Part shown: piece after piece, positions 1-64,000 of the stretch
Position numbering within the stretch: the first letter of the stretch is position 1
Layout: each line of letters opens with the position of its first letter
Assembly (NCBI GenBank): GCA_902599555.1
Contig: CACKFQ010000001.1
Coordinates: forward strand, 2,763 to 66,762
DNA length: 64,000 bases
Reading direction: 5' to 3'
Source: an uncultured Candidatus Actinomarina sp.
GTDB lineage: Bacteria > Actinomycetota > Acidimicrobiia > Actinomarinales > Actinomarinaceae
Program-made: the position numbers and the translations under genes
The notes under the pieces: model-generated
Told to the model about the DNA's origin: nothing
The model's database searches: none
The model's input: the letters and a program-made list of their open reading frames with translations, nothing else

Positions 1-9666: not shown

Positions 9667-11024
9667 TTTTTCTTTTTCCTATCAACATATCCTTCGACAT
9701 TTTTTTGATTATTTCTCTCAATTCCTAATGCTTTTGATGGAACGTCCTTAGTGATAACTGAACCTGCTCCAATCATAGATTCCTCTCCGATTGTAACTGG
9801 CGCAACTAACATTACATCTGACCCAATAAATGCACCATCTTTGATCTCAGTTTTGTGCTTTTCTTTTCCATCATAATTTACAGTAATTGCGCCTGCAGAA
9901 AAATTAACATTCTCCCCTAGCTCAGCGTCCCCAACATAAGCAAGGTGAGGTACTTTGCTTCCTTTTCCTATTTTTGATTTTTTAGTTTCTGCAAAAGAAC
10001 CAACTTTAACCCCCTCACCAAGTTCAGATCCTGGTCTGATGTGAGCAAATGGTCCTATTTTTCCATTTTCTTGGATTGTTGATTGATCTATTACAGAATT
10101 TACGACTGTTGAGTTTCTTCCAATACTGGAGTCGCTGATTTGTGCATTTGGACCAATTACGCAGTCTGTATCGATGCTAGTTTTACCAGTTAAATGAGTG
10201 TTAGCTAATATTTTTGCTCCAGAGGATATAGTTACTTCAGAGTCAATATAAGTGGACGTAGGATCTTGAAAATAAACACCCTGCTCCATGAAATCTTCAA
10301 TTAATTTTTTCTGCATTATGTCTTCAACTTCGTTTAGTTGACTCATAGAGTTTATTCCTTTAATTGAATCTTCATCTACTTGTACTATAACGATATCTTG
10401 TTTTTGATTATTTGCAATACCTATTAAGTCAGTTAAGTAAAATTCTCCTTGAGCATTTTTAGTATCTAGAGAGTCAATATTATCAATTAAGAAATCTGTA
10501 TTAAAACAATAAATACCTGAATTGATTTCATTAATTTTTCTTTCATTATCATTGCAGTCTTTTTCTTCCATAATTCTTATCTCTTCATTATTTCTAATAA
10601 CTCTTCCATACCCATGTGGATTTTCCACTATAGAAGTAAGGAATCCTACGGATGAAGATTTAGTTTTTACTTCGCTTATAAGATTTTGGATATCTTTAGC
10701 ATCAATGGCTGGAACATCCCCTGGAACAACTAATGTAAATTCAGATTTATTTTCAACAAATATTTTATCGTTAACAACAGTGGAAACTGCATGTCCTGTA
10801 CCTAATTGATCTTTCTGTAATATATATTTTTTTGAAGGAGGTAATGAATCTATAACCATATCTGCTTCATGCCCTACAACTACGTATTGGTTTTCAATAA
10901 AAGAAAGCGTATCCAATGAATGAGCGAGTATTGGTTTGCCAAGAACTTTGTGTAAAACCTTAGGCAAGTTGGACTTCATCCTAGTCCCTTTACCTGCTGC
11001 TAATACTACGACTGATACACTCAT
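9663..11024 (-). CDS. glmU: Bifunctional UDP-GlcNAc pyrophosphorylase / GlcN-1-P acetyltransferase
   Basis: LAAGKGTRMKS..PKVLH, QLGTGHA, hexapeptide repeats, HLAYVGDA, NYDGKEK. Confidence 0.97.
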   Translation of the reverse strand: MSVSVVVLAAGKGTRMKSNLPKVLHKVLGKPILAHSLDTLSFIENQYVVVGHEADMVIDSLPPSKKYILQKDQLGTGHAVSTVVNDKIFVENKSEFTLVVPGDVPAIDAKDIQNLISEVKTKSSSVGFLTSIVENPHGYGRVIRNNEEIRIMEEKDCNDNERKINEINSGIYCFNTDFLIDNIDSLDTKNAQGEFYLTDLIGIANNQKQDIVIVQVDEDSIKGINSMSQLNEVEDIMQKKLIEDFMEQGVYFQDPTSTYIDSEVTISSGAKILANTHLTGKTSIDTDCVIGPNAQISDSSIGRNSTVVNSVIDQSTIQENGKIGPFAHIRPGSELGEGVKVGSFAETKKSKIGKGSKVPHLAYVGDAELGENVNFSAGAITVNYDGKEKHKTEIKDGAFIGSDVMLVAPVTIGEESMIGAGSVITKDVPSKALGIERNNQKNVEGYVDRKKKK

Positions 11025-11035
11025 TTATAAAATAC

Positions 11036-11110
11036 TGGCTGGGGGAGAAGGACTCGAACCCTCAACGTTGGGACCAAAACCCAATGTGTTGCCAATTACA
11101 CCATCCCCCA
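11036..11110 (-). tRNA. tRNA-Gln(TTG), CCA encoded
   Basis: Reverse complement TGGGGGATGGTGTAATTGGCAACAC-ATTGGG-TTTTGGT-CCCAAC-GTTGAGGGTTCGAGTCCTTC-TCCCCCAGCCA; anticodon TTG, U1-A72 pair. Confidence 0.97.
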
Positions 11111-11127
11111 TTTGTTATAAACTTATA

Positions 11128-11940
11128 TTAATCATCATTCTGATACAAACTACAATCAATTTTTTTACAATATTGAATAAAATTAAAATTTACATTTTCA
11201 GGTTTTAATTCTTCTCTTGCTTCGATAAAAGAAAAGAAAGATGATCCGCTTCCAGACATAAAAAATTTATTCTGGTATTTTTCTTGAAGACCATCTCTCA
11301 AAGATACGAGTTCAGGATATACCTCAGTAGCAGCTGGCCAAAGATCATTAAAAATCTCAATTGCATTCCAAGTATATGTATCCCTATTTTTAGAATCCAA
11401 GGTATCAAATGTATTAAATACGTCCTTAGTGCTCAATCCAACTTTGGGTATTGCAATTAATAAATCTAAGTCAGAATTTAAATCTAATGGTTCTACAATC
11501 TCACCAATCCCATTAATTACTGCAGAAACACCTTGTATAAAAAATGGAACATCGCTACCTACTTTACGAACTATTTCAAGATTTGAAGGTAAATCTAATT
11601 CATAATTATCACAAAGATAGCGAATTAGTGCTCCTGCGTCAGAACTTCCACCACCAAGTCCACTATTGTATGGAATTTTTTTATCTATATAAATATCAAA
11701 GCTTTTATCGAAAGAAGGGTTATTTTTCCTTATAAGTTTTAAAGCTTTATGAATCGTACTTTCAATATTGTTGAGATTTCCATCACTGAATTTGATATTT
11801 TCACTTATTGATTCTTCGATTTCTATATCGTCATATAAATCAATAGGTATCATCAAAGAAGATAGTTTATGTAAACTGTCTTGTTTTTCAGAAAAAATTT
11901 CTAAATTTAAATTTATTTTTGCAGATGTTCTTAATTTCAT
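11128..11940 (-). CDS. ispE: 4-diphosphocytidyl-2-C-methyl-D-erythritol kinase
   Basis: AKINL.L, KKIP..SGLGGGSSDA, GSDVPFF, MSGSGSS. Confidence 0.95.
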   Translation of the reverse strand: MKLRTSAKINLNLEIFSEKQDSLHKLSSLMIPIDLYDDIEIEESISENIKFSDGNLNNIESTIHKALKLIRKNNPSFDKSFDIYIDKKIPYNSGLGGGSSDAGALIRYLCDNYELDLPSNLEIVRKVGSDVPFFIQGVSAVINGIGEIVEPLDLNSDLDLLIAIPKVGLSTKDVFNTFDTLDSKNRDTYTWNAIEIFNDLWPAATEVYPELVSLRDGLQEKYQNKFFMSGSGSSFFSFIEAREELKPENVNFNFIQYCKKIDCSLYQNDD

Positions 11941-12728
11941 TTTGTTTCCTCAGCAATTAATAAAAAATCCTCTGGACTCAAATCGGACGCACGTAAATTT
12001 GCGTCTAAATTGAGTTTGCTAAGTTTATCTTCATTGACTATCGAACTTAATGAACTTCTAATCTTTTTTCGTTTCTGCTGAAATGCAATTTTAGATATTT
12101 CAAAAGCTTTTAACCTAATATCCTCATCAAACAAACTCTCTCTTTGAATAGTGACTACACTTGAGGTAACTTTTGGTTGTGGATAGAAGCAATTTTTTGA
12201 GACATCGAATTGTATCTTTGTTTCCGTAAACAACTGGAATAAAACTGAAAGCGATCCATAATCCTTTGTTCCCGTTTTAGCAACCATTCTCTCGCCAACT
12301 TCCTTTTGGACCATCACTACATATCTATGGATCACAGGAACTTCAGTAATAAGATTTACCAATAAACGTGTGCCGATGTTGTAAGGCAAATTAGAGACAA
12401 ATATCCACCAAGGTCCAGTTAAAGTTTGATAATCAAACCCCATTGCATCCTGATTGTAAATTTCTATATTTGGTATTTCCGAAAATCTTTCATGTAATAT
12501 ATCTGATGCTGCTTTATCTACTTCTACAGCTTTAATCCTGTAATTGTCTTTAAGTAATTCATTAGTTAACGAGCCGGTCCCTGGGCCTACTTCTATAATT
12601 GGATCAGCCAATTGGCCCTGGACTAATTTAGTGATTTTTCTCGAAATGTTTGTGTCTACTAAAAAATTTTGTCCAAGTTTATATTTTGGTTTATTTTTTA
12701 ATTTCTCTATCCAAAAATATTCACTCAT
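11937..12728 (-). CDS. rsmA: 16S rRNA m6,6A dimethyltransferase
   Basis: LGQNFL, EVGPGTGSLT, SNLPYNI, MVQKEV.ERM, PQPKVTS. Confidence 0.95.
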   Translation of the reverse strand: MSEYFWIEKLKNKPKYKLGQNFLVDTNISRKITKLVQGQLADPIIEVGPGTGSLTNELLKDNYRIKAVEVDKAASDILHERFSEIPNIEIYNQDAMGFDYQTLTGPWWIFVSNLPYNIGTRLLVNLITEVPVIHRYVVMVQKEVGERMVAKTGTKDYGSLSVLFQLFTETKIQFDVSKNCFYPQPKVTSSVVTIQRESLFDEDIRLKAFEISKIAFQQKRKKIRSSLSSIVNEDKLSKLNLDANLRASDLSPEDFLLIAEETK

Positions 12729-13501
12729 TAGGTTTCTCTATTCATTACTTTATTTGTGTTTGTAATTGTAATCTTGGAAAGTTCATTAGGTGTTACGCCA
12801 AGAAGCTCTGCTAGCTTTGCTCCAGTAAATTTAATATACGTTGGATTATTTCTTTTACCTTTAAATGGTTGTGGGGCTAGATAGGGAACATCTGTTTCTA
12901 AGAGTATCTTGTCTATTGGGATGTTTTTTACTGCAGCTTGTAGATCATGTGCAGTATCGTAAGTTACGATTCCTGAAATTGAAAAATAGACACCAAGGTC
13001 AATAAATTTTTTAGTCCACTTATTTCCCCCAGTCCATGAATGCAAAATAATCGGATTAGTAGTTTCTCTGGTGCTTAAAGTATCAAAAACATCTGAAAAG
13101 CTATCCCTGCAGTGAATAATCAAGGGTTTATTTAATTCTTTCGATACATCTAAATGAAATTCAAAATTTTTAATTTGATTTTCTTTAGATGACAAATTTC
13201 TATAGTAATCCAGGCCTGTCTCACCAATTAAATCAGCATCCTCCATTAATACTTGTAACTCATTTTTTATATCTTCTAATGAGTCAGCTTCATGAGGATG
13301 AAGTCCTGCTGACCAATAAGATTTTTCTGGATAAATTAGTGAGAACTCTTTGGCTTTTAATGAAGATGGTACATCTACACCAGGAATGATAAAGTACTCT
13401 AAATTAGATATATCTTCTTCATTTATCTCATCACCCATCAACTGTAAATGACAATGGGTATCTACCCACTTTATATCCTCTAATGTTTCCATTTTATTCA
13501 C
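12728..13501 (-). CDS. tatD: TatD family hydrolase/nuclease
   Basis: DTHCH, GLHPH, IGETGLDYY, IIHCRD, LHSW, LETD.PYLAP; true start may be ATG 13492. Confidence 0.93.
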   Translation of the reverse strand: MNKMETLEDIKWVDTHCHLQLMGDEINEEDISNLEYFIIPGVDVPSSLKAKEFSLIYPEKSYWSAGLHPHEADSLEDIKNELQVLMEDADLIGETGLDYYRNLSSKENQIKNFEFHLDVSKELNKPLIIHCRDSFSDVFDTLSTRETTNPIILHSWTGGNKWTKKFIDLGVYFSISGIVTYDTAHDLQAAVKNIPIDKILLETDVPYLAPQPFKGKRNNPTYIKFTGAKLAELLGVTPNELSKITITNTNKVMNRET

Positions 13502-13531
13502 TACTATATAAGGATAGGATTATATAAATTT

Positions 13532-13770
13532 ATGAGTAAAGGCAACTTAATTAAATTGACAATTTAGGCCGTGTTGTTATTCCTAAATCTATAAGAAAAG
13601 CATTAAATATTGAGAATAATGACGAAATATCTTTGTATGTTGAGGGTGAAAGCTTAGTTATTAAAAAAGGCCACAGATCATGTTTTCTGTGTGACTCAAA
13701 AGAAATAAAACATCAAATTGGTACAAAATTTATATGCACTGATTGTGTCAACAATATCAAAGATCTTTAA
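13532..13770 (+). pseudogene. abrB: AbrB/MazE/SpoVT-family regulator with C-terminal CxxC..CxxC, interrupted by a 1-nt deletion near 13552-13556 (real lesion or sequencing error)
   Basis: MSKGNLIK, then after a frame change IDNLGRVVIPKSIRKALNIENNDEISLYVEGESLVIKKGHRSCFLCDS...FICTDCVNNIKDL*; span is 239 nt = 240-1. Confidence 0.8.
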
Positions 13771-14569
13771 TCTTTTCATATAGTTCATTAACCGACATAT
13801 TTGATACGTAAGCTAAGGATTTGGCTATTTCTCTTTTTGGTACCTTTTGATCTAATAATATTTTTACAGCAGAATCAATATCCAAATCTATTTTTTTATC
13901 AATTTTTGAAGGACCTATAACTATTGTTATTTCACCTTTCAAGTTTTCTGAAATTTGATTTTTTAAGCTGTTTACCGTCCCTCTGTATATAGTCTCAAAT
14001 TTTTTAGTCAGCTCTCTACATATAACAATCTCTGAATCCAATCCCTCTTTTTCAAAATAATCTAAATCTTTTAGGAGTCTTTTTGGAGATGTAAAACAAA
14101 CTGATGGCATTTTAGAATTTAGCAATTTAATAACAAATTCTTCCTTTTCTTTTCCTGCTTTTGGAACAAAACCTAAAAATTGAAATTCATTCAATTCAAA
14201 ACCTGAAACTACAAGTGCTGTCAAAACGCTTGAAGGACCTGGAATAGAAACAATATTGTAATTTTTTTGTATCAATTTTTGAATTAATACATTGCCTGGA
14301 TCAGAAATAAGAGGTGTTCCAGCATCAGAAATTAATGCTACATTCATACCTTCACTAAGTGTTGCCTCTATTTCACTAATCTTATTTACTTCATTACCAA
14401 CAAAATATGATTTTAAAGGGGTAGTTATAGAAAAGTTATCAGTTAGCTTTTTTGCCCTTCTTGTATCTTCACAATAAATCACATCGACAGAAGCTAATGT
14501 TTTCACAACACGTTCAGAGATATCTTCTAAATTTCCAATCGGTGTTGGACAGATGAAGAGAGTACTCAT
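13757..14569 (-). CDS. rsmI: 16S rRNA C1402 2'-O-methyltransferase
   Basis: PTPIGNLEDIS.R, CEDTR, LISDAGTPLISDPG, RELTKKFE, GEITIVI. Confidence 0.95.
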   Translation of the reverse strand: MSTLFICPTPIGNLEDISERVVKTLASVDVIYCEDTRRAKKLTDNFSITTPLKSYFVGNEVNKISEIEATLSEGMNVALISDAGTPLISDPGNVLIQKLIQKNYNIVSIPGPSSVLTALVVSGFELNEFQFLGFVPKAGKEKEEFVIKLLNSKMPSVCFTSPKRLLKDLDYFEKEGLDSEIVICRELTKKFETIYRGTVNSLKNQISENLKGEITIVIGPSKIDKKIDLDIDSAVKILLDQKVPKREIAKSLAYVSNMSVNELYEKIKDL

Positions 14570-14573
14570 TCTT

Positions 14574-15971
14574 TTAGAAGTCGGTTAATTGGTTACTAAT
14601 TGAATTTATTAACTCAAAATCTTGTGAGAGAACAAGTCTCATAGAACTTGTGTCTTTAGAAATCCAAAAATTAGTATCTCCAACATACAGAGTTCCACCG
14701 GCAAAAGGTTCTGAATTACTAAATCTTGCCTGTGAATCTGCCCATAATAAAAACGCATCATTGATTTCTTGAAGTTCGTTTTGATCATCACCAGTTATTT
14801 TTATAGTCATCAAAAGATTTCCAGAATTGTCTTCATAATCTTTCCATGCACCTCCACCTATGCCAACTGCTGCATTTATTGCATTTTTTTGACCTATCTT
14901 ATCTTGCATTAAATAAACTAGATCTAAAGACCCAAAACTTCCCTCATCAATCAATGTATACCCATCAACTTCTATAGAATCTATAATTACCTCTTCATAT
15001 CTTTCATCAGTAAAGAATTTTTCAGGTGCATAAATTTGCTCAGAAGTTGGAAGAGTATTTAAGCCATCATTTACATATCTATATAGGGCGTCGTTGAGCG
15101 CTTCCATTTTGCCATTTTTAATAATCTCTTTAGCCAAAACTGGTCCAATGTTGTAATACAGTTCAGCTGGGATATAAAAATATGATGGAAGACTTACTCT
15201 ACAAGTAATGTTAGGGATTTGTGAATTAAAAGTCTGTCTGTCGTATTCATCAAAAGAACCTGTCCATTTACCCTCTACGTAGTCTGCTTGTGCCTCCATT
15301 AATGCCACAACACCTGGATAGTATGTAAAGTCATCTAATTCGTCCATTTCTTCATACCATTTGTCTGTAGCAAAATGCTGACCTTGAAGTGAGTGGACTA
15401 ACTCGTGAACTACAACGCTTTGTTCATATAAGTTTAATTTTTTTTGATTTTTCTTAATTGGAACTCTTAAAATTTTATCTAGTAAGTTATACGAGCCTGC
15501 TGAAAAACATCTTTGAAATTCAACTTGAAGATTTAATAATTCATCTGGTGACAAATTATTTAAACCCCACATATTTTGTGAAAGAACTGCTCTCTCCCAC
15601 TCACCCTCTTCATAGTCTTCTTCAAAATCATCAAGATAGGAAAGTGCATTATATTCTTGGTAATCACTAAGTGAATAAAAATGATATTCCGGATCAGAAG
15701 TAAATTCAAGTCCAATCCATTTTTCAACAAATTTCATCAATTCTTTTATCTGATCCTGCATTTCAATGGGTGGTTCAACTAGTTCTAATCCAAACTCATC
15801 TAAGGCAAAGGGCTCTTCGACGGCAATAGTCGTTGTTGTACTCGTCGAAGTGGTTGAGCTCTCTTCAGTTAAAGGTTCGGAAGATTCAACAGTAACTTCA
15901 TCTGCTATAGGCTCTGCAGATGAACATGAAATCAAAATTAAAGTTAATAAAGTTAATGAAAATTTTCTCAT
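14574..15971 (-). CDS. Putative lipoprotein with Thr/Ser-rich linker and HExxH zinc-peptidase-like motif
   Basis: Lipobox-like ILIS|C, STTSTSTTTT linker, VVVHELVHSLQ.QHF, ALMEAQAD. Confidence 0.7.
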   Translation of the reverse strand: MRKFSLTLLTLILISCSSAEPIADEVTVESSEPLTEESSTTSTSTTTTIAVEEPFALDEFGLELVEPPIEMQDQIKELMKFVEKWIGLEFTSDPEYHFYSLSDYQEYNALSYLDDFEEDYEEGEWERAVLSQNMWGLNNLSPDELLNLQVEFQRCFSAGSYNLLDKILRVPIKKNQKKLNLYEQSVVVHELVHSLQGQHFATDKWYEEMDELDDFTYYPGVVALMEAQADYVEGKWTGSFDEYDRQTFNSQIPNITCRVSLPSYFYIPAELYYNIGPVLAKEIIKNGKMEALNDALYRYVNDGLNTLPTSEQIYAPEKFFTDERYEEVIIDSIEVDGYTLIDEGSFGSLDLVYLMQDKIGQKNAINAAVGIGGGAWKDYEDNSGNLLMTIKITGDDQNELQEINDAFLLWADSQARFSNSEPFAGGTLYVGDTNFWISKDTSSMRLVLSQDFELINSISNQLTDF

Positions 15972-16012
15972 AGGTTTTTAGATTACCTGTATTCTATTAT
16001 TTATAAAAACAA

Positions 16013-16429
16013 TTGGAGGAAAAATTGATTAAGGAATTTAGAGATTTCATCAATCGAGGAAATGTTGTAGAACTTGGTGTTGCATTTGTTATGGGTGCTT
16101 CTTTTAAGTCACTAGTAGATGTTTTCACAAAGAGATTAATTGAACCTTTAATAGGTCTAATTATTAATCTCCCAAATCTCGATAATTTAGGTCTTTTTGG
16201 AGATGTGGATCCATCTTCTGGAATGCAAGCTGGAAGTTTTGGAGCTTTCTTAGGCGAGATAATTAACTACACGATTATTGCATTTGTCATGTTTTTAGTA
16301 ATAAAAGCTTATAACCATTTTGAAGATATGGTTGATGATGAAGAAGTAGATTCTGTTGTAGTCGCTGAATCAAAAGAAGTGCAACTATTAAAAGAAATTA
16401 GAGACGGCATTAATAAAATTAGCAAGTAA
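16013..16429 (+). CDS. mscL: Large-conductance mechanosensitive channel
   Basis: KEFRDFINRGNVVELGVAFVMG, G.FL..IIN..I.AF, LLKEIRD. Confidence 0.93.
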   Translation: MEEKLIKEFRDFINRGNVVELGVAFVMGASFKSLVDVFTKRLIEPLIGLIINLPNLDNLGLFGDVDPSSGMQAGSFGAFLGEIINYTIIAFVMFLVIKAYNHFEDMVDDEEVDSVVVAESKEVQLLKEIRDGINKISK

Positions 16430-16446
16430 TTAAGTAATATAAATTA

Positions 16447-18207
16447 ATGAGTCAAAGTAACTTAAAACATTTATTTGTTTATTCACAACAGCAAAAGACA
16501 AAAGCCAAACGTGGAATTGTTTACTCAATTCTTAATAAGCTATTTGACCTTGCTCCCCCTGTATTAATTGGTGTTGCTATTGATATCGTTGTTGAGGGAA
16601 ATGAATCTTTTTTATCATCGTTTGGTATTCCTGACAGAAGAAGACAACTAGTAATTCTCGCTATCTTAACATTTATAATTTGGGGTCTTGAATCTTTATT
16701 CGATTACCTCTCTGCAGTCACTTGGAGGGGCATTTCTCAAGATATAGAACACAGTTTAAGAACCGAAACGTTTGAAAATGTTTTAAGTCTAGACATGAAA
16801 TATTTTGAAAATAAATCATCTGGAAGGCTGATGGCAATTTTAAATGATGATGTAAATCAGCTTGAGAGATTCCTTGATACCGGAGCTAATAAATTATTAC
16901 AAACAGCAACAACAGTAATTGTTATAGGAGGAACATTTTTATATATTTCACCATTAATTGCTACATTCGCATTCATACCAATACCAATTATTATCTTTGG
17001 TTCGTTCAAATTTACCTCAACTATTGCCAGCAGATACGAACGAATTAGAGAATCAATAGAAACCTTAAATTCAAACCTTTCAAACTCAATTTCAGGAATA
17101 CTAAATATTAAAAGTTTTACTAGAGAATCTAAAGAATTAGAACGAATTGAAACCTCGTCAAATGAAGTAAAGAGTGCAAATTACCATGCAATAAAATTAT
17201 CAGCAGCATTTATTCCAATTATCAGAGTTGCAATATTATTTGGATTTACAGCGACTCTATTGATTGGTGGGTTTTTAGCTCTCGATGGAGAAATTAAGGT
17301 TGCAACTTACTCAGTGCTTCTATTTATTACGCAAAGATTATTGTGGCCTTTAACTGAATTGGGTGACACATTTGATTTATATCAGAGAGCGATGGCATCT
17401 TTCAATAGAATATTTTCACTGAAAAATGAAAGCTCAGAAATTGGTAATGGAGATATAGAGTTCAAAAAACTTGAGAACAAAATTGAATTAAAGGATGTAT
17501 CGTTCTCATATGTTGATAACTTTAATGTGTTAAATAATGTTGATTTAATTATTGAAGCAGGACAAACTACTGCGATTGTTGGAAGTACAGGTTCTGGTAA
17601 ATCTACATTAATAAAACTCTTGTTAAGGCTTTATGAAATTAATAATGGTTCAATATCATTCGATTCAAATAGTTTAAAAGACATTGAACTTTCATCACTT
17701 AGAGAAAAAATTGGTCTAGTCAGCCAAGATGTATTTTTATTTGAAGGAACTGTAATTGAGAACATAGCCTATGGGGATTTAAATGCTTCAGAAAGTGAAG
17801 TATGGAATGCGGCACAAAAGTCTGAAGCCGATGAATTTATAAATAATTTGCCTCAAAAGGAAAAAACAATTGTAGGTGAGAGGGGTCAGAAACTATCTGG
17901 TGGGCAAAGGCAGAGAATATCAATAGCAAGAGCAATTCTTAAAAACCCTGAAATTTTAATTTTAGATGAAGCCACTTCATCAGTAGATAATGAAACTGAA
18001 GCAGCTATTCAAAGATCTCTTGATATTCTTAAAAAAGATAGAACTGTTATTGTTATTGCACATAGACTTTCCACTGTAAGAAATGCTGACATCATATATG
18101 TATTAGAAAATGGTTCTGTAGTTGAATCTGGTAATCATGAGTCATTGTTAGATATTGAAGGTGTCTACTCTAAACTATGGTCAGTTCAAACTGGAGAAAA
18201 AATTTAA
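16447..18207 (+). CDS. ABC exporter, fused TMD+NBD (MsbA/MDR-like)
   Basis: GSTGSGKST, LSGGQRQRISIARA, ILDEATSSVD, IAHRLST; N-terminal TM helices. Confidence 0.93.
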   Translation: MSQSNLKHLFVYSQQQKTKAKRGIVYSILNKLFDLAPPVLIGVAIDIVVEGNESFLSSFGIPDRRRQLVILAILTFIIWGLESLFDYLSAVTWRGISQDIEHSLRTETFENVLSLDMKYFENKSSGRLMAILNDDVNQLERFLDTGANKLLQTATTVIVIGGTFLYISPLIATFAFIPIPIIIFGSFKFTSTIASRYERIRESIETLNSNLSNSISGILNIKSFTRESKELERIETSSNEVKSANYHAIKLSAAFIPIIRVAILFGFTATLLIGGFLALDGEIKVATYSVLLFITQRLLWPLTELGDTFDLYQRAMASFNRIFSLKNESSEIGNGDIEFKKLENKIELKDVSFSYVDNFNVLNNVDLIIEAGQTTAIVGSTGSGKSTLIKLLLRLYEINNGSISFDSNSLKDIELSSLREKIGLVSQDVFLFEGTVIENIAYGDLNASESEVWNAAQKSEADEFINNLPQKEKTIVGERGQKLSGGQRQRISIARAILKNPEILILDEATSSVDNETEAAIQRSLDILKKDRTVIVIAHRLSTVRNADIIYVLENGSVVESGNHESLLDIEGVYSKLWSVQTGEKI

Positions 18208-19382
18208 CCAATCTCTTTTACGATGTGTTCTCCAATAGCTAAAGATGCTGTAGCCGCAGGACTTGGTGCATTCAGAACATGAAGAGATTGTTCTTTTCTT
18301 TCAAATACAAAATCATCAATCAGTGAACCATCTTTGCCAACTGCTTGGGCTCGAACTCCAGCAATCCTTGGAGTTAAATCTTTTTTAGTAATATCAGGAA
18401 TATATTTTAAAATCTCTCTCAAAAAGACATCCTTATTAAGTGACCTATACATTTCAGATATTCCTGTTGAAAAATATCTTCTACCTAATTTCCACATGCC
18501 TGGGTAAGAAATAGTTTTACTAAATTCAGATATATTAATTTTTGACCAGTCATATCCCTCTTTAGCAAATGCTAAAACAGCATTAGGCCCAGCTTCGATT
18601 TTATTATCAACAGTCTTGGTTAAATGGATTCCTAGAAAAGGAAGATCTGGATCAGAGATAGGATAAATCATATTATTAACAAAATGACTCTTCTCTTCAG
18701 CAATTGTAAAGTACTCACCTCTAAAAGGAATAATTCTTAATTCTGGTTCAATATTATCTAGTTGTGCAATGTTATCTGAATAAAGCCCCGCACAATTAAT
18801 TAAAAATTCAGAGTGAAAAACAGAATTGTTACTTTCAAGAATTTTTAAATCATTCTTGGTTTTAATTGATTTAATTTTTTGAAAATATTCTATTGTTCCA
18901 CCTAGAGATTGAAACTTTGAAGCTAATTTTTTTGTAACCACACCATAATCTACAACACCAGCTTGTGGGACATGGAGAGCATTATCAAATTTACAGTATG
19001 GCTCCAGAGTTAATATATCTGATTTTTCCAAAACTTTTACATTTTCCATACTTAATTCGGTTGCTCTTTCTTCCAGAGAAGATAACTTATTCACATCAGT
19101 GTCTACAACAATTTTGCCTTCTAGTCTGAATGGGATATTTTCTTCCTCTAGAAATTCCAGTAATAATTCTCTGCCTCTTATGCATAAATTAGATTTAAAT
19201 GAATTCGGTTTGTAATAAATTCCGGAATGAATGACTCCCGAATTTCTTCCAGACTGATGTTTTCCAGGAGATGTTTCTTTATCTAAAACAACTACACTAT
19301 TTCCTAAACTTTGAAGTTTTAATGCAACTGACAAACCGACAATACCAGCACCTACAACTGCGTGTGTATATACTTTTTTCAT
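18204..19382 (-). CDS. lhgO: L-2-hydroxyglutarate oxidase (FAD-dependent)
   Basis: GAGIVG, HQSGRNSGVIHSGIYY, PFRGEY, PFLGIH, AGVRAQA, NAPSPAATASL. Confidence 0.92.
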   Translation of the reverse strand: MKKVYTHAVVGAGIVGLSVALKLQSLGNSVVVLDKETSPGKHQSGRNSGVIHSGIYYKPNSFKSNLCIRGRELLLEFLEEENIPFRLEGKIVVDTDVNKLSSLEERATELSMENVKVLEKSDILTLEPYCKFDNALHVPQAGVVDYGVVTKKLASKFQSLGGTIEYFQKIKSIKTKNDLKILESNNSVFHSEFLINCAGLYSDNIAQLDNIEPELRIIPFRGEYFTIAEEKSHFVNNMIYPISDPDLPFLGIHLTKTVDNKIEAGPNAVLAFAKEGYDWSKINISEFSKTISYPGMWKLGRRYFSTGISEMYRSLNKDVFLREILKYIPDITKKDLTPRIAGVRAQAVGKDGSLIDDFVFERKEQSLHVLNAPSPAATASLAIGEHIVKEIG

Positions 19383-19718
19383 TGGTGGAGGTGCGGGGAG
19401 TCGAACCCCGGTCCTTCCAAGCTACCTAACAGCTTCTCCGAGTGCATCCGATAAAATACGATCAGACTAGTTATCGGAACCTATGGCCTGAAAGGTTTAC
19501 CTTAATCTTAGTAGTTAGTCGGTATCCTAACTGAGCATCCCACATTTCGACGCCATTGCTATCCGAGGTGGGAGCCCCGATAGGTGACGAGCAGCTTATG
19601 CTGCTAAAGCCAACTTAGGTTTGGCAGTTATATTGTTTTCCTACGTTTTTAACGAGGCCCTAGGACCCTCGACTCGCTACTGAGAGACTCACTTCAAAGT
19701 CGAAGCCAGTTCACCCCC
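19383..19718 (-). ncRNA. ssrA: tmRNA; tag ORF 19596..19625 encodes (A)AKPKLALAA*
   Basis: 5' GGGGGTGAACTGGCTTCGAC, 3' GACCGGGGTTCGACTCCCCGCACCTCCACCA, resume context ATAACT-GCC; TATAAT upstream at 19746-19741. Confidence 0.95.
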
Positions 19719-19770
19719 ATACAGTTTTATTAGCTCTAAAATTATACTTGAGAATTGGAATAATTTAAAT

Positions 19771-20415
19771 ATGAAAATTAATAACAATAGCTTTGAATTA
19801 AATGAGAAATTATCAGTAATTATAGACTCTTCTGATAATGATGGATTGATATTCATCCCAAACAATATTGAATTAAATATTGAAATTGAAAATTATTTTG
19901 GAAAAATTACGATAAATAACATTGGAATCTCCCCTGTTGAAAGTGAATTTCAAATAAGCAAAAACAGTATTGAATCACATATACCAAATCTTGATATCAA
20001 ATTACTAGATAGGTATATATTTAAAGTTTTGTCTGATAAAGCAGGTCTTGCTTACTCTCCATATACCTACTTTCCAAATTACGACTTTACGGTTTTTGAA
20101 AAAGGAAGAAGGCCATCAAGCTTGGACTGGGCAATGTTTGCATCGTTATATGTATTTAGTTGCAATGTGCTCCCACAGTCTATCAAAGTTGAACTTTCGC
20201 TTGCTAAGTATTTAAGAATATCTGAGGAAAACTTGAAAAGATTTATGAAGAAAATTCCTGAAGATTTATTTAGGAAATCCGGACACATTGAATCTAGAGG
20301 TGGGGATATATCATTTAATGCCGAAAATCTCATCAAAGAATTTCTTGGTAACGATCAAGAATCTTTTGAGAACAATCCTTTTTTAAAATTTTACTCTGAG
20401 TCTGATTTTTCCTGA
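19771..20415 (+). CDS. Hypothetical protein, possible C-terminal helix-turn-helix
   Basis: 214-aa ORF filling the gap; no family recognised; LAKYLRISEENLKRFM is HTH-like. Confidence 0.6.
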   Translation: MKINNNSFELNEKLSVIIDSSDNDGLIFIPNNIELNIEIENYFGKITINNIGISPVESEFQISKNSIESHIPNLDIKLLDRYIFKVLSDKAGLAYSPYTYFPNYDFTVFEKGRRPSSLDWAMFASLYVFSCNVLPQSIKVELSLAKYLRISEENLKRFMKKIPEDLFRKSGHIESRGGDISFNAENLIKEFLGNDQESFENNPFLKFYSESDFS

Positions 20416-20834
20416 GCTCTGCTAACCATTGATATAACTTTATTAACTTTAATTTCCCATATTTCTCGATATGTAAATCCTGCTTCATCCCAGGTGACTT
20501 CTTCTGTTCTGCCATAAGGCTTACCCATATATCTATTTGATAAATAATCTATATGTTCATTAGCTGTTGGATCTTGAACTATTGTTTCCACAACACCTCT
20601 TATTTCCCAGCATGTATACATGTCAGTTGGATGAAATATAACAACTGAGATATTTGGTTCCTGTCTAATATTTTTTGTTTTTTTTCTTCCCTGTTCTGTA
20701 TTAATAAGAATTTTATCTTCTTTATAGTCAACCCACATCAAATGGTTTTGGATTTCTTTTTCATTTACTTTGGTTGCAAGTGCACAAAAAGCATTGTTAT
20801 CAATCGCTTGTTTAAGTTCAATTGGAAGTTGCAT
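20391..20834 (-). CDS. PPOX-class (pyridoxamine 5'-phosphate oxidase-like), putatively F420-dependent protein
   Basis: ALAT...G/E.IQ..LMWVD....ILINT..GRKKTKNI...P.ISV, EIRG.V, IDYLSNRYMG..Y. Confidence 0.85.
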   Translation of the reverse strand: MQLPIELKQAIDNNAFCALATKVNEKEIQNHLMWVDYKEDKILINTEQGRKKTKNIRQEPNISVVIFHPTDMYTCWEIRGVVETIVQDPTANEHIDYLSNRYMGKPYGRTEEVTWDEAGFTYREIWEIKVNKVISMVSRAQEKSDSE

Positions 20835-20864
20835 ACACACTCATTTTAAGTAAAAATTATTAAT

Positions 20865-21437
20865 ATGGCATTTATTAAATTGTTCAAATTTGAGGATTCG
20901 ACTGGACTTCTTAAAAAAGAGTATGAAAAAGGCATGAGAAGAGCTGGGAGAATTTGGAACGTTTTGACGATTCAGTCCCAAACACCTGAAATTCTAAGAG
21001 ACTCAATGCGTCTTTATAACTCGACTATGTGGGGAAATTCAAAATTATCAAGATTTGATAGAGAACTTCTTGCAGTTGTAACATCAATTACAAATGAGTG
21101 CGAATACTGAATTCGAGCTCATCTATATGATCTCCGGTCGGAGACAAATGATCAAGAACTAGTTGACCAGATTGCAGAAGACTGGAGAAGTAGCAGACTA
21201 AGCCCTGAACAAATTACATTATGTAAGTTTGCTGAAAAACTTACTAAAAAACCTGGAAGTATTAATCAAAAAGACTTTACAAATTTAAAAAAGGATGGTT
21301 TTGATGACAAAATTATTTCAGAAGCTGTCCAAATTATTTCCTATTTTAATTACATAAATAGAGTCGCAGACGGTTTAGGACTTTCTCCTGAAGAATTTAT
21401 TGATGAAAATGGTTATAAAATAAATCTTGAAGAATAA
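20865..21437 (+). CDS. AhpD/CMD-family peroxidase-related protein, 190 aa, with in-frame TGA at 21108..21110 (CxxU, candidate selenocysteine)
   Basis: LSRFDRELLAVVTSITNEC-E-Y-[TGA]-IRAH, then an open frame to TAA 21437 (..FAEKLTK.PG....D...L...GF.D..I.EAVQIISYFNYINRVADGLG); the downstream half has no ATG/GTG/TTG of its own. Confidence 0.85.
21119..21151 (+). promoter_or_regulatory. Candidate bacterial SECIS hairpin
   Basis: TCAT..TCTCC-GGTC-GGAGA..ATGA; the apical loop starts with G, 25 nt after the UGA. Confidence 0.65.
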
Positions 21438-21461
21438 CTGAGTTTCCCTAATATTTAATAC

Positions 21462-22421
21462 ATGAAAATAAATCCTATATTCTCTTTGTTTACTTCGCTA
21501 ACTATTGCTTTTATTGTAGGATTTTCATTATCATCAAGTTTCAAACTTCCGTATGAACTAAGTCAATCATCAAACCTCGTATTAAATTATGATATAAAAA
21601 TTAATGAAGAAGATCCTGATCATAATTTCACTACTGAAAATCAAAAAAATGAAAACCTTGATGACATAGACAAGCTTTCTAATGAGACTAATGCAGATGA
21701 ATATACAAATATTACTTCCAATGATGTAGAGAAAAATGAAAACAGTATCTTACCCGAAAGCGACGGAGCAGAAGTAAAAATTACATCTTTTTCAATATAT
21801 CAAATGGATGAAGAAATTGTGAACAACAAAACTGTACCAAATATAGATATGTCAAAAGGCTGCTTGGTAGATGATATTTTAAATGATGAAAGAGTTTGGT
21901 ACTCACCCGATAGGTTAGAAAACTACACAAAAAGATTTTTCAACATTTCAATTCAAGTTGAGTTTGGTCTGAACTTAAATCCAAATTGTCTTGGAGAAAT
22001 GGTAATGGGAATATTAAATGACCCAAGGGGTTGGTCCACAGTTGAAAATCAATCATTTCAAATTGTTGATAAAGAAGATGCAGATTTAAATATTGTCTTT
22101 GCTAAACCTGAAACAGTTGATGAGCTGTGTTATCCACTACAAACAAATGGTATTTATTCATGCAGAAATGAAAAAAATGTTGTAATAAATATGTTCAGAT
22201 GGGTGTCGGGAGCAAAAGACTTTGATAAAGATCTAAGTACGTATCGTATTTATTTAATAAACCACGAAGTTGGACATTATCTCGGATGGGGACATAGTGA
22301 TTGCCCTTCTGAAAATGCGTTAGCTCCAGTAATGATGCAACAATCCAAAACAACTGATGGATGCATTCCAAATGGATGGCCAATCTATGAAAGAGTTAAA
22401 TTACTTTATAGTTCGCCTTAA
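21462..22421 (+). CDS. DUF3152-like exported zinc-dependent metalloprotease
   Basis: N-terminal hydrophobic segment; ILNDPRGW, YSCRN, INMFRW..G, YLINHEVGH.LG.GH..CP, APVMMQQSK. Confidence 0.85.
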   Translation: MKINPIFSLFTSLTIAFIVGFSLSSSFKLPYELSQSSNLVLNYDIKINEEDPDHNFTTENQKNENLDDIDKLSNETNADEYTNITSNDVEKNENSILPESDGAEVKITSFSIYQMDEEIVNNKTVPNIDMSKGCLVDDILNDERVWYSPDRLENYTKRFFNISIQVEFGLNLNPNCLGEMVMGILNDPRGWSTVENQSFQIVDKEDADLNIVFAKPETVDELCYPLQTNGIYSCRNEKNVVINMFRWVSGAKDFDKDLSTYRIYLINHEVGHYLGWGHSDCPSENALAPVMMQQSKTTDGCIPNGWPIYERVKLLYSSP

Positions 22422-22438
22422 ATTTTTATATTCGAGTT

Positions 22439-22921
22439 TTAAGAAACTCTTTCTTCAGTGTTAAAAACTGACAGTGTTCCTTCAGAATTTATCATTTTGG
22501 TATTAGGAACAACACCTCTACTTTTTATCCAACATATTGAACTTAAGACAAGCATAACTCCAATGAATCCAAAGCTAATTGAATGACTTAATACAGTATT
22601 TTCAATTCCTCCGAAAAAATTACTAATAGCTAAAGCGCCAATAAAAAAACTATAAAATTTTAATAATATTTTTTGAGCATAGACTTCATTTATATACCTT
22701 GCCCAAAGCGCTAGAAGAGTAATTGATAATGAAGTTATCCATAAAACTCTACTTGAATTGAACCAAGAAGCAGTTGTTTGAACTGAATACTCAATTTTTA
22801 ATAATGTTGAAACTGTGTTTGGGGCAAAAGCTAATGCTATAGTTACCAAGCCTGAAAGCATAGCTATTACGACATTTATTGATTTAAAATCAATTGAATC
22901 TAGATATGTATTTTTTTCCAT
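22439..22921 (-). CDS. Hypothetical membrane protein (~4 TM)
   Basis: 160 aa with several hydrophobic stretches. Confidence 0.65.
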   Translation of the reverse strand: MEKNTYLDSIDFKSINVVIAMLSGLVTIALAFAPNTVSTLLKIEYSVQTTASWFNSSRVLWITSLSITLLALWARYINEVYAQKILLKFYSFFIGALAISNFFGGIENTVLSHSISFGFIGVMLVLSSICWIKSRGVVPNTKMINSEGTLSVFNTEERVS

Positions 22922-23051
22922 GTCACATTATGTAATAAATACATAAGTTAAACAAGAGTTTTTTTAAAAAATTGGTGCCAGCCAAAAACAACAAATTGTT
23001 ACGTTTATTATGATATTTATTTTTTTTTATTACAACTATTTTTATAAAAAG

Positions 23052-23975
23052 TTATATTTCAACTGAACTATCCCCAGCTAGTATTTTTTTTATATTTTCT
23101 ACACTATCTAAACCCGCTTTGAGTTGTGCTTCATTTGTAGACGCTCCTATGTGTGGAGTGGTAATTAAATTAATATCTGCGAAATTATCTACATTTTTAG
23201 GTGGTTCTTCAGAGTAAACATCGAGACCTGCACCAAACAATTGTTTTGATTTTAGCATTTCAATTAGATAATCTTCGTCTACCACTCCACCTCTTGAGGT
23301 ATTAATTAATATTGCACTCTTTTTAAGTAAATCAAGCTTTTCTTTTGAGATTAGATTCTCTGTTTCATCAGTTTTAATAACATGTATGGAAATTACATCT
23401 GAACTACTTAATAATTCATCTAGTTCTAAATTCTTTTCAAGTCCTTCCCAGTCTTTAATATAAGGATCGTAAAAGGCAACTGACATTCCAAAACTTTTCA
23501 TTCTATCAGATACTAGACGTCCTGCTTTTCCAAACCCGATAATTCCGAGTTGCTTTCCAGACAACTCAATTCCAATAAACTCTTTTCTATCCCAATTTCC
23601 ATCTTTTAAATGACTATCAGAAAGATTAATTTTTCTTGCAGCATTGATAATGAGTGCAACAGTGAGTTCAACTACAGAAGTTAAATTGGCTGATGGTGAG
23701 TTTGTTACTTTTATGTTTTTAGACTTTGCGTACTCTACATCAATATTGTCAACTCCTACCCCGCACCTTGCAATTATTTTTATCTTATTTCCTTTTTCAA
23801 TTATTTCTTTTGTTAATTGAGTAGAGCTTCTAATAACTACAATTTCTGCATCATTAATTTCTGAAACTAAATCCTGATTTTTTGAATCAGATGAAGAGAT
23901 GTCAATACAATGACCAATAGATTGTAATTCTTCTAAAACTTTACTATTTAATGTGTCGCAAATAAGTATTTTCAT
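23052..23975 (-). CDS. D-2-hydroxyacid dehydrogenase, SerA-like (no ACT domain)
   Basis: VVIRS.T, ARCGVGVDNID, GIIGFGKAG, INTSRGGVVDE, AGLDVY.EEP, TPHIGAST.EAQ. Confidence 0.88.
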   Translation of the reverse strand: MKILICDTLNSKVLEELQSIGHCIDISSSDSKNQDLVSEINDAEIVVIRSSTQLTKEIIEKGNKIKIIARCGVGVDNIDVEYAKSKNIKVTNSPSANLTSVVELTVALIINAARKINLSDSHLKDGNWDRKEFIGIELSGKQLGIIGFGKAGRLVSDRMKSFGMSVAFYDPYIKDWEGLEKNLELDELLSSSDVISIHVIKTDETENLISKEKLDLLKKSAILINTSRGGVVDEDYLIEMLKSKQLFGAGLDVYSEEPPKNVDNFADINLITTPHIGASTNEAQLKAGLDSVENIKKILAGDSSVEI

Positions 23976-24757
23976 TATCTGATTTCTAATTTCCTTAAAG
24001 CCAATTCATGAATTTCCTTCGAAGCAGAAGCCAAAACATATGCATTACTTTGATTAAAATCTAGCTTTTTACCCTCCCAATCTGTCATGATACCACCAGC
24101 TCCTTCTACTATTTTAATTAGTGGTAAATAATCGTGGGGAGCAGTTAATCTCTCAGCAACAATGTCTATATACCCACTAGCAAGCAAGCCATAGTTATAA
24201 CAATCACTTCCTGTTGTTGTAACCTTTACCGATTGCTCAAGTGATTGATATGCTCTCCACTTTTTCATTCCAAATTCATGACTAGAAGTTGTTGCCATGA
24301 CAGCATCTTTTAAATCGTCAACAGCTTTGCATTTCGTAATTTTCTGATTCACCTTAGTTTCATTTGAACTAAACGAAGTCCACCTTTCTCCAAGAGCTGG
24401 ACAATCTATTACGCCTCCAATCAATTCATCATTAATTACTAAGGCTATAAGAGTTCCGAAGTCATGCTTCCCAGCTACAAAGCTTCTCGTACCATCAATA
24501 GGATCTATGTACCACGTGACATTTTCTGACCCTTCCAAATTACCTAACTCTTCACCAATAATTTTATGACTTGGATACTTTTCAGAAATTTTACCTCTAA
24601 TAAACAGTTCTATTTCCTCATCGGCTTTTGTTACAGGACTTAAATCTCCTTTAAGCGTTAAGTCTCTAATTTTTCGAAAATTTTTTAATGCAATTGCACC
24701 TGATAAATCCAATATTCTATTAATAAATTTTTCAAATTCAACATTCTTATCAATCAC
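23975..24757 (-). CDS. hisN: Inositol monophosphatase family protein, HisN-like (histidinol-phosphatase)
   Basis: SPVT.AD..IE, IIGEE, WYIDPIDGTRSF, DCYNYGLLASG..D, HDY.PL..IVEGAGG. Confidence 0.75.
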   Translation of the reverse strand: MIDKNVEFEKFINRILDLSGAIALKNFRKIRDLTLKGDLSPVTKADEEIELFIRGKISEKYPSHKIIGEELGNLEGSENVTWYIDPIDGTRSFVAGKHDFGTLIALVINDELIGGVIDCPALGERWTSFSSNETKVNQKITKCKAVDDLKDAVMATTSSHEFGMKKWRAYQSLEQSVKVTTTGSDCYNYGLLASGYIDIVAERLTAPHDYLPLIKIVEGAGGIMTDWEGKKLDFNQSNAYVLASASKEIHELALRKLEIR

Positions 24758-24817
24758 TAGAAACCACTTATTTAAATTAAAGGTTATTTTATATCAAATA
24801 AAATACCTTAGGACCGA

Positions 24818-24837
24818 TTAACAAAGATTTAACAAAG
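24818..24837. promoter_or_regulatory. Tandem TTAACAAAG repeat with 11-bp period (OmpR/PhoP-type box candidate)
   Basis: TTAACAAAG-AT-TTAACAAAG, ~60 bp upstream of the hisN-like gene. Confidence 0.35.
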
Positions 24838-24838
24838 G

Positions 24839-25090
24839 CTACTTGATGTAATTTAATTCTTTTAGCTTATTTTCAAGATCAATATCTGATGGTTCAACCA
24901 AAAATGATCCGTCATCAAAAACAATAGTTGGTATCCGTCTTTGATTAATTTGTAAAGATTTGATATATTCGTTTGCTTCTTGATTTGTATCAACATTGAT
25001 TTCATTAAAATTAAGATTTAATTTTTTTAAGAGAGCTTTTGACCTTACACAATCTCCACACCAGTCAGTAGTATAAAAATCTATTTTCAT
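24839..25090 (-). CDS. Glutaredoxin-like protein (mycoredoxin/NrdH-like)
   Basis: YTTDWCGDC.R.K..L, RRIPTIVF.DGS.LVEPS. Confidence 0.88.
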   Translation of the reverse strand: MKIDFYTTDWCGDCVRSKALLKKLNLNFNEINVDTNQEANEYIKSLQINQRRIPTIVFDDGSFLVEPSDIDLENKLKELNYIK

Positions 25091-25091
25091 T

Positions 25092-25352
25092 TTATGAATT
25101 TCCCTGAAGTGGGTCTAGCAATAAAGTCAGTATGTCGCTTAACCCTGCCAAACTTTGAAAAGCCGTCTCAAGTGAGATCACTGTATCAACGGCAACCTCT
25201 AACTTAGGTAGCAGAGATTGGATATCTGTAATAACAGCTAAAGCATTATCAACTTCTGAAGACAAAGTTTGTAACTCTGAATATAAGAAATACCCTGCAC
25301 CCAAAAATAGAGTTAATAAAACTATTTGGAAAAAAAGAATTAATTTAAGCAA
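25092..25352 (-). CDS. Hypothetical membrane-anchored helical protein
   Basis: N-terminal TM helix followed by heptad-like amphipathic helix; tightly packed between trxA and the glutaredoxin-like gene. Confidence 0.6.
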   Translation of the reverse strand: MLKLILFFQIVLLTLFLGAGYFLYSELQTLSSEVDNALAVITDIQSLLPKLEVAVDTVISLETAFQSLAGLSDILTLLLDPLQGNS

Positions 25353-25353
25353 A

Positions 25354-25662
25354 TTAGATTAGTGCTGAAACTTTTTCTTTTATGACTTCTTTTGGTTGTA
25401 CGCCAACGAATCGCTCTTTAACTTCTCCGCCTTTAAGCATTACTACAGTAGGTACGCCCATAACACCATTTGCTCCAGCAATTTCTGGGTGTTGGTCAAC
25501 ATCAAGCTTGACAAACTCTACCCCATCAACTTCACTTGAAAGTTCTTCTAGAATAGGGCTTAAAACTTTACAAGGACCACACCATGTAGCGTGAAAATCT
25601 ATTACAACTGGTGCTTCAGAACTTAATAATTCGCTATATTCTTGTGCATTTATATCTTTCAT
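25354..25662 (-). CDS. trxA: Thioredoxin
   Basis: DFHATWCGPCK, GVPT, AGGAG SD. Confidence 0.96.
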   Translation of the reverse strand: MKDINAQEYSELLSSEAPVVIDFHATWCGPCKVLSPILEELSSEVDGVEFVKLDVDQHPEIAGANGVMGVPTVVMLKGGEVKERFVGVQPKEVIKEKVSALI

Positions 25663-25759
25663 TTAACTCCTTAATTGCTTATTTATTTTATAACCTTTGG
25701 ATTTATACAAGTAACTTTCTGTGATAAATAAATTAGAAATTTTCTTTATAATTGAATAC

Positions 25760-27289
25760 ATGAACAATGTAATTGTTTCACCACATTACTTATCAACAGA
25801 ACTTGGTTCAACAATTTTTAACAAGGGTGGTAATGCTGTAGATGCAGCAATATTGACAAATCTTATCCAAGGAATAGTTGCACCAGAGACTTGTGGTATT
25901 GGAGGAGACTTATTCGCACTTATTTGGGTTCCAGGTAAAAGTAAACCAGAATTTCTAGATGCATCTGGTTATTCAGGTAGCAATGTTGACCAAAGCTTAC
26001 TGTCAAATTATGAAAAAATCCCTTTAAACCATCCTCTGTCAGTAACTGTTCCAGGTGCTATTGCGGGATGGGGGGAGTTAAGTAATAGGTATGGAACTAT
26101 TTCTATTGAAGATATTCTAGATATTGGAATAAACCTCTGTCATGAGGGATTTACTGTAAGTAAAGAGTTATTTAATTCATTAAAAATTCACGGCGAAGAA
26201 TTAAGTGGACAAAACTCTGGGTATTCATTCTACAGAGATAGTCAACCCTATAGTGTTGATACATTAATTAGACGCCCTCAACTAGGAAAGACTCTAGAGT
26301 TATTAAAAGACCATGGGATTGAATATTTTTATAATGGTGAAATTGCCAAGGAGATATCTAATTCTGTAAATGGTTTTCTAACTGAAAAAGACTTATCAAA
26401 CTATAAAGCTACTTGGAGAGAACCACTGCATCAAAAGATTTATGGATACGATGGTTGGACTACTCCTCCGAGTACACAGGGATACCTAACATTAAGCACT
26501 TTAAAAGGTTTTGAAATGATCAATAATAAAGATGACTATCTTCATACATTAATTGAGTCTTATCGAATTTGTGCATCAGATAGGGACAATATTACGTTTG
26601 ACTATCAAGGAAATGATGAGAACTTTTTAGGAACTAATGATGAATATATCAGAGATAAAATGAGTCTTTTTGATAAGCAAGCTGCTGGAAACTATAATTT
26701 TCCAAATCCTCATGGTGGAGGGACTGCTTATATGAATGCAGTTGATGAGAATGGACTAGGTATTTCATTAATTCAATCAAATTTTTATGGTATTGGAAGC
26801 AGAATTGGAGTTGGAAATTATGGGTTTTTTCTTCACAACAGAGGGTGTGGATTTAATCTAATCAAAGGTCATCCAAATAGCTTAAGTCCTAACAAAAAGC
26901 CTTTACATACTTTATCCCCAACAATCTGGTCTAAAGATGGTTCACTAGATTTCATAACTGGAACTAGAGGGGGTCGCTATCAACCTCAGTTGCTTGCTCA
27001 AACCATTCTTCCCTATATTCTGGGAGAAAATAGTTTTGAAGAGATAATGAAAAAACCAAGATGGACAATAGAGTATTTTGGGTCTGACACTTCTTCAAAC
27101 ATTAAATTTGAATTCATAGAGGAATCTGAAATATCAATGTTAGAAAACAAGGGGCATAAAATTTCAATTGAGAACAAACTTATAGGTGGATACGGTCCAG
27201 TTTCAACAATTTATAAGAACTTTGACGGAAATTTTGTTGGTGTGGCAGATATTAGGGTTGGTACAGAAAAAGCATTTAATAATTTTTAA
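25760..27289 (+). CDS. ggt: Gamma-glutamyltransferase family protein
   Basis: GGNAVDAA, GIGGDLF, TVPGA..GW, nucleophile GGGT|AY, SLIQS....GS, LHNRG.GF, KKPLHTLSP; start moved to ATG 25760 (TATAAT 7 nt upstream). Confidence 0.9.
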   Translation: MNNVIVSPHYLSTELGSTIFNKGGNAVDAAILTNLIQGIVAPETCGIGGDLFALIWVPGKSKPEFLDASGYSGSNVDQSLLSNYEKIPLNHPLSVTVPGAIAGWGELSNRYGTISIEDILDIGINLCHEGFTVSKELFNSLKIHGEELSGQNSGYSFYRDSQPYSVDTLIRRPQLGKTLELLKDHGIEYFYNGEIAKEISNSVNGFLTEKDLSNYKATWREPLHQKIYGYDGWTTPPSTQGYLTLSTLKGFEMINNKDDYLHTLIESYRICASDRDNITFDYQGNDENFLGTNDEYIRDKMSLFDKQAAGNYNFPNPHGGGTAYMNAVDENGLGISLIQSNFYGIGSRIGVGNYGFFLHNRGCGFNLIKGHPNSLSPNKKPLHTLSPTIWSKDGSLDFITGTRGGRYQPQLLAQTILPYILGENSFEEIMKKPRWTIEYFGSDTSSNIKFEFIEESEISMLENKGHKISIENKLIGGYGPVSTIYKNFDGNFVGVADIRVGTEKAFNNF

Positions 27290-27707
27290 TTTCTTTTGCA
27301 TGTTCTTTATTTAAAATTTTCTTTCTTTTGTCATAATCTTTTTTACCTTTAGCCAAAGCTAATTCTATTTTTATAAATCCATTTTTTTCAAATACTTTAG
27401 TTGCAATTAATGTATAACCCTTTTGAGACAAAAGTCCAATAAGTTTTTTGATCTCCCCTTTATGTAAAAGAAGTTTTCTTTGTGACTTTGGATCGTAATC
27501 TGTATTATCAGAATATTTGTACGGCTCAATATTCATTTCCATGATGTACGCCTCTTCTTTATCAATACTTGCAAAAGCATCGACTATTGAAACACCACCA
27601 CTGCGTACACTTTTTGTTTCAGATCCTGAAAGAACAACTCCTGCTTCATAGAAATCTAAAAACTCATAAGAGTTTCTTGCTTTTCGATTTTCAGCAAATA
27701 CTTTCAT
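27276..27707 (-). CDS. smpB: SsrA-binding protein
   Basis: AENRKAR..Y, EAG.VL.GSE.KS.R, RKLLLHK.EI, K.ELALAKGKK.YDKR; ATG 27707 overlaps the upstream TAA. Confidence 0.95.
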   Translation of the reverse strand: MKVFAENRKARNSYEFLDFYEAGVVLSGSETKSVRSGGVSIVDAFASIDKEEAYIMEMNIEPYKYSDNTDYDPKSQRKLLLHKGEIKKLIGLLSQKGYTLIATKVFEKNGFIKIELALAKGKKDYDKRKKILNKEHAKEIKNY

Positions 27708-29080
27708 TAATCTAGTAAACAATAAGGATTTATTCTACCCCTTGAAGTTGGGTCTAAGTAAGGCAAAGAACAATTGACACTGTTAGGATTTCTAAGCCGA
27801 ACTTCAAAATGTAAGTGAGGGCCAGTTGATCTTCCTGTGGTTCCAATAGTACCAACCTGATCACCTGTAACTACCGTTTGGCCAACATTTACTAAAATCT
27901 TATCCATATGAAAATATAATGTTGTCATACCTCCACCATGATCAATGAACACAGTCCTACCCGCAAGTCCATAATATCTTGCAAGTATAACTACTCCTCC
28001 TGCAGCCGCCTTAATTGGTGTACCCCTAGAAGCAGCTATATCAATTGCTCCATGGAAGGAAGTAGTACCGCCCAGTCTTCTCCATTTATATCCACTAGAA
28101 ACATACCCTGTAGTAACTGGCCATGATAATTTATTAGGCGCAACACCCCCAGTACTACTTAGCCTATCAATATCTGCTTGAATAGCATCCTCTAGTTTTT
28201 CTAAGTCAGCATGTTCTTTGTCTAATTTTTCAAGTTCTTTATTTGCTTTATTTAGTAAGCTTTGAGCATTTTGCCTTGCTCTCAAAACTTGAGCCTTTTT
28301 GGATTCTACAAGTTTTTTCTCACGCTCTACAGCTTCCTTTTTTTCTTCAATTTCTTCGGCATATTTCTCAGCTTCTATAGAAATCTCATTTTTTCTTTCT
28401 TCTTCATTTTGTAAGTTTGTAACAATCTCAACCCTTTCCTCTTCACGTTGCGTTAAAAATTCTGTTTGACTTGACGCTAGGGATTGTAATGCATTTAACT
28501 TCTCAACAATTTCATAAGCAGAATCAACAACTGTAGAAGCATATCCTAAAGCTACTAAAAAACTTGATAATTCATTAAGTTCTATAAAAAGTGCTGTCGC
28601 TGGGCTCATAACACCATTTATATAGAGACTTACAGCTTGCTCTTGCAAACTCTCATCTGCTTTGAGGAGATTCTTTTGTGTTTCTAAAAGCTCGTTTGAA
28701 ATATCAGAAATTTCACTTTTAATTTTTCCAAGTTTTATTTGCTCTTGAATTATATTTTCTTGAACGGCTACAAGATCATTAAGTGAATAATCATAGTTTT
28801 CTAATGCTTTATTAAGATCTCTTTCGACTAATGCTAATCTGCTTTGTACTTCAGCTAACTCACTATTAACTTGGGCAAGATCTTTATCGTTTGCGATGAT
28901 TGCTTTTTCTAAATCTGTTCTTTCTCCCTCATATTTACTTATTTGTTCTGCAATTGCTTGTAATTGTTTTTCAACTTCAATTAATCTATCTTCAGCAGTA
29001 ATAGCCTTTAAGTCACTTGGAAATAAAATAGAAGTGAAAAAAAAGATTGGAGTAATTAATATAGCTATTTTTTTAATCAT
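27707..29080 (-). CDS. Coiled-coil M23 peptidase (EnvC/RipC-like murein hydrolase activator)
   Basis: Signal peptide, long coiled coil, HGAIDIAA, HGGG.TTLYFH, STGPHLHFEVR. Confidence 0.9.
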   Translation of the reverse strand: MIKKIAILITPIFFFTSILFPSDLKAITAEDRLIEVEKQLQAIAEQISKYEGERTDLEKAIIANDKDLAQVNSELAEVQSRLALVERDLNKALENYDYSLNDLVAVQENIIQEQIKLGKIKSEISDISNELLETQKNLLKADESLQEQAVSLYINGVMSPATALFIELNELSSFLVALGYASTVVDSAYEIVEKLNALQSLASSQTEFLTQREEERVEIVTNLQNEEERKNEISIEAEKYAEEIEEKKEAVEREKKLVESKKAQVLRARQNAQSLLNKANKELEKLDKEHADLEKLEDAIQADIDRLSSTGGVAPNKLSWPVTTGYVSSGYKWRRLGGTTSFHGAIDIAASRGTPIKAAAGGVVILARYYGLAGRTVFIDHGGGMTTLYFHMDKILVNVGQTVVTGDQVGTIGTTGRSTGPHLHFEVRLRNPNSVNCSLPYLDPTSRGRINPYCLLD

Positions 29081-29948
29081 TTAAAGCTTTTCTTATACCA
29101 ACAAATGAAGCAAACAATCCAAATACAAGTGAAAATAACAATAAAGACAAAGTTAAAAATATTAAATAATCATCAGAAATTGTTATGTCAAAGATGCTTT
29201 CTGCGACTATAGAATTTTTAGAGTATTCTATTACAGCCCAGCCAAATCCTACAGCAATACTTGTACCGATCAAAGATTCAACCACTGCCTCTAAAATAAA
29301 TGGCAACCTTATATATGTTGAGGAAGCCCCTAATAGCCTCATTATTTTTATCTCTTTCCTTTTTGAATAGGCAGCAAGCCTTAGAGTATTGATAATTAAT
29401 ATAAATGCTGCAAAACCTATCAGCATCGCAAAAGCTGTAGCTGAAATTACTAAAGTTTCTGTAAGGCTTAAAAGTCTTTTGATTGCTTCACCAGATGAAC
29501 GAATTTCTTTCACAGCAGGGTTTCCTTCAAGCCTATCTATAATCAAGGTGTAATCTGATGGATCGTTTAAATTAATTCTCAATGAGGAAGGTAAAATTTC
29601 AAAATCGACTTCTGCAAGAAGCTCGGGTTGATCTTTGAATAATGATTGAAATTCTTCTTTAGCCTCAGGTTTTGAAAAATAATCTACAATTCTTACTTCT
29701 GGATAACTCTCTAAAGATTCCTGTAATTGCTTATGCGCAGTAGTGGTAACTCTATCGTCAAGAAAGACAACCACATGTACACCACTTTGCCAACGTAGGG
29801 TATTATTTTGCACAATAGATCTTGCAGATAACGTGGTAAAAACAAGAAAGCTAGAAACTAAGACAGCAATAATCGTAGCAAATACTAGCAGGGGGGCTCT
29901 TTTAATGTTAAGAAATGTGTTTTTTAAAACATATGATAATTTACCCAT
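29073..29948 (-). CDS. ftsX: Cell division permease FtsX
   Basis: Downstream of ftsE; VFL, INTLRL..YSKRKEI.IMRLLGA...YIRLPF.LE. Confidence 0.93.
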   Translation of the reverse strand: MGKLSYVLKNTFLNIKRAPLLVFATIIAVLVSSFLVFTTLSARSIVQNNTLRWQSGVHVVVFLDDRVTTTAHKQLQESLESYPEVRIVDYFSKPEAKEEFQSLFKDQPELLAEVDFEILPSSLRINLNDPSDYTLIIDRLEGNPAVKEIRSSGEAIKRLLSLTETLVISATAFAMLIGFAAFILIINTLRLAAYSKRKEIKIMRLLGASSTYIRLPFILEAVVESLIGTSIAVGFGWAVIEYSKNSIVAESIFDITISDDYLIFLTLSLLLFSLVFGLFASFVGIRKALND

Positions 29949-29950
29949 AT

Positions 29951-30634
29951 CTACCTGACTACATAACTTCCATTTAATTCATCTCGTATTATTTTTCCAT
30001 CTTTAAGTTCTATTATTCTTTTTTTTCTTCTATTTACTATTGAAGAATCGTGTGTTGCCATCACAACTGTTGTTCCAGCTCTATTAATTTTTTCTAACAA
30101 TGAAATAATTTGAATACTCAAGTCAGGGTCTAAGTTTCCTGTCGGTTCGTCGCAAAGCAAGACCGAGGGATTGTTTGCTAATGCCCTAGCAATACTAACC
30201 CTAGTTTGCTCACCTCCAGATAATTGTCCAGGATATTTGTAAGCACTTTCATTTAATTCAACTAAATCTAAAAGAGTACTGGTTTTTGCATCAATTTCTT
30301 CAGGCAAGCTACCCATGACCTCTAAAGCAAAAGAAATGTTTTCATAAGTGTTTCTATTTTCCAACAATTGTGGTTCTTGTGTTACTATTCCAATTTTTCT
30401 TCTTAGCAAGGGAATTTTCCATTTAGGTAGACTAGAAACGTCAATATTAGCTACTTCTATTTCACCATGTGTGGCTACATACTCCTTATAAAGCAATTTT
30501 AACAAGGAAGTTTTACCACTTCCAGAATGACCTACTAAGTAAACAAATTCACCCTCATTTACTGCAACTGAAGCATTAGATATTGCTACACTTCCACCTT
30601 GAAAAACTAATGAAACATTTTTTAAACTAATCAT
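29951..30634 (-). CDS. ftsE: Cell division ATPase FtsE
   Basis: GHSGSGKTS, LRRKIG.V.Q, LSGGEQ, DEPTGNLDP, GTTVVMATHD. Confidence 0.95.
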   Translation of the reverse strand: MISLKNVSLVFQGGSVAISNASVAVNEGEFVYLVGHSGSGKTSLLKLLYKEYVATHGEIEVANIDVSSLPKWKIPLLRRKIGIVTQEPQLLENRNTYENISFALEVMGSLPEEIDAKTSTLLDLVELNESAYKYPGQLSGGEQTRVSIARALANNPSVLLCDEPTGNLDPDLSIQIISLLEKINRAGTTVVMATHDSSIVNRRKKRIIELKDGKIIRDELNGSYVVR

Positions 30635-31731
30635 TTATTCCCTGTCTTCGCCATTTTAGATACTCTTTGATAAAAATGGAAATATCACCATCAAGAACAT
30701 TGGCAACATTGCCAACTTCAGTATTACCTCTAGCATCTTTCACTTGTTGATAAGGTTGTAATACATATGACCTAATCTGTCGACCCCAACCAGCCTCATG
30801 TTGGTCTCCTCTAATATTATTAATTTTTAGAAGTTCTTCTTCTTTTTGCTTAAGAATTAGTTTTGTCTTTAATAATTCAAGAGCTCTATTTTTATTTTGT
30901 AATTGAGATCTTTCAGCTTGGCATGCAACAACAATCCCTGTTCCAATATGTGTTATTCTTACTGCTGAATCAGTTGTATTCACATGCTGACCACCAGCTC
31001 CCGATGATCTATAAACATCTACTCTTATTTCATCATCCTGAATTATTATTTCTTCATTATGTTCAATAAGTGGGACAACATCTACACCCGCAAAACTAGT
31101 GTGTCTTCTTTTATTGCTATCAAATGGGCTTATCCTTACAAGTCTATGTACTCCTCTTTCGCTTTCCAAAGTTGCATACGCTCTATATGAATCCACTCTT
31201 ATTGAGGCAGATTTTATTCCAGCTTCTTCTCCTTGTGAAATTTCTTCAATTTGATACTTCATATCTTGACTAGATAAAAATCTGGTATACATTCTAAATA
31301 ACATCTCAGCCCAATCGTGAGCATCAACTCCACCTGCACCAGCATTGATAGTGATAACAGCATTTAAATCATCATATTCACCAAAATAAAGAGCTTCGTC
31401 TTCTATTTCTTGAATTCTGTTTTCAATATTTTTTAATTCATTAGAGTATTCGCCTTCATTAATATCATCCTCTTTAGTTAGTTCAATCAGTTCATTAAAT
31501 TCCAATAAATCATTTTCAAGATTATTTAGTGATAAAATTAATTTTTCTATTGAAGATGCTTCAATAGAAACTTTTTGAGCCAACTTGGGATTATCCCAAA
31601 AATTCTTATCGTTTATTTGAGAGTTAAGTTCTTTTAATCTATTTGATTTATTATCAAAGTCAAAGATACTCCTTGGCTGAAGTTAAACGATTGCTAAATG
31701 AAGTTAGCTTGTTTCTGATATCTTTTTGCAT
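30627..31731 (-). CDS. prfB: Peptide chain release factor 2 with programmed +1 frameshift (join 31731..31663, 31661..30627; 367 aa)
   Basis: MQKDIRNKLTSFSNRLTSAKEYL, then AGGAG-TAT-CTT-TGA-C, then DFDNK...FWDNP; GGQ and SPF motifs. Confidence 0.95.
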
Positions 31732-34310
31732 TTTTCATCTATTCCACATTTTTTATATTTTATCCCACAACCAAGGGGGCAGGGATCATTCCTACCAATT
31801 TTGTCCTTGATTACCGTCTTACCTTTAACTTTATCGTCGTTGTTACTGTCTTTTTGTATTATTAAATTTTTGTCAAAATTTAATAATATTCTAATCACAG
31901 AATATTTAACATTATCAATTAGTTCTTCAAAGAGGTCGTAACCCTCATTTTGATACTCTACTAGAGGATCTCTTTGACCCATTGCTCTTAGGCCAATTCC
32001 AGATCGTAAATAATCCATTTCTGAAAGATGATCTTTCCAGGACTGATCAATAAATGAAAGGGCCGATCCTCTTGCCAAATTCCAGAAATTTTGCTGATCT
32101 TGTTTTTCATTATTATAAAAAAGTTCTTTAAGGCTATCAAAAATATCTAAGTTATCATTGATTTCTAAATTTTTAAATAATTTATTTTTTGATGCATCAC
32201 TTAAAAGTTCGCTTAATTCGTTTTTGACCATATCTTTAAATTGATCTAAACTTTCATAGTTCTTTTTATACTCTTCAATATTCTTAGAAATTAGATTTGC
32301 AACGTCATTAAACCAGTCTTCAATAAAATTAGATATGCTGTCTGATCTTAATAACTCTCTTCTCCATTTGTATATTACATCGCGTTGCTGGTTTAACACC
32401 TGGTCAAACTTGAGTACATTTTTCCTTATTTCAAAATTTAGTGACTCTACCTGTGCTTGAGCTCTTTCTATACTTTTTGTAACCATTGATTGTTCAATTT
32501 TTTCTTCATCAGGTAGATTTAATTTATTCATAATAGATTCAATTCTCTCACCTTGAAATCTTCGCATTAAATCATCCTGTAAAGATATGTAAAATCTTGA
32601 CTCACCCGGATCACCTTGTCTTCCAGATCTACCTCTTAACTGGTTATCAATCCTTCTAGATTCGTGTCGTTCTGTACCGAGAACATACAAACCACCAAGG
32701 GTTAATACTTCCTGCTTTTCTTTTTCTACTTCTAATTCAAATTCAATTAATTTAGATTTCAAATAGTCAGAATTATCTTTTTGATTATCTTTTATTTGCT
32801 GCTGAATTGCCATTTCTTCGGGATTTCCACCAAGTTTTATGTCAACACCTCTACCAGCCATATTTGTTGCTACTGTAACTGCTCCCAATCTTCCAGCCTG
32901 AGCTATTATGTGAGCCTCTTGTTCATGATTTTTGGCATTTAACACATTGTGTACAATTCCCTTTGAAGTTAGAATTTTTGAAATTTCCTCTGAAGCTTCA
33001 ACAGAAACCGTCCCTAAAAGAACTGGTTGACCCTTTTCATTTCGAATTTTTATGTCCTCAATAACAGCATTGAGCTTTGCAATATTTGTTTTATATACTG
33101 CATCTTGTTGATCCATTCTCTGAATAGGTAAATTTGTTGGAATCTCAACTACTTCTAAATTATAAATTTGAACAAATTCCTCTTCTTCAGTTTTAGCCGT
33201 ACCTGTCATTCCTGCCAAGTTTTCATACATTCTGAAATAATTTTGATAAGTTATCGAAGCTAAAGTTTGATTCTCATCTTGAATTTTAACATTTTCTTTA
33301 GCTTCTAATGCTTGATGTAGACCATCTGAATATCTTCTACCTTCAAGCACTCTTCCAGTAAACTCATCGACAATCTTTATCTGACCATCCGCAACTATGT
33401 AATCCACATCCTTAGTAAATATAGTTTTAGCTCTTAAAGTCGCAGTTAGGTAATGAATAAAATTTGTTTGAGTGTTTTCATAAAGGTTATTGATTCCAAG
33501 TTTTGACTCTACATACTCAACCCCTGCTTCTGTTGTATGAACCTGTTTCTTAGCCTCGTCAATTTCATAGTGTATGTCTTTTTTCATGCCTCTGACAATT
33601 TTTGTAAAATCTGCGTACCATTTTGTAGCATCGCTAACTTTTCCAGAAATAATTAATGGAGTTCTTGCTTCATCAACAAGTATTGAATCTACTTCATCGA
33701 TTACACTATAAAATAATTCACCTTGTACAAGCTGTTCACTTGACACTGCCATATTGTCTCTTAAATAATCGAAGCCAAATTCATTATTAGTTCCGTAAGT
33801 AATGTCTTTTTTATAAGATACAGCCTTGTCTAATGGATCTTGGTTTGAATGAATAAGACCAACTTCCAATCCCAAAAATTCATATATTGGACTCATCCAT
33901 TCGGCATCTCTTTTTGCCAAGTATTCGTTAACTGTTACAACATGAACTCCCTTTTTGTATAAGGCCATTAATGAAATTGGTAAGGTTGAAACAAGTGTCT
34001 TGCCTTCTCCTGTTTTCATTTCTGCAATTTTGTTTCTTAGTAAAACGAGTCCTCCAAAGATTTGTACATCATAATGTCTTTGGCCCAAGGTTCTTTTTGC
34101 AGCTTCTCTTGTATAAGCGAAGGCATCAATTTCAATACTTTGTGGACTATCTTCTAATTTTTCAGATAAATTTTGAAAGTTTGTTTTTATTTCTTTATCA
34201 GAAAACTTTTCAAATTCTTGCTCTTTACTATTTATTGCAGCAACTATTGCATTGAGTTCTGAAGCAAGTTTCCCACTTCCAACAGATAAGACTTTTTTAA
34301 AAATACTCAA
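31704..34310 (-). CDS. secA: Preprotein translocase ATPase SecA
   Basis: EMKTGEGKT, DEVDSIL.DEARTPLIISG, ATNMAGRG.DI, GRSGRQGDPG, C-terminal GRNDPC. Confidence 0.98.
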   Translation of the reverse strand: MSIFKKVLSVGSGKLASELNAIVAAINSKEQEFEKFSDKEIKTNFQNLSEKLEDSPQSIEIDAFAYTREAAKRTLGQRHYDVQIFGGLVLLRNKIAEMKTGEGKTLVSTLPISLMALYKKGVHVVTVNEYLAKRDAEWMSPIYEFLGLEVGLIHSNQDPLDKAVSYKKDITYGTNNEFGFDYLRDNMAVSSEQLVQGELFYSVIDEVDSILVDEARTPLIISGKVSDATKWYADFTKIVRGMKKDIHYEIDEAKKQVHTTEAGVEYVESKLGINNLYENTQTNFIHYLTATLRAKTIFTKDVDYIVADGQIKIVDEFTGRVLEGRRYSDGLHQALEAKENVKIQDENQTLASITYQNYFRMYENLAGMTGTAKTEEEEFVQIYNLEVVEIPTNLPIQRMDQQDAVYKTNIAKLNAVIEDIKIRNEKGQPVLLGTVSVEASEEISKILTSKGIVHNVLNAKNHEQEAHIIAQAGRLGAVTVATNMAGRGVDIKLGGNPEEMAIQQQIKDNQKDNSDYLKSKLIEFELEVEKEKQEVLTLGGLYVLGTERHESRRIDNQLRGRSGRQGDPGESRFYISLQDDLMRRFQGERIESIMNKLNLPDEEKIEQSMVTKSIERAQAQVESLNFEIRKNVLKFDQVLNQQRDVIYKWRRELLRSDSISNFIEDWFNDVANLISKNIEEYKKNYESLDQFKDMVKNELSELLSDASKNKLFKNLEINDNLDIFDSLKELFYNNEKQDQQNFWNLARGSALSFIDQSWKDHLSEMDYLRSGIGLRAMGQRDPLVEYQNEGYDLFEELIDNVKYSVIRILLNFDKNLIIQKDSNNDDKVKGKTVIKDKIGRNDPCPLGCGIKYKKCGIDEKCKKISETS

Positions 34311-34312
34311 AT

Positions 34313-35557
34313 TTAGCTAGTGCCATGCTCCCATGAGTCAAGATAATTAATTTGTTCCTCTGTAAGGATTTCTAACTCACCGCCCATAAGTCCTAATTTT
34401 GTTGCAGCTATCTTCAAATCTACTTCTTTTGGAAGTGTATAAACTTTTGATTCAAGATTTTTATAATTATCTTTTATCCACTCAGCTGCAAGAGCCTGGT
34501 TTGCAAATGACATGTCCATAACAGATGCTGGGTGTCCAGTTGCTGCAGCTAAATTCACTAGCCTACCTTCCGCAAGAACTAAAATTTCTTTATCGTTATA
34601 TTTATAGCTTTCAACATGCTCTCTAACTCTATCGATACTTGAACTGTGCTCTTTAAGGGCGTTAAGATTTATTTCAACATCAAAATGACCTGCATTTGCC
34701 AGAGCTACTCCATCCTTCATAACATCAAAATGTTGCTTATCTAAAGCATGCATATTGCCAGTTACAGACACAATAACATCGGCTATTTTTGCGGCATTAA
34801 TGCTGGTTTTTACCTCATAACCATGCATTAATGCTTCTAAGGCTCTTACTGAATTTGGTTCAACTACTGTTACTTTAGCTCCCATACCATAAGCTCTTTC
34901 GGCAACTCCTTTACCACAATCGCCAAATCCAATAACTACAACATTTAATCCTGCAATAAGTAAATCTGTTGCCCTAACAACACCGTCCATCGCACTCTGG
35001 CCAGTACCGAATCTGTTATCAAAAAGATGTTTAGTATCGGAATCATTTACTGCAACAACAGGAAATCTTAGTTTGTTATTTTTTTCCATAGATTTAAGTC
35101 TTATCACTCCAGTTGTAGTTTCTTCCATCGATCCCATTACAGGTATGTCGGATCTATCTGTGTGTAGAAGAGAAACTAAATCTGCTCCATCATCCATTGT
35201 TATATCTGGTTTAGTATCTAATACAGAATTAAGATGCATGAAAAAATCTTCATTGCTTACACCATGTATTGCATGAACCTCAACACCACTTTCAGCAAGA
35301 TAAGCTGCTACTGAGTCTTTGGTAGAAAGAGGATTAGAAGCACACAATGCAACATTCGCACCTGCTGACTGTAAAGTTAACATCAAATTCGCAGTTTCTT
35401 TGGTAACGTGCATGCATGCACCTATATTTAATCCATCTAGTGGTTTTCTCTTTTCAAAATCAATTTTTATATCTTCCAAAACTTGCATTTGTCTCTGGGC
35501 CCAATTAACTTCGTCTTTTCCAACATAGGCTAATTTAGGGTCTTTAATTGTTGACAT
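34313..35557 (-). CDS. ahcY: S-adenosylhomocysteine hydrolase
   Basis: CMHVTKETA.L, SNPLST, DDGADL, EETTTG, K.LFDNRFGTG.S, NAGHFD.EI, GHP..VMDMSF. Confidence 0.97.
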   Translation of the reverse strand: MSTIKDPKLAYVGKDEVNWAQRQMQVLEDIKIDFEKRKPLDGLNIGACMHVTKETANLMLTLQSAGANVALCASNPLSTKDSVAAYLAESGVEVHAIHGVSNEDFFMHLNSVLDTKPDITMDDGADLVSLLHTDRSDIPVMGSMEETTTGVIRLKSMEKNNKLRFPVVAVNDSDTKHLFDNRFGTGQSAMDGVVRATDLLIAGLNVVVIGFGDCGKGVAERAYGMGAKVTVVEPNSVRALEALMHGYEVKTSINAAKIADVIVSVTGNMHALDKQHFDVMKDGVALANAGHFDVEINLNALKEHSSSIDRVREHVESYKYNDKEILVLAEGRLVNLAAATGHPASVMDMSFANQALAAEWIKDNYKNLESKVYTLPKEVDLKIAATKLGLMGGELEILTEEQINYLDSWEHGTS

Positions 35558-35562
35558 AATTT

Positions 35563-36558
35563 TTATCCTTTTAATAATTTTTTTAATTTTTCGATTGCAA
35601 TAATGTCATATGGGTCTATTTCTAAATTGTTAGCCATATTAACGCTTACTAAATCACCTATTAATGTTAAATGAAATAAATTACTAATAATATTTTCTGA
35701 AGATATATTCTTTATTTCAGAAATATCAACTTTGTCGCCGATGATTTCTTTTGTTAGTTCAAATCTCTTACTAATTTGAGAATTTTCTTTAGAAGATCTT
35801 AAAAATAATAACTGATAATTATTCTTGGAACCTTCTTTATTTGCTTCCCAAGACAGTATTTCATTATGATGTACCTCAGGCATGTAGCCAACAAAAGCTT
35901 TAGATTTTGCGTTTTCATTAATTTGTGTCTTCCATCGTTGAGCAACTAAGTATGTTAAAGGCGTACCTCCATAAATTACTGATGTCTTAGATCCTATCTC
36001 TTTTGAAATCTGTAAAGCTTGTGATAGTAACTTATTTCCTAATTGGTTTGCTAAAGCCTCATTTAAATAATCGCCAGCTTGATCACACATCTCTAAATAT
36101 TTTCTATCTGTATCAGAATAAACGTAATGCATTACAGCTTTAGTCATTAATCCAAATGCTGCTCTAGGTTGGAGACCTGGTGGAACTTTAACAAATGGTC
36201 GTTTATGCTCTTCTGCTAGTTCTAGCAACTGTCCTCCACTTGAAATTACTGACCAATCTAATTTATATTTAATTGCATCATTTACAGCTTCAACGGTCTC
36301 TTCTGTGTTCCCAGAATAAGAAATAAAAAGACACTTTGGCTTCCTGTTAGCAACAACTTCTGGAATTCCATATGCTTTTCTAACTTCAACATTTATTTGA
36401 GTATTTTCATTTAAAACAAGCTTTAAAACATCCCCCGCAACTCCAGAACCACCCATACCAATAATTAATAAATCATTGTATGAATCAATTGCAAAATCCG
36501 TTGAAGTTTCTAACTCTTTTTTCAATTGATTACCTAAATCAAGTATGTGTTCAATCAT
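35563..36558 (-). CDS. Bifunctional phosphoglucose/phosphomannose isomerase (SIS domain)
   Basis: GMGGSG, SYSGNTEET, SSGG.L, QPRAA, RWKTQINENAK, PEVHHNEI. Confidence 0.9.
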   Translation of the reverse strand: MIEHILDLGNQLKKELETSTDFAIDSYNDLLIIGMGGSGVAGDVLKLVLNENTQINVEVRKAYGIPEVVANRKPKCLFISYSGNTEETVEAVNDAIKYKLDWSVISSGGQLLELAEEHKRPFVKVPPGLQPRAAFGLMTKAVMHYVYSDTDRKYLEMCDQAGDYLNEALANQLGNKLLSQALQISKEIGSKTSVIYGGTPLTYLVAQRWKTQINENAKSKAFVGYMPEVHHNEILSWEANKEGSKNNYQLLFLRSSKENSQISKRFELTKEIIGDKVDISEIKNISSENIISNLFHLTLIGDLVSVNMANNLEIDPYDIIAIEKLKKLLKG

Positions 36559-36564
36559 TATTAT

Positions 36565-37896
36565 CTATATGGTAGTTGAAATTTTCTCTAAAACTTCATC
36601 AAGTATTTTTTGAGATGGAGCTTCTATATTAACTCTTAATTTAGGTTCGGTGTTTGAGCCTCTAACATTGAACCAAAAATTTTCATCAAAATATGAAAGA
36701 CCATCAAGTTCATCAAAGTCACCTGTAAAAACAGTTTTAATTTTCTCCAAAGAACTTTTTACATCTTCAACTACATAGTTGATTTCTCCTGATGAAGGGG
36801 GGAAATTATACTTATCGATCATACTGCTAACCTTCTCTCCCCTCTCAGAAATAATGCTCATAAACATTAAGAGAGTAAGTATTGCGGAATCAGCAAAATA
36901 ATTATCCTTATAATAAAAATGAGCGCTATGTTCACCACCAAAATCTGCTTCGAGTTCTTTCATCATTGCTTTTATGTTTGAATGCCCTACTTTACATCTA
37001 AATAAAGAAATATTTTTTGACTCAAGTATTGATAAAGCGTGAGGAGAAACATTTACGTTGTAGACAACTCTTAAATTTCTGTTTTTCTCAGATAAATAAT
37101 CTGCAATTAGTGTTGTCATCATACTGCCAGATACAACTTTTCCAGCATTATCAATAAAAACTGCTCTATCAGCATCACCATCAAAAGCTACTCCGAAATC
37201 TAGTTTTTTTTCTTGAACGAGTTTTATAATCTCTTTCAAGTTTTCTTTATTAGATGGATCAGCTGGATGATTTGGAAAATTTCCATCTACTTCCATATAA
37301 AGTTTTTCACAATTAAAGTTATAAATTGTTGTTAAGTTGTTGAATACTGAACCTATTGCACCATTTCCTCCATCAACTCCAAATTTAATTTGTCTATTTA
37401 TTTTTTCTGGTGATACTAGTTTTTGTATATGTTCAAAATATAGATCCAATTCATTGTTTGTTTTTAAATTAAGATTGCTTATTTCACCTAAATCTATATT
37501 TTTAATATTGTTTTTTATTTCTAATAGGCCTGAATGCTCTCCGATGGGCACTGCTCCTGAATTGCAAAGTTTTAATCCATTATATTCTTTAGGATTATGA
37601 GATGCAGTAATTATTACTCCAGGTAAATCAAGTAATCCCGATAAAGAATAGACAACATCTGTTGGAACAAGACCAACATACAAAACAGATTTACCACTGT
37701 TAGATATACCAGATGCAACTGCATTTAACATTTCGATATTGGATAAACGACCATCATGACCAATCAAAATTGTTTCTGAATCAACAAATTCTGCAAAAGA
37801 ATGTCCTATTTTATAAGCATCTTGCAAAGATAGAGTATCGCCAAATACACCTCTAATATCGTAGGATTTAAAAATAACATCTAGATTATTACTCAT
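36565..37896 (-). CDS. manB: Phosphomannomutase/phosphoglucomutase
   Basis: FKSYDIRG, TASHNP, FPNHPADP, FDGDADR, GGEHSAH, RGSNTEP. Confidence 0.93.
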   Translation of the reverse strand: MSNNLDVIFKSYDIRGVFGDTLSLQDAYKIGHSFAEFVDSETILIGHDGRLSNIEMLNAVASGISNSGKSVLYVGLVPTDVVYSLSGLLDLPGVIITASHNPKEYNGLKLCNSGAVPIGEHSGLLEIKNNIKNIDLGEISNLNLKTNNELDLYFEHIQKLVSPEKINRQIKFGVDGGNGAIGSVFNNLTTIYNFNCEKLYMEVDGNFPNHPADPSNKENLKEIIKLVQEKKLDFGVAFDGDADRAVFIDNAGKVVSGSMMTTLIADYLSEKNRNLRVVYNVNVSPHALSILESKNISLFRCKVGHSNIKAMMKELEADFGGEHSAHFYYKDNYFADSAILTLLMFMSIISERGEKVSSMIDKYNFPPSSGEINYVVEDVKSSLEKIKTVFTGDFDELDGLSYFDENFWFNVRGSNTEPKLRVNIEAPSQKILDEVLEKISTTI

Positions 37897-37917
37897 TACC
37901 CAATTATTGTACTCTTG

Positions 37918-38652
37918 ATGGAATCAAAGTTTAATTTTAAGAATTTTTCAATTGTAATACCTATCTTCAACGAAGAGGAAATACTTGAAGAATCAACTAA
38001 TGCAATTTTTTCATTATGTAAAAGAATGGATATAGATTTTGAAATTATTTTTTCAGAAAATGGATCTACTGATAAAACAAAAGAAATTGCTGAAGAGTTA
38101 ACTAAAAAGCATCCAGAAATAAAAATTATATCGAATCCAGAGCCAAATTATGGAAATGCATTAAAAACTGGATTTGAAATAGCACAAAATGATTTAGTTA
38201 TATCATTTGATATTGATTACTATTCAGAATCTTTTTTAAGTGAAGCTTTAAAGCTTGAAAGCGAATATTCTGGAATAACTGCTTCCAAAAGGCTTGGATC
38301 TTCTGAAGATGGACGGAGATTTATCAGAAGGTTAGCTACTAATTTTTTTGTAATTCTTTTAAAAACTCTTTTTGGCACAAAACTAAGTGATACTCACGGA
38401 ATGAAAGCAATTAAAAAATCGGAAATTGAAAAATTTCTTCCAAAGGTTATTTCGACACAAGACATATTTGATACTGAATTGTTGATAAGAATAGAAAAAA
38501 ACGGTGGCAAAATAAAAGAAGTACCTGCAAAAGTAAACGAAATAAGACCAAGCGTTTCCTTAATTTATAAAAGAATCCCAAGAACACTAAAAAGCTTAAT
38601 TAAATTAAGAATTATTTTTTATAAAGAATCTTTAAAAACAAAAAATTTATAA
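37918..38652 (+). CDS. GT2 glycosyltransferase (polyprenol-phosphate sugar synthase-like)
   Basis: IVIPIFNEE, ENGSTD.T, DID, ASKR, SDT.GMKA, FDTELL. Confidence 0.88.
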   Translation: MESKFNFKNFSIVIPIFNEEEILEESTNAIFSLCKRMDIDFEIIFSENGSTDKTKEIAEELTKKHPEIKIISNPEPNYGNALKTGFEIAQNDLVISFDIDYYSESFLSEALKLESEYSGITASKRLGSSEDGRRFIRRLATNFFVILLKTLFGTKLSDTHGMKAIKKSEIEKFLPKVISTQDIFDTELLIRIEKNGGKIKEVPAKVNEIRPSVSLIYKRIPRTLKSLIKLRIIFYKESLKTKNL

Positions 38653-39083
38653 ATAACATATTTGATGGGAAGTATTGCTCCATTTATAAGAATTGTAATT
38701 ACAAGAAACCAAAATTCATCTTTCTGTAAAGCATCATTAATGAAATTGATTACAAACCAAATTAAATTTGGTGCAAATAAACTTATCAAATTAGTGTAAG
38801 AAAAATTTAAAAACTCTTTTAACTTTCCTCCAAAAAAGCTAAATTTAAAAATTATTCTTCTTGATAAATAGTATGAGATCACCACTCCAATTAAAAATGC
38901 AAATACATTAGTAACGTAAGTTCTGAAAGGAAACGCAATAAAAGTAAGAACAAAAAATTGAAATAAATATGTCAAAGATAAACCAATCAACAAATTTATA
39001 GCACCAACAATATAAGTTCTAATTAGCTGCATAAATGAAGTGTCACTTTGGAAAATTTTCAAGGATTTTAATTTATTTAACAT
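38619..39083 (-). CDS. GtrA-like lipid-linked sugar flippase
   Basis: Small 4-TM protein: QLIR..IVG..N, ISYYL.R..IFK, KY.IYKF.VFK. Confidence 0.75.
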   Translation of the reverse strand: MLNKLKSLKIFQSDTSFMQLIRTYIVGAINLLIGLSLTYLFQFFVLTFIAFPFRTYVTNVFAFLIGVVISYYLSRRIIFKFSFFGGKLKEFLNFSYTNLISLFAPNLIWFVINFINDALQKDEFWFLVITILINGAILPIKYVIYKFFVFKDSL

Positions 39084-41250
39084 TCACAAATCTTTTTTTA
39101 TAAGTATAAGTAATAAGTAAAGCACCAAAAAGAGTAAAAATAGATAAATAATTTAGAGCTTTTTCAACATTACTAGACTCAAAATTAATTTCCACAAGTT
39201 CATCTTTTGGAACAACTGCCATAAATGATGGTGAGATTCTAAAAGGACCATAACCATTTTTTATTTTCCAGTTTGGAAAATATGAAACTTTAATTAAATG
39301 AAGTTGATTTGGTTTATTTGTTGTAAAAGTTATTAATTCGTTTTGAATATTTAAATCACTAATTAAAAGCTCTGTGTTGAAGTTAGTAGGATCAGCAAAG
39401 TCATTATCATAGTTTTCAATTATTTTGAAATTTGATTCATTTTTAAAGCTCTCAAAAGAAGCTTCAAAAAAACTTTGTTCTGTTCCTTCCCTTAAAACTG
39501 CATTCCGAAGACGGTCATAGAAATCAGGACTTTCAAATAAATATAAGTTATCTTCAACGAGCTCAACTTTATTAGTATTTATTGAATAAACATTGAAAAC
39601 TTCATTTGAGAATAAAAAATTAAAATTTTCATTCCTATCAGCTTTATCTTTAATTGAAGTTGTATATGCAATAAAATAATCTACACCCATTTCTTCCATT
39701 AATCTAAAACCTTTATCGAATTCACCATTGATATACGTCAACCCCCCAACTGGATTAGATGGCCTTTCAGCAACACCTGAAACTGTTAAAAAATGAAATG
39801 GTGTTGTTATGCTTGAATCAAAATATAAACCTTCGACACTTTCGTGATCTGTGAACATGGGAATTGTCATCAACACCATAGGCGTACCATATTTATTTAA
39901 ATCAGAATTTGGTTCCCACATTATTCTTCCTGGCTCAAGTGTGTTTAGGCCTTCATAAAGAGTGGTAATATCTGACCAGTTATTTTTGCTCTCATAACCA
40001 CTGAAGTTCCAATTTAACCAGTGAGGTAAGTAACTTAAAGTTCCAAAAGTAAGAGAAACAAGAGTTGTGTAAATTAATAATTTTTTTGAGTTTATTGAAA
40101 TTAAAAACATAAACAAAACAATTAAAATTACGCTTATAGTTGTTGTTGTATATGTATTTCCCCATTTAGAGTAATACAAATACATAAAGTAAGAGTTGAT
40201 AAACAAAATAAAAATAGTCAAAGGATATTTGCCCTGTATTTTTTTTGTTAAATTTTTAATATCATATTGTAATAATTTAAAAAACAGAACTATGATAGCT
40301 AAATTGAAAAATGGAACTATCCTGCCATTCCAAAGTGCACTTTCTGGTCCATAAAAAAATAAATATATTGAAACAGTAAGTAGGTACATTTCAAATCCAG
40401 TAACTACTTTTAAAGAACTTTTGCTATTGCTTGAAATAAGATAAATAATTGCACCAATAACAAATGGGAGTATATCAGATTTTACTAGGTCTGATATCTG
40501 GGTGTAAGGAGTATACGTCATATTTGTAGTGAATTCTAGATTTAAAAATAATGAGATAGAAAATCTCATTGCAATAAATAAGAAAAACATAAATGCTGAA
40601 ATCTTTTTGTAAATTTTTATATCACTTTTTAAGAAATAAAAAACAAATATTGGCAAATAAATTAAAAAAGGAATTAAATGGGAAAGTACAGATAAGCCAA
40701 TGAACAAAGAAGCAATTTCTATAGAATATCTGTGGTTTGACTTCATTAGATAAAATATTGATAAATTTGCAAAAGCGATCGAATAAGTAAAGGAGTACTG
40801 TCCTGCAAGTGATGAAGCTAAATTTCCACCAAAAATTGTGAATGATTCAGTAAGCAAATATAACAATCCAACACCAAATCCATAAAAAGAAAACTCTTTT
40901 GAATTTTTACGCATAAGAAATTCAATAGAAATAACTAACAAAACTTGTGAAATTAGCACCATGGTTTTAAAAGAAATTGAAAATGGAAACAAAAAGTTTA
41001 AGAGACTAGTAATGATGGGAGGAAGTGGAAAATAAAAGTAGTAGATTGGGTATCCGGCAAACCAGTCTTGTGACCATCCACTTAATTTAAAATTGTTAAA
41101 TAACTCAGTAACAAAAAACTTAGTCGGCACGATATGTGCTCCCATATCCCCACCGGTTGGAAGTAAATCTGAAAAAACTAGTTCAATTCGCAAAAATATT
41201 AACAGCAAAGAACCGAGGGCAACTTTTACAAAAAGATTATTTTTAAGCAT
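39073..41250 (-). CDS. Polytopic GT-C-like glycosyltransferase (PTPS-related/YfhO-like membrane protein)
   Basis: TGGDMGAH, SGWS.DWFAGYP.Y.FY.PLP, ~13 TM segments, extracytoplasmic C-terminal domain, K.SYFPNW. Confidence 0.75.
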   Translation of the reverse strand: MLKNNLFVKVALGSLLLIFLRIELVFSDLLPTGGDMGAHIVPTKFFVTELFNNFKLSGWSQDWFAGYPIYYFYFPLPPIITSLLNFLFPFSISFKTMVLISQVLLVISIEFLMRKNSKEFSFYGFGVGLLYLLTESFTIFGGNLASSLAGQYSFTYSIAFANLSIFYLMKSNHRYSIEIASLFIGLSVLSHLIPFLIYLPIFVFYFLKSDIKIYKKISAFMFFLFIAMRFSISLFLNLEFTTNMTYTPYTQISDLVKSDILPFVIGAIIYLISSNSKSSLKVVTGFEMYLLTVSIYLFFYGPESALWNGRIVPFFNLAIIVLFFKLLQYDIKNLTKKIQGKYPLTIFILFINSYFMYLYYSKWGNTYTTTTISVILIVLFMFLISINSKKLLIYTTLVSLTFGTLSYLPHWLNWNFSGYESKNNWSDITTLYEGLNTLEPGRIMWEPNSDLNKYGTPMVLMTIPMFTDHESVEGLYFDSSITTPFHFLTVSGVAERPSNPVGGLTYINGEFDKGFRLMEEMGVDYFIAYTTSIKDKADRNENFNFLFSNEVFNVYSINTNKVELVEDNLYLFESPDFYDRLRNAVLREGTEQSFFEASFESFKNESNFKIIENYDNDFADPTNFNTELLISDLNIQNELITFTTNKPNQLHLIKVSYFPNWKIKNGYGPFRISPSFMAVVPKDELVEINFESSNVEKALNYLSIFTLFGALLITYTYKKRFVNVK

Positions 41251-41491
41251 CGGTTAAATTTTTACCTAAATATTTGGTTCTTCTCTTTCCTTCTTCGGTC
41301 CATTCTGCATACCAATATGGACCGTGAGGGCATGAATTACATGACTCTTTTCCACACTTTATTGATTTTGTCCTATAAGAAACTTTTACATCAAATTCAA
41401 TATTTAACTTGTTGTCCACCAATAATTTAACTCTCTTTAAATCTGCTTCATCAAGTTCTGATAATCCATCTAGAATATCTTTGTCTATCAT
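41243..41491 (-). CDS. Small DUF6788-like Cys/His zinc-binding protein
   Basis: KCGKESCNSCPHGPYWYAEW.EEGK.RTKYLGK. Confidence 0.75.
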   Translation of the reverse strand: MIDKDILDGLSELDEADLKRVKLLVDNKLNIEFDVKVSYRTKSIKCGKESCNSCPHGPYWYAEWTEEGKRRTKYLGKNLTDA

Positions 41492-41536
41492 TACTAAAAT
41501 GTTAGTTGAAAGGTCATATATTTAAGGTTCTTATAA

Positions 41537-42433
41537 ATGAAAAAAATTGTTTATTTAAGTGGAGGTGTAGGAGGCGCTAAATTTGCAAAGGGGTTGAGCA
41601 AGTTAAAAAATATCGACTTATCAATTATCGTCAATACTGGTGATGACGAATATATACATGGAGTAGCACTTTCGCCTGACATTGATTCTGTAATTTATGG
41701 TTTAGCAAATATAGAAGGGAAATTAGGTTGGGGTGTCTTGAATGATAAATTCACTGTAAATGATGAATTAAAAAAGTTTTATGACTTGAATTTTATGATA
41801 GGTGACAAAGACCTAGCTCTTAATTTGTTTAGAAACCAAATGTTAAACGATGGTTTTCAACTCACTGAAATCACAGAGATAATAAAAAATAAATTTAATA
41901 TCAAATGTAAAATACTTCCGATGTCTGACGATAAAGTAAGTACAAAACTTATTACAAAAAAAGGTGATAAGCTAAATTTCCAAAATTATTTTGTTGAAAA
42001 AAAAGCAAAACCACGATTGAGTAAAGTTGTCTATGAAGGATCAAGAAAAGCAAGGTCCTCAAATCAAGTCATAAACTTAATTAATCAAAGTGATGTTTTA
42101 ATTGTTGGTCCCTCAAATCCAATCCTGTCTGTTGGTCCTATCCTTTCCATAAGTAGGATTAATCAATCGATACAAGATCATAATAATGTTATTGCTATTA
42201 GTCCGTTTGTAGGTAAAAAGGCTCTTAAAGGTCCTTCTGTTCAAAATTTTATTGATATGGGGTACAAGCCAGATATTCAGGGATTAAAAAAATATTATAA
42301 AAATCGAGTTAATAAATTTTATGTTCATTATGGAGATTCTGACAACTCTTCAAACGTCTTTGAAGACCAAATTGTTTTTAAAAATGAAAATGACTCTAAA
42401 AATCTAGCTAATAGGATATTGCAAAATGAATGA
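41537..42433 (+). CDS. cofD: 2-phospho-L-lactate transferase (F420 biosynthesis)
   Basis: LSGGVGGAKF..G, VNTGDD, SPD.D, IGDKD, PMSD, FQ.YFV, GPSNP..S.GPIL. Confidence 0.92.
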   Translation: MKKIVYLSGGVGGAKFAKGLSKLKNIDLSIIVNTGDDEYIHGVALSPDIDSVIYGLANIEGKLGWGVLNDKFTVNDELKKFYDLNFMIGDKDLALNLFRNQMLNDGFQLTEITEIIKNKFNIKCKILPMSDDKVSTKLITKKGDKLNFQNYFVEKKAKPRLSKVVYEGSRKARSSNQVINLINQSDVLIVGPSNPILSVGPILSISRINQSIQDHNNVIAISPFVGKKALKGPSVQNFIDMGYKPDIQGLKKYYKNRVNKFYVHYGDSDNSSNVFEDQIVFKNENDSKNLANRILQNE

Positions 42434-43124
42434 GATAAGGATAATACCAGTAGAAGGTATTCCAGAAATTAAGGTTGATGATAATTTGGCTGAAATCACA
42501 TTCGATGTTTTAAATAAAAGTGAGATTGGTATTGAAAAAAATGACATTTTTATTGTTACTCAAAAAATTGTGTCAAAAAGTGAAGGAATGGAAAGAGATC
42601 TCTCAAATTATGATTTTGATGAGTTGTTGCAGAGTGAATCGAAAAAAATTATAAGAAAAAGAGGAGATTTAGTTATAGCAAAGACACACCATGGATTTAT
42701 TTGTGCAAATGCTGGAATTGATAGATCAAATGTAAAGAAAAATTCAGCTTTACTGCTCCCTGATGACCCCAATAAATCAGCAGATAAATTTCGAAAAAGG
42801 TTTGAATCATTAGCAAATTTACCCATTGCGGTAATAATTTCTGATACGTTTGGTCGAGCGTGGAGAAAAGGTCAAGTTAATTTTGCGATTGGTTCATCAG
42901 GAATAAGTCCTATAGATAGTTATATTGGCAAATTAGATAGTTTTGATAATGAACTTAATGCTACAGAAATAGCAGTTATTGATGAGTTAGCAAGCGCTGC
43001 TGAGCTGGTCATGAAGAAAACTATTGATATTCCAATAGCAATAATCAGGGGTGTTTACTATGAAAGTTCTAAGCTAAATGCAAATGAATTGTTAAGAGAA
43101 GATAATGAAGATTTTTTTCTTTAA
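42426..43124 (+). CDS. cofE: Coenzyme F420-0:L-glutamate ligase
   Basis: GIPEI..DDNL, KIVSK.EG, ICANAGID.SN, LLP.DP..SA, DTFGRAWR.GQ, DELASAAELVM.K. Confidence 0.93.
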   Translation: MNEIRIIPVEGIPEIKVDDNLAEITFDVLNKSEIGIEKNDIFIVTQKIVSKSEGMERDLSNYDFDELLQSESKKIIRKRGDLVIAKTHHGFICANAGIDRSNVKKNSALLLPDDPNKSADKFRKRFESLANLPIAVIISDTFGRAWRKGQVNFAIGSSGISPIDSYIGKLDSFDNELNATEIAVIDELASAAELVMKKTIDIPIAIIRGVYYESSKLNANELLREDNEDFFL

Positions 43125-44044
43125 GCTCTCAACCAGTTAAAGACTTGTTTCATACCTTCATCTAAGTTGTATTCTGGTTTCCAATCTAATTCTTTTTTTG
43201 CTTTTGTATTATTCAATACACTTCTATTTAATTCACCTTCTCTTGCAGGTTTATAAATAGGATTAATTTCAGAATTAAACTGTCTTTTCATTGAATTAGC
43301 AAGATTATTTACTGAAGTTTCAACACCAGTTCCAATGTTTAAAAAATGGTTTTTATCAATTTTTGATGCTTTTATTAATGCACTGACAACATCCTTTACA
43401 TATACATAATCTCTGGTCTGCTCACCATCTCCATAGATAATCGGTTCCTCATTATTTAAATATTTGTTTGCAAATATTGATACTACTCCTGCCTCACCAT
43501 GGGGGTCCTGCCTTGGTCCATAAACATTAGATAGATTTAAAATTGAGTATTTTAAATTTGAATTATTTGTCATTATCTTTATTAATTCATTTAATCTTTT
43601 TTTTGCAACTCCATACGGAGACTCTGGCTCATCTGCATAATCTTCTTCACCAGTAGGAATTACAGAAGGTTCACCAAAGATTGTTCCTCCAGATGAAGTA
43701 AACACTAATTTTTTACAGTTAGATTTTAAAAGTACTTGAATAAGTTTTATTGGCTGTAAAATATTATGTTCAAAATCAAGTGCTGGGTTTTCAACTGATA
43801 CAACAACTGAAGACTGTGCAGCTAAATGGAAGCATACGTCTGGATCAAATTTTTCAATTTCTTCTAAAGAGTTTTCAGAACCGAAATCATCAATTATGAA
43901 TTTAAAATTACCTGTCATTTCTAAATTCTCTTTTTTACCAGTTAGACAATTATCAAAGATTAAAATCTCATTTTCATTACTAAGAAGCTCTTCAACCAGA
44001 TGAGAACCTATAAAGCCAGCTCCTCCAGTTACTAGTATTTTCAT
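43121..44044 (-). CDS. NAD-dependent epimerase/dehydratase (GalE-like)
   Basis: TGGAGFIGSH, HLAAQ, SSGG, PYG.AK, NVYGPRQ.PHGEAGVV, RDYVYV. Confidence 0.9.
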   Translation of the reverse strand: MKILVTGGAGFIGSHLVEELLSNENEILIFDNCLTGKKENLEMTGNFKFIIDDFGSENSLEEIEKFDPDVCFHLAAQSSVVVSVENPALDFEHNILQPIKLIQVLLKSNCKKLVFTSSGGTIFGEPSVIPTGEEDYADEPESPYGVAKKRLNELIKIMTNNSNLKYSILNLSNVYGPRQDPHGEAGVVSIFANKYLNNEEPIIYGDGEQTRDYVYVKDVVSALIKASKIDKNHFLNIGTGVETSVNNLANSMKRQFNSEINPIYKPAREGELNRSVLNNTKAKKELDWKPEYNLDEGMKQVFNWLRA

Positions 44045-44047
44045 TTT

Positions 44048-44926
44048 TTAGTTTTTCCTTATAATTTCTTTGTTAATAATAGTGCCGGTGGTGATAGTTG
44101 AATCACTACTTATTATTGAATCTGAAATGGTTACATTATCTTCGATAATACAGTTATCCAAAATAACACTGTTTTTTACTATTGCACTTTCGCTAACATG
44201 TACATTATTTGGGGAGACCCAATTTTCTTCACCTTCAACAATATGTGCAGAAATGTATGATTCTAGTGTTCCAACATCCAACATATCTCCCTTTACGGTA
44301 TATGTACTTAATAAACCGGTTTTAGATAGTGCTGGAAATACCTGTCTTTCAAAAGAACAAGGAATTTCAAGATTTTTATGTATTGATAATATATCTTTCT
44401 TGTATAAATGATACAAACCCAGGCTTATTTTATTTCCATAGCTTTTGTCTTTTGGTTTTTCTATAAATTGGGTTACTTTACTGTCTTGGTCTATTTCTAA
44501 AACTCCAAATCTTGTTGGGTCTTCCACTTCAAATGACCCAATTAGAGAATTAGAGCATTGACTAGATGCATCAATGAAATTGGGTAAATCAACATTTAAT
44601 AATAAATCACCATTCATGCAGTAAAATCTATCTGGCATTGAATCCAAATTTTCAATGATGTATCCGGCCGTGTCTAGCTTAGATTTTTCAAAATGAAGAT
44701 TTATATTGTTATTGTGGTTAGTTTTATAACTTATCCAATGTTCTTCATGTTTGATTGAGCAAATTAAATTAAAATTAAAATTTTCTAAATTTGAAAATTG
44801 TTTAATAATTTTATCAATTATTCTTTCTCCTCTAATTGTAAGTAGGGCTTTTGGTATGCCAGAAGAAAGTGGTTGAAGTCTTGTTGCCTCTCCTCCAACT
44901 AATAAATAAATTTCATTCATCTTCAT
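44048..44926 (-). CDS. NDP-sugar synthase (mannose-1-phosphate guanylyltransferase-like)
   Basis: GG..TRL.PL....PK, L.TAG, NGD, EDP.RFGV, F.EKP, DVGT..SY; C-terminal hexapeptide repeats. Confidence 0.85.
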   Translation of the reverse strand: MKMNEIYLLVGGEATRLQPLSSGIPKALLTIRGERIIDKIIKQFSNLENFNFNLICSIKHEEHWISYKTNHNNNINLHFEKSKLDTAGYIIENLDSMPDRFYCMNGDLLLNVDLPNFIDASSQCSNSLIGSFEVEDPTRFGVLEIDQDSKVTQFIEKPKDKSYGNKISLGLYHLYKKDILSIHKNLEIPCSFERQVFPALSKTGLLSTYTVKGDMLDVGTLESYISAHIVEGEENWVSPNNVHVSESAIVKNSVILDNCIIEDNVTISDSIISSDSTITTGTIINKEIIRKN

Positions 44927-46298
44927 TAAGAATATTAAAAAACTTATTTAAATCGTCATCTTTTTCTAAATTTATAATTTTATCCCACACTTCTAAAGCT
45001 TCTTCTGTGTCAAATAAAGATTCCACATTTCTGAGAAATTTATCTTTTAATAATGGAATTGCTTCTTCTCTTCTTGAAGGGTGACCTATAGGATTTTCTA
45101 TAGTTATTTTTTCTGAAGTTGAGTTATCGTTATAAACAATTTCTATTGAGTTAGATATATATCTCTTTGAAAATTCGTAATAGTCTTTTGTGAATTGAGG
45201 TTGTTCAGAGACGAAAATCTTTTTTCTTAAATTATTAATATTTTCAAATCCTTCAAAACTCTCTTCATACATTTCATATTTTAATTCCCCGTAAAGAAGT
45301 GCAGCAGCAACCATATATTCCATACTGTGGTCTCTATCTGAAGCATTTTTTAAAACCTCTTTGTTTGAAATTATCCTCATTGCGGGTTCATGTGTGTAAA
45401 TATTGACTTTTTCAAACTTATTTATATTTTTATTGAATTCCTCACTGAGCTCAATTGCAGCTTCCACTGCTGACTGACCGTGAAACTCAGCTGGAAATAA
45501 AACTTTGAACAATATATTTTGTATAACCCAATTATTAAGATCTTTTCCAAATTCTATTTTTGAATTAGCCAAAAAACTGGACTCAAATCCCCACTTGTTT
45601 TCACTCTGAACAGATTCATAAATTTCATCTTCGTAGTTGCTAATAATTGCAAGCTCGATACCTCTTTTAGAGGCATCTGCAGCTGCCCAACTTTTTCTTT
45701 TTCCAACATTCGGAAAATGTCTATACGCCCTGAGGCTTGGTCCATCTAAAAGTATATTGTTGACAGTTCTTCTAATAGCATTTGTATCTCCATTATTGAC
45801 CAAACAAGAGAAGACAGAACCTGAAGCAAGTTTTACGTAAAAAACGTGATCATAACCTAGTTTGTTTAGTGATGTCCCTAAACATAATGAACCTTGTATC
45901 TCATACGCTTTAGTTAAAGCATTTGTAAAATCATTAAATTTATAATTTTTATTTTTAAAAAAATAGCTATATATTGAACCAAAATTATCTGATGGGTGTG
46001 CCCACTCTTTAGCCAAAAAAGTGTCGTTGTAATCAAACCATCTTGTTAAAACTGTTAAGTACCATGATATGTTTTCATAGCTTTCATTAACAGATAAATT
46101 TTTAAATGGATTTTTAAAATTCGGAGTTAAATTATTTTTTGATGCAAATTGAAGAACGTTTTCATGATTACTTGCTTCGATTATGCAGCCTATAGTATCT
46201 AATATTGCTAATTTAGACGAATAGAAATGATTGTCATCTTCAACAATATCATTAGAAATGTAATCAGTAATTAATACATCTAGATTGTTAGAATTCAA
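44913..46298 (-). CDS. prpD: 2-methylcitrate dehydratase
   Basis: RWFDYNDTFLAKEWAHPSDN, LR.YRH.PN.G.RKSWAAADA, FKVLFPAEFHGQSAVEAA, RDHS..Y, IGHP.RR.E. Confidence 0.93.
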   Translation of the reverse strand: MNSNNLDVLITDYISNDIVEDDNHFYSSKLAILDTIGCIIEASNHENVLQFASKNNLTPNFKNPFKNLSVNESYENISWYLTVLTRWFDYNDTFLAKEWAHPSDNFGSIYSYFFKNKNYKFNDFTNALTKAYEIQGSLCLGTSLNKLGYDHVFYVKLASGSVFSCLVNNGDTNAIRRTVNNILLDGPSLRAYRHFPNVGKRKSWAAADASKRGIELAIISNYEDEIYESVQSENKWGFESSFLANSKIEFGKDLNNWVIQNILFKVLFPAEFHGQSAVEAAIELSEEFNKNINKFEKVNIYTHEPAMRIISNKEVLKNASDRDHSMEYMVAAALLYGELKYEMYEESFEGFENINNLRKKIFVSEQPQFTKDYYEFSKRYISNSIEIVYNDNSTSEKITIENPIGHPSRREEAIPLLKDKFLRNVESLFDTEEALEVWDKIINLEKDDDLNKFFNILNEDE

Positions 46299-46301
46299 AA
46301 A

Positions 46302-47372
46302 TTATCTTTCAGAAGGTCCGGTATATTTGGCTGCAGGCCTAATCAAAATGTCTTGTTCTCTTTGTTCAAAATAATGTGATGCCCAGCCAACTGAACGTCC
46401 GGCAACAAAAATTGGAGTAAATAAATCAACTTCGAACCCAAGTTCAGCTAAAAGCAGACCTCCATAAAAATCTACATTTGGAAAAAGATTTTTTTCTTCA
46501 TCCATAATTTGGTCAATTTTTTGCGCAATCTCAAATCTATTTTCAGATTCATCATTATTGACCAATTTTGATACCCAATGCTTGACAATTGGACTTCTTG
46601 GGTCTTGAATTTTATAGACACCGTGACCAAATCCCATAATTTTTGTTTTTTGTTCTAGTAGTGCTTTAATTCCTTTTTCTGCATCATCAACAGTTTCGAA
46701 GGAATTAATAAGCTCTACTGCTCTTTCATTAGCTCCTCCATGAAGTTCTCCTTTAAGTGTTGCTATTCCTGAGACTATAGCCCCAGTTAGGTCTGCTCTT
46801 GTAGATGCTGTAACCCGTGTTGCAAAGGTTGAAGCATTAAACCCGTGTTCGGCATATAAAATCAACATATCATCTAAAGCTTCTAATTTTTCTTTTGATG
46901 TTCCATTAGGTAAAAGAGAGCTTGCCACCAAGTACTGCTTATCTAACTCATCACATGCTTCTTGGTGGTATGAGGCAATGATATAACAAACTATTGCTGT
47001 GATTCTTGCTGACAACTCAGTTTTATCTTCGTTATCTAAACTTTTTTTTCTAAGAGTCGTCAATTCACCCTTGTATGAAACTATTGTCCTGACAACATCC
47101 ATAGGGTGAAGCTTTTCTTTAATCTCCCCAAGTAATTCATTTAATTTAGTATCTTTTGTGGTTTCTAAATAATATTTTGAGAAACTTTTTTTGAAATTTT
47201 TATCTTCTATGGAATCTGTAAGAATTAGAGATGCAACTTCTTCGTAAGTATTATTAGATGTAAGCTCAGTTGCGTCGTAACCCCTATATCTAAGGGAAGT
47301 GCCTTCTTTACCAACTGTAGAGATTGCTGTTTCTCCTGCAACGACTCCTCTTAATCCAGGTGAATAATCCAT
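46302..47372 (-). CDS. prpC: Citrate/2-methylcitrate synthase
   Basis: GLRGVVAGET.IS, YAEH.FNASTF, LKG.LHGGANE, MGFGH.VY, PNVDF, R..GW; co-oriented with prpD. Confidence 0.85.
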   Translation of the reverse strand: MDYSPGLRGVVAGETAISTVGKEGTSLRYRGYDATELTSNNTYEEVASLILTDSIEDKNFKKSFSKYYLETTKDTKLNELLGEIKEKLHPMDVVRTIVSYKGELTTLRKKSLDNEDKTELSARITAIVCYIIASYHQEACDELDKQYLVASSLLPNGTSKEKLEALDDMLILYAEHGFNASTFATRVTASTRADLTGAIVSGIATLKGELHGGANERAVELINSFETVDDAEKGIKALLEQKTKIMGFGHGVYKIQDPRSPIVKHWVSKLVNNDESENRFEIAQKIDQIMDEEKNLFPNVDFYGGLLLAELGFEVDLFTPIFVAGRSVGWASHYFEQREQDILIRPAAKYTGPSER

Positions 47373-47462
47373 CGGTACAATTGTACAGTATTAAGATTCA
47401 TAAGGCTAGAAATTTAGCTATACAAACTAATAGTTTGTTACTATTGAGGTTATCATTTTCAT

Positions 47463-50345
47463 ATGGCACAAATACATAATTTAGAATCCAAAACTAGATA
47501 TGGATCAAGATATGTTGCTGGTTTTATAATTCTTATTGCAAGCATTCTATTAGCCGGATGGGTAGGTTTCTTCGTATTTTTGCCAGTTAAATCAAGTATG
47601 GAAGTTATAACAACTCTTGAAGAAAAATTTCTGCCAAGAGCTGAAGGTATGGTTCTAAACTTTGTTTCACTGTCTGAGCCATCAACAATCATTACATCTG
47701 ATAATCAGATACTAGATGAATTACATGACGGGTTGAACAGAGACCCAATACCTTTATCAGAGGTTCCCTCTTTTGTCATCAATACACTGCTTGCCGCAGA
47801 AGATAGTAATTATTACCTTCACGAAGGTGTTGATTTTGTTGCTATTTTAAGTGCTGCTCTTGATAATTTAAGAGGTGTTACTCGTGGTGGTTCGACAATT
47901 ACATCTCAAGTTGCGAAACAGTCCTTCGTTGGTGATGAAATTTCAGTGAGAAGAAAAGTTGCTGAAGCAGTTGTAGCAGCTGAGTTAGAGAGAAGGTATA
48001 CAAAAGATCAAATTTTAGAATACTACATAAATTCAATTTATTGGGGATCTGGAGCATACGGTATACAGTCGGCTGCATATGAATACTTTGGCAAAGATAT
48101 ACGAGATATCACTCTTGATGAAGCAGCAACTTTAGTTGTTATTATTAGAAGCCCTGCTTATTACAATCCTAGAAAATATCCTGAAAGAGTAATTGAAAGA
48201 AGAAATGATGTTCTAAACATAATGCTTAAAGAGGGATTTATCGTAGATATCCAAGCTAGGTCGGCTAAGCTTGCCCCACTTAATGTTATTGATTCAGTTC
48301 AAATCAATTCTCAAGCAGAACATGTTGTAGCAGAAGTAAAAAGACAATTATTAAATGATCCTCAATTCGCAGTTCTCGGAAATACAAAAGAAGAAAGAAA
48401 AAAGAAAATATTTGGATGCCCATCTGATGATACTTCATGTACGGGTGGAGGTGGATTAAATGTTTACATAACTTTAAACCTTGAGTTCCAAAAACATGCT
48501 AACCAAATTTTAAATAAATGGGTCCCTTCAGAAAACATTGATGACGAAAACGACGATCCAAAACCAACCGGAGTAATAACTTTAATTAACAATTTAACCG
48601 GAGGTATTGAAGTAATGGCTTCTGGAATTCCATTCGAAGAGGAACAATATAACCTTGCAACTCAAGGAAAAAGAAATCCCGGTTCGGCCTTTAAGCCAAT
48701 CACTCTTCTAGCCGCTTTAGAATCTGGATCTAAATTATATAGTTACAGAGACTCTAGAAGTCCGGTTGAAATAGATTGTGGTTATCCATGTGCCCCCGAT
48801 GGAATAGGAACAAAATGGGTAGTCAGAAATTATGGTACTTCTATAACTGCAGATCGTTATTTAAATAAAATACCTGCACAAGATAGAGCCATTGAGCTTC
48901 AATGTGTTGGCTATCACATTGAAGACATCAAAAATCTTGACTTTATTAAACAGTTTCCTCTTGTCTCAAATCTAGATGAAATAGAAGATGAAGAAGAAAA
49001 ACTAATTGAAATTGGTAAGGCATTAAAGCAAATAGATGAAGAAGGTAATACTATTGTTTATCAAGAAGACACAGATAATGTTAATTTTCCAGAAGGTACA
49101 GTTGTAATCTCAGATCCTGAGTTGATTGAACAACAAGCAAACACAACACAAATTAATATAGAAAGTGAAACTCAGTACATATATAAACCTTGTAGTGATA
49201 AAAGTGAGTACAACAGATCTGTAAAACTATTGGATACATCGGGAATGATTTCATTAGAAGAAGCTACTCGAAGATCTATTAATACTGTTTTTGCTCAGAT
49301 GGCTTCTGAGCTTGGAGGTGAAAAACTTGCTTCAACAGCTAATAGAATTGGTATTGACTCAGAAATTGATCCTGTTATTTCACTAACACTTGGTGCCGGT
49401 GCTGTTACTCCAATTGAAATTGCTTCTGCTTATTCCTCATTTGCTACTAATGGCGTACTAGCGCCAACTTATCTAATAGAACGCATAGAAGACTCAAATG
49501 GTGAAGTTTTGTATCAAAATATAGTCTCTCGACGAACTTCTATACCTGATCCTGGAGCTGCTGCAGCAGTGAGAAAAACTTTAGAAGTAGCAGCACAATA
49601 TGGCACTGGAACTCGGGCAGTTCTCGATGACAGGCCTATTGCAGGAAAAACAGGTACTCACCAAGGATTTAGAGAGGCTTGGTTTATAGGATTTATTCCA
49701 CAATATACTTCATCAGTGTGGATTGGATTTGCAGAAGAACAACTTCCACTTACAGATGTAGAAATTAATGGTGAAGTAATTAAAAATGTTTCAGGAGGTC
49801 GTGTACCAGCTCCTATGTGGAAAGAATTCATGGCTAAAGTAGTCGAAGATCTTCCAGTCGTTGAATGGCCAAGTGACCCAAGTGATTTACAGAAATATTA
49901 TGAAATACCCACAGTAATAATCCCAGAACTAACTGGTTTGAATGTACTTGTTGCTGAAGAAATTGCTTTTTCAAACTATTTACTTCCGAATATAAACCTT
50001 GTTGATTCAGAAGAAGCACCAGGACTTGTTTTAAGTCAAAGTATTGAAATTGACGAAGAAGTTCCAGAAGGTACTGTAATTGAGCTTGAAGTTTCTGGAC
50101 AGAAATTTTCAGCTTCTATACCAAGCATTCCACCATGTCAGTTATTACCTGAAGAAGCTGAGGATCTAATTAAAACTTTCATGAGAGAAAATAATGTTAT
50201 TTTATTTTTAAAGAAAAATTTTGAATCTAGTGACATTCAGGGTTGTGAAGGAAAAGTAATTGGAACAAATGTATCTCAAGGAGCCACAATGTCAACCGGT
50301 GATACTTTGATATTTATTATTGACAATACCGAAGATGATTCTTAA
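47463..50345 (+). CDS. ponA: Class A penicillin-binding protein (PBP1A/PonA) with ~130-aa insertion in the transpeptidase domain and C-terminal PASTA-like domains
   Basis: TM anchor; GT51 motifs EDSNYY.H.GVD, GGSTIT.Q, RK..E; transpeptidase motifs SAFK, SIN, KTG. Confidence 0.9.
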   Translation: MAQIHNLESKTRYGSRYVAGFIILIASILLAGWVGFFVFLPVKSSMEVITTLEEKFLPRAEGMVLNFVSLSEPSTIITSDNQILDELHDGLNRDPIPLSEVPSFVINTLLAAEDSNYYLHEGVDFVAILSAALDNLRGVTRGGSTITSQVAKQSFVGDEISVRRKVAEAVVAAELERRYTKDQILEYYINSIYWGSGAYGIQSAAYEYFGKDIRDITLDEAATLVVIIRSPAYYNPRKYPERVIERRNDVLNIMLKEGFIVDIQARSAKLAPLNVIDSVQINSQAEHVVAEVKRQLLNDPQFAVLGNTKEERKKKIFGCPSDDTSCTGGGGLNVYITLNLEFQKHANQILNKWVPSENIDDENDDPKPTGVITLINNLTGGIEVMASGIPFEEEQYNLATQGKRNPGSAFKPITLLAALESGSKLYSYRDSRSPVEIDCGYPCAPDGIGTKWVVRNYGTSITADRYLNKIPAQDRAIELQCVGYHIEDIKNLDFIKQFPLVSNLDEIEDEEEKLIEIGKALKQIDEEGNTIVYQEDTDNVNFPEGTVVISDPELIEQQANTTQINIESETQYIYKPCSDKSEYNRSVKLLDTSGMISLEEATRRSINTVFAQMASELGGEKLASTANRIGIDSEIDPVISLTLGAGAVTPIEIASAYSSFATNGVLAPTYLIERIEDSNGEVLYQNIVSRRTSIPDPGAAAAVRKTLEVAAQYGTGTRAVLDDRPIAGKTGTHQGFREAWFIGFIPQYTSSVWIGFAEEQLPLTDVEINGEVIKNVSGGRVPAPMWKEFMAKVVEDLPVVEWPSDPSDLQKYYEIPTVIIPELTGLNVLVAEEIAFSNYLLPNINLVDSEEAPGLVLSQSIEIDEEVPEGTVIELEVSGQKFSASIPSIPPCQLLPEEAEDLIKTFMRENNVILFLKKNFESSDIQGCEGKVIGTNVSQGATMSTGDTLIFIIDNTEDDS

Positions 50346-51700
50346 CTACTTGCCTCATTAGTTAAAAAGTTAAAATAACCAAGAACTCCAAATCCTGTTC
50401 CACCCTCTGGATAAATAGAATTGTTGGATCTAGACCTTGCAGGTCCAGCAATATCTAAGTGTACCCAATCCAAATCATCAACAAACTCTTCAAGAAGTAA
50501 AGCTGCTGTTATTGCTCCCCCAAATCTTCCACCAGAATTCTTCATATCAGCGATGTTAGATTTAATAAGCGATTTATAACTTTGTTCTAATGGGAGTGAA
50601 TGATAATTTTCAAACCCATCATTGTTAGAATTTAAAAAACTTTCTAAGGTTTTTTTGTTATTTGAGAAAACCGCTCCAATCTCAACACCTAGTGCAACAT
50701 AAGCTGCACCAGTAAGTGTTGCAACATCACATATTATGTCTGGCTTGCTCTCACTAGCATAAGCTAATGCATCTGCCATAATCAACCTGCCTTCTGCATC
50801 GGTATTCATAACTTCAATAGTTTTACCATTTCTCATACTTAAAATATCACCAGGTCTAATTGCAGTACCACTAGGCATATTTTCAACTATGGGAGTATAA
50901 ACTTTCAAACCTATGTCTAAGCCTTGTTTTGCTACTAGTGCTATTATTCCCCAAGCAGTTGCAGCACCAGCCATATCTGTTTTCATTGTTTCCATACCAG
51001 AAGGAGATTTCAAAGAGAGTCCGCCAGAATCAAACAACACCCCCTTACCTATTAATGAAATCTGCTTTTTAGCTTTAGTGTTGTATTCTCCAACTAAAAA
51101 TTTTGGAGACCTTTCGGACCCTTGAGATACTCCAATAACTCCACCCATTTTATTTTCTTTAATCCATTTTTCATCATATGACGTAAAATTAATATTCAAT
51201 CCATCAATTAATTCTTCAACCTTAGCCTGGAAAAATTCTGGAGATTTAGTTAGTGCAGGAAAATTAACCATATCTCGAACCCAAAATATTGAATTGACTT
51301 TATTTTCAATTTCTGTTGAGAATTCACTATTTAAAACATTTATATTTATTTCTGGAGACTTTGTTGATTTGAAATTTTCAAATCTGTAACTAGACAACAT
51401 TATTCCTAATTCAATTAAATACATATTTAAATTTTCAGCAATAGCGGTTAATTTCAAATCACAATCGTTATTGATTTTTTTACCAATTGATGCTCCTAGA
51501 TCTACAAAATCATATTCTGATTTGCAACCATCGGTACCAACTATAAGAAACGCTGTGTCATCTGTTGAGTTGTAGTTTGACATATAAAACATTTGATTTT
51601 TTTTAGCTTCAAATTTGTTAGCTTCAAACAAAATGCGATTTTCATCATAATTATCAATGCTTTCATTGACTTGATCTATTAGTAAAACTTCAATTTTCAT
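50342..51700 (-). CDS. pepA: Leucyl aminopeptidase (M17)
   Basis: GKGVLFDSGG.SLK, MK.DMAGAA, ENMPSG, NTDAEGRL..ADAL, D.ATLTGA, W.HLDIAG. Confidence 0.96.
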   Translation of the reverse strand: MKIEVLLIDQVNESIDNYDENRILFEANKFEAKKNQMFYMSNYNSTDDTAFLIVGTDGCKSEYDFVDLGASIGKKINNDCDLKLTAIAENLNMYLIELGIMLSSYRFENFKSTKSPEININVLNSEFSTEIENKVNSIFWVRDMVNFPALTKSPEFFQAKVEELIDGLNINFTSYDEKWIKENKMGGVIGVSQGSERSPKFLVGEYNTKAKKQISLIGKGVLFDSGGLSLKSPSGMETMKTDMAGAATAWGIIALVAKQGLDIGLKVYTPIVENMPSGTAIRPGDILSMRNGKTIEVMNTDAEGRLIMADALAYASESKPDIICDVATLTGAAYVALGVEIGAVFSNNKKTLESFLNSNNDGFENYHSLPLEQSYKSLIKSNIADMKNSGGRFGGAITAALLLEEFVDDLDWVHLDIAGPARSRSNNSIYPEGGTGFGVLGYFNFLTNEASS

Positions 51701-52239
51701 TTACTTGATGTCCATTCTTTTTCAAAATCTCTAGCCATCATCCATAATAAGTCAGACAGTCTATTTAAATATATTAATACAAAAGTGTCTTCGATTTCAT
51801 TTATTTTTTTCCATGCAACACATTTTCTCTCAGCTCTTCGTGATACAACTCTACACCAATCAAATTTTGAAGAAATACTATTTTCACCAGGAACTACAAA
51901 AAAATCTGGAATTCCATTTTTATCAGTTAAATAGTCTATATCTTTTTCAAGGCTTTCTACCATACTGCTTGTAACAAGTGTCTCAGCTGGTTTTAATTTT
52001 GATCTGCTATTTTTCGAAGTTGCGAGCTCTGCTCCAACAACAAACAGTTCTCTTTGAATCCTTAAAACGACTCCCTTAGTCTCAAGAGGTAATTCTTTTT
52101 CATATCTGATTAGTCCCAAAGCAGCAACGAGTTCATCGACAGATCCATAAGCTTCAGGTGCAATACTGTCTTTGGATACAGCATCACCATATAAAAGCCT
52201 GGTTTCACCTTTGTCGCCTTTTTTGGTATAAATCTTCAT
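51697..52239 (-). CDS. PduO-type cob(I)alamin adenosyltransferase
   Basis: KIYTKKGDKG.T.L, AYG.VDEL, IQ.ELF..GAELA, R...RRAER, YLNRLSD.L. Confidence 0.93.
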   Translation of the reverse strand: MKIYTKKGDKGETRLLYGDAVSKDSIAPEAYGSVDELVAALGLIRYEKELPLETKGVVLRIQRELFVVGAELATSKNSRSKLKPAETLVTSSMVESLEKDIDYLTDKNGIPDFFVVPGENSISSKFDWCRVVSRRAERKCVAWKKINEIEDTFVLIYLNRLSDLLWMMARDFEKEWTSSK

Positions 52240-52254
52240 AGCTTAAGAATAGTG

Positions 52255-52917
52255 TTATAAAGAAAGTATTAGTGTTCCAGAAGCTCCTAATGAAACAATG
52301 AGCGACAAATAACTTAATCCTGTACTGGCCATAACTCCTGTATATGATTTTTCTTGTAAAGATTTAAACGATGCATATGAAAGTATTCCTGCTGAAATAA
52401 ATAAAAATACTATTACATTATTTAATAGTTCATTACCCACTATATTAAAAAATACTGTCGAACTTACATATACATTTGCAAAGACAGACAATGAGAGAAT
52501 AAATGAAAGATACATAGAAAATTTTGCGATGTTTTTCATGCCATCTCTATTAATCGTAGGATCTACAAGGAACCAATGACCAATCATCATGGATGAAAAT
52601 ACAGCTGATATCAATAAAATTGGAATGAGATTTTTAATATTATTGAAACCGATAACATTTAATGAAGAAACCATGAAAGATACAAAAGCAAGCACTAAAT
52701 AATAAAATTTTTCATTTCTACTATATGCAATCAAATAAAATGCCAAAAAAAATAACCCTATTTGGGAAAAATTATTATAAATCAAAAAAATATTTGCTGA
52801 AATAATAGCAACAAATAATATACTAAATCCTTTTTTTGGATTAGTAGAACGCACTATATATATCAAAAAAGGTATACAAAGTGTTAAAAAAATGTAGGTG
52901 AATTCACTCAATTGCAT
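52255..52917 (-). CDS. Hypothetical polytopic membrane protein
   Basis: ~7 TM segments; motifs MMIGHWFLVDP and SYTGV..ATG..Y. Confidence 0.7.
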   Translation of the reverse strand: MQLSEFTYIFLTLCIPFLIYIVRSTNPKKGFSILFVAIISANIFLIYNNFSQIGLFFLAFYLIAYSRNEKFYYLVLAFVSFMVSSLNVIGFNNIKNLIPILLISAVFSSMMIGHWFLVDPTINRDGMKNIAKFSMYLSFILSLSVFANVYVSSTVFFNIVGNELLNNVIVFLFISAGILSYASFKSLQEKSYTGVMASTGLSYLSLIVSLGASGTLILSL

Positions 52918-53289
52918 ATGTTATTTACAATAATAGAAGTGTTTAAAAATATAATAAAAAATAATAGCAATCAAGCTTTAATGATTTCAATTCTACTCAT
53001 GTTTTCAATAAGAATTGTTTCTAAAGAATCATCGCAATTATTTTCTCCAATATTAGTTTTCTCATTTATTTCTTATTTTCTGATGTTTACCATTGCATTA
53101 GAAGCACTTAAAAAAAATAAAATAATAGGAATTTATCTTCTTATAACGATTTTTTTTATTCCTCCTAATATACTCCCAGAATACAAAGGTCTATTGTTTC
53201 CAATTACATATCTCTCTCATTTCACGTATATAGGTTATTTAATTTCATTAGAATTATTTAAAAGGTGGAAAAAAAGTCATGAACTATGA
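52912..53289 (+). CDS. Hypothetical membrane protein
   Basis: ~4 hydrophobic segments; start uncertain. Confidence 0.55.
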   Translation: MHMLFTIIEVFKNIIKNNSNQALMISILLMFSIRIVSKESSQLFSPILVFSFISYFLMFTIALEALKKNKIIGIYLLITIFFIPPNILPEYKGLLFPITYLSHFTYIGYLISLELFKRWKKSHEL

Positions 53290-53319
53290 AAAATATTCTA
53301 TGTACCCTAAAATGAAATA

Positions 53320-56280
53320 ATGAAACAGGGTCTTAAGAAAACTTTATTCTTTCTTATTGCATTTTTTGCAACTACTTTACTCATTAATTTACAAAAAGAG
53401 CCTGCATTTGCACATAAAGTGCCAACAAGTATTACTTTAAATTGCGCAGATAATGCAGTAGCTCCTTTAAATAATTTAAAAGACATTCAAACATTTCTCA
53501 ATTGTAATGGCTTTAATCCTGGCCCAATTGATGGACTTGCAGGTTCAAGAACTGACGGAGCAATCAAAAGCTTTCAAAAAACTGTTGGCCTCTCAGCAGA
53601 TGGTGTAGTCGGGCCTGCAACAAAGCAAGCTATGAGAAGTTACAGTTCTGTCTCATTTACGTTCCAAGGAAGTGGATGGGGTCACGGAGTTGGGCTTAGT
53701 CAGTATGGAACAAAAGGATTGACTGAGTTGGGAGCTAGTTTTTGTTCCAACACAAGTTCGTGTAGCTCTAATGAAGTTGTGAGTTATTATTTTCAAGGTA
53801 CTTCTGTAAAACAGTTATCAGAAATTAGCTTATCATCACCAGATATAGCAACAAACAATAATGCATTATGGGTTGGACTAGCTCGAAATGCAAGGTCTAT
53901 AAACTTAACTACTCTTCCTTCTTCAAGTCCCCCAACCTTGTTTATATGTCAAGAAAATCTACCGCAAGTAGCAGGAGTCCAGGCATTTCTTTCATCAAGG
54001 GGCTTTGACCCAGGTACTGTAGATGGTGCATTTGGTGAAAGGACTGCTAATGCTCTAAAAAATTACCAAGCTTCTGTAGGTATTGGACAATCGGGAACTA
54101 TAAATGATGAAACTTTAACTAAGATTAAATCCGATGCAACTTCTGATGGGCCGTGCGAATCAGATTTTGGTCCGTTGAAAATAGCGGGTGGTGCAACTAT
54201 AAATATAATTTATTCGAATGGAAATTGCTACTTTACTGGACACCCCTTACTATCAAAAGTTCCTGCATCATGCAATATTGGAATTAGCTGGTCTGACGGT
54301 GGGCGAATTAGAGTTGGTCCGAGAGAACATAAACACGGAACTCTTAAGTTAAGAAATAAAAACTTGTCAAGTGGTTTTCATGTATCGCTAGCTGTAAATA
54401 TTGAAAAGTATTTATATGGACTAGCTGAAATGCCATCACACTGGAATGTGAAAGCGCTTGAAGCTCAAGCTTTAGTTGGTAGAAGTTATGCTGTCTTCCA
54501 ATATTTAAAGCAAAACATTCCCTCAGAAAAAACTGATACTGATGCTGGATTATCAAGCTCAAGAAAAGCTTACTGTTGGTGCCACATAGGTTCAACAGCG
54601 TCTAGTCAATATTACTATGGGTATCTGAAGGAAATTGCTGGACCAAACTGGGTGCAAGCAGTTAACAATACATCAGGAAAAGTTATTACATATGATGGAG
54701 GATATACTCAAAGCACTGTTGTTCAAGCATTTTATTCATCATCAACTGGTGGAAAAACTAATGATAATGTAGTTGGATTTGGCTCAGCTACACCTTGGCC
54801 ATATTTAAAAACAGTTGACGACCCATGGTCAGTAGACAACAGAGTTGGAAACCCCAAAGCTGCATGGTCATATGACTTCAGCTCTTATCAGCTGTCCAAA
54901 AATATTCTTTGTGGTGACACTCCTTGCTTTGATGCTGTTACAGATATTTATGTATCTTCTGTTTCTGAGTCTGGCGCTGCTTTACAGATCACAATGAAAG
55001 GTTTCAAAAATGGCTCAGCAAAAACTGTAACTAAATCCGGTAGAAATATTAAATCTCAATTAGGATTCACTTCTCATTATTTCAAAACTTCAAGTCAGTC
55101 AGATATTTCGAATTTAAGCATTGGACCAATTACTGCAAATAGCAGCACAACTGCTGTTGAAAATTCATCAAGCTCAACAGGTGATACTCCACAGTATGCA
55201 ACTTCTTCTAGTGGTCTAAATTACTTATCAAAAGCAGGACTTTTGAATGTTTGTAATGAAACATCAAGTGCATGTCAAGCAAAAACAATTTCAAGAGAAG
55301 AAGCTGCAGCAGTTATAACAGTCATTGGTGGGGTCTCTCTTGATGCACCAAATGCATATAGTGATGATGATCAAAGTATCTACCAACAAGCAACAAATGC
55401 TTTGCCTTATTATGGAATGCAAGTTTGTTTTGGTAGCCCATTTCAAATTCAACCATCTGAAACTGTTTCCAGAGATGAACTCGCTTGCTTACTTGTAAAG
55501 TCTATTAGAGCTGGAACAACAGAAAATCTTAGTGGTTCAATTGATAAATTTTCTGATGAGGGTGCAAGTAAATGGACAAATGAAATAAATGTACTTGCAG
55601 CAAATGATGTAATACCTGCATGTAGTGACTTAAGTGATAAATTTTGTCCAAGCCGAAAAATAACAATCGGAGAAGTTTCGTATATTGTAAATAGACTAGT
55701 TGAGAAGTCCTTGATTCCAACATCGGTTTTTGATGTTAATCCATTCCAAGCAGGCTGGACAGCAAATGGTGGTGAAGTAACAGAAGCATCATCAACAGCT
55801 GTTTCCAATCCTAATGCGGGGAATGATGCATGCGTACCTCAGGACAACAGCTCTCTAGTTATCAATTCAACATTAGATATTCAACAATTTCTTTCCAACA
55901 ATGGGTTTAATCCTGGACCAATTGATGGTCAATCTGGTCCAAAAACTAAAAATGCAATTATTTCCTTCCAAAAAGAAAATGGACTTTTAGCAGATGGAAT
56001 TGCTGGAAATAAAACTAAAGCTGCAATGAGAGCATACACTGGTTGTAAAAGTGAAAATTTTTGCGTAGCAAGAGATAATAGGTCAGCAAAACTTGACTCT
56101 ATTGCAGATGTTCAAACTTATTTAGCAAACAACGGCTTTAATCCAGGAATTATAGATGGAAAAATGGGATCGTATACTAGAGAAGCAATTAAAGCCTTCC
56201 AAAGAAAAGTTGGATTAATTCCAGATGGAGTTGCTGGGGCAAGAACTAAATCAGAAATGAAATCTTATACGGGCTGTTAG
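53320..56280 (+). CDS. Secreted SpoIID/LytB-family lytic transglycosylase with four PG-binding modules and SLH-like repeats
   Basis: Signal peptide ..EPAFA|; G.GWGHGVGLSQYG; EKYLYGLAEMP..W...ALEAQAL..RSY; FYSSSTGG; PYL..V.DPW; four GF.PG..DG..G..T..A...(F/Y)Q modules; SRE/SRD/TIGE SLH-like motifs. Confidence 0.88.
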   Translation: MKQGLKKTLFFLIAFFATTLLINLQKEPAFAHKVPTSITLNCADNAVAPLNNLKDIQTFLNCNGFNPGPIDGLAGSRTDGAIKSFQKTVGLSADGVVGPATKQAMRSYSSVSFTFQGSGWGHGVGLSQYGTKGLTELGASFCSNTSSCSSNEVVSYYFQGTSVKQLSEISLSSPDIATNNNALWVGLARNARSINLTTLPSSSPPTLFICQENLPQVAGVQAFLSSRGFDPGTVDGAFGERTANALKNYQASVGIGQSGTINDETLTKIKSDATSDGPCESDFGPLKIAGGATINIIYSNGNCYFTGHPLLSKVPASCNIGISWSDGGRIRVGPREHKHGTLKLRNKNLSSGFHVSLAVNIEKYLYGLAEMPSHWNVKALEAQALVGRSYAVFQYLKQNIPSEKTDTDAGLSSSRKAYCWCHIGSTASSQYYYGYLKEIAGPNWVQAVNNTSGKVITYDGGYTQSTVVQAFYSSSTGGKTNDNVVGFGSATPWPYLKTVDDPWSVDNRVGNPKAAWSYDFSSYQLSKNILCGDTPCFDAVTDIYVSSVSESGAALQITMKGFKNGSAKTVTKSGRNIKSQLGFTSHYFKTSSQSDISNLSIGPITANSSTTAVENSSSSTGDTPQYATSSSGLNYLSKAGLLNVCNETSSACQAKTISREEAAAVITVIGGVSLDAPNAYSDDDQSIYQQATNALPYYGMQVCFGSPFQIQPSETVSRDELACLLVKSIRAGTTENLSGSIDKFSDEGASKWTNEINVLAANDVIPACSDLSDKFCPSRKITIGEVSYIVNRLVEKSLIPTSVFDVNPFQAGWTANGGEVTEASSTAVSNPNAGNDACVPQDNSSLVINSTLDIQQFLSNNGFNPGPIDGQSGPKTKNAIISFQKENGLLADGIAGNKTKAAMRAYTGCKSENFCVARDNRSAKLDSIADVQTYLANNGFNPGIIDGKMGSYTREAIKAFQRKVGLIPDGVAGARTKSEMKSYTGC

Positions 56281-58190
56281 CCAAGATAGTGTCTGATTTT
56301 TTTTCCAATAGATTCAGCATTAACCTTGAAAAACTCTGCTAAATCATTTTCTGGTGCAGATTTGCCGAATGTCTGAACGCTAAAAGATTCTGTTATATTA
56401 CCAACATATTCTGACCATCCAGCAGCTTTACCTAACTCGATAGTAAAGGTCAATTTATTGCTATTTAATGACTCAGATATTTTAGGAGTCAGTTTATTTA
56501 GTATTGGTACGCTTACAACTTGAACTGAATATTCTTTAAGTGTTTCTTTTATTTCTAATGCTAAATTAACTTCAGAGCCTGATGCAAAAATAGTTAAATC
56601 TTCACCTTTGGAAATTATAAAGCCACCATTTAGAAAATCTGAATAATCGACATCGTAATCTAAAAATTTTAAATTTTGTCTTGTCAGCGATAGGACTTTA
56701 GGATTTTTTGTATTGGAAAATAAATATTTATACGCATAAATTGCTTCAACACTATTAGAAGGTCTAATAACATCTAGTCCAGGAATTAGCCTCAAAGACA
56801 TAAGGTGTTCTACTGGCTGATGTGTTGGGCCATCTTCTCCAAGATATATTGAATCATGAGTAAAAATATATGCAGAATTTAAATTCATCAATGAAGCTAG
56901 CCTGATGCTTGGACGCATGTAGTCTGAAAAAACTAAAAAAGTGGAACCGAAAGAAAATAAATTACTGTGAAGACTTATTCCATTAACTACTGCCGCCATA
57001 CTGTGCTCTCTAATTCCAAACTCTATATTTTGTCCATGTCTATTTTCACTTGTATATGATTCTTCACTAATTATTTGTTTAGTCGATGCTGCGAGATCAG
57101 CTGACCCTCCTAAAACAAATTTATTTTCTAAGCCAATTAACTTCAAATAATTACCGCCAGTAACGCGTGTAGCTGCTTCTTGAATTTCAAAACTTTCTGG
57201 AAAACTTAACTCATTTTTTTCAAATTGTTCCCATAATTTTTTAAATGAACCATCATTGTTTAATTTATTTTCTAAGTTTGATTTCCATTTTTCAAAAGAT
57301 TTATTGTCCTCTAGTCTCTTTTCTGCAAAATAATCATAAACATCATCACTGTGGTCGAAAGGATCGCCTTCCCAGCCAATTTCGTCAAAAAATAATTTCA
57401 TTTCTTCATTTCCTAGAGGAGCTCCGTGTATAGAGCTGGTATTTTGTTTATTTGGTGCGAATTTACCGATTGTGCTTTTTGCAATAATTATGGAGGGCTT
57501 GTTTGTTTCTACTTTTGATAAATCTATCGCATTTTTAATTTCAATTTCGTTATGCCCGTCAACTTCTAAAACTTGCCATCCAAAAGATTCAAATTTCTTC
57601 TTTTGATCCGTAATGGATACTTTATCAACATTGCCATCTATAGAAATATTGTTGTCATCAAATATATAAATCAGTTTTCCTAATTTCCATACACCTGCCA
57701 ATTCTGCAGCTTCAAATGAAATACCCTCCATCAAATCTCCGTCTGAGACTATTCCGTATACATAATGATCAATTATGTCTTTACCAAAAACTTCCGATAA
57801 ATAGGACTCAGCCAAAGCAAGCCCAACTCCTGTAGCAAATCCTTGTCCTAGAGGTCCTGTAGTTATGTCAATACCTAATGAGGTGTCAACCTCCGGATGT
57901 CCAGCAGTTTTTGAATCAAGTTGTCTAAATTGCTTAATGTCATCTATAGAAATATCAAAATTATTGAAATGAAGCAAACTATAAAGCAACATCGAACCAT
58001 GGCCAGCACTTAAAACAAATCTATCCCTATTGATCCAATCAGGTTGTTTATTTGAAACTTTTAAAACATTTTTAAATAAAACTGTACCTACTTCTGCCAT
58101 ACCCATAGGCATTCCTGGATGTCCAGAATTTGCTTTTTCAACAGCAGCTGCAGATATGACTCGAATTGATTTTGTTACTTTATCAAACAT
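56277..58190 (-). CDS. tkt: Transketolase
   Basis: SGHPG.PMG, RDRFVLSAGHGS, TTGPLGQG, DGDLMEG, FGIREH, THDS...GEDGPTHQP. Confidence 0.97.
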   Translation of the reverse strand: MFDKVTKSIRVISAAAVEKANSGHPGMPMGMAEVGTVLFKNVLKVSNKQPDWINRDRFVLSAGHGSMLLYSLLHFNNFDISIDDIKQFRQLDSKTAGHPEVDTSLGIDITTGPLGQGFATGVGLALAESYLSEVFGKDIIDHYVYGIVSDGDLMEGISFEAAELAGVWKLGKLIYIFDDNNISIDGNVDKVSITDQKKKFESFGWQVLEVDGHNEIEIKNAIDLSKVETNKPSIIIAKSTIGKFAPNKQNTSSIHGAPLGNEEMKLFFDEIGWEGDPFDHSDDVYDYFAEKRLEDNKSFEKWKSNLENKLNNDGSFKKLWEQFEKNELSFPESFEIQEAATRVTGGNYLKLIGLENKFVLGGSADLAASTKQIISEESYTSENRHGQNIEFGIREHSMAAVVNGISLHSNLFSFGSTFLVFSDYMRPSIRLASLMNLNSAYIFTHDSIYLGEDGPTHQPVEHLMSLRLIPGLDVIRPSNSVEAIYAYKYLFSNTKNPKVLSLTRQNLKFLDYDVDYSDFLNGGFIISKGEDLTIFASGSEVNLALEIKETLKEYSVQVVSVPILNKLTPKISESLNSNKLTFTIELGKAAGWSEYVGNITESFSVQTFGKSAPENDLAEFFKVNAESIGKKIRHYLG

Positions 58191-58210
58191 TGATTTAAGT
58201 ATATAAGAAT

Positions 58211-59839
58211 CTATACAGACGCAAAGGAATCTTTTGCGTGGTAAGAAGATCTAACTAAAGGACCGGATTCTACATGCGGTATTCCGAAAGACTCTCCTAT
58301 AAGTTTATAATGTTCAAATTCTTCCTCCGGAGCGTATCTATCTATTGGGCGATGTTTTGCAGTAGGACGCAAATACTGCCCAATAGTCACAATATCAACA
58401 TCTAGTTTTGAAATATCTTTTAATACAGCTATTACTTCTTCCCTACTCTCCCCCATACCAACAATTAAACCTGTTTTTGTTTTTCCTTCAAACCCCTGAG
58501 ATTTTACATAATGCAATAAAGACAAGGATCTTCCATAAGATGCAGATGTTCGTATCTCTCTTTGCAGCCTTGGTACTGTTTCAAGATTATGATTGATTAC
58601 TTCTGGAGAGGATTCAATTATATTGTTAATTGCTATTCTGTCACCTTTAAAGTCTGGTATCAATACTTCTACATCACAACCATTGTTATATTTTTTGACT
58701 TCTCTTATTGTTTCTGCAAAAAATAAAGAACCGCCATCGTTTAAATCATCTCTATTAACAGAAGTGATTACAGCATGTGAAAGTCCCATAGTATTAACAC
58801 TTTCAGCTACTCTTTTTGGTTCTTCCCAATCTAAACTTCCAGGCTTTCCAGTTTTTACGTCACAAAACCCACAAGCCCTAGTACAAACATCACCCATAAT
58901 CATAAATGTTGCAGTTCCCATAGACCAACATTCATATATATTAGGACATGATGCCTCTTCACAAACTGTGTTTAGCTTTTGTTCATTTAATAGATTTTTT
59001 AGAGATCTGTAATCATTTCCCAAATTAGCTTTAACCTTCATCCATTCGGGTCTTTTTGGCTCATTTGGTAAAACTCCTTTAATAGTTATTGGAATCCCTT
59101 TACTTGCCGGTTTAAAAACTCCCTCAGCAACCATTTTGTCAATGTTGAACTCTTTTTTTGACTTAAGTTGTTTTGGTGTAAATTGTGAAAATTGCTCATC
59201 AACTTCTTTATATTGAAATAACTTTGAGAAATTTTTAGACACTATATGTGAAACTTCCTCAAAAGAAACTTCACTATTAAAGTTTTGAATTGAGGTAATG
59301 TTTTCTGACTCATTTCCACAAGGATTTATGAGCTGGAACCCTTCTAATTTATCAAAAATATTTAATGAAAAACCATGATACGTTGTCCACTTACTAACTT
59401 TCACCCCTATTGAAGCAATCTTTCCCTTTTCAGTCCAAACCCCGGTGTCATCTTCTTTAGTAAATGAATCTATAGATAATTCTTTTAGAGAATCAATTAA
59501 AGTGTTCTCAATCAATCTCACAAATGGAACAACTTTTTTTGGATCTTCAAGTCTGATAATTGGATATCCAATCAATTGACCTTCTCCGTGAAAAGTAATA
59601 TCTCCACCTCTGTCCGTCTCGAAATAATCTATTTTCATTTCTTCTAAATGATCTAGTGAAACAAGTAAATTGCCTTCTTTTGATGTTCTTCCAGATGTGA
59701 TTACATTGTCATGTTCAAGTAGTAAAAGGTAGTCGTCATTTTCTGAGTTGTTTGATACAGATTTATGTAAACCTAGTTGTAAATCATAAGCTTCAGAATA
59801 TGGAAGTTTGCCAAGCCACCTTATATTTAATTTTCTCAA
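58211..59839 (-). CDS. lipA: Fused LipB (octanoyltransferase) - LipA (lipoyl synthase)
   Basis: N-terminal LEH..V.T.G, RGG.ITFHG.GQL.GYP, KIASIG, HGF.LN, PCG; C-terminal CEEASCPNI.EC, CTRACGFC, RSSY. Confidence 0.92.
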   Translation of the reverse strand: MRKLNIRWLGKLPYSEAYDLQLGLHKSVSNNSENDDYLLLLEHDNVITSGRTSKEGNLLVSLDHLEEMKIDYFETDRGGDITFHGEGQLIGYPIIRLEDPKKVVPFVRLIENTLIDSLKELSIDSFTKEDDTGVWTEKGKIASIGVKVSKWTTYHGFSLNIFDKLEGFQLINPCGNESENITSIQNFNSEVSFEEVSHIVSKNFSKLFQYKEVDEQFSQFTPKQLKSKKEFNIDKMVAEGVFKPASKGIPITIKGVLPNEPKRPEWMKVKANLGNDYRSLKNLLNEQKLNTVCEEASCPNIYECWSMGTATFMIMGDVCTRACGFCDVKTGKPGSLDWEEPKRVAESVNTMGLSHAVITSVNRDDLNDGGSLFFAETIREVKKYNNGCDVEVLIPDFKGDRIAINNIIESSPEVINHNLETVPRLQREIRTSASYGRSLSLLHYVKSQGFEGKTKTGLIVGMGESREEVIAVLKDISKLDVDIVTIGQYLRPTAKHRPIDRYAPEEEFEHYKLIGESFGIPHVESGPLVRSSYHAKDSFASV

Positions 59840-59840
59840 A

Positions 59841-61118
59841 CTAGTTTAATTCCTGTGACCAGTCAGAGTTTTCTAATTTCTCTCTTATGGAATTTAAGAA
59901 TAACAATGCAACCGATCCGTCAAAAGCTCTGTGATCCCAGGTCAAACTTAACATTCCGGTATGCCTAATAGCTATAGAATCAGTACCATCCTGTGCTTCA
60001 ATAACTACTGGTCTTTTTTTAACTGACTCAGTAGACAATATTGCTACGTTTGGTTGATTAATTATTGGAGAAGTTAAGAATGAATTGAATGAACCATTGT
60101 TAGAGATGGTAAATGTACTTCCAGAAACATCATCCAAATCATAAGATCCCTCTCTTAACTTTGATGATGTATCTGATATTTTTCTTGCTAAGCCTTTCAA
60201 GCTAAATGAATCTGCTTCTCGAAGAGTTCCAACTAATAAACCCTCTTGATTAAGGTCAACAGCTATACCTAAATTAATATTGCTGTGAAAACTGTGGATA
60301 TTTTTATCAAGATCGAATGAACTATTTACTACGGGATACTCTCTTAAGGCATATATTGTAGCTAGAGATATAAAAGGAAGATAAGTTAAAGAAAAACCAT
60401 TCTCTTCTTTAAATGATTTTTTGTGTTTACTTCTTAGTATTTCAACATTTTCATAATCAACTTCGACAGAAGTCATTACATGGGCAGAAGTCTGTTTTGA
60501 CATAACCATATTCTCTGCAATTCTTCTTCTTAATCTAGAAATTTCACCACTTGAAGTATTAGCAGGTTGTGCTTGCTTCTCTTTTTGTTGGCTTGATACT
60601 TCTTTTGGTTTTTGAACAGTTTTACTTCCAGAAGTTATAAAACTCTCAATATCTTTTCTTGTAATCCTTCCACCTGATCCAGTACCTGTAACTTGCTCAA
60701 GGTCTACATTGTTTTCAGATGCCAATTTTCTAACAACAGGTGATAGCTTTAAATTAGTACTTTTAGCGACTGGTGAAGATTCCACTTCAACAATTTCTTC
60801 AACTTCTACAACTTCTTCCACTGGCTCATTGACAGTCTCTGCTTCATTTGATGCTTCTTCGCTAACAGAGCTACTATTTGAATCTCCATCAAGCTCTAAA
60901 AGAGATGCACCAACTTCAACTGTCTCACCTTCTTCAACTAGAAGAGATGTGACCTGGCCAGTAAATGGAGATGGAACTTCAGTATCAACTTTATCGGTTG
61001 ATATTTCTAAAATAGGATCATCTTCTTTTACTTCATCACCAACTTGAACAAGCCAGCGAAGTATTGTTCCTTCAGTTACCGTTTCGCCCAATTGGGGCAT
61101 AGTTACAATTTGACTCAT
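59841..61118 (-). CDS. 2-oxoacid dehydrogenase E2 (dihydrolipoamide acyltransferase)
   Basis: Lipoyl domain MPQLGETV.EG..ISTDKV.TE; E3-binding SP.VRKLA.E; catalytic DHRAFDG. Confidence 0.95.
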   Translation of the reverse strand: MSQIVTMPQLGETVTEGTILRWLVQVGDEVKEDDPILEISTDKVDTEVPSPFTGQVTSLLVEEGETVEVGASLLELDGDSNSSSVSEEASNEAETVNEPVEEVVEVEEIVEVESSPVAKSTNLKLSPVVRKLASENNVDLEQVTGTGSGGRITRKDIESFITSGSKTVQKPKEVSSQQKEKQAQPANTSSGEISRLRRRIAENMVMSKQTSAHVMTSVEVDYENVEILRSKHKKSFKEENGFSLTYLPFISLATIYALREYPVVNSSFDLDKNIHSFHSNINLGIAVDLNQEGLLVGTLREADSFSLKGLARKISDTSSKLREGSYDLDDVSGSTFTISNNGSFNSFLTSPIINQPNVAILSTESVKKRPVVIEAQDGTDSIAIRHTGMLSLTWDHRAFDGSVALLFLNSIREKLENSDWSQELN

Positions 61119-61122
61119 AGTT

Positions 61123-63129
61123 TTATTGTAATTCTTTTATAGCTTTTATGACTTTTTCAGCACTCGGTATAAAAGCATCCTCAAGCACAGGAGCAAAAGG
61201 AATATGAGTATTTGGAGGTGTAACTTTAACAATTGGATTGTCTAAGTTCCAAAAACCTTTTTCAGCTACCATAGATGAAATTTCAGATGCTACTGATGAG
61301 AAAGGAACATCCTCTTGTAAAATGCACAAATTTGATGTTTTTTCAACAGATTGAAGAATAATTTCTTCATCAAGTGGAACAATTGTTCTAATGTCAACAA
61401 TCTCAACAGAAATGCCTTCCTTTTCTAATTCTTGAGCAGATTGTTCTGCTACTGATACCATTCCTGACCATGTAACAATTGTTATGTCTGATCCTTCTTT
61501 GACTATTTTTCCCTTACCTATTTCCACTTCGTATAGTCCAAGCGGCACATCCATTTTTATGTCAGGTTTTCTGTATAGTTTTTTATGCTCTAAATACATA
61601 ACTGGGTTTGGATCATTCACAGCTGCTATCAAAAGTCCTTTTGCATCATATGGATTAGATGGAGCAACTACTTTAATTCCAGGATGATGAGCTAACAATG
61701 ATTCAGGACTTATTGAGTGAAATGGACCAGATCTTGTACCTGCTCCTGTTGGACCCCTAACAACCATTGGGACAGATTTTCCAGCTTTCCAATGATATTT
61801 TGCAGCTTCGGTTGTTATCTGATCAAGTGCTGGATATACAAAATCATAAAACTGTAATTCAACTATCGGCTTCTTACCAGCAAGAGCTGCTCCAACTGCT
61901 GCCCCGGTAAAACCGCCCTCTGAAATTGATGTATCTATAACTCTGAACGGTCCATATTTATCAAAAAGACCTTTTGTTGCTTTAAACGCACCTTCAAAAA
62001 CTCCAATATCTTCACCCATCATAAAAACGTTTTCATCATTTTCCATCAACTCATCTAATCCATTAGTAATTGCTTCAATGTAGTTCATTGTTTTTTTATT
62101 ATCTTCACTATTCTCAATTTTTGGAGTAGTTCTTAATGCAAAAATATCTGCTTCCTCATTTTTTGGATAAGGATCATCTTGATTTTTTGCCCAATCTAAA
62201 GTGTCTTTTATTTCGGTTTCTAACTCATCTGTTAAATTTACAAAATGTTCAGTTGTGAATAATCCTTCCTCTAACAATGCATTCTCAAATCTTGCAATGG
62301 GATCTCTTTTCATCCAAAAATCTCTTACTTCATCATTTACGTATTCAGCTGGATCATGTCCTGCGTGACCATAATGACGAAAGGTGACTAATTCAATTAA
62401 TGAAGGTCCGTTACCATTCCTAGCTTCTTCACACGAATCATGAATTGCATCTATTACTTCATATATGTCATTTCCATCAATAATCTTTGCTGGAATTCCA
62501 TACCCCGCAGCTCGATCAGCTACATTAGGTGTACCGAATTCAGTATCGTTTGGTGATGAGTAAGCAAACTGATTATTTTGAACTGTAAAAACTATAGGTA
62601 GATTAAGCACAGCTGCCATATTTACACTTTCGTGCCAAGTACCCGTTGCCGTAGCTCCTTCACCACAGTTTGCAACTGCAACCACTCCGGAACCACTTTG
62701 TTGAGATGCTAAAGCCCAACCAACTGCTACAGGTGCTGAGTCAGGGAGCGGAGAAACAACCATCAAAGTACCTTTATCAACAACACCAAAGTGGCTATTT
62801 CCATCTCGACCTTTAGAAGGACCATCGTTTTTTCCAAAGAAATTTAATGCAATTTCCTTAAGAGTTACCCCTTTTTTAATTTGAACACCAAGATCTCTGT
62901 GTGTTCCGCCGAATATATCTTTTGAATCCATACCAGCAGCAATACCCGCCATACATGCTTCTTGGCCAATTCCCGGATAAACTGCGCCACTTAACTGTCC
63001 GCCTTTGTACATTTTTAACAATCTATCCTCTAATAATCTTTGTGTTTTCATAGATTTGTAGATATCCCACAAAACTTCTTTTGAAAGTGTTGCTGAATAG
63101 CCTTGCCTAGTTATTTTTTCAATTTGCAT
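61123..63129 (-). CDS. 2-oxoacid dehydrogenase E1, fused alpha+beta (branched-chain/pyruvate type)
   Basis: GQEA, GEGA (TPP motif variant)..N, R.YGHAGHD; beta part GEDIG..EG.F, DT.ISE, E.QF.DF, HS.S.E, EHK.LY; ATG 63129 just after the lpd stop. Confidence 0.92.
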   Translation of the reverse strand: MQIEKITRQGYSATLSKEVLWDIYKSMKTQRLLEDRLLKMYKGGQLSGAVYPGIGQEACMAGIAAGMDSKDIFGGTHRDLGVQIKKGVTLKEIALNFFGKNDGPSKGRDGNSHFGVVDKGTLMVVSPLPDSAPVAVGWALASQQSGSGVVAVANCGEGATATGTWHESVNMAAVLNLPIVFTVQNNQFAYSSPNDTEFGTPNVADRAAGYGIPAKIIDGNDIYEVIDAIHDSCEEARNGNGPSLIELVTFRHYGHAGHDPAEYVNDEVRDFWMKRDPIARFENALLEEGLFTTEHFVNLTDELETEIKDTLDWAKNQDDPYPKNEEADIFALRTTPKIENSEDNKKTMNYIEAITNGLDELMENDENVFMMGEDIGVFEGAFKATKGLFDKYGPFRVIDTSISEGGFTGAAVGAALAGKKPIVELQFYDFVYPALDQITTEAAKYHWKAGKSVPMVVRGPTGAGTRSGPFHSISPESLLAHHPGIKVVAPSNPYDAKGLLIAAVNDPNPVMYLEHKKLYRKPDIKMDVPLGLYEVEIGKGKIVKEGSDITIVTWSGMVSVAEQSAQELEKEGISVEIVDIRTIVPLDEEIILQSVEKTSNLCILQEDVPFSSVASEISSMVAEKGFWNLDNPIVKVTPPNTHIPFAPVLEDAFIPSAEKVIKAIKELQ

Positions 63130-63130
63130 A

Positions 63131-64000
63131 TTAATGTAACCCCCTACCACTTAAACTCATTAATGATTCGCCAATTGCTTCACTCAAAGTTGGATGTGCA
63201 TGTATAAATTCTGATGCTTCATCTGGAAGCGCTTCCCAGCCAACCATATACATTAATTCATGTATCATTTCACCAGCTGCTGGTCCACATACACTTGCTC
63301 CTACTATAGGACCGTTTTCTTCTGAGTAAACCTTTACTAGTCCCTGATTTTGATTTTGAATCATAGCTCTGCCTATACCAGCAAAGCCATGTTGCGATTG
63401 ATTAATTTTCATTCCAAGCTCTTTTGCTTTTTCTGAGTTTACACCTACTTCTGCAAGCTCTGGCCTTGTGTAAACAACATAAGGTATAGCGTTGTAATTA
63501 ACCGCCTTATTCTCACCTGTCGCAATATGAGTTATAGAACTTACTGCTTCTGCAAAAGCAACGTGTGCCAATTGTGGAGTGCCCTCAACAATATCACCAA
63601 GTGCATATATATTTTCTATCTCAGTTTGTAAAGTTTCTAGGTTAGTTTGCACAAATCCTTTATTAACTTTTATACCCACTTCTTCAAGTCCAATGTTTTG
63701 GGTTAGTGGCTCTCTTCCTACAGCAACTAAAACACAGTCAAAGTTATCACTTTCTTCGTCAGAAAAGGTCACTTTTTTATCAGTAATTGATTCAACAGAT
63801 GTGCCTAATTTAAAATTTACTCCTCTTTTAGAAAGTTGTTTTCTTAGTTCACCAGATGTTCTTTTATCTAAGCCAGGTAATATTTCACTGGCTAGCTCAA
63901 CAACTACAACATCAGAATCTAAGTCATTTAAGAGGCTTGCAAATTCGCAACCAATAGCACCTGCTCCTATGACACAGACTTTCTTTGGTGGCTTCTCCCA
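63131..64000 (-). CDS. lpdA: Dihydrolipoamide dehydrogenase, partial (5' end outside window)
   Basis: VIGAGAIGCEFAS, AVGR.P, A.GD, LAH.A..E, PE.A.VG, HAHPTLSE; frame is open to the window edge. Confidence 0.95.
   Translation of the reverse strand, partial: WEKPPKKVCVIGAGAIGCEFASLLNDLDSDVVVVELASEILPGLDKRTSGELRKQLSKRGVNFKLGTSVESITDKKVTFSDEESDNFDCVLVAVGREPLTQNIGLEEVGIKVNKGFVQTNLETLQTEIENIYALGDIVEGTPQLAHVAFAEAVSSITHIATGENKAVNYNAIPYVVYTRPELAEVGVNSEKAKELGMKINQSQHGFAGIGRAMIQNQNQGLVKVYSEENGPIVGASVCGPAAGEMIHELMYMVGWEALPDEASEFIHAHPTLSEAIGESLMSLSGRGLH

What the first reader, a model, noticed from the sequence alone, without database searches (positions are those of the whole stretch)
20865..21437. Hidden candidate selenoprotein: AhpD/CMD-like peroxidase with CxxU and a SECIS-like hairpin
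Seen: the ORF track stops this gene at TGA 21108..21110, but that codon sits exactly where the second Cys of the AhpD CxxC motif belongs (NEC-E-Y-TGA-IRAH). The frame stays open for 108 more codons with the AhpD-like C-terminus (FNYINRVADGLG). That half has no ATG/GTG/TTG, so it cannot easily be a separate gene. A hairpin TCTCC-GGTC-GGAGA with an outer TCAT/ATGA stem has its G-initiated loop 25 nt after the UGA, and it is written in GC-rich codons (CTC CGG TCG GAG) that are unusual in this AT-rich DNA. Established: bacterial SECIS elements lie immediately 3' of the UGA with a G in the apical loop, and AhpD-like CxxU selenoproteins are reported from marine metagenomes. Inference: a streamlined marine actinobacterium, a group I do not know as Sec users, either keeps Sec decoding or uses another local UGA recoding route (e.g. 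UGA-to-Cys).
Basis: partly seen in the sequence, partly recalled or inferred. Interest (0 to 1): 0.88.

Follow-up and report, generated by a model that had tools for sequence, protein, structure and literature searches.

The report
AhpD-like selenoprotein gene in Actinomarina
The apparent stop codon inside this small antioxidant-type gene almost certainly encodes selenocysteine; the gene is real, but the protein family and the selenium use of this tiny marine bacterium were both already reported.

Summary
Window 20865-21437 (+) is one 190-codon gene with TGA at codon 82 (21108-21110). It matches NCBIfam TIGR01926 "peroxidase-related enzyme" at 143.8 bits (cut-off 81.8) across the TGA. The TGA replaces the second Cys of the CxxC motif.

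- **Conservation:** all 29 congeneric orthologues (68-96% identity) and two orthologues at 52% identity keep the TGA. More distant paralogues have TGC there. Downstream dN/dS is 0.15.
- **Hairpin:** UCUCC-GGUC-GGAGA (21131-21144) is written in rare codons. CGG, TCG and GAG are invariant in 29 species.
- **Machinery:** the organism is Candidatus Actinomarina. The genome has tRNA-Sec and a selA fragment cut by a contig end. selB and selD are missing from this 81%-complete assembly. selD is in 36/36 congeners, and a divergent selB follows selA in the closest relative.
- **Other targets:** two more genes here (SelW-like, Trx-like) also carry conserved TGA plus hairpins.

So this is canonical SelB/SECIS Sec decoding, not an error, a pseudogene or an exotic recoding. 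Novelty is low. "AhpD-like, TIGR01926, CxxU" has been a listed selenoprotein family since 2005. A 2026 preprint reports universal Sec machinery in Actinomarina. New here are the gene's identity in this genus and its SECIS.

The parts
20865..21437 (+). AhpD-like (TIGR01926 peroxidase-related enzyme) selenoprotein gene, 190 codons including Sec82, stop TAA 21435-21437
   Evidence: TIGR01926 scores 143.8 bits (cut-off 81.8) over residues 11-176. Orthologues of 186-190 codons with a single TGA occur in 29 congeners.
21108..21110 (+). In-frame TGA = Sec82 (CxxU; second position of the CxxC redox motif)
   Evidence: TGA in 29/29 congeneric orthologues and in the G037 and G051 orthologues. It aligns to Cys in PDB 3C1L and 6K40 and to TGC in the Cys paralogues.
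21099..21101 (+). Cys79 (TGC), partner of Sec82 in the C-E-Y-U motif
   Evidence: Cys is invariant, with TGC and TGT both in use.
21131..21144 (+). SECIS core hairpin: 5-bp stem UCUCC/GGAGA with GGUC tetraloop (loop 21136-21139)
   Evidence: RNAalifold finds only this helix, and 97.8% of cells are paired. Codons 91-93 (CGG TCG GAG) are invariant in 29 species although rare. CUC to CUU keeps the pair as G-U. The outer U-A becomes C-G in the G037 and G051 orthologues.
21063..21065 (+). Glu67 (GAA), invariant; at -15 from Sec82, the position of the proton-relay Glu in M. tuberculosis AhpD (residue mapping from memory)
   Evidence: column 67 is invariant Glu. The mapping to MtAhpD Glu118/Cys133/His137 is an inference, supported only weakly by the TIGR00777 alignment range.
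21120..21122 (+). His86 (CAT), invariant; at +4 from Sec82 (U-x-x-x-H)
   Evidence: column 86 is invariant His. The His is conserved in 3C1L and 6K40 and in all paralogues.
21119..21151 (+).
   Evidence: folds in this sequence. Searches show the complementary bases are absent in most congeners.

Best explanation
This is a genuine selenoprotein gene of Candidatus Actinomarina (OCS155, Acidimicrobiia). It belongs to the known AhpD-like selenoprotein family (NCBIfam TIGR01926 / COG2128, motif CxxU).

When the ribosome reaches UGA82, a SelB-GTP-Sec-tRNA(Sec) complex delivers selenocysteine instead of allowing termination. The complex is held on the mRNA by the hairpin UCUCC-GGUC-GGAGA, which starts 20 nt downstream. 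The product is a 190-residue all-helical AhpD-fold thiol/selenol oxidoreductase.

Sec82 sits at the nucleophilic position of the C-x-x-C/U centre, with Cys79 as the resolving partner. Invariant His86 and Glu67 are the likely proton relay. The protein most probably reduces peroxides directly, or re-reduces a peroxiredoxin-type partner, in a sunlit, ROS-rich habitat.

- **Shown:** the gene is continuous; the TGA and the hairpin are conserved; both sides of the TGA are under purifying selection; the Sec machinery is present in the genome or genus.
- **Inferred:** Sec is actually inserted; SelB binds this hairpin; the substrate and electron donor.
For: 1. **One gene across the TGA.** TIGR01926 143.8 bits over residues 11-176 and Pfam CMD over 41-103. 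No start codon in the second half.
2. **TGA conserved.** It is at codon 82 in 29/29 congeneric orthologues (68-96% aa identity). It is also in two orthologues of other families at 52% identity and in a second paralogue clade (CHYU). More distant paralogues and solved structures have Cys there.
3. **Purifying selection on both sides.** Median dN/dS is 0.07 upstream and 0.15 downstream, with dS about 1.3. There are no extra stops or frameshifts.
4. **RNA-level constraint on the hairpin.** Of 81 fully conserved degenerate codon columns, only 5 use one codon in all 29 species. Three of these are the consecutive rare codons CGG, TCG and GAG that make up the hairpin; the other two are the common AAA. 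The only changes are CUC to CUU (C-G to U-G) and U-A to C-G in distant orthologues.
5. **Machinery.** tRNA-Sec (UCA) at G000 C6:32172-32264 (ARAGORN; Rfam 75.4 bits). selA at C7:3-800, cut by the contig end. C7 starts inside selA when aligned to the closest relative (94.5% identity). There, selA is followed at once by a 559-aa SelB: TIGR00475 full length at 189 bits, with PF09107 SelB winged helix at 38.6 bits. selD is in 36/36 congeners, tRNA-Sec in 32/36 and selA in 31/36.
6. **Other targets in the same genome.** SelW-like/Rdx (C8:22375-22608) and a Trx/Redoxin-fold lipoprotein (C2:5843-6322) have TGA at the redox Cys position. Their 6-bp hairpins carry AGUUR loops 20-25 nt after the UGA, and the TGA is kept across the genus.
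7. **Literature.** AhpD-like/TIGR01926/CxxU is a listed selenoprotein family (PMC1088965, PMC2398784, PMC13188914). Sec machinery is universal in Actinomarina (bioRxiv 10.64898/2026.04.03.716425).
Against: - There is no direct evidence of Sec insertion.
- selB and selD are absent from this particular assembly. Their presence is inferred from the assembly being 80.8% complete, from a contig break inside selA and from the relatives.
- Covariation support for the hairpin is thin. One pair has a double change, in two sequences, and two congeners have a C-A mismatch at the outermost pair. The stem is only 5 bp.
- The single-sequence fold energy is unremarkable.
- The hairpin starts 20 nt after the UGA. 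That is further than the 10-11 nt seen for the other two genes here and, from memory, for E. coli fdhF.
- The gene is missing from 6 of 36 congeners, so it is not essential to the genus.
Confidence: 0.92

Rival explanations
1. UGA82 is recoded, but the residue inserted is Cys (or a Sec/Cys mixture). This could happen through Cys-tRNA(Sec) formed when selenium is scarce, or through near-cognate read-through. The same hairpin and SelB would be used.
For: Open-ocean selenium is scarce (general knowledge). Nothing tested here distinguishes the inserted residue. selD was not found in this assembly.
Against: selD is in 36/36 congeners, and there it carries its own in-frame TGA. A full selA/selB/selC set is maintained in genomes of about 1 Mb. 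If Cys were the intended residue, a TGC codon would do, as in the Cys paralogues. Yet TGA is fixed in all 29 species.
Confidence: 0.04
2. The TGA is a nonsense mutation or a sequencing/assembly error, so the gene is a pseudogene or really has TGC.
For: A single-genome view cannot exclude it. This is a draft assembly in 25 contigs.
Against: The same TGA is at the same codon in 29 independently assembled congeners and in more distant relatives. Downstream dN/dS is 0.15 with no further stops. The conserved hairpin has no role in a pseudogene.
Confidence: 0.01
3. Translation really ends at UGA82. The 81-residue N-terminal product is the functional protein, and the downstream frame is untranslated or made separately.
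For: Standard gene callers produce exactly this model.
Against: The stop would cut the CMD domain inside its active-site motif. The downstream frame is under purifying selection in this reading frame. It has no ATG, GTG or TTG start.
Confidence: 0.01
4. The organism reads UGA as a sense codon genome-wide (for example as Trp or Gly, NCBI tables 4 or 25).
For: Such codes exist in some small-genome bacteria (general knowledge).
Against: 180 ORFs of 150 aa or more end at TGA. After filtering, only three genes show a credible in-frame TGA, all at redox Cys positions. The only tRNA with a UCA anticodon is tRNA-Sec, and tRNA-Trp is CCA.
Confidence: 0.005

Closest known systems
AhpD-like selenoprotein family (AhpD-like 1; COG2128 / NCBIfam TIGR01926, CxxU). 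Described from the Sargasso Sea and GOS metagenomes (PMC1088965, PMC2398784) and listed in the 2026 review PMC13188914.
   Same: It has the same NCBIfam model (143.8 bits, cut-off 81.8), the same CxxU motif and the same marine surface-water origin. A SECIS with G in the apical loop follows the UGA. Cys homologues are widespread.
   Different: Nothing defining differs. What is added is the host assignment (Candidatus Actinomarina) and the exact SECIS: a 5-bp stem with a GGUC tetraloop, 25 nt after the UGA. The metagenome papers did not give the host.
DR1765, the AhpD-like protein of Deinococcus radiodurans (PDB 6K40), and Mlr4105 (PDB 3C1L)
   Same: Same length class and fold family (E = 1.8e-25 and 1.5e-25 over about 160 residues). 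The C-x-x-C-x-x-x-H motif sits at the same place. The DR1765 mutant is H2O2-sensitive, and complementation needs the CxxC cysteines (Zhao et al. 2020, as summarised in PMC8945050).
   Different: Those proteins have Cys where this one has Sec. No activity data exist for the Actinomarina protein.
Mycobacterium tuberculosis AhpD (NCBIfam TIGR00777)
   Same: CMD/AhpD fold and a CxxC-type centre with a His four residues after the second Cys. It is the likely model for the chemistry: a nucleophilic second Cys or Sec, with reduction of AhpC or peroxides.
   Different: This gene is not a member: 17.5 bits against a cut-off of 191.95. No ahpC-ahpD operon context is present. The neighbours are a PNPOx-family gene and a DUF3152 gene.
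E. coli fdhF-type bacterial SECIS with SelB
   Same: A hairpin lies directly 3' of the UGA inside the coding sequence. The apical loop is GGUC, with G-U as the likely SelB contact (the fdhF loop sequence is recalled from memory). The genus's SelB has the C-terminal winged-helix domain PF09107.
   Different: The stem is shorter (5 bp, no bulged U). The loop lies about 7 nt further from the UGA. SelB is divergent: 189 bits against a TIGR00475 cut-off of 242.

Membership tests
AhpD-like selenoprotein family (TIGR01926 peroxidase-related enzyme, CxxU) | Scores above the curated TIGR01926 cut-off over the full length | tested here: met
   143.8 bits against a cut-off of 81.8; residues 11-176 match model positions 10-176 of 178.
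AhpD-like selenoprotein family (TIGR01926 peroxidase-related enzyme, CxxU) | In-frame UGA at the second position of the CxxC redox motif, with Cys in homologues at the same column | tested here: met
   NECEYU-IRAH. Cys is aligned in 3C1L and 6K40, and TGC is present in the paralogues L068-L071.
AhpD-like selenoprotein family (TIGR01926 peroxidase-related enzyme, CxxU) | Sec actually incorporated; thiol/selenol peroxidase or reductase activity | not testable with these tools
   Needs mass spectrometry, 75Se labelling or enzyme assays.
Bacterial SECIS element | Stem-loop within the coding sequence shortly 3' of the UGA, with the apical loop about 16-37 nt downstream (the bSECISearch range, recalled from memory) | tested here: met
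   Stem at 21131-21135 / 21140-21144. The loop starts 25 nt after the UGA.
Bacterial SECIS element | Conserved G (G-U) in the apical loop | tested here: met
   The GGUC loop is invariant in 29 congeners and in G051. The other two selenoprotein genes of the genome have AGUUR loops.
Bacterial SECIS element | Structure maintained by selection (covariation or suppressed synonymous change) | tested here: met
   Synonymous variation is abolished at the rare codons CGG, TCG and GAG. These are 3 of only 5 single-codon columns among 81. Covariation alone is weak: 1 pair has a double change, and 5 of 500 shuffles reach the score.
Bacterial SECIS element | Binding by SelB and hairpin-dependent UGA read-through | not testable with these tools
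   Needs a reporter or binding assay.
Sec-decoding trait (selA, selB, selC, selD) | tRNA-Sec (selC) with UCA anticodon in the genome | tested here: met
   G000 C6:32172-32264. ARAGORN; Rfam RF01852 at 75.4 bits, gathering score 47.
Sec-decoding trait (selA, selB, selC, selD) | selA present | tested here: met
   C7:3-800 scores 275.5 bits against a cut-off of 267.9, truncated by the contig end. selA is in 31/36 congeners.
Sec-decoding trait (selA, selB, selC, selD) | selB present | tested here: inconclusive
   Not in this assembly. In the closest relative a 559-aa SelB follows selA: TIGR00475 at 189 bits (below the 242 cut-off but full length), plus PF09107. G000 contig C7 breaks inside selA. 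My genus-wide search used too strict an E-value and is uninformative.
Sec-decoding trait (selA, selB, selC, selD) | selD present | tested here: inconclusive
   Not in this 80.8%-complete assembly. Present in 36/36 congeners above the cut-off, each listed full-length match with one in-frame TGA.
M. tuberculosis-type AhpD (TIGR00777) | Scores above the TIGR00777 cut-off | tested here: not met
   17.5 bits against a cut-off of 191.95. It is a superfamily relative only.
AhpD_rel_CFYUT (seleno)protein (NF041238) | Scores above the NF041238 cut-off; length of about 357 aa | tested here: not met
   54.4 bits against a cut-off of 175. Only the C-terminal half of that model is matched, and this protein is 190 aa.

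The most novel reading that the evidence does not exclude
Actinomarina may run a pared-down Sec system. It would combine a divergent SelB with minimal 5-6-bp hairpins carrying RGUY loops at variable spacing (loop at +20 to +29 from the U of UGA). It would serve a fixed set of four targets: SelD, SelW-like, Trx-like and AhpD-like. These are exactly the four most abundant prokaryotic selenoprotein families in the GOS ocean survey (PMC2398784). If so, this one abundant genus may account for a large share of the surface-ocean selenoproteome. The preprint's 'uncharacterised' families would then be these known redox families.
Probability: 0.35. Interest if true: 0.45.

Novelty: new member of a known kind. 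Interest (0 to 1): 0.25.

Why it matters
The result corrects an annotation error. Standard gene callers truncate this gene to 81 residues and lose the catalytic half.

It also puts names on selenoproteins of one of the smallest and most abundant free-living marine bacteria. The only study of Sec in this genus left most targets "uncharacterised" and found no SECIS elements.

The result shows which redox chemistry makes a dedicated Sec pathway worth keeping in a 1-Mb genome: an AhpD-fold peroxidase/reductase, a SelW-like protein and a secreted thioredoxin-fold protein. It gives a concrete SECIS pattern for finding selenoproteins in Acidimicrobiia. It does not reveal a new mechanism.

Tried and rejected
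- **Single-sequence folding.** The hairpin region is no more stable than shuffles, so thermodynamics alone cannot support the SECIS.
It is not conserved in the congeners.
- **selB search across 36 congeners.** I set max E = 1e-70, which returned nothing. That was my threshold error: the real SelB scores E = 1.4e-55. The null result must not be read as absence.
- **First genome-wide read-through scan.** Codon-usage scoring was swamped by antisense frames of real genes. It worked only after I removed candidates overlapped by longer ORFs.
- **Other read-through candidates.** C1:2739, C12:442, C1:4738 and C11:24571 had no Pfam hit or looked like antisense or low-complexity translation, so I rejected them. 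C6:4907, C19:2060 and C20:2675 look like adjacent genes that share a frame.
- **Rfam.** No curated family covers the hairpin. Rfam has no usable bacterial SECIS model.
- **The search of earlier findings.** It returned nothing relevant.
- **Genome-wide UGA reassignment, pseudogene and truncated product.** All considered and rejected; see the rival explanations.

Full report
**1. The observation**

The + strand ORF that starts at ATG 20865 stops at TGA 21108-21110 after 81 codons. The same frame then runs open for 108 more codons to TAA 21435-21437. No ORF of 40 aa or more starts inside the second half.

Read through, the 190-residue product matches Pfam CMD (PF02627, E = 2.4e-11, residues 41-103). 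It also matches NCBIfam TIGR01926 "peroxidase-related enzyme" at 143.8 bits against a cut-off of 81.8, over residues 11-176 of a 178-position model. Both matches cross the TGA, so the two halves are one gene.

The local motif is N-E-C-E-Y-TGA-I-R-A-H. In the closest solved structures the TGA column is the second Cys of C-x-x-C-x-x-x-H. These structures are 3C1L (Mlr4105) and 6K40 (D. radiodurans DR1765), with E about 1e-25.

The loop begins 25 nt after the UGA.

**2. Is the TGA real and conserved?**

A six-frame search of 60 relatives found the gene in 30 of 36 genomes of the same genus. One of those 30 matches is a 37-residue fragment (G020) and three are partial pieces on separate G027 contigs. 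Every full-length match has exactly one in-frame TGA.

After extracting and orienting the loci, the TGA is at codon 82 in all 29 congeneric sequences, including the window's own (68-96% protein identity). All are 186-190 codons long with no other stop.

Two orthologues in other families of the class (52% identity) also have TGA at this column. So does a second paralogue clade (N-D-C-H-Y-U, 33-36% identity). More distant paralogues (N-D-C-L-Y-C) have TGC. This is the classic Sec/Cys pattern.

Across 292 informative pairs of the 29 sequences, median dN/dS is 0.07 upstream and 0.15 downstream of the TGA, at dS of about 1.3. The downstream half is therefore translated in this frame. Sequencing error, pseudogene and "stops at 81 aa" are excluded.

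**3. The hairpin**

On its own the region folds no better than shuffled sequence (z = 0.22). The evidence is comparative.

In a codon alignment of the 29 species, 81 columns have an invariant amino acid with a degenerate codon. Only five of these use a single codon everywhere. Two are AAA, the genome's preferred Lys codon. The other three are the consecutive codons 91-93, CGG-TCG-GAG. In this 32.9% GC genome CGG is 0.9% of Arg codons, TCG 3.8% of Ser and GAG 23.6% of Glu. Other invariant Arg columns in the gene use 3-5 different codons.

Codon 90 is CTC or CTT only, which turns a C-G pair into U-G. RNAalifold on 27 distinct sequences predicts exactly this 5-bp helix and nothing else. In that helix 97.8% of cells are paired, against 44-59% when the partner is slid.

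True covariation is thin. The outermost U-A becomes C-G in the two GC-rich orthologues, where the stem lengthens to 6 bp (G037: GACCUC/GAGGUC, loop CGUGCC) or 7 bp (G051: GACCUCC-GGUC-GGAGGUC). Two congeners have a C-A mismatch at that outermost pair.

The independent CHYU paralogue clade carries CCGGCGC-GGUCU-GCGCCGG, with GGUC at +22 to +25 from the U of UGA. The Cys paralogues show no comparable hairpin on inspection of the same stretch.

A hairpin of this class follows 0.86% of all TGA triplets and 3 of 180 genuine TGA stops in this genome.

**4. The Sec machinery**

The window lies in a 1.02-Mb assembly of 25 contigs, 32.9% GC and 80.8% complete.

- **selC:** ARAGORN finds tRNA-SeC (UCA) at C6:32172-32264. 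Rfam RF01852 scores it 75.4 bits against a gathering score of 47.
- **selA:** it is at C7:3-800 (275.5 bits, cut-off 267.9) and runs off the contig end.
- **selB and selD:** neither is in the assembly.

The relatives explain the gap.

- selD is present above the cut-off in 36/36 congeners. Each listed full-length match carries one in-frame TGA of its own.
- tRNA-Sec is in 32/36 congeners and selA in 31/36.
- In the closest relative (G026, AhpD-like gene 96% identical) selA is followed, with overlapping stop and start, by a 559-aa GTPase.
- That protein's best NCBIfam hit is selB. The alignment is full length (residues 3-542 to model 2-566 of 581) at 189 bits, below the 242 cut-off.
- It also has the SECIS-binding winged-helix domain PF09107 at 38.6 bits, above its 23.2 cut-off.
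- G000 contig C7 aligns to that locus at 94.5% identity and begins inside selA. The rest of selA, and selB, lie in an assembly gap.

My genus-wide selB search used too strict an E-value and is uninformative.

**5. Other selenoprotein genes in the same genome**

I scanned for TGA read-through ORFs not overlapped by longer ORFs. The scan recovered the AhpD-like gene and two more.

- **Trx-like:** a 160-aa lipoprotein-like thioredoxin/Redoxin-fold protein with W-A-D-Y-U-G-V-C, at C2:5843-6322 (Pfam Redoxin 28.3 bits, cut-off 26.6).
- **SelW-like:** a 78-aa SelW-like/Rdx protein with F-C-V-V-U, at C8:22375-22608 (PF10262, 58.7 bits).

Both keep a single TGA across the genus (35 of 37 and 32 of 37 genomes). 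Both have conserved 6-bp hairpins with AGUUR loops 20-25 nt from the UGA. Their stem changes are G-C to G-U and G-U to A-U.

So Sec decoding serves several targets here. The loops share a G-U step, as in the GGUC loop of this gene.

**6. Organism and literature**

Related loci are titled "uncultured Candidatus Actinomarina sp." or "OCS155 cluster bacterium".

- The AhpD-like protein (COG2128, CxxU) was described as a new selenoprotein family in the Sargasso Sea data (27 sequences, PMC1088965).
- It was the fourth most abundant prokaryotic selenoprotein family in GOS (AhpD-like 1, 299 genes in 37 samples, PMC2398784).
- The 2026 review PMC13188914 lists it as "AhpD-like protein, TIGR01926, CxxU".
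- The preprint "Actinomarina, resolved" (bioRxiv 10.64898/2026.04.03.716425) reports selC, selA, selD and a divergent selB in all 84 complete genomes. It reports about 5 deep-Sep-predicted selenoproteins per genome.
- The preprint does not mention AhpD or peroxidases. It calls most families uncharacterised and found no SECIS with Rfam models. Rfam also finds nothing at this hairpin.

**7. Mechanism**

The most likely mechanism is canonical bacterial Sec insertion.

1. SelA converts Ser-tRNA(Sec) to Sec-tRNA(Sec), using selenophosphate made by SelD.
2. SelB binds the charged tRNA and, through its C-terminal winged helices, the GGUC hairpin.
3. The complex decodes UGA82.

The product is an AhpD-fold oxidoreductase with a C79-x-x-U82 centre. 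His86 (+4) and Glu67 (-15) are invariant. From memory, they correspond to His137 and Glu118 around the nucleophilic Cys133 of M. tuberculosis AhpD. This mapping is an inference. The TIGR00777 alignment range is compatible with it, but that hit is far below the cut-off.

The nearest characterised homologue is DR1765. It protects D. radiodurans against H2O2 in a CxxC-dependent manner (Zhao et al. 2020, as summarised in PMC8945050).

The flanking genes give no operon clue to the partner. They are a divergent PNPOx-family gene at 20391-20840 (-) and a DUF3152 metalloprotease-like gene at 21462-22421 (+).

**8. Verdict**

I put the probability that this is a SelB/SECIS-decoded selenoprotein gene at about 0.92. 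The remainder is mostly the possibility that Cys rather than Sec is inserted.

The finding is a member of an established family in a genus whose Sec use has just been reported. It is a useful annotation and SECIS definition, but not a surprise. Interest is about 0.25.

Noticed in passing
G000 C8:22375-22608 (- strand; outside the window): A 78-aa SelW-like/Rdx selenoprotein gene (PF10262, 58.7 bits) with F-C-V-V-U. Its SECIS is UCGUGC-AGUUG-GCACGA. The TGA is kept in 35 of 37 genus genomes. It is probably the 'uncharacterised 78-aa most abundant family' of the Actinomarina preprint.
   Followed up: partly
G000 C2:5843-6322 (+ strand; outside the window): A 160-aa lipoprotein-like thioredoxin/Redoxin-fold selenoprotein gene with W-A-D-Y-U-G-V-C. 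Its SECIS is GGCGGG-AGUUA-CCUGUC. The TGA is kept in 32 genus genomes, down to 46% identity, with compensatory stem changes.
   Followed up: partly
Genus level (PMC2398784): The four Actinomarina selenoprotein families (SelD, SelW-like, Trx-like, AhpD-like) are exactly the four most abundant prokaryotic selenoprotein families in the GOS survey. The genus may therefore supply much of the surface-ocean selenoproteome.
   Followed up: no
L047 and L048 (selD of congeners G025 and G031): selD of the genus is itself a selenoprotein: G-A-G-U-A-C-K with U at residue 17. All listed full-length selD matches in the 36 congeners carry one in-frame TGA. The preprint says only about half of its genomes have the Sec form.
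   Followed up: partly
window 19383-19718 (-) and 11039-11110 (-): A tmRNA gene (Rfam 144.3 bits; ARAGORN tag peptide AKPKLALAA) lies 1.1 kb upstream of the finding. A tRNA (Gln, UUG) is at 11039-11110.
   Followed up: no
G000 C1:2743-2770 (straddles the window start, window 1-8): A strong hairpin, AGCGGCUUUGG-UGAC-CCAAGAGCCGCU, lies in a stretch that folds at -19 kcal/mol. It directly follows a TGA in an open frame with no Pfam hit. The frame looks like an antisense or low-complexity translation. The hairpin is unexplained.
   Followed up: no
G008 and G009 (congeners): These two well-assembled congeners (1 and 5 contigs) show no selA match. Yet they have selD, tRNA-Sec and TGA-containing selenoprotein genes. 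The region may be missing from the assemblies, since the preprint places selA at the boundary of the hypervariable region.
   Followed up: no
L064-L067 (G042, G051, G059, G037; other Acidimicrobiia): A second Sec-containing AhpD-like paralogue clade (N-D-C-H-Y-U...H-H-R-R-G-L-R-R-L-L) has a 7-bp hairpin and a GGUCU loop. The GGUC sits at +22 to +25 from the UGA, which from memory is the E. coli fdhF spacing.
   Followed up: partly
window 21462-22421 (+) and 20391-20840 (-): The neighbours are a DUF3152 / zinc-metalloprotease-like protein (H-E-V-G-H motif) with an N-terminal hydrophobic segment, and a divergently oriented PNPOx-family flavoprotein. Neither has an obvious functional link to the selenoprotein.
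   Followed up: partly
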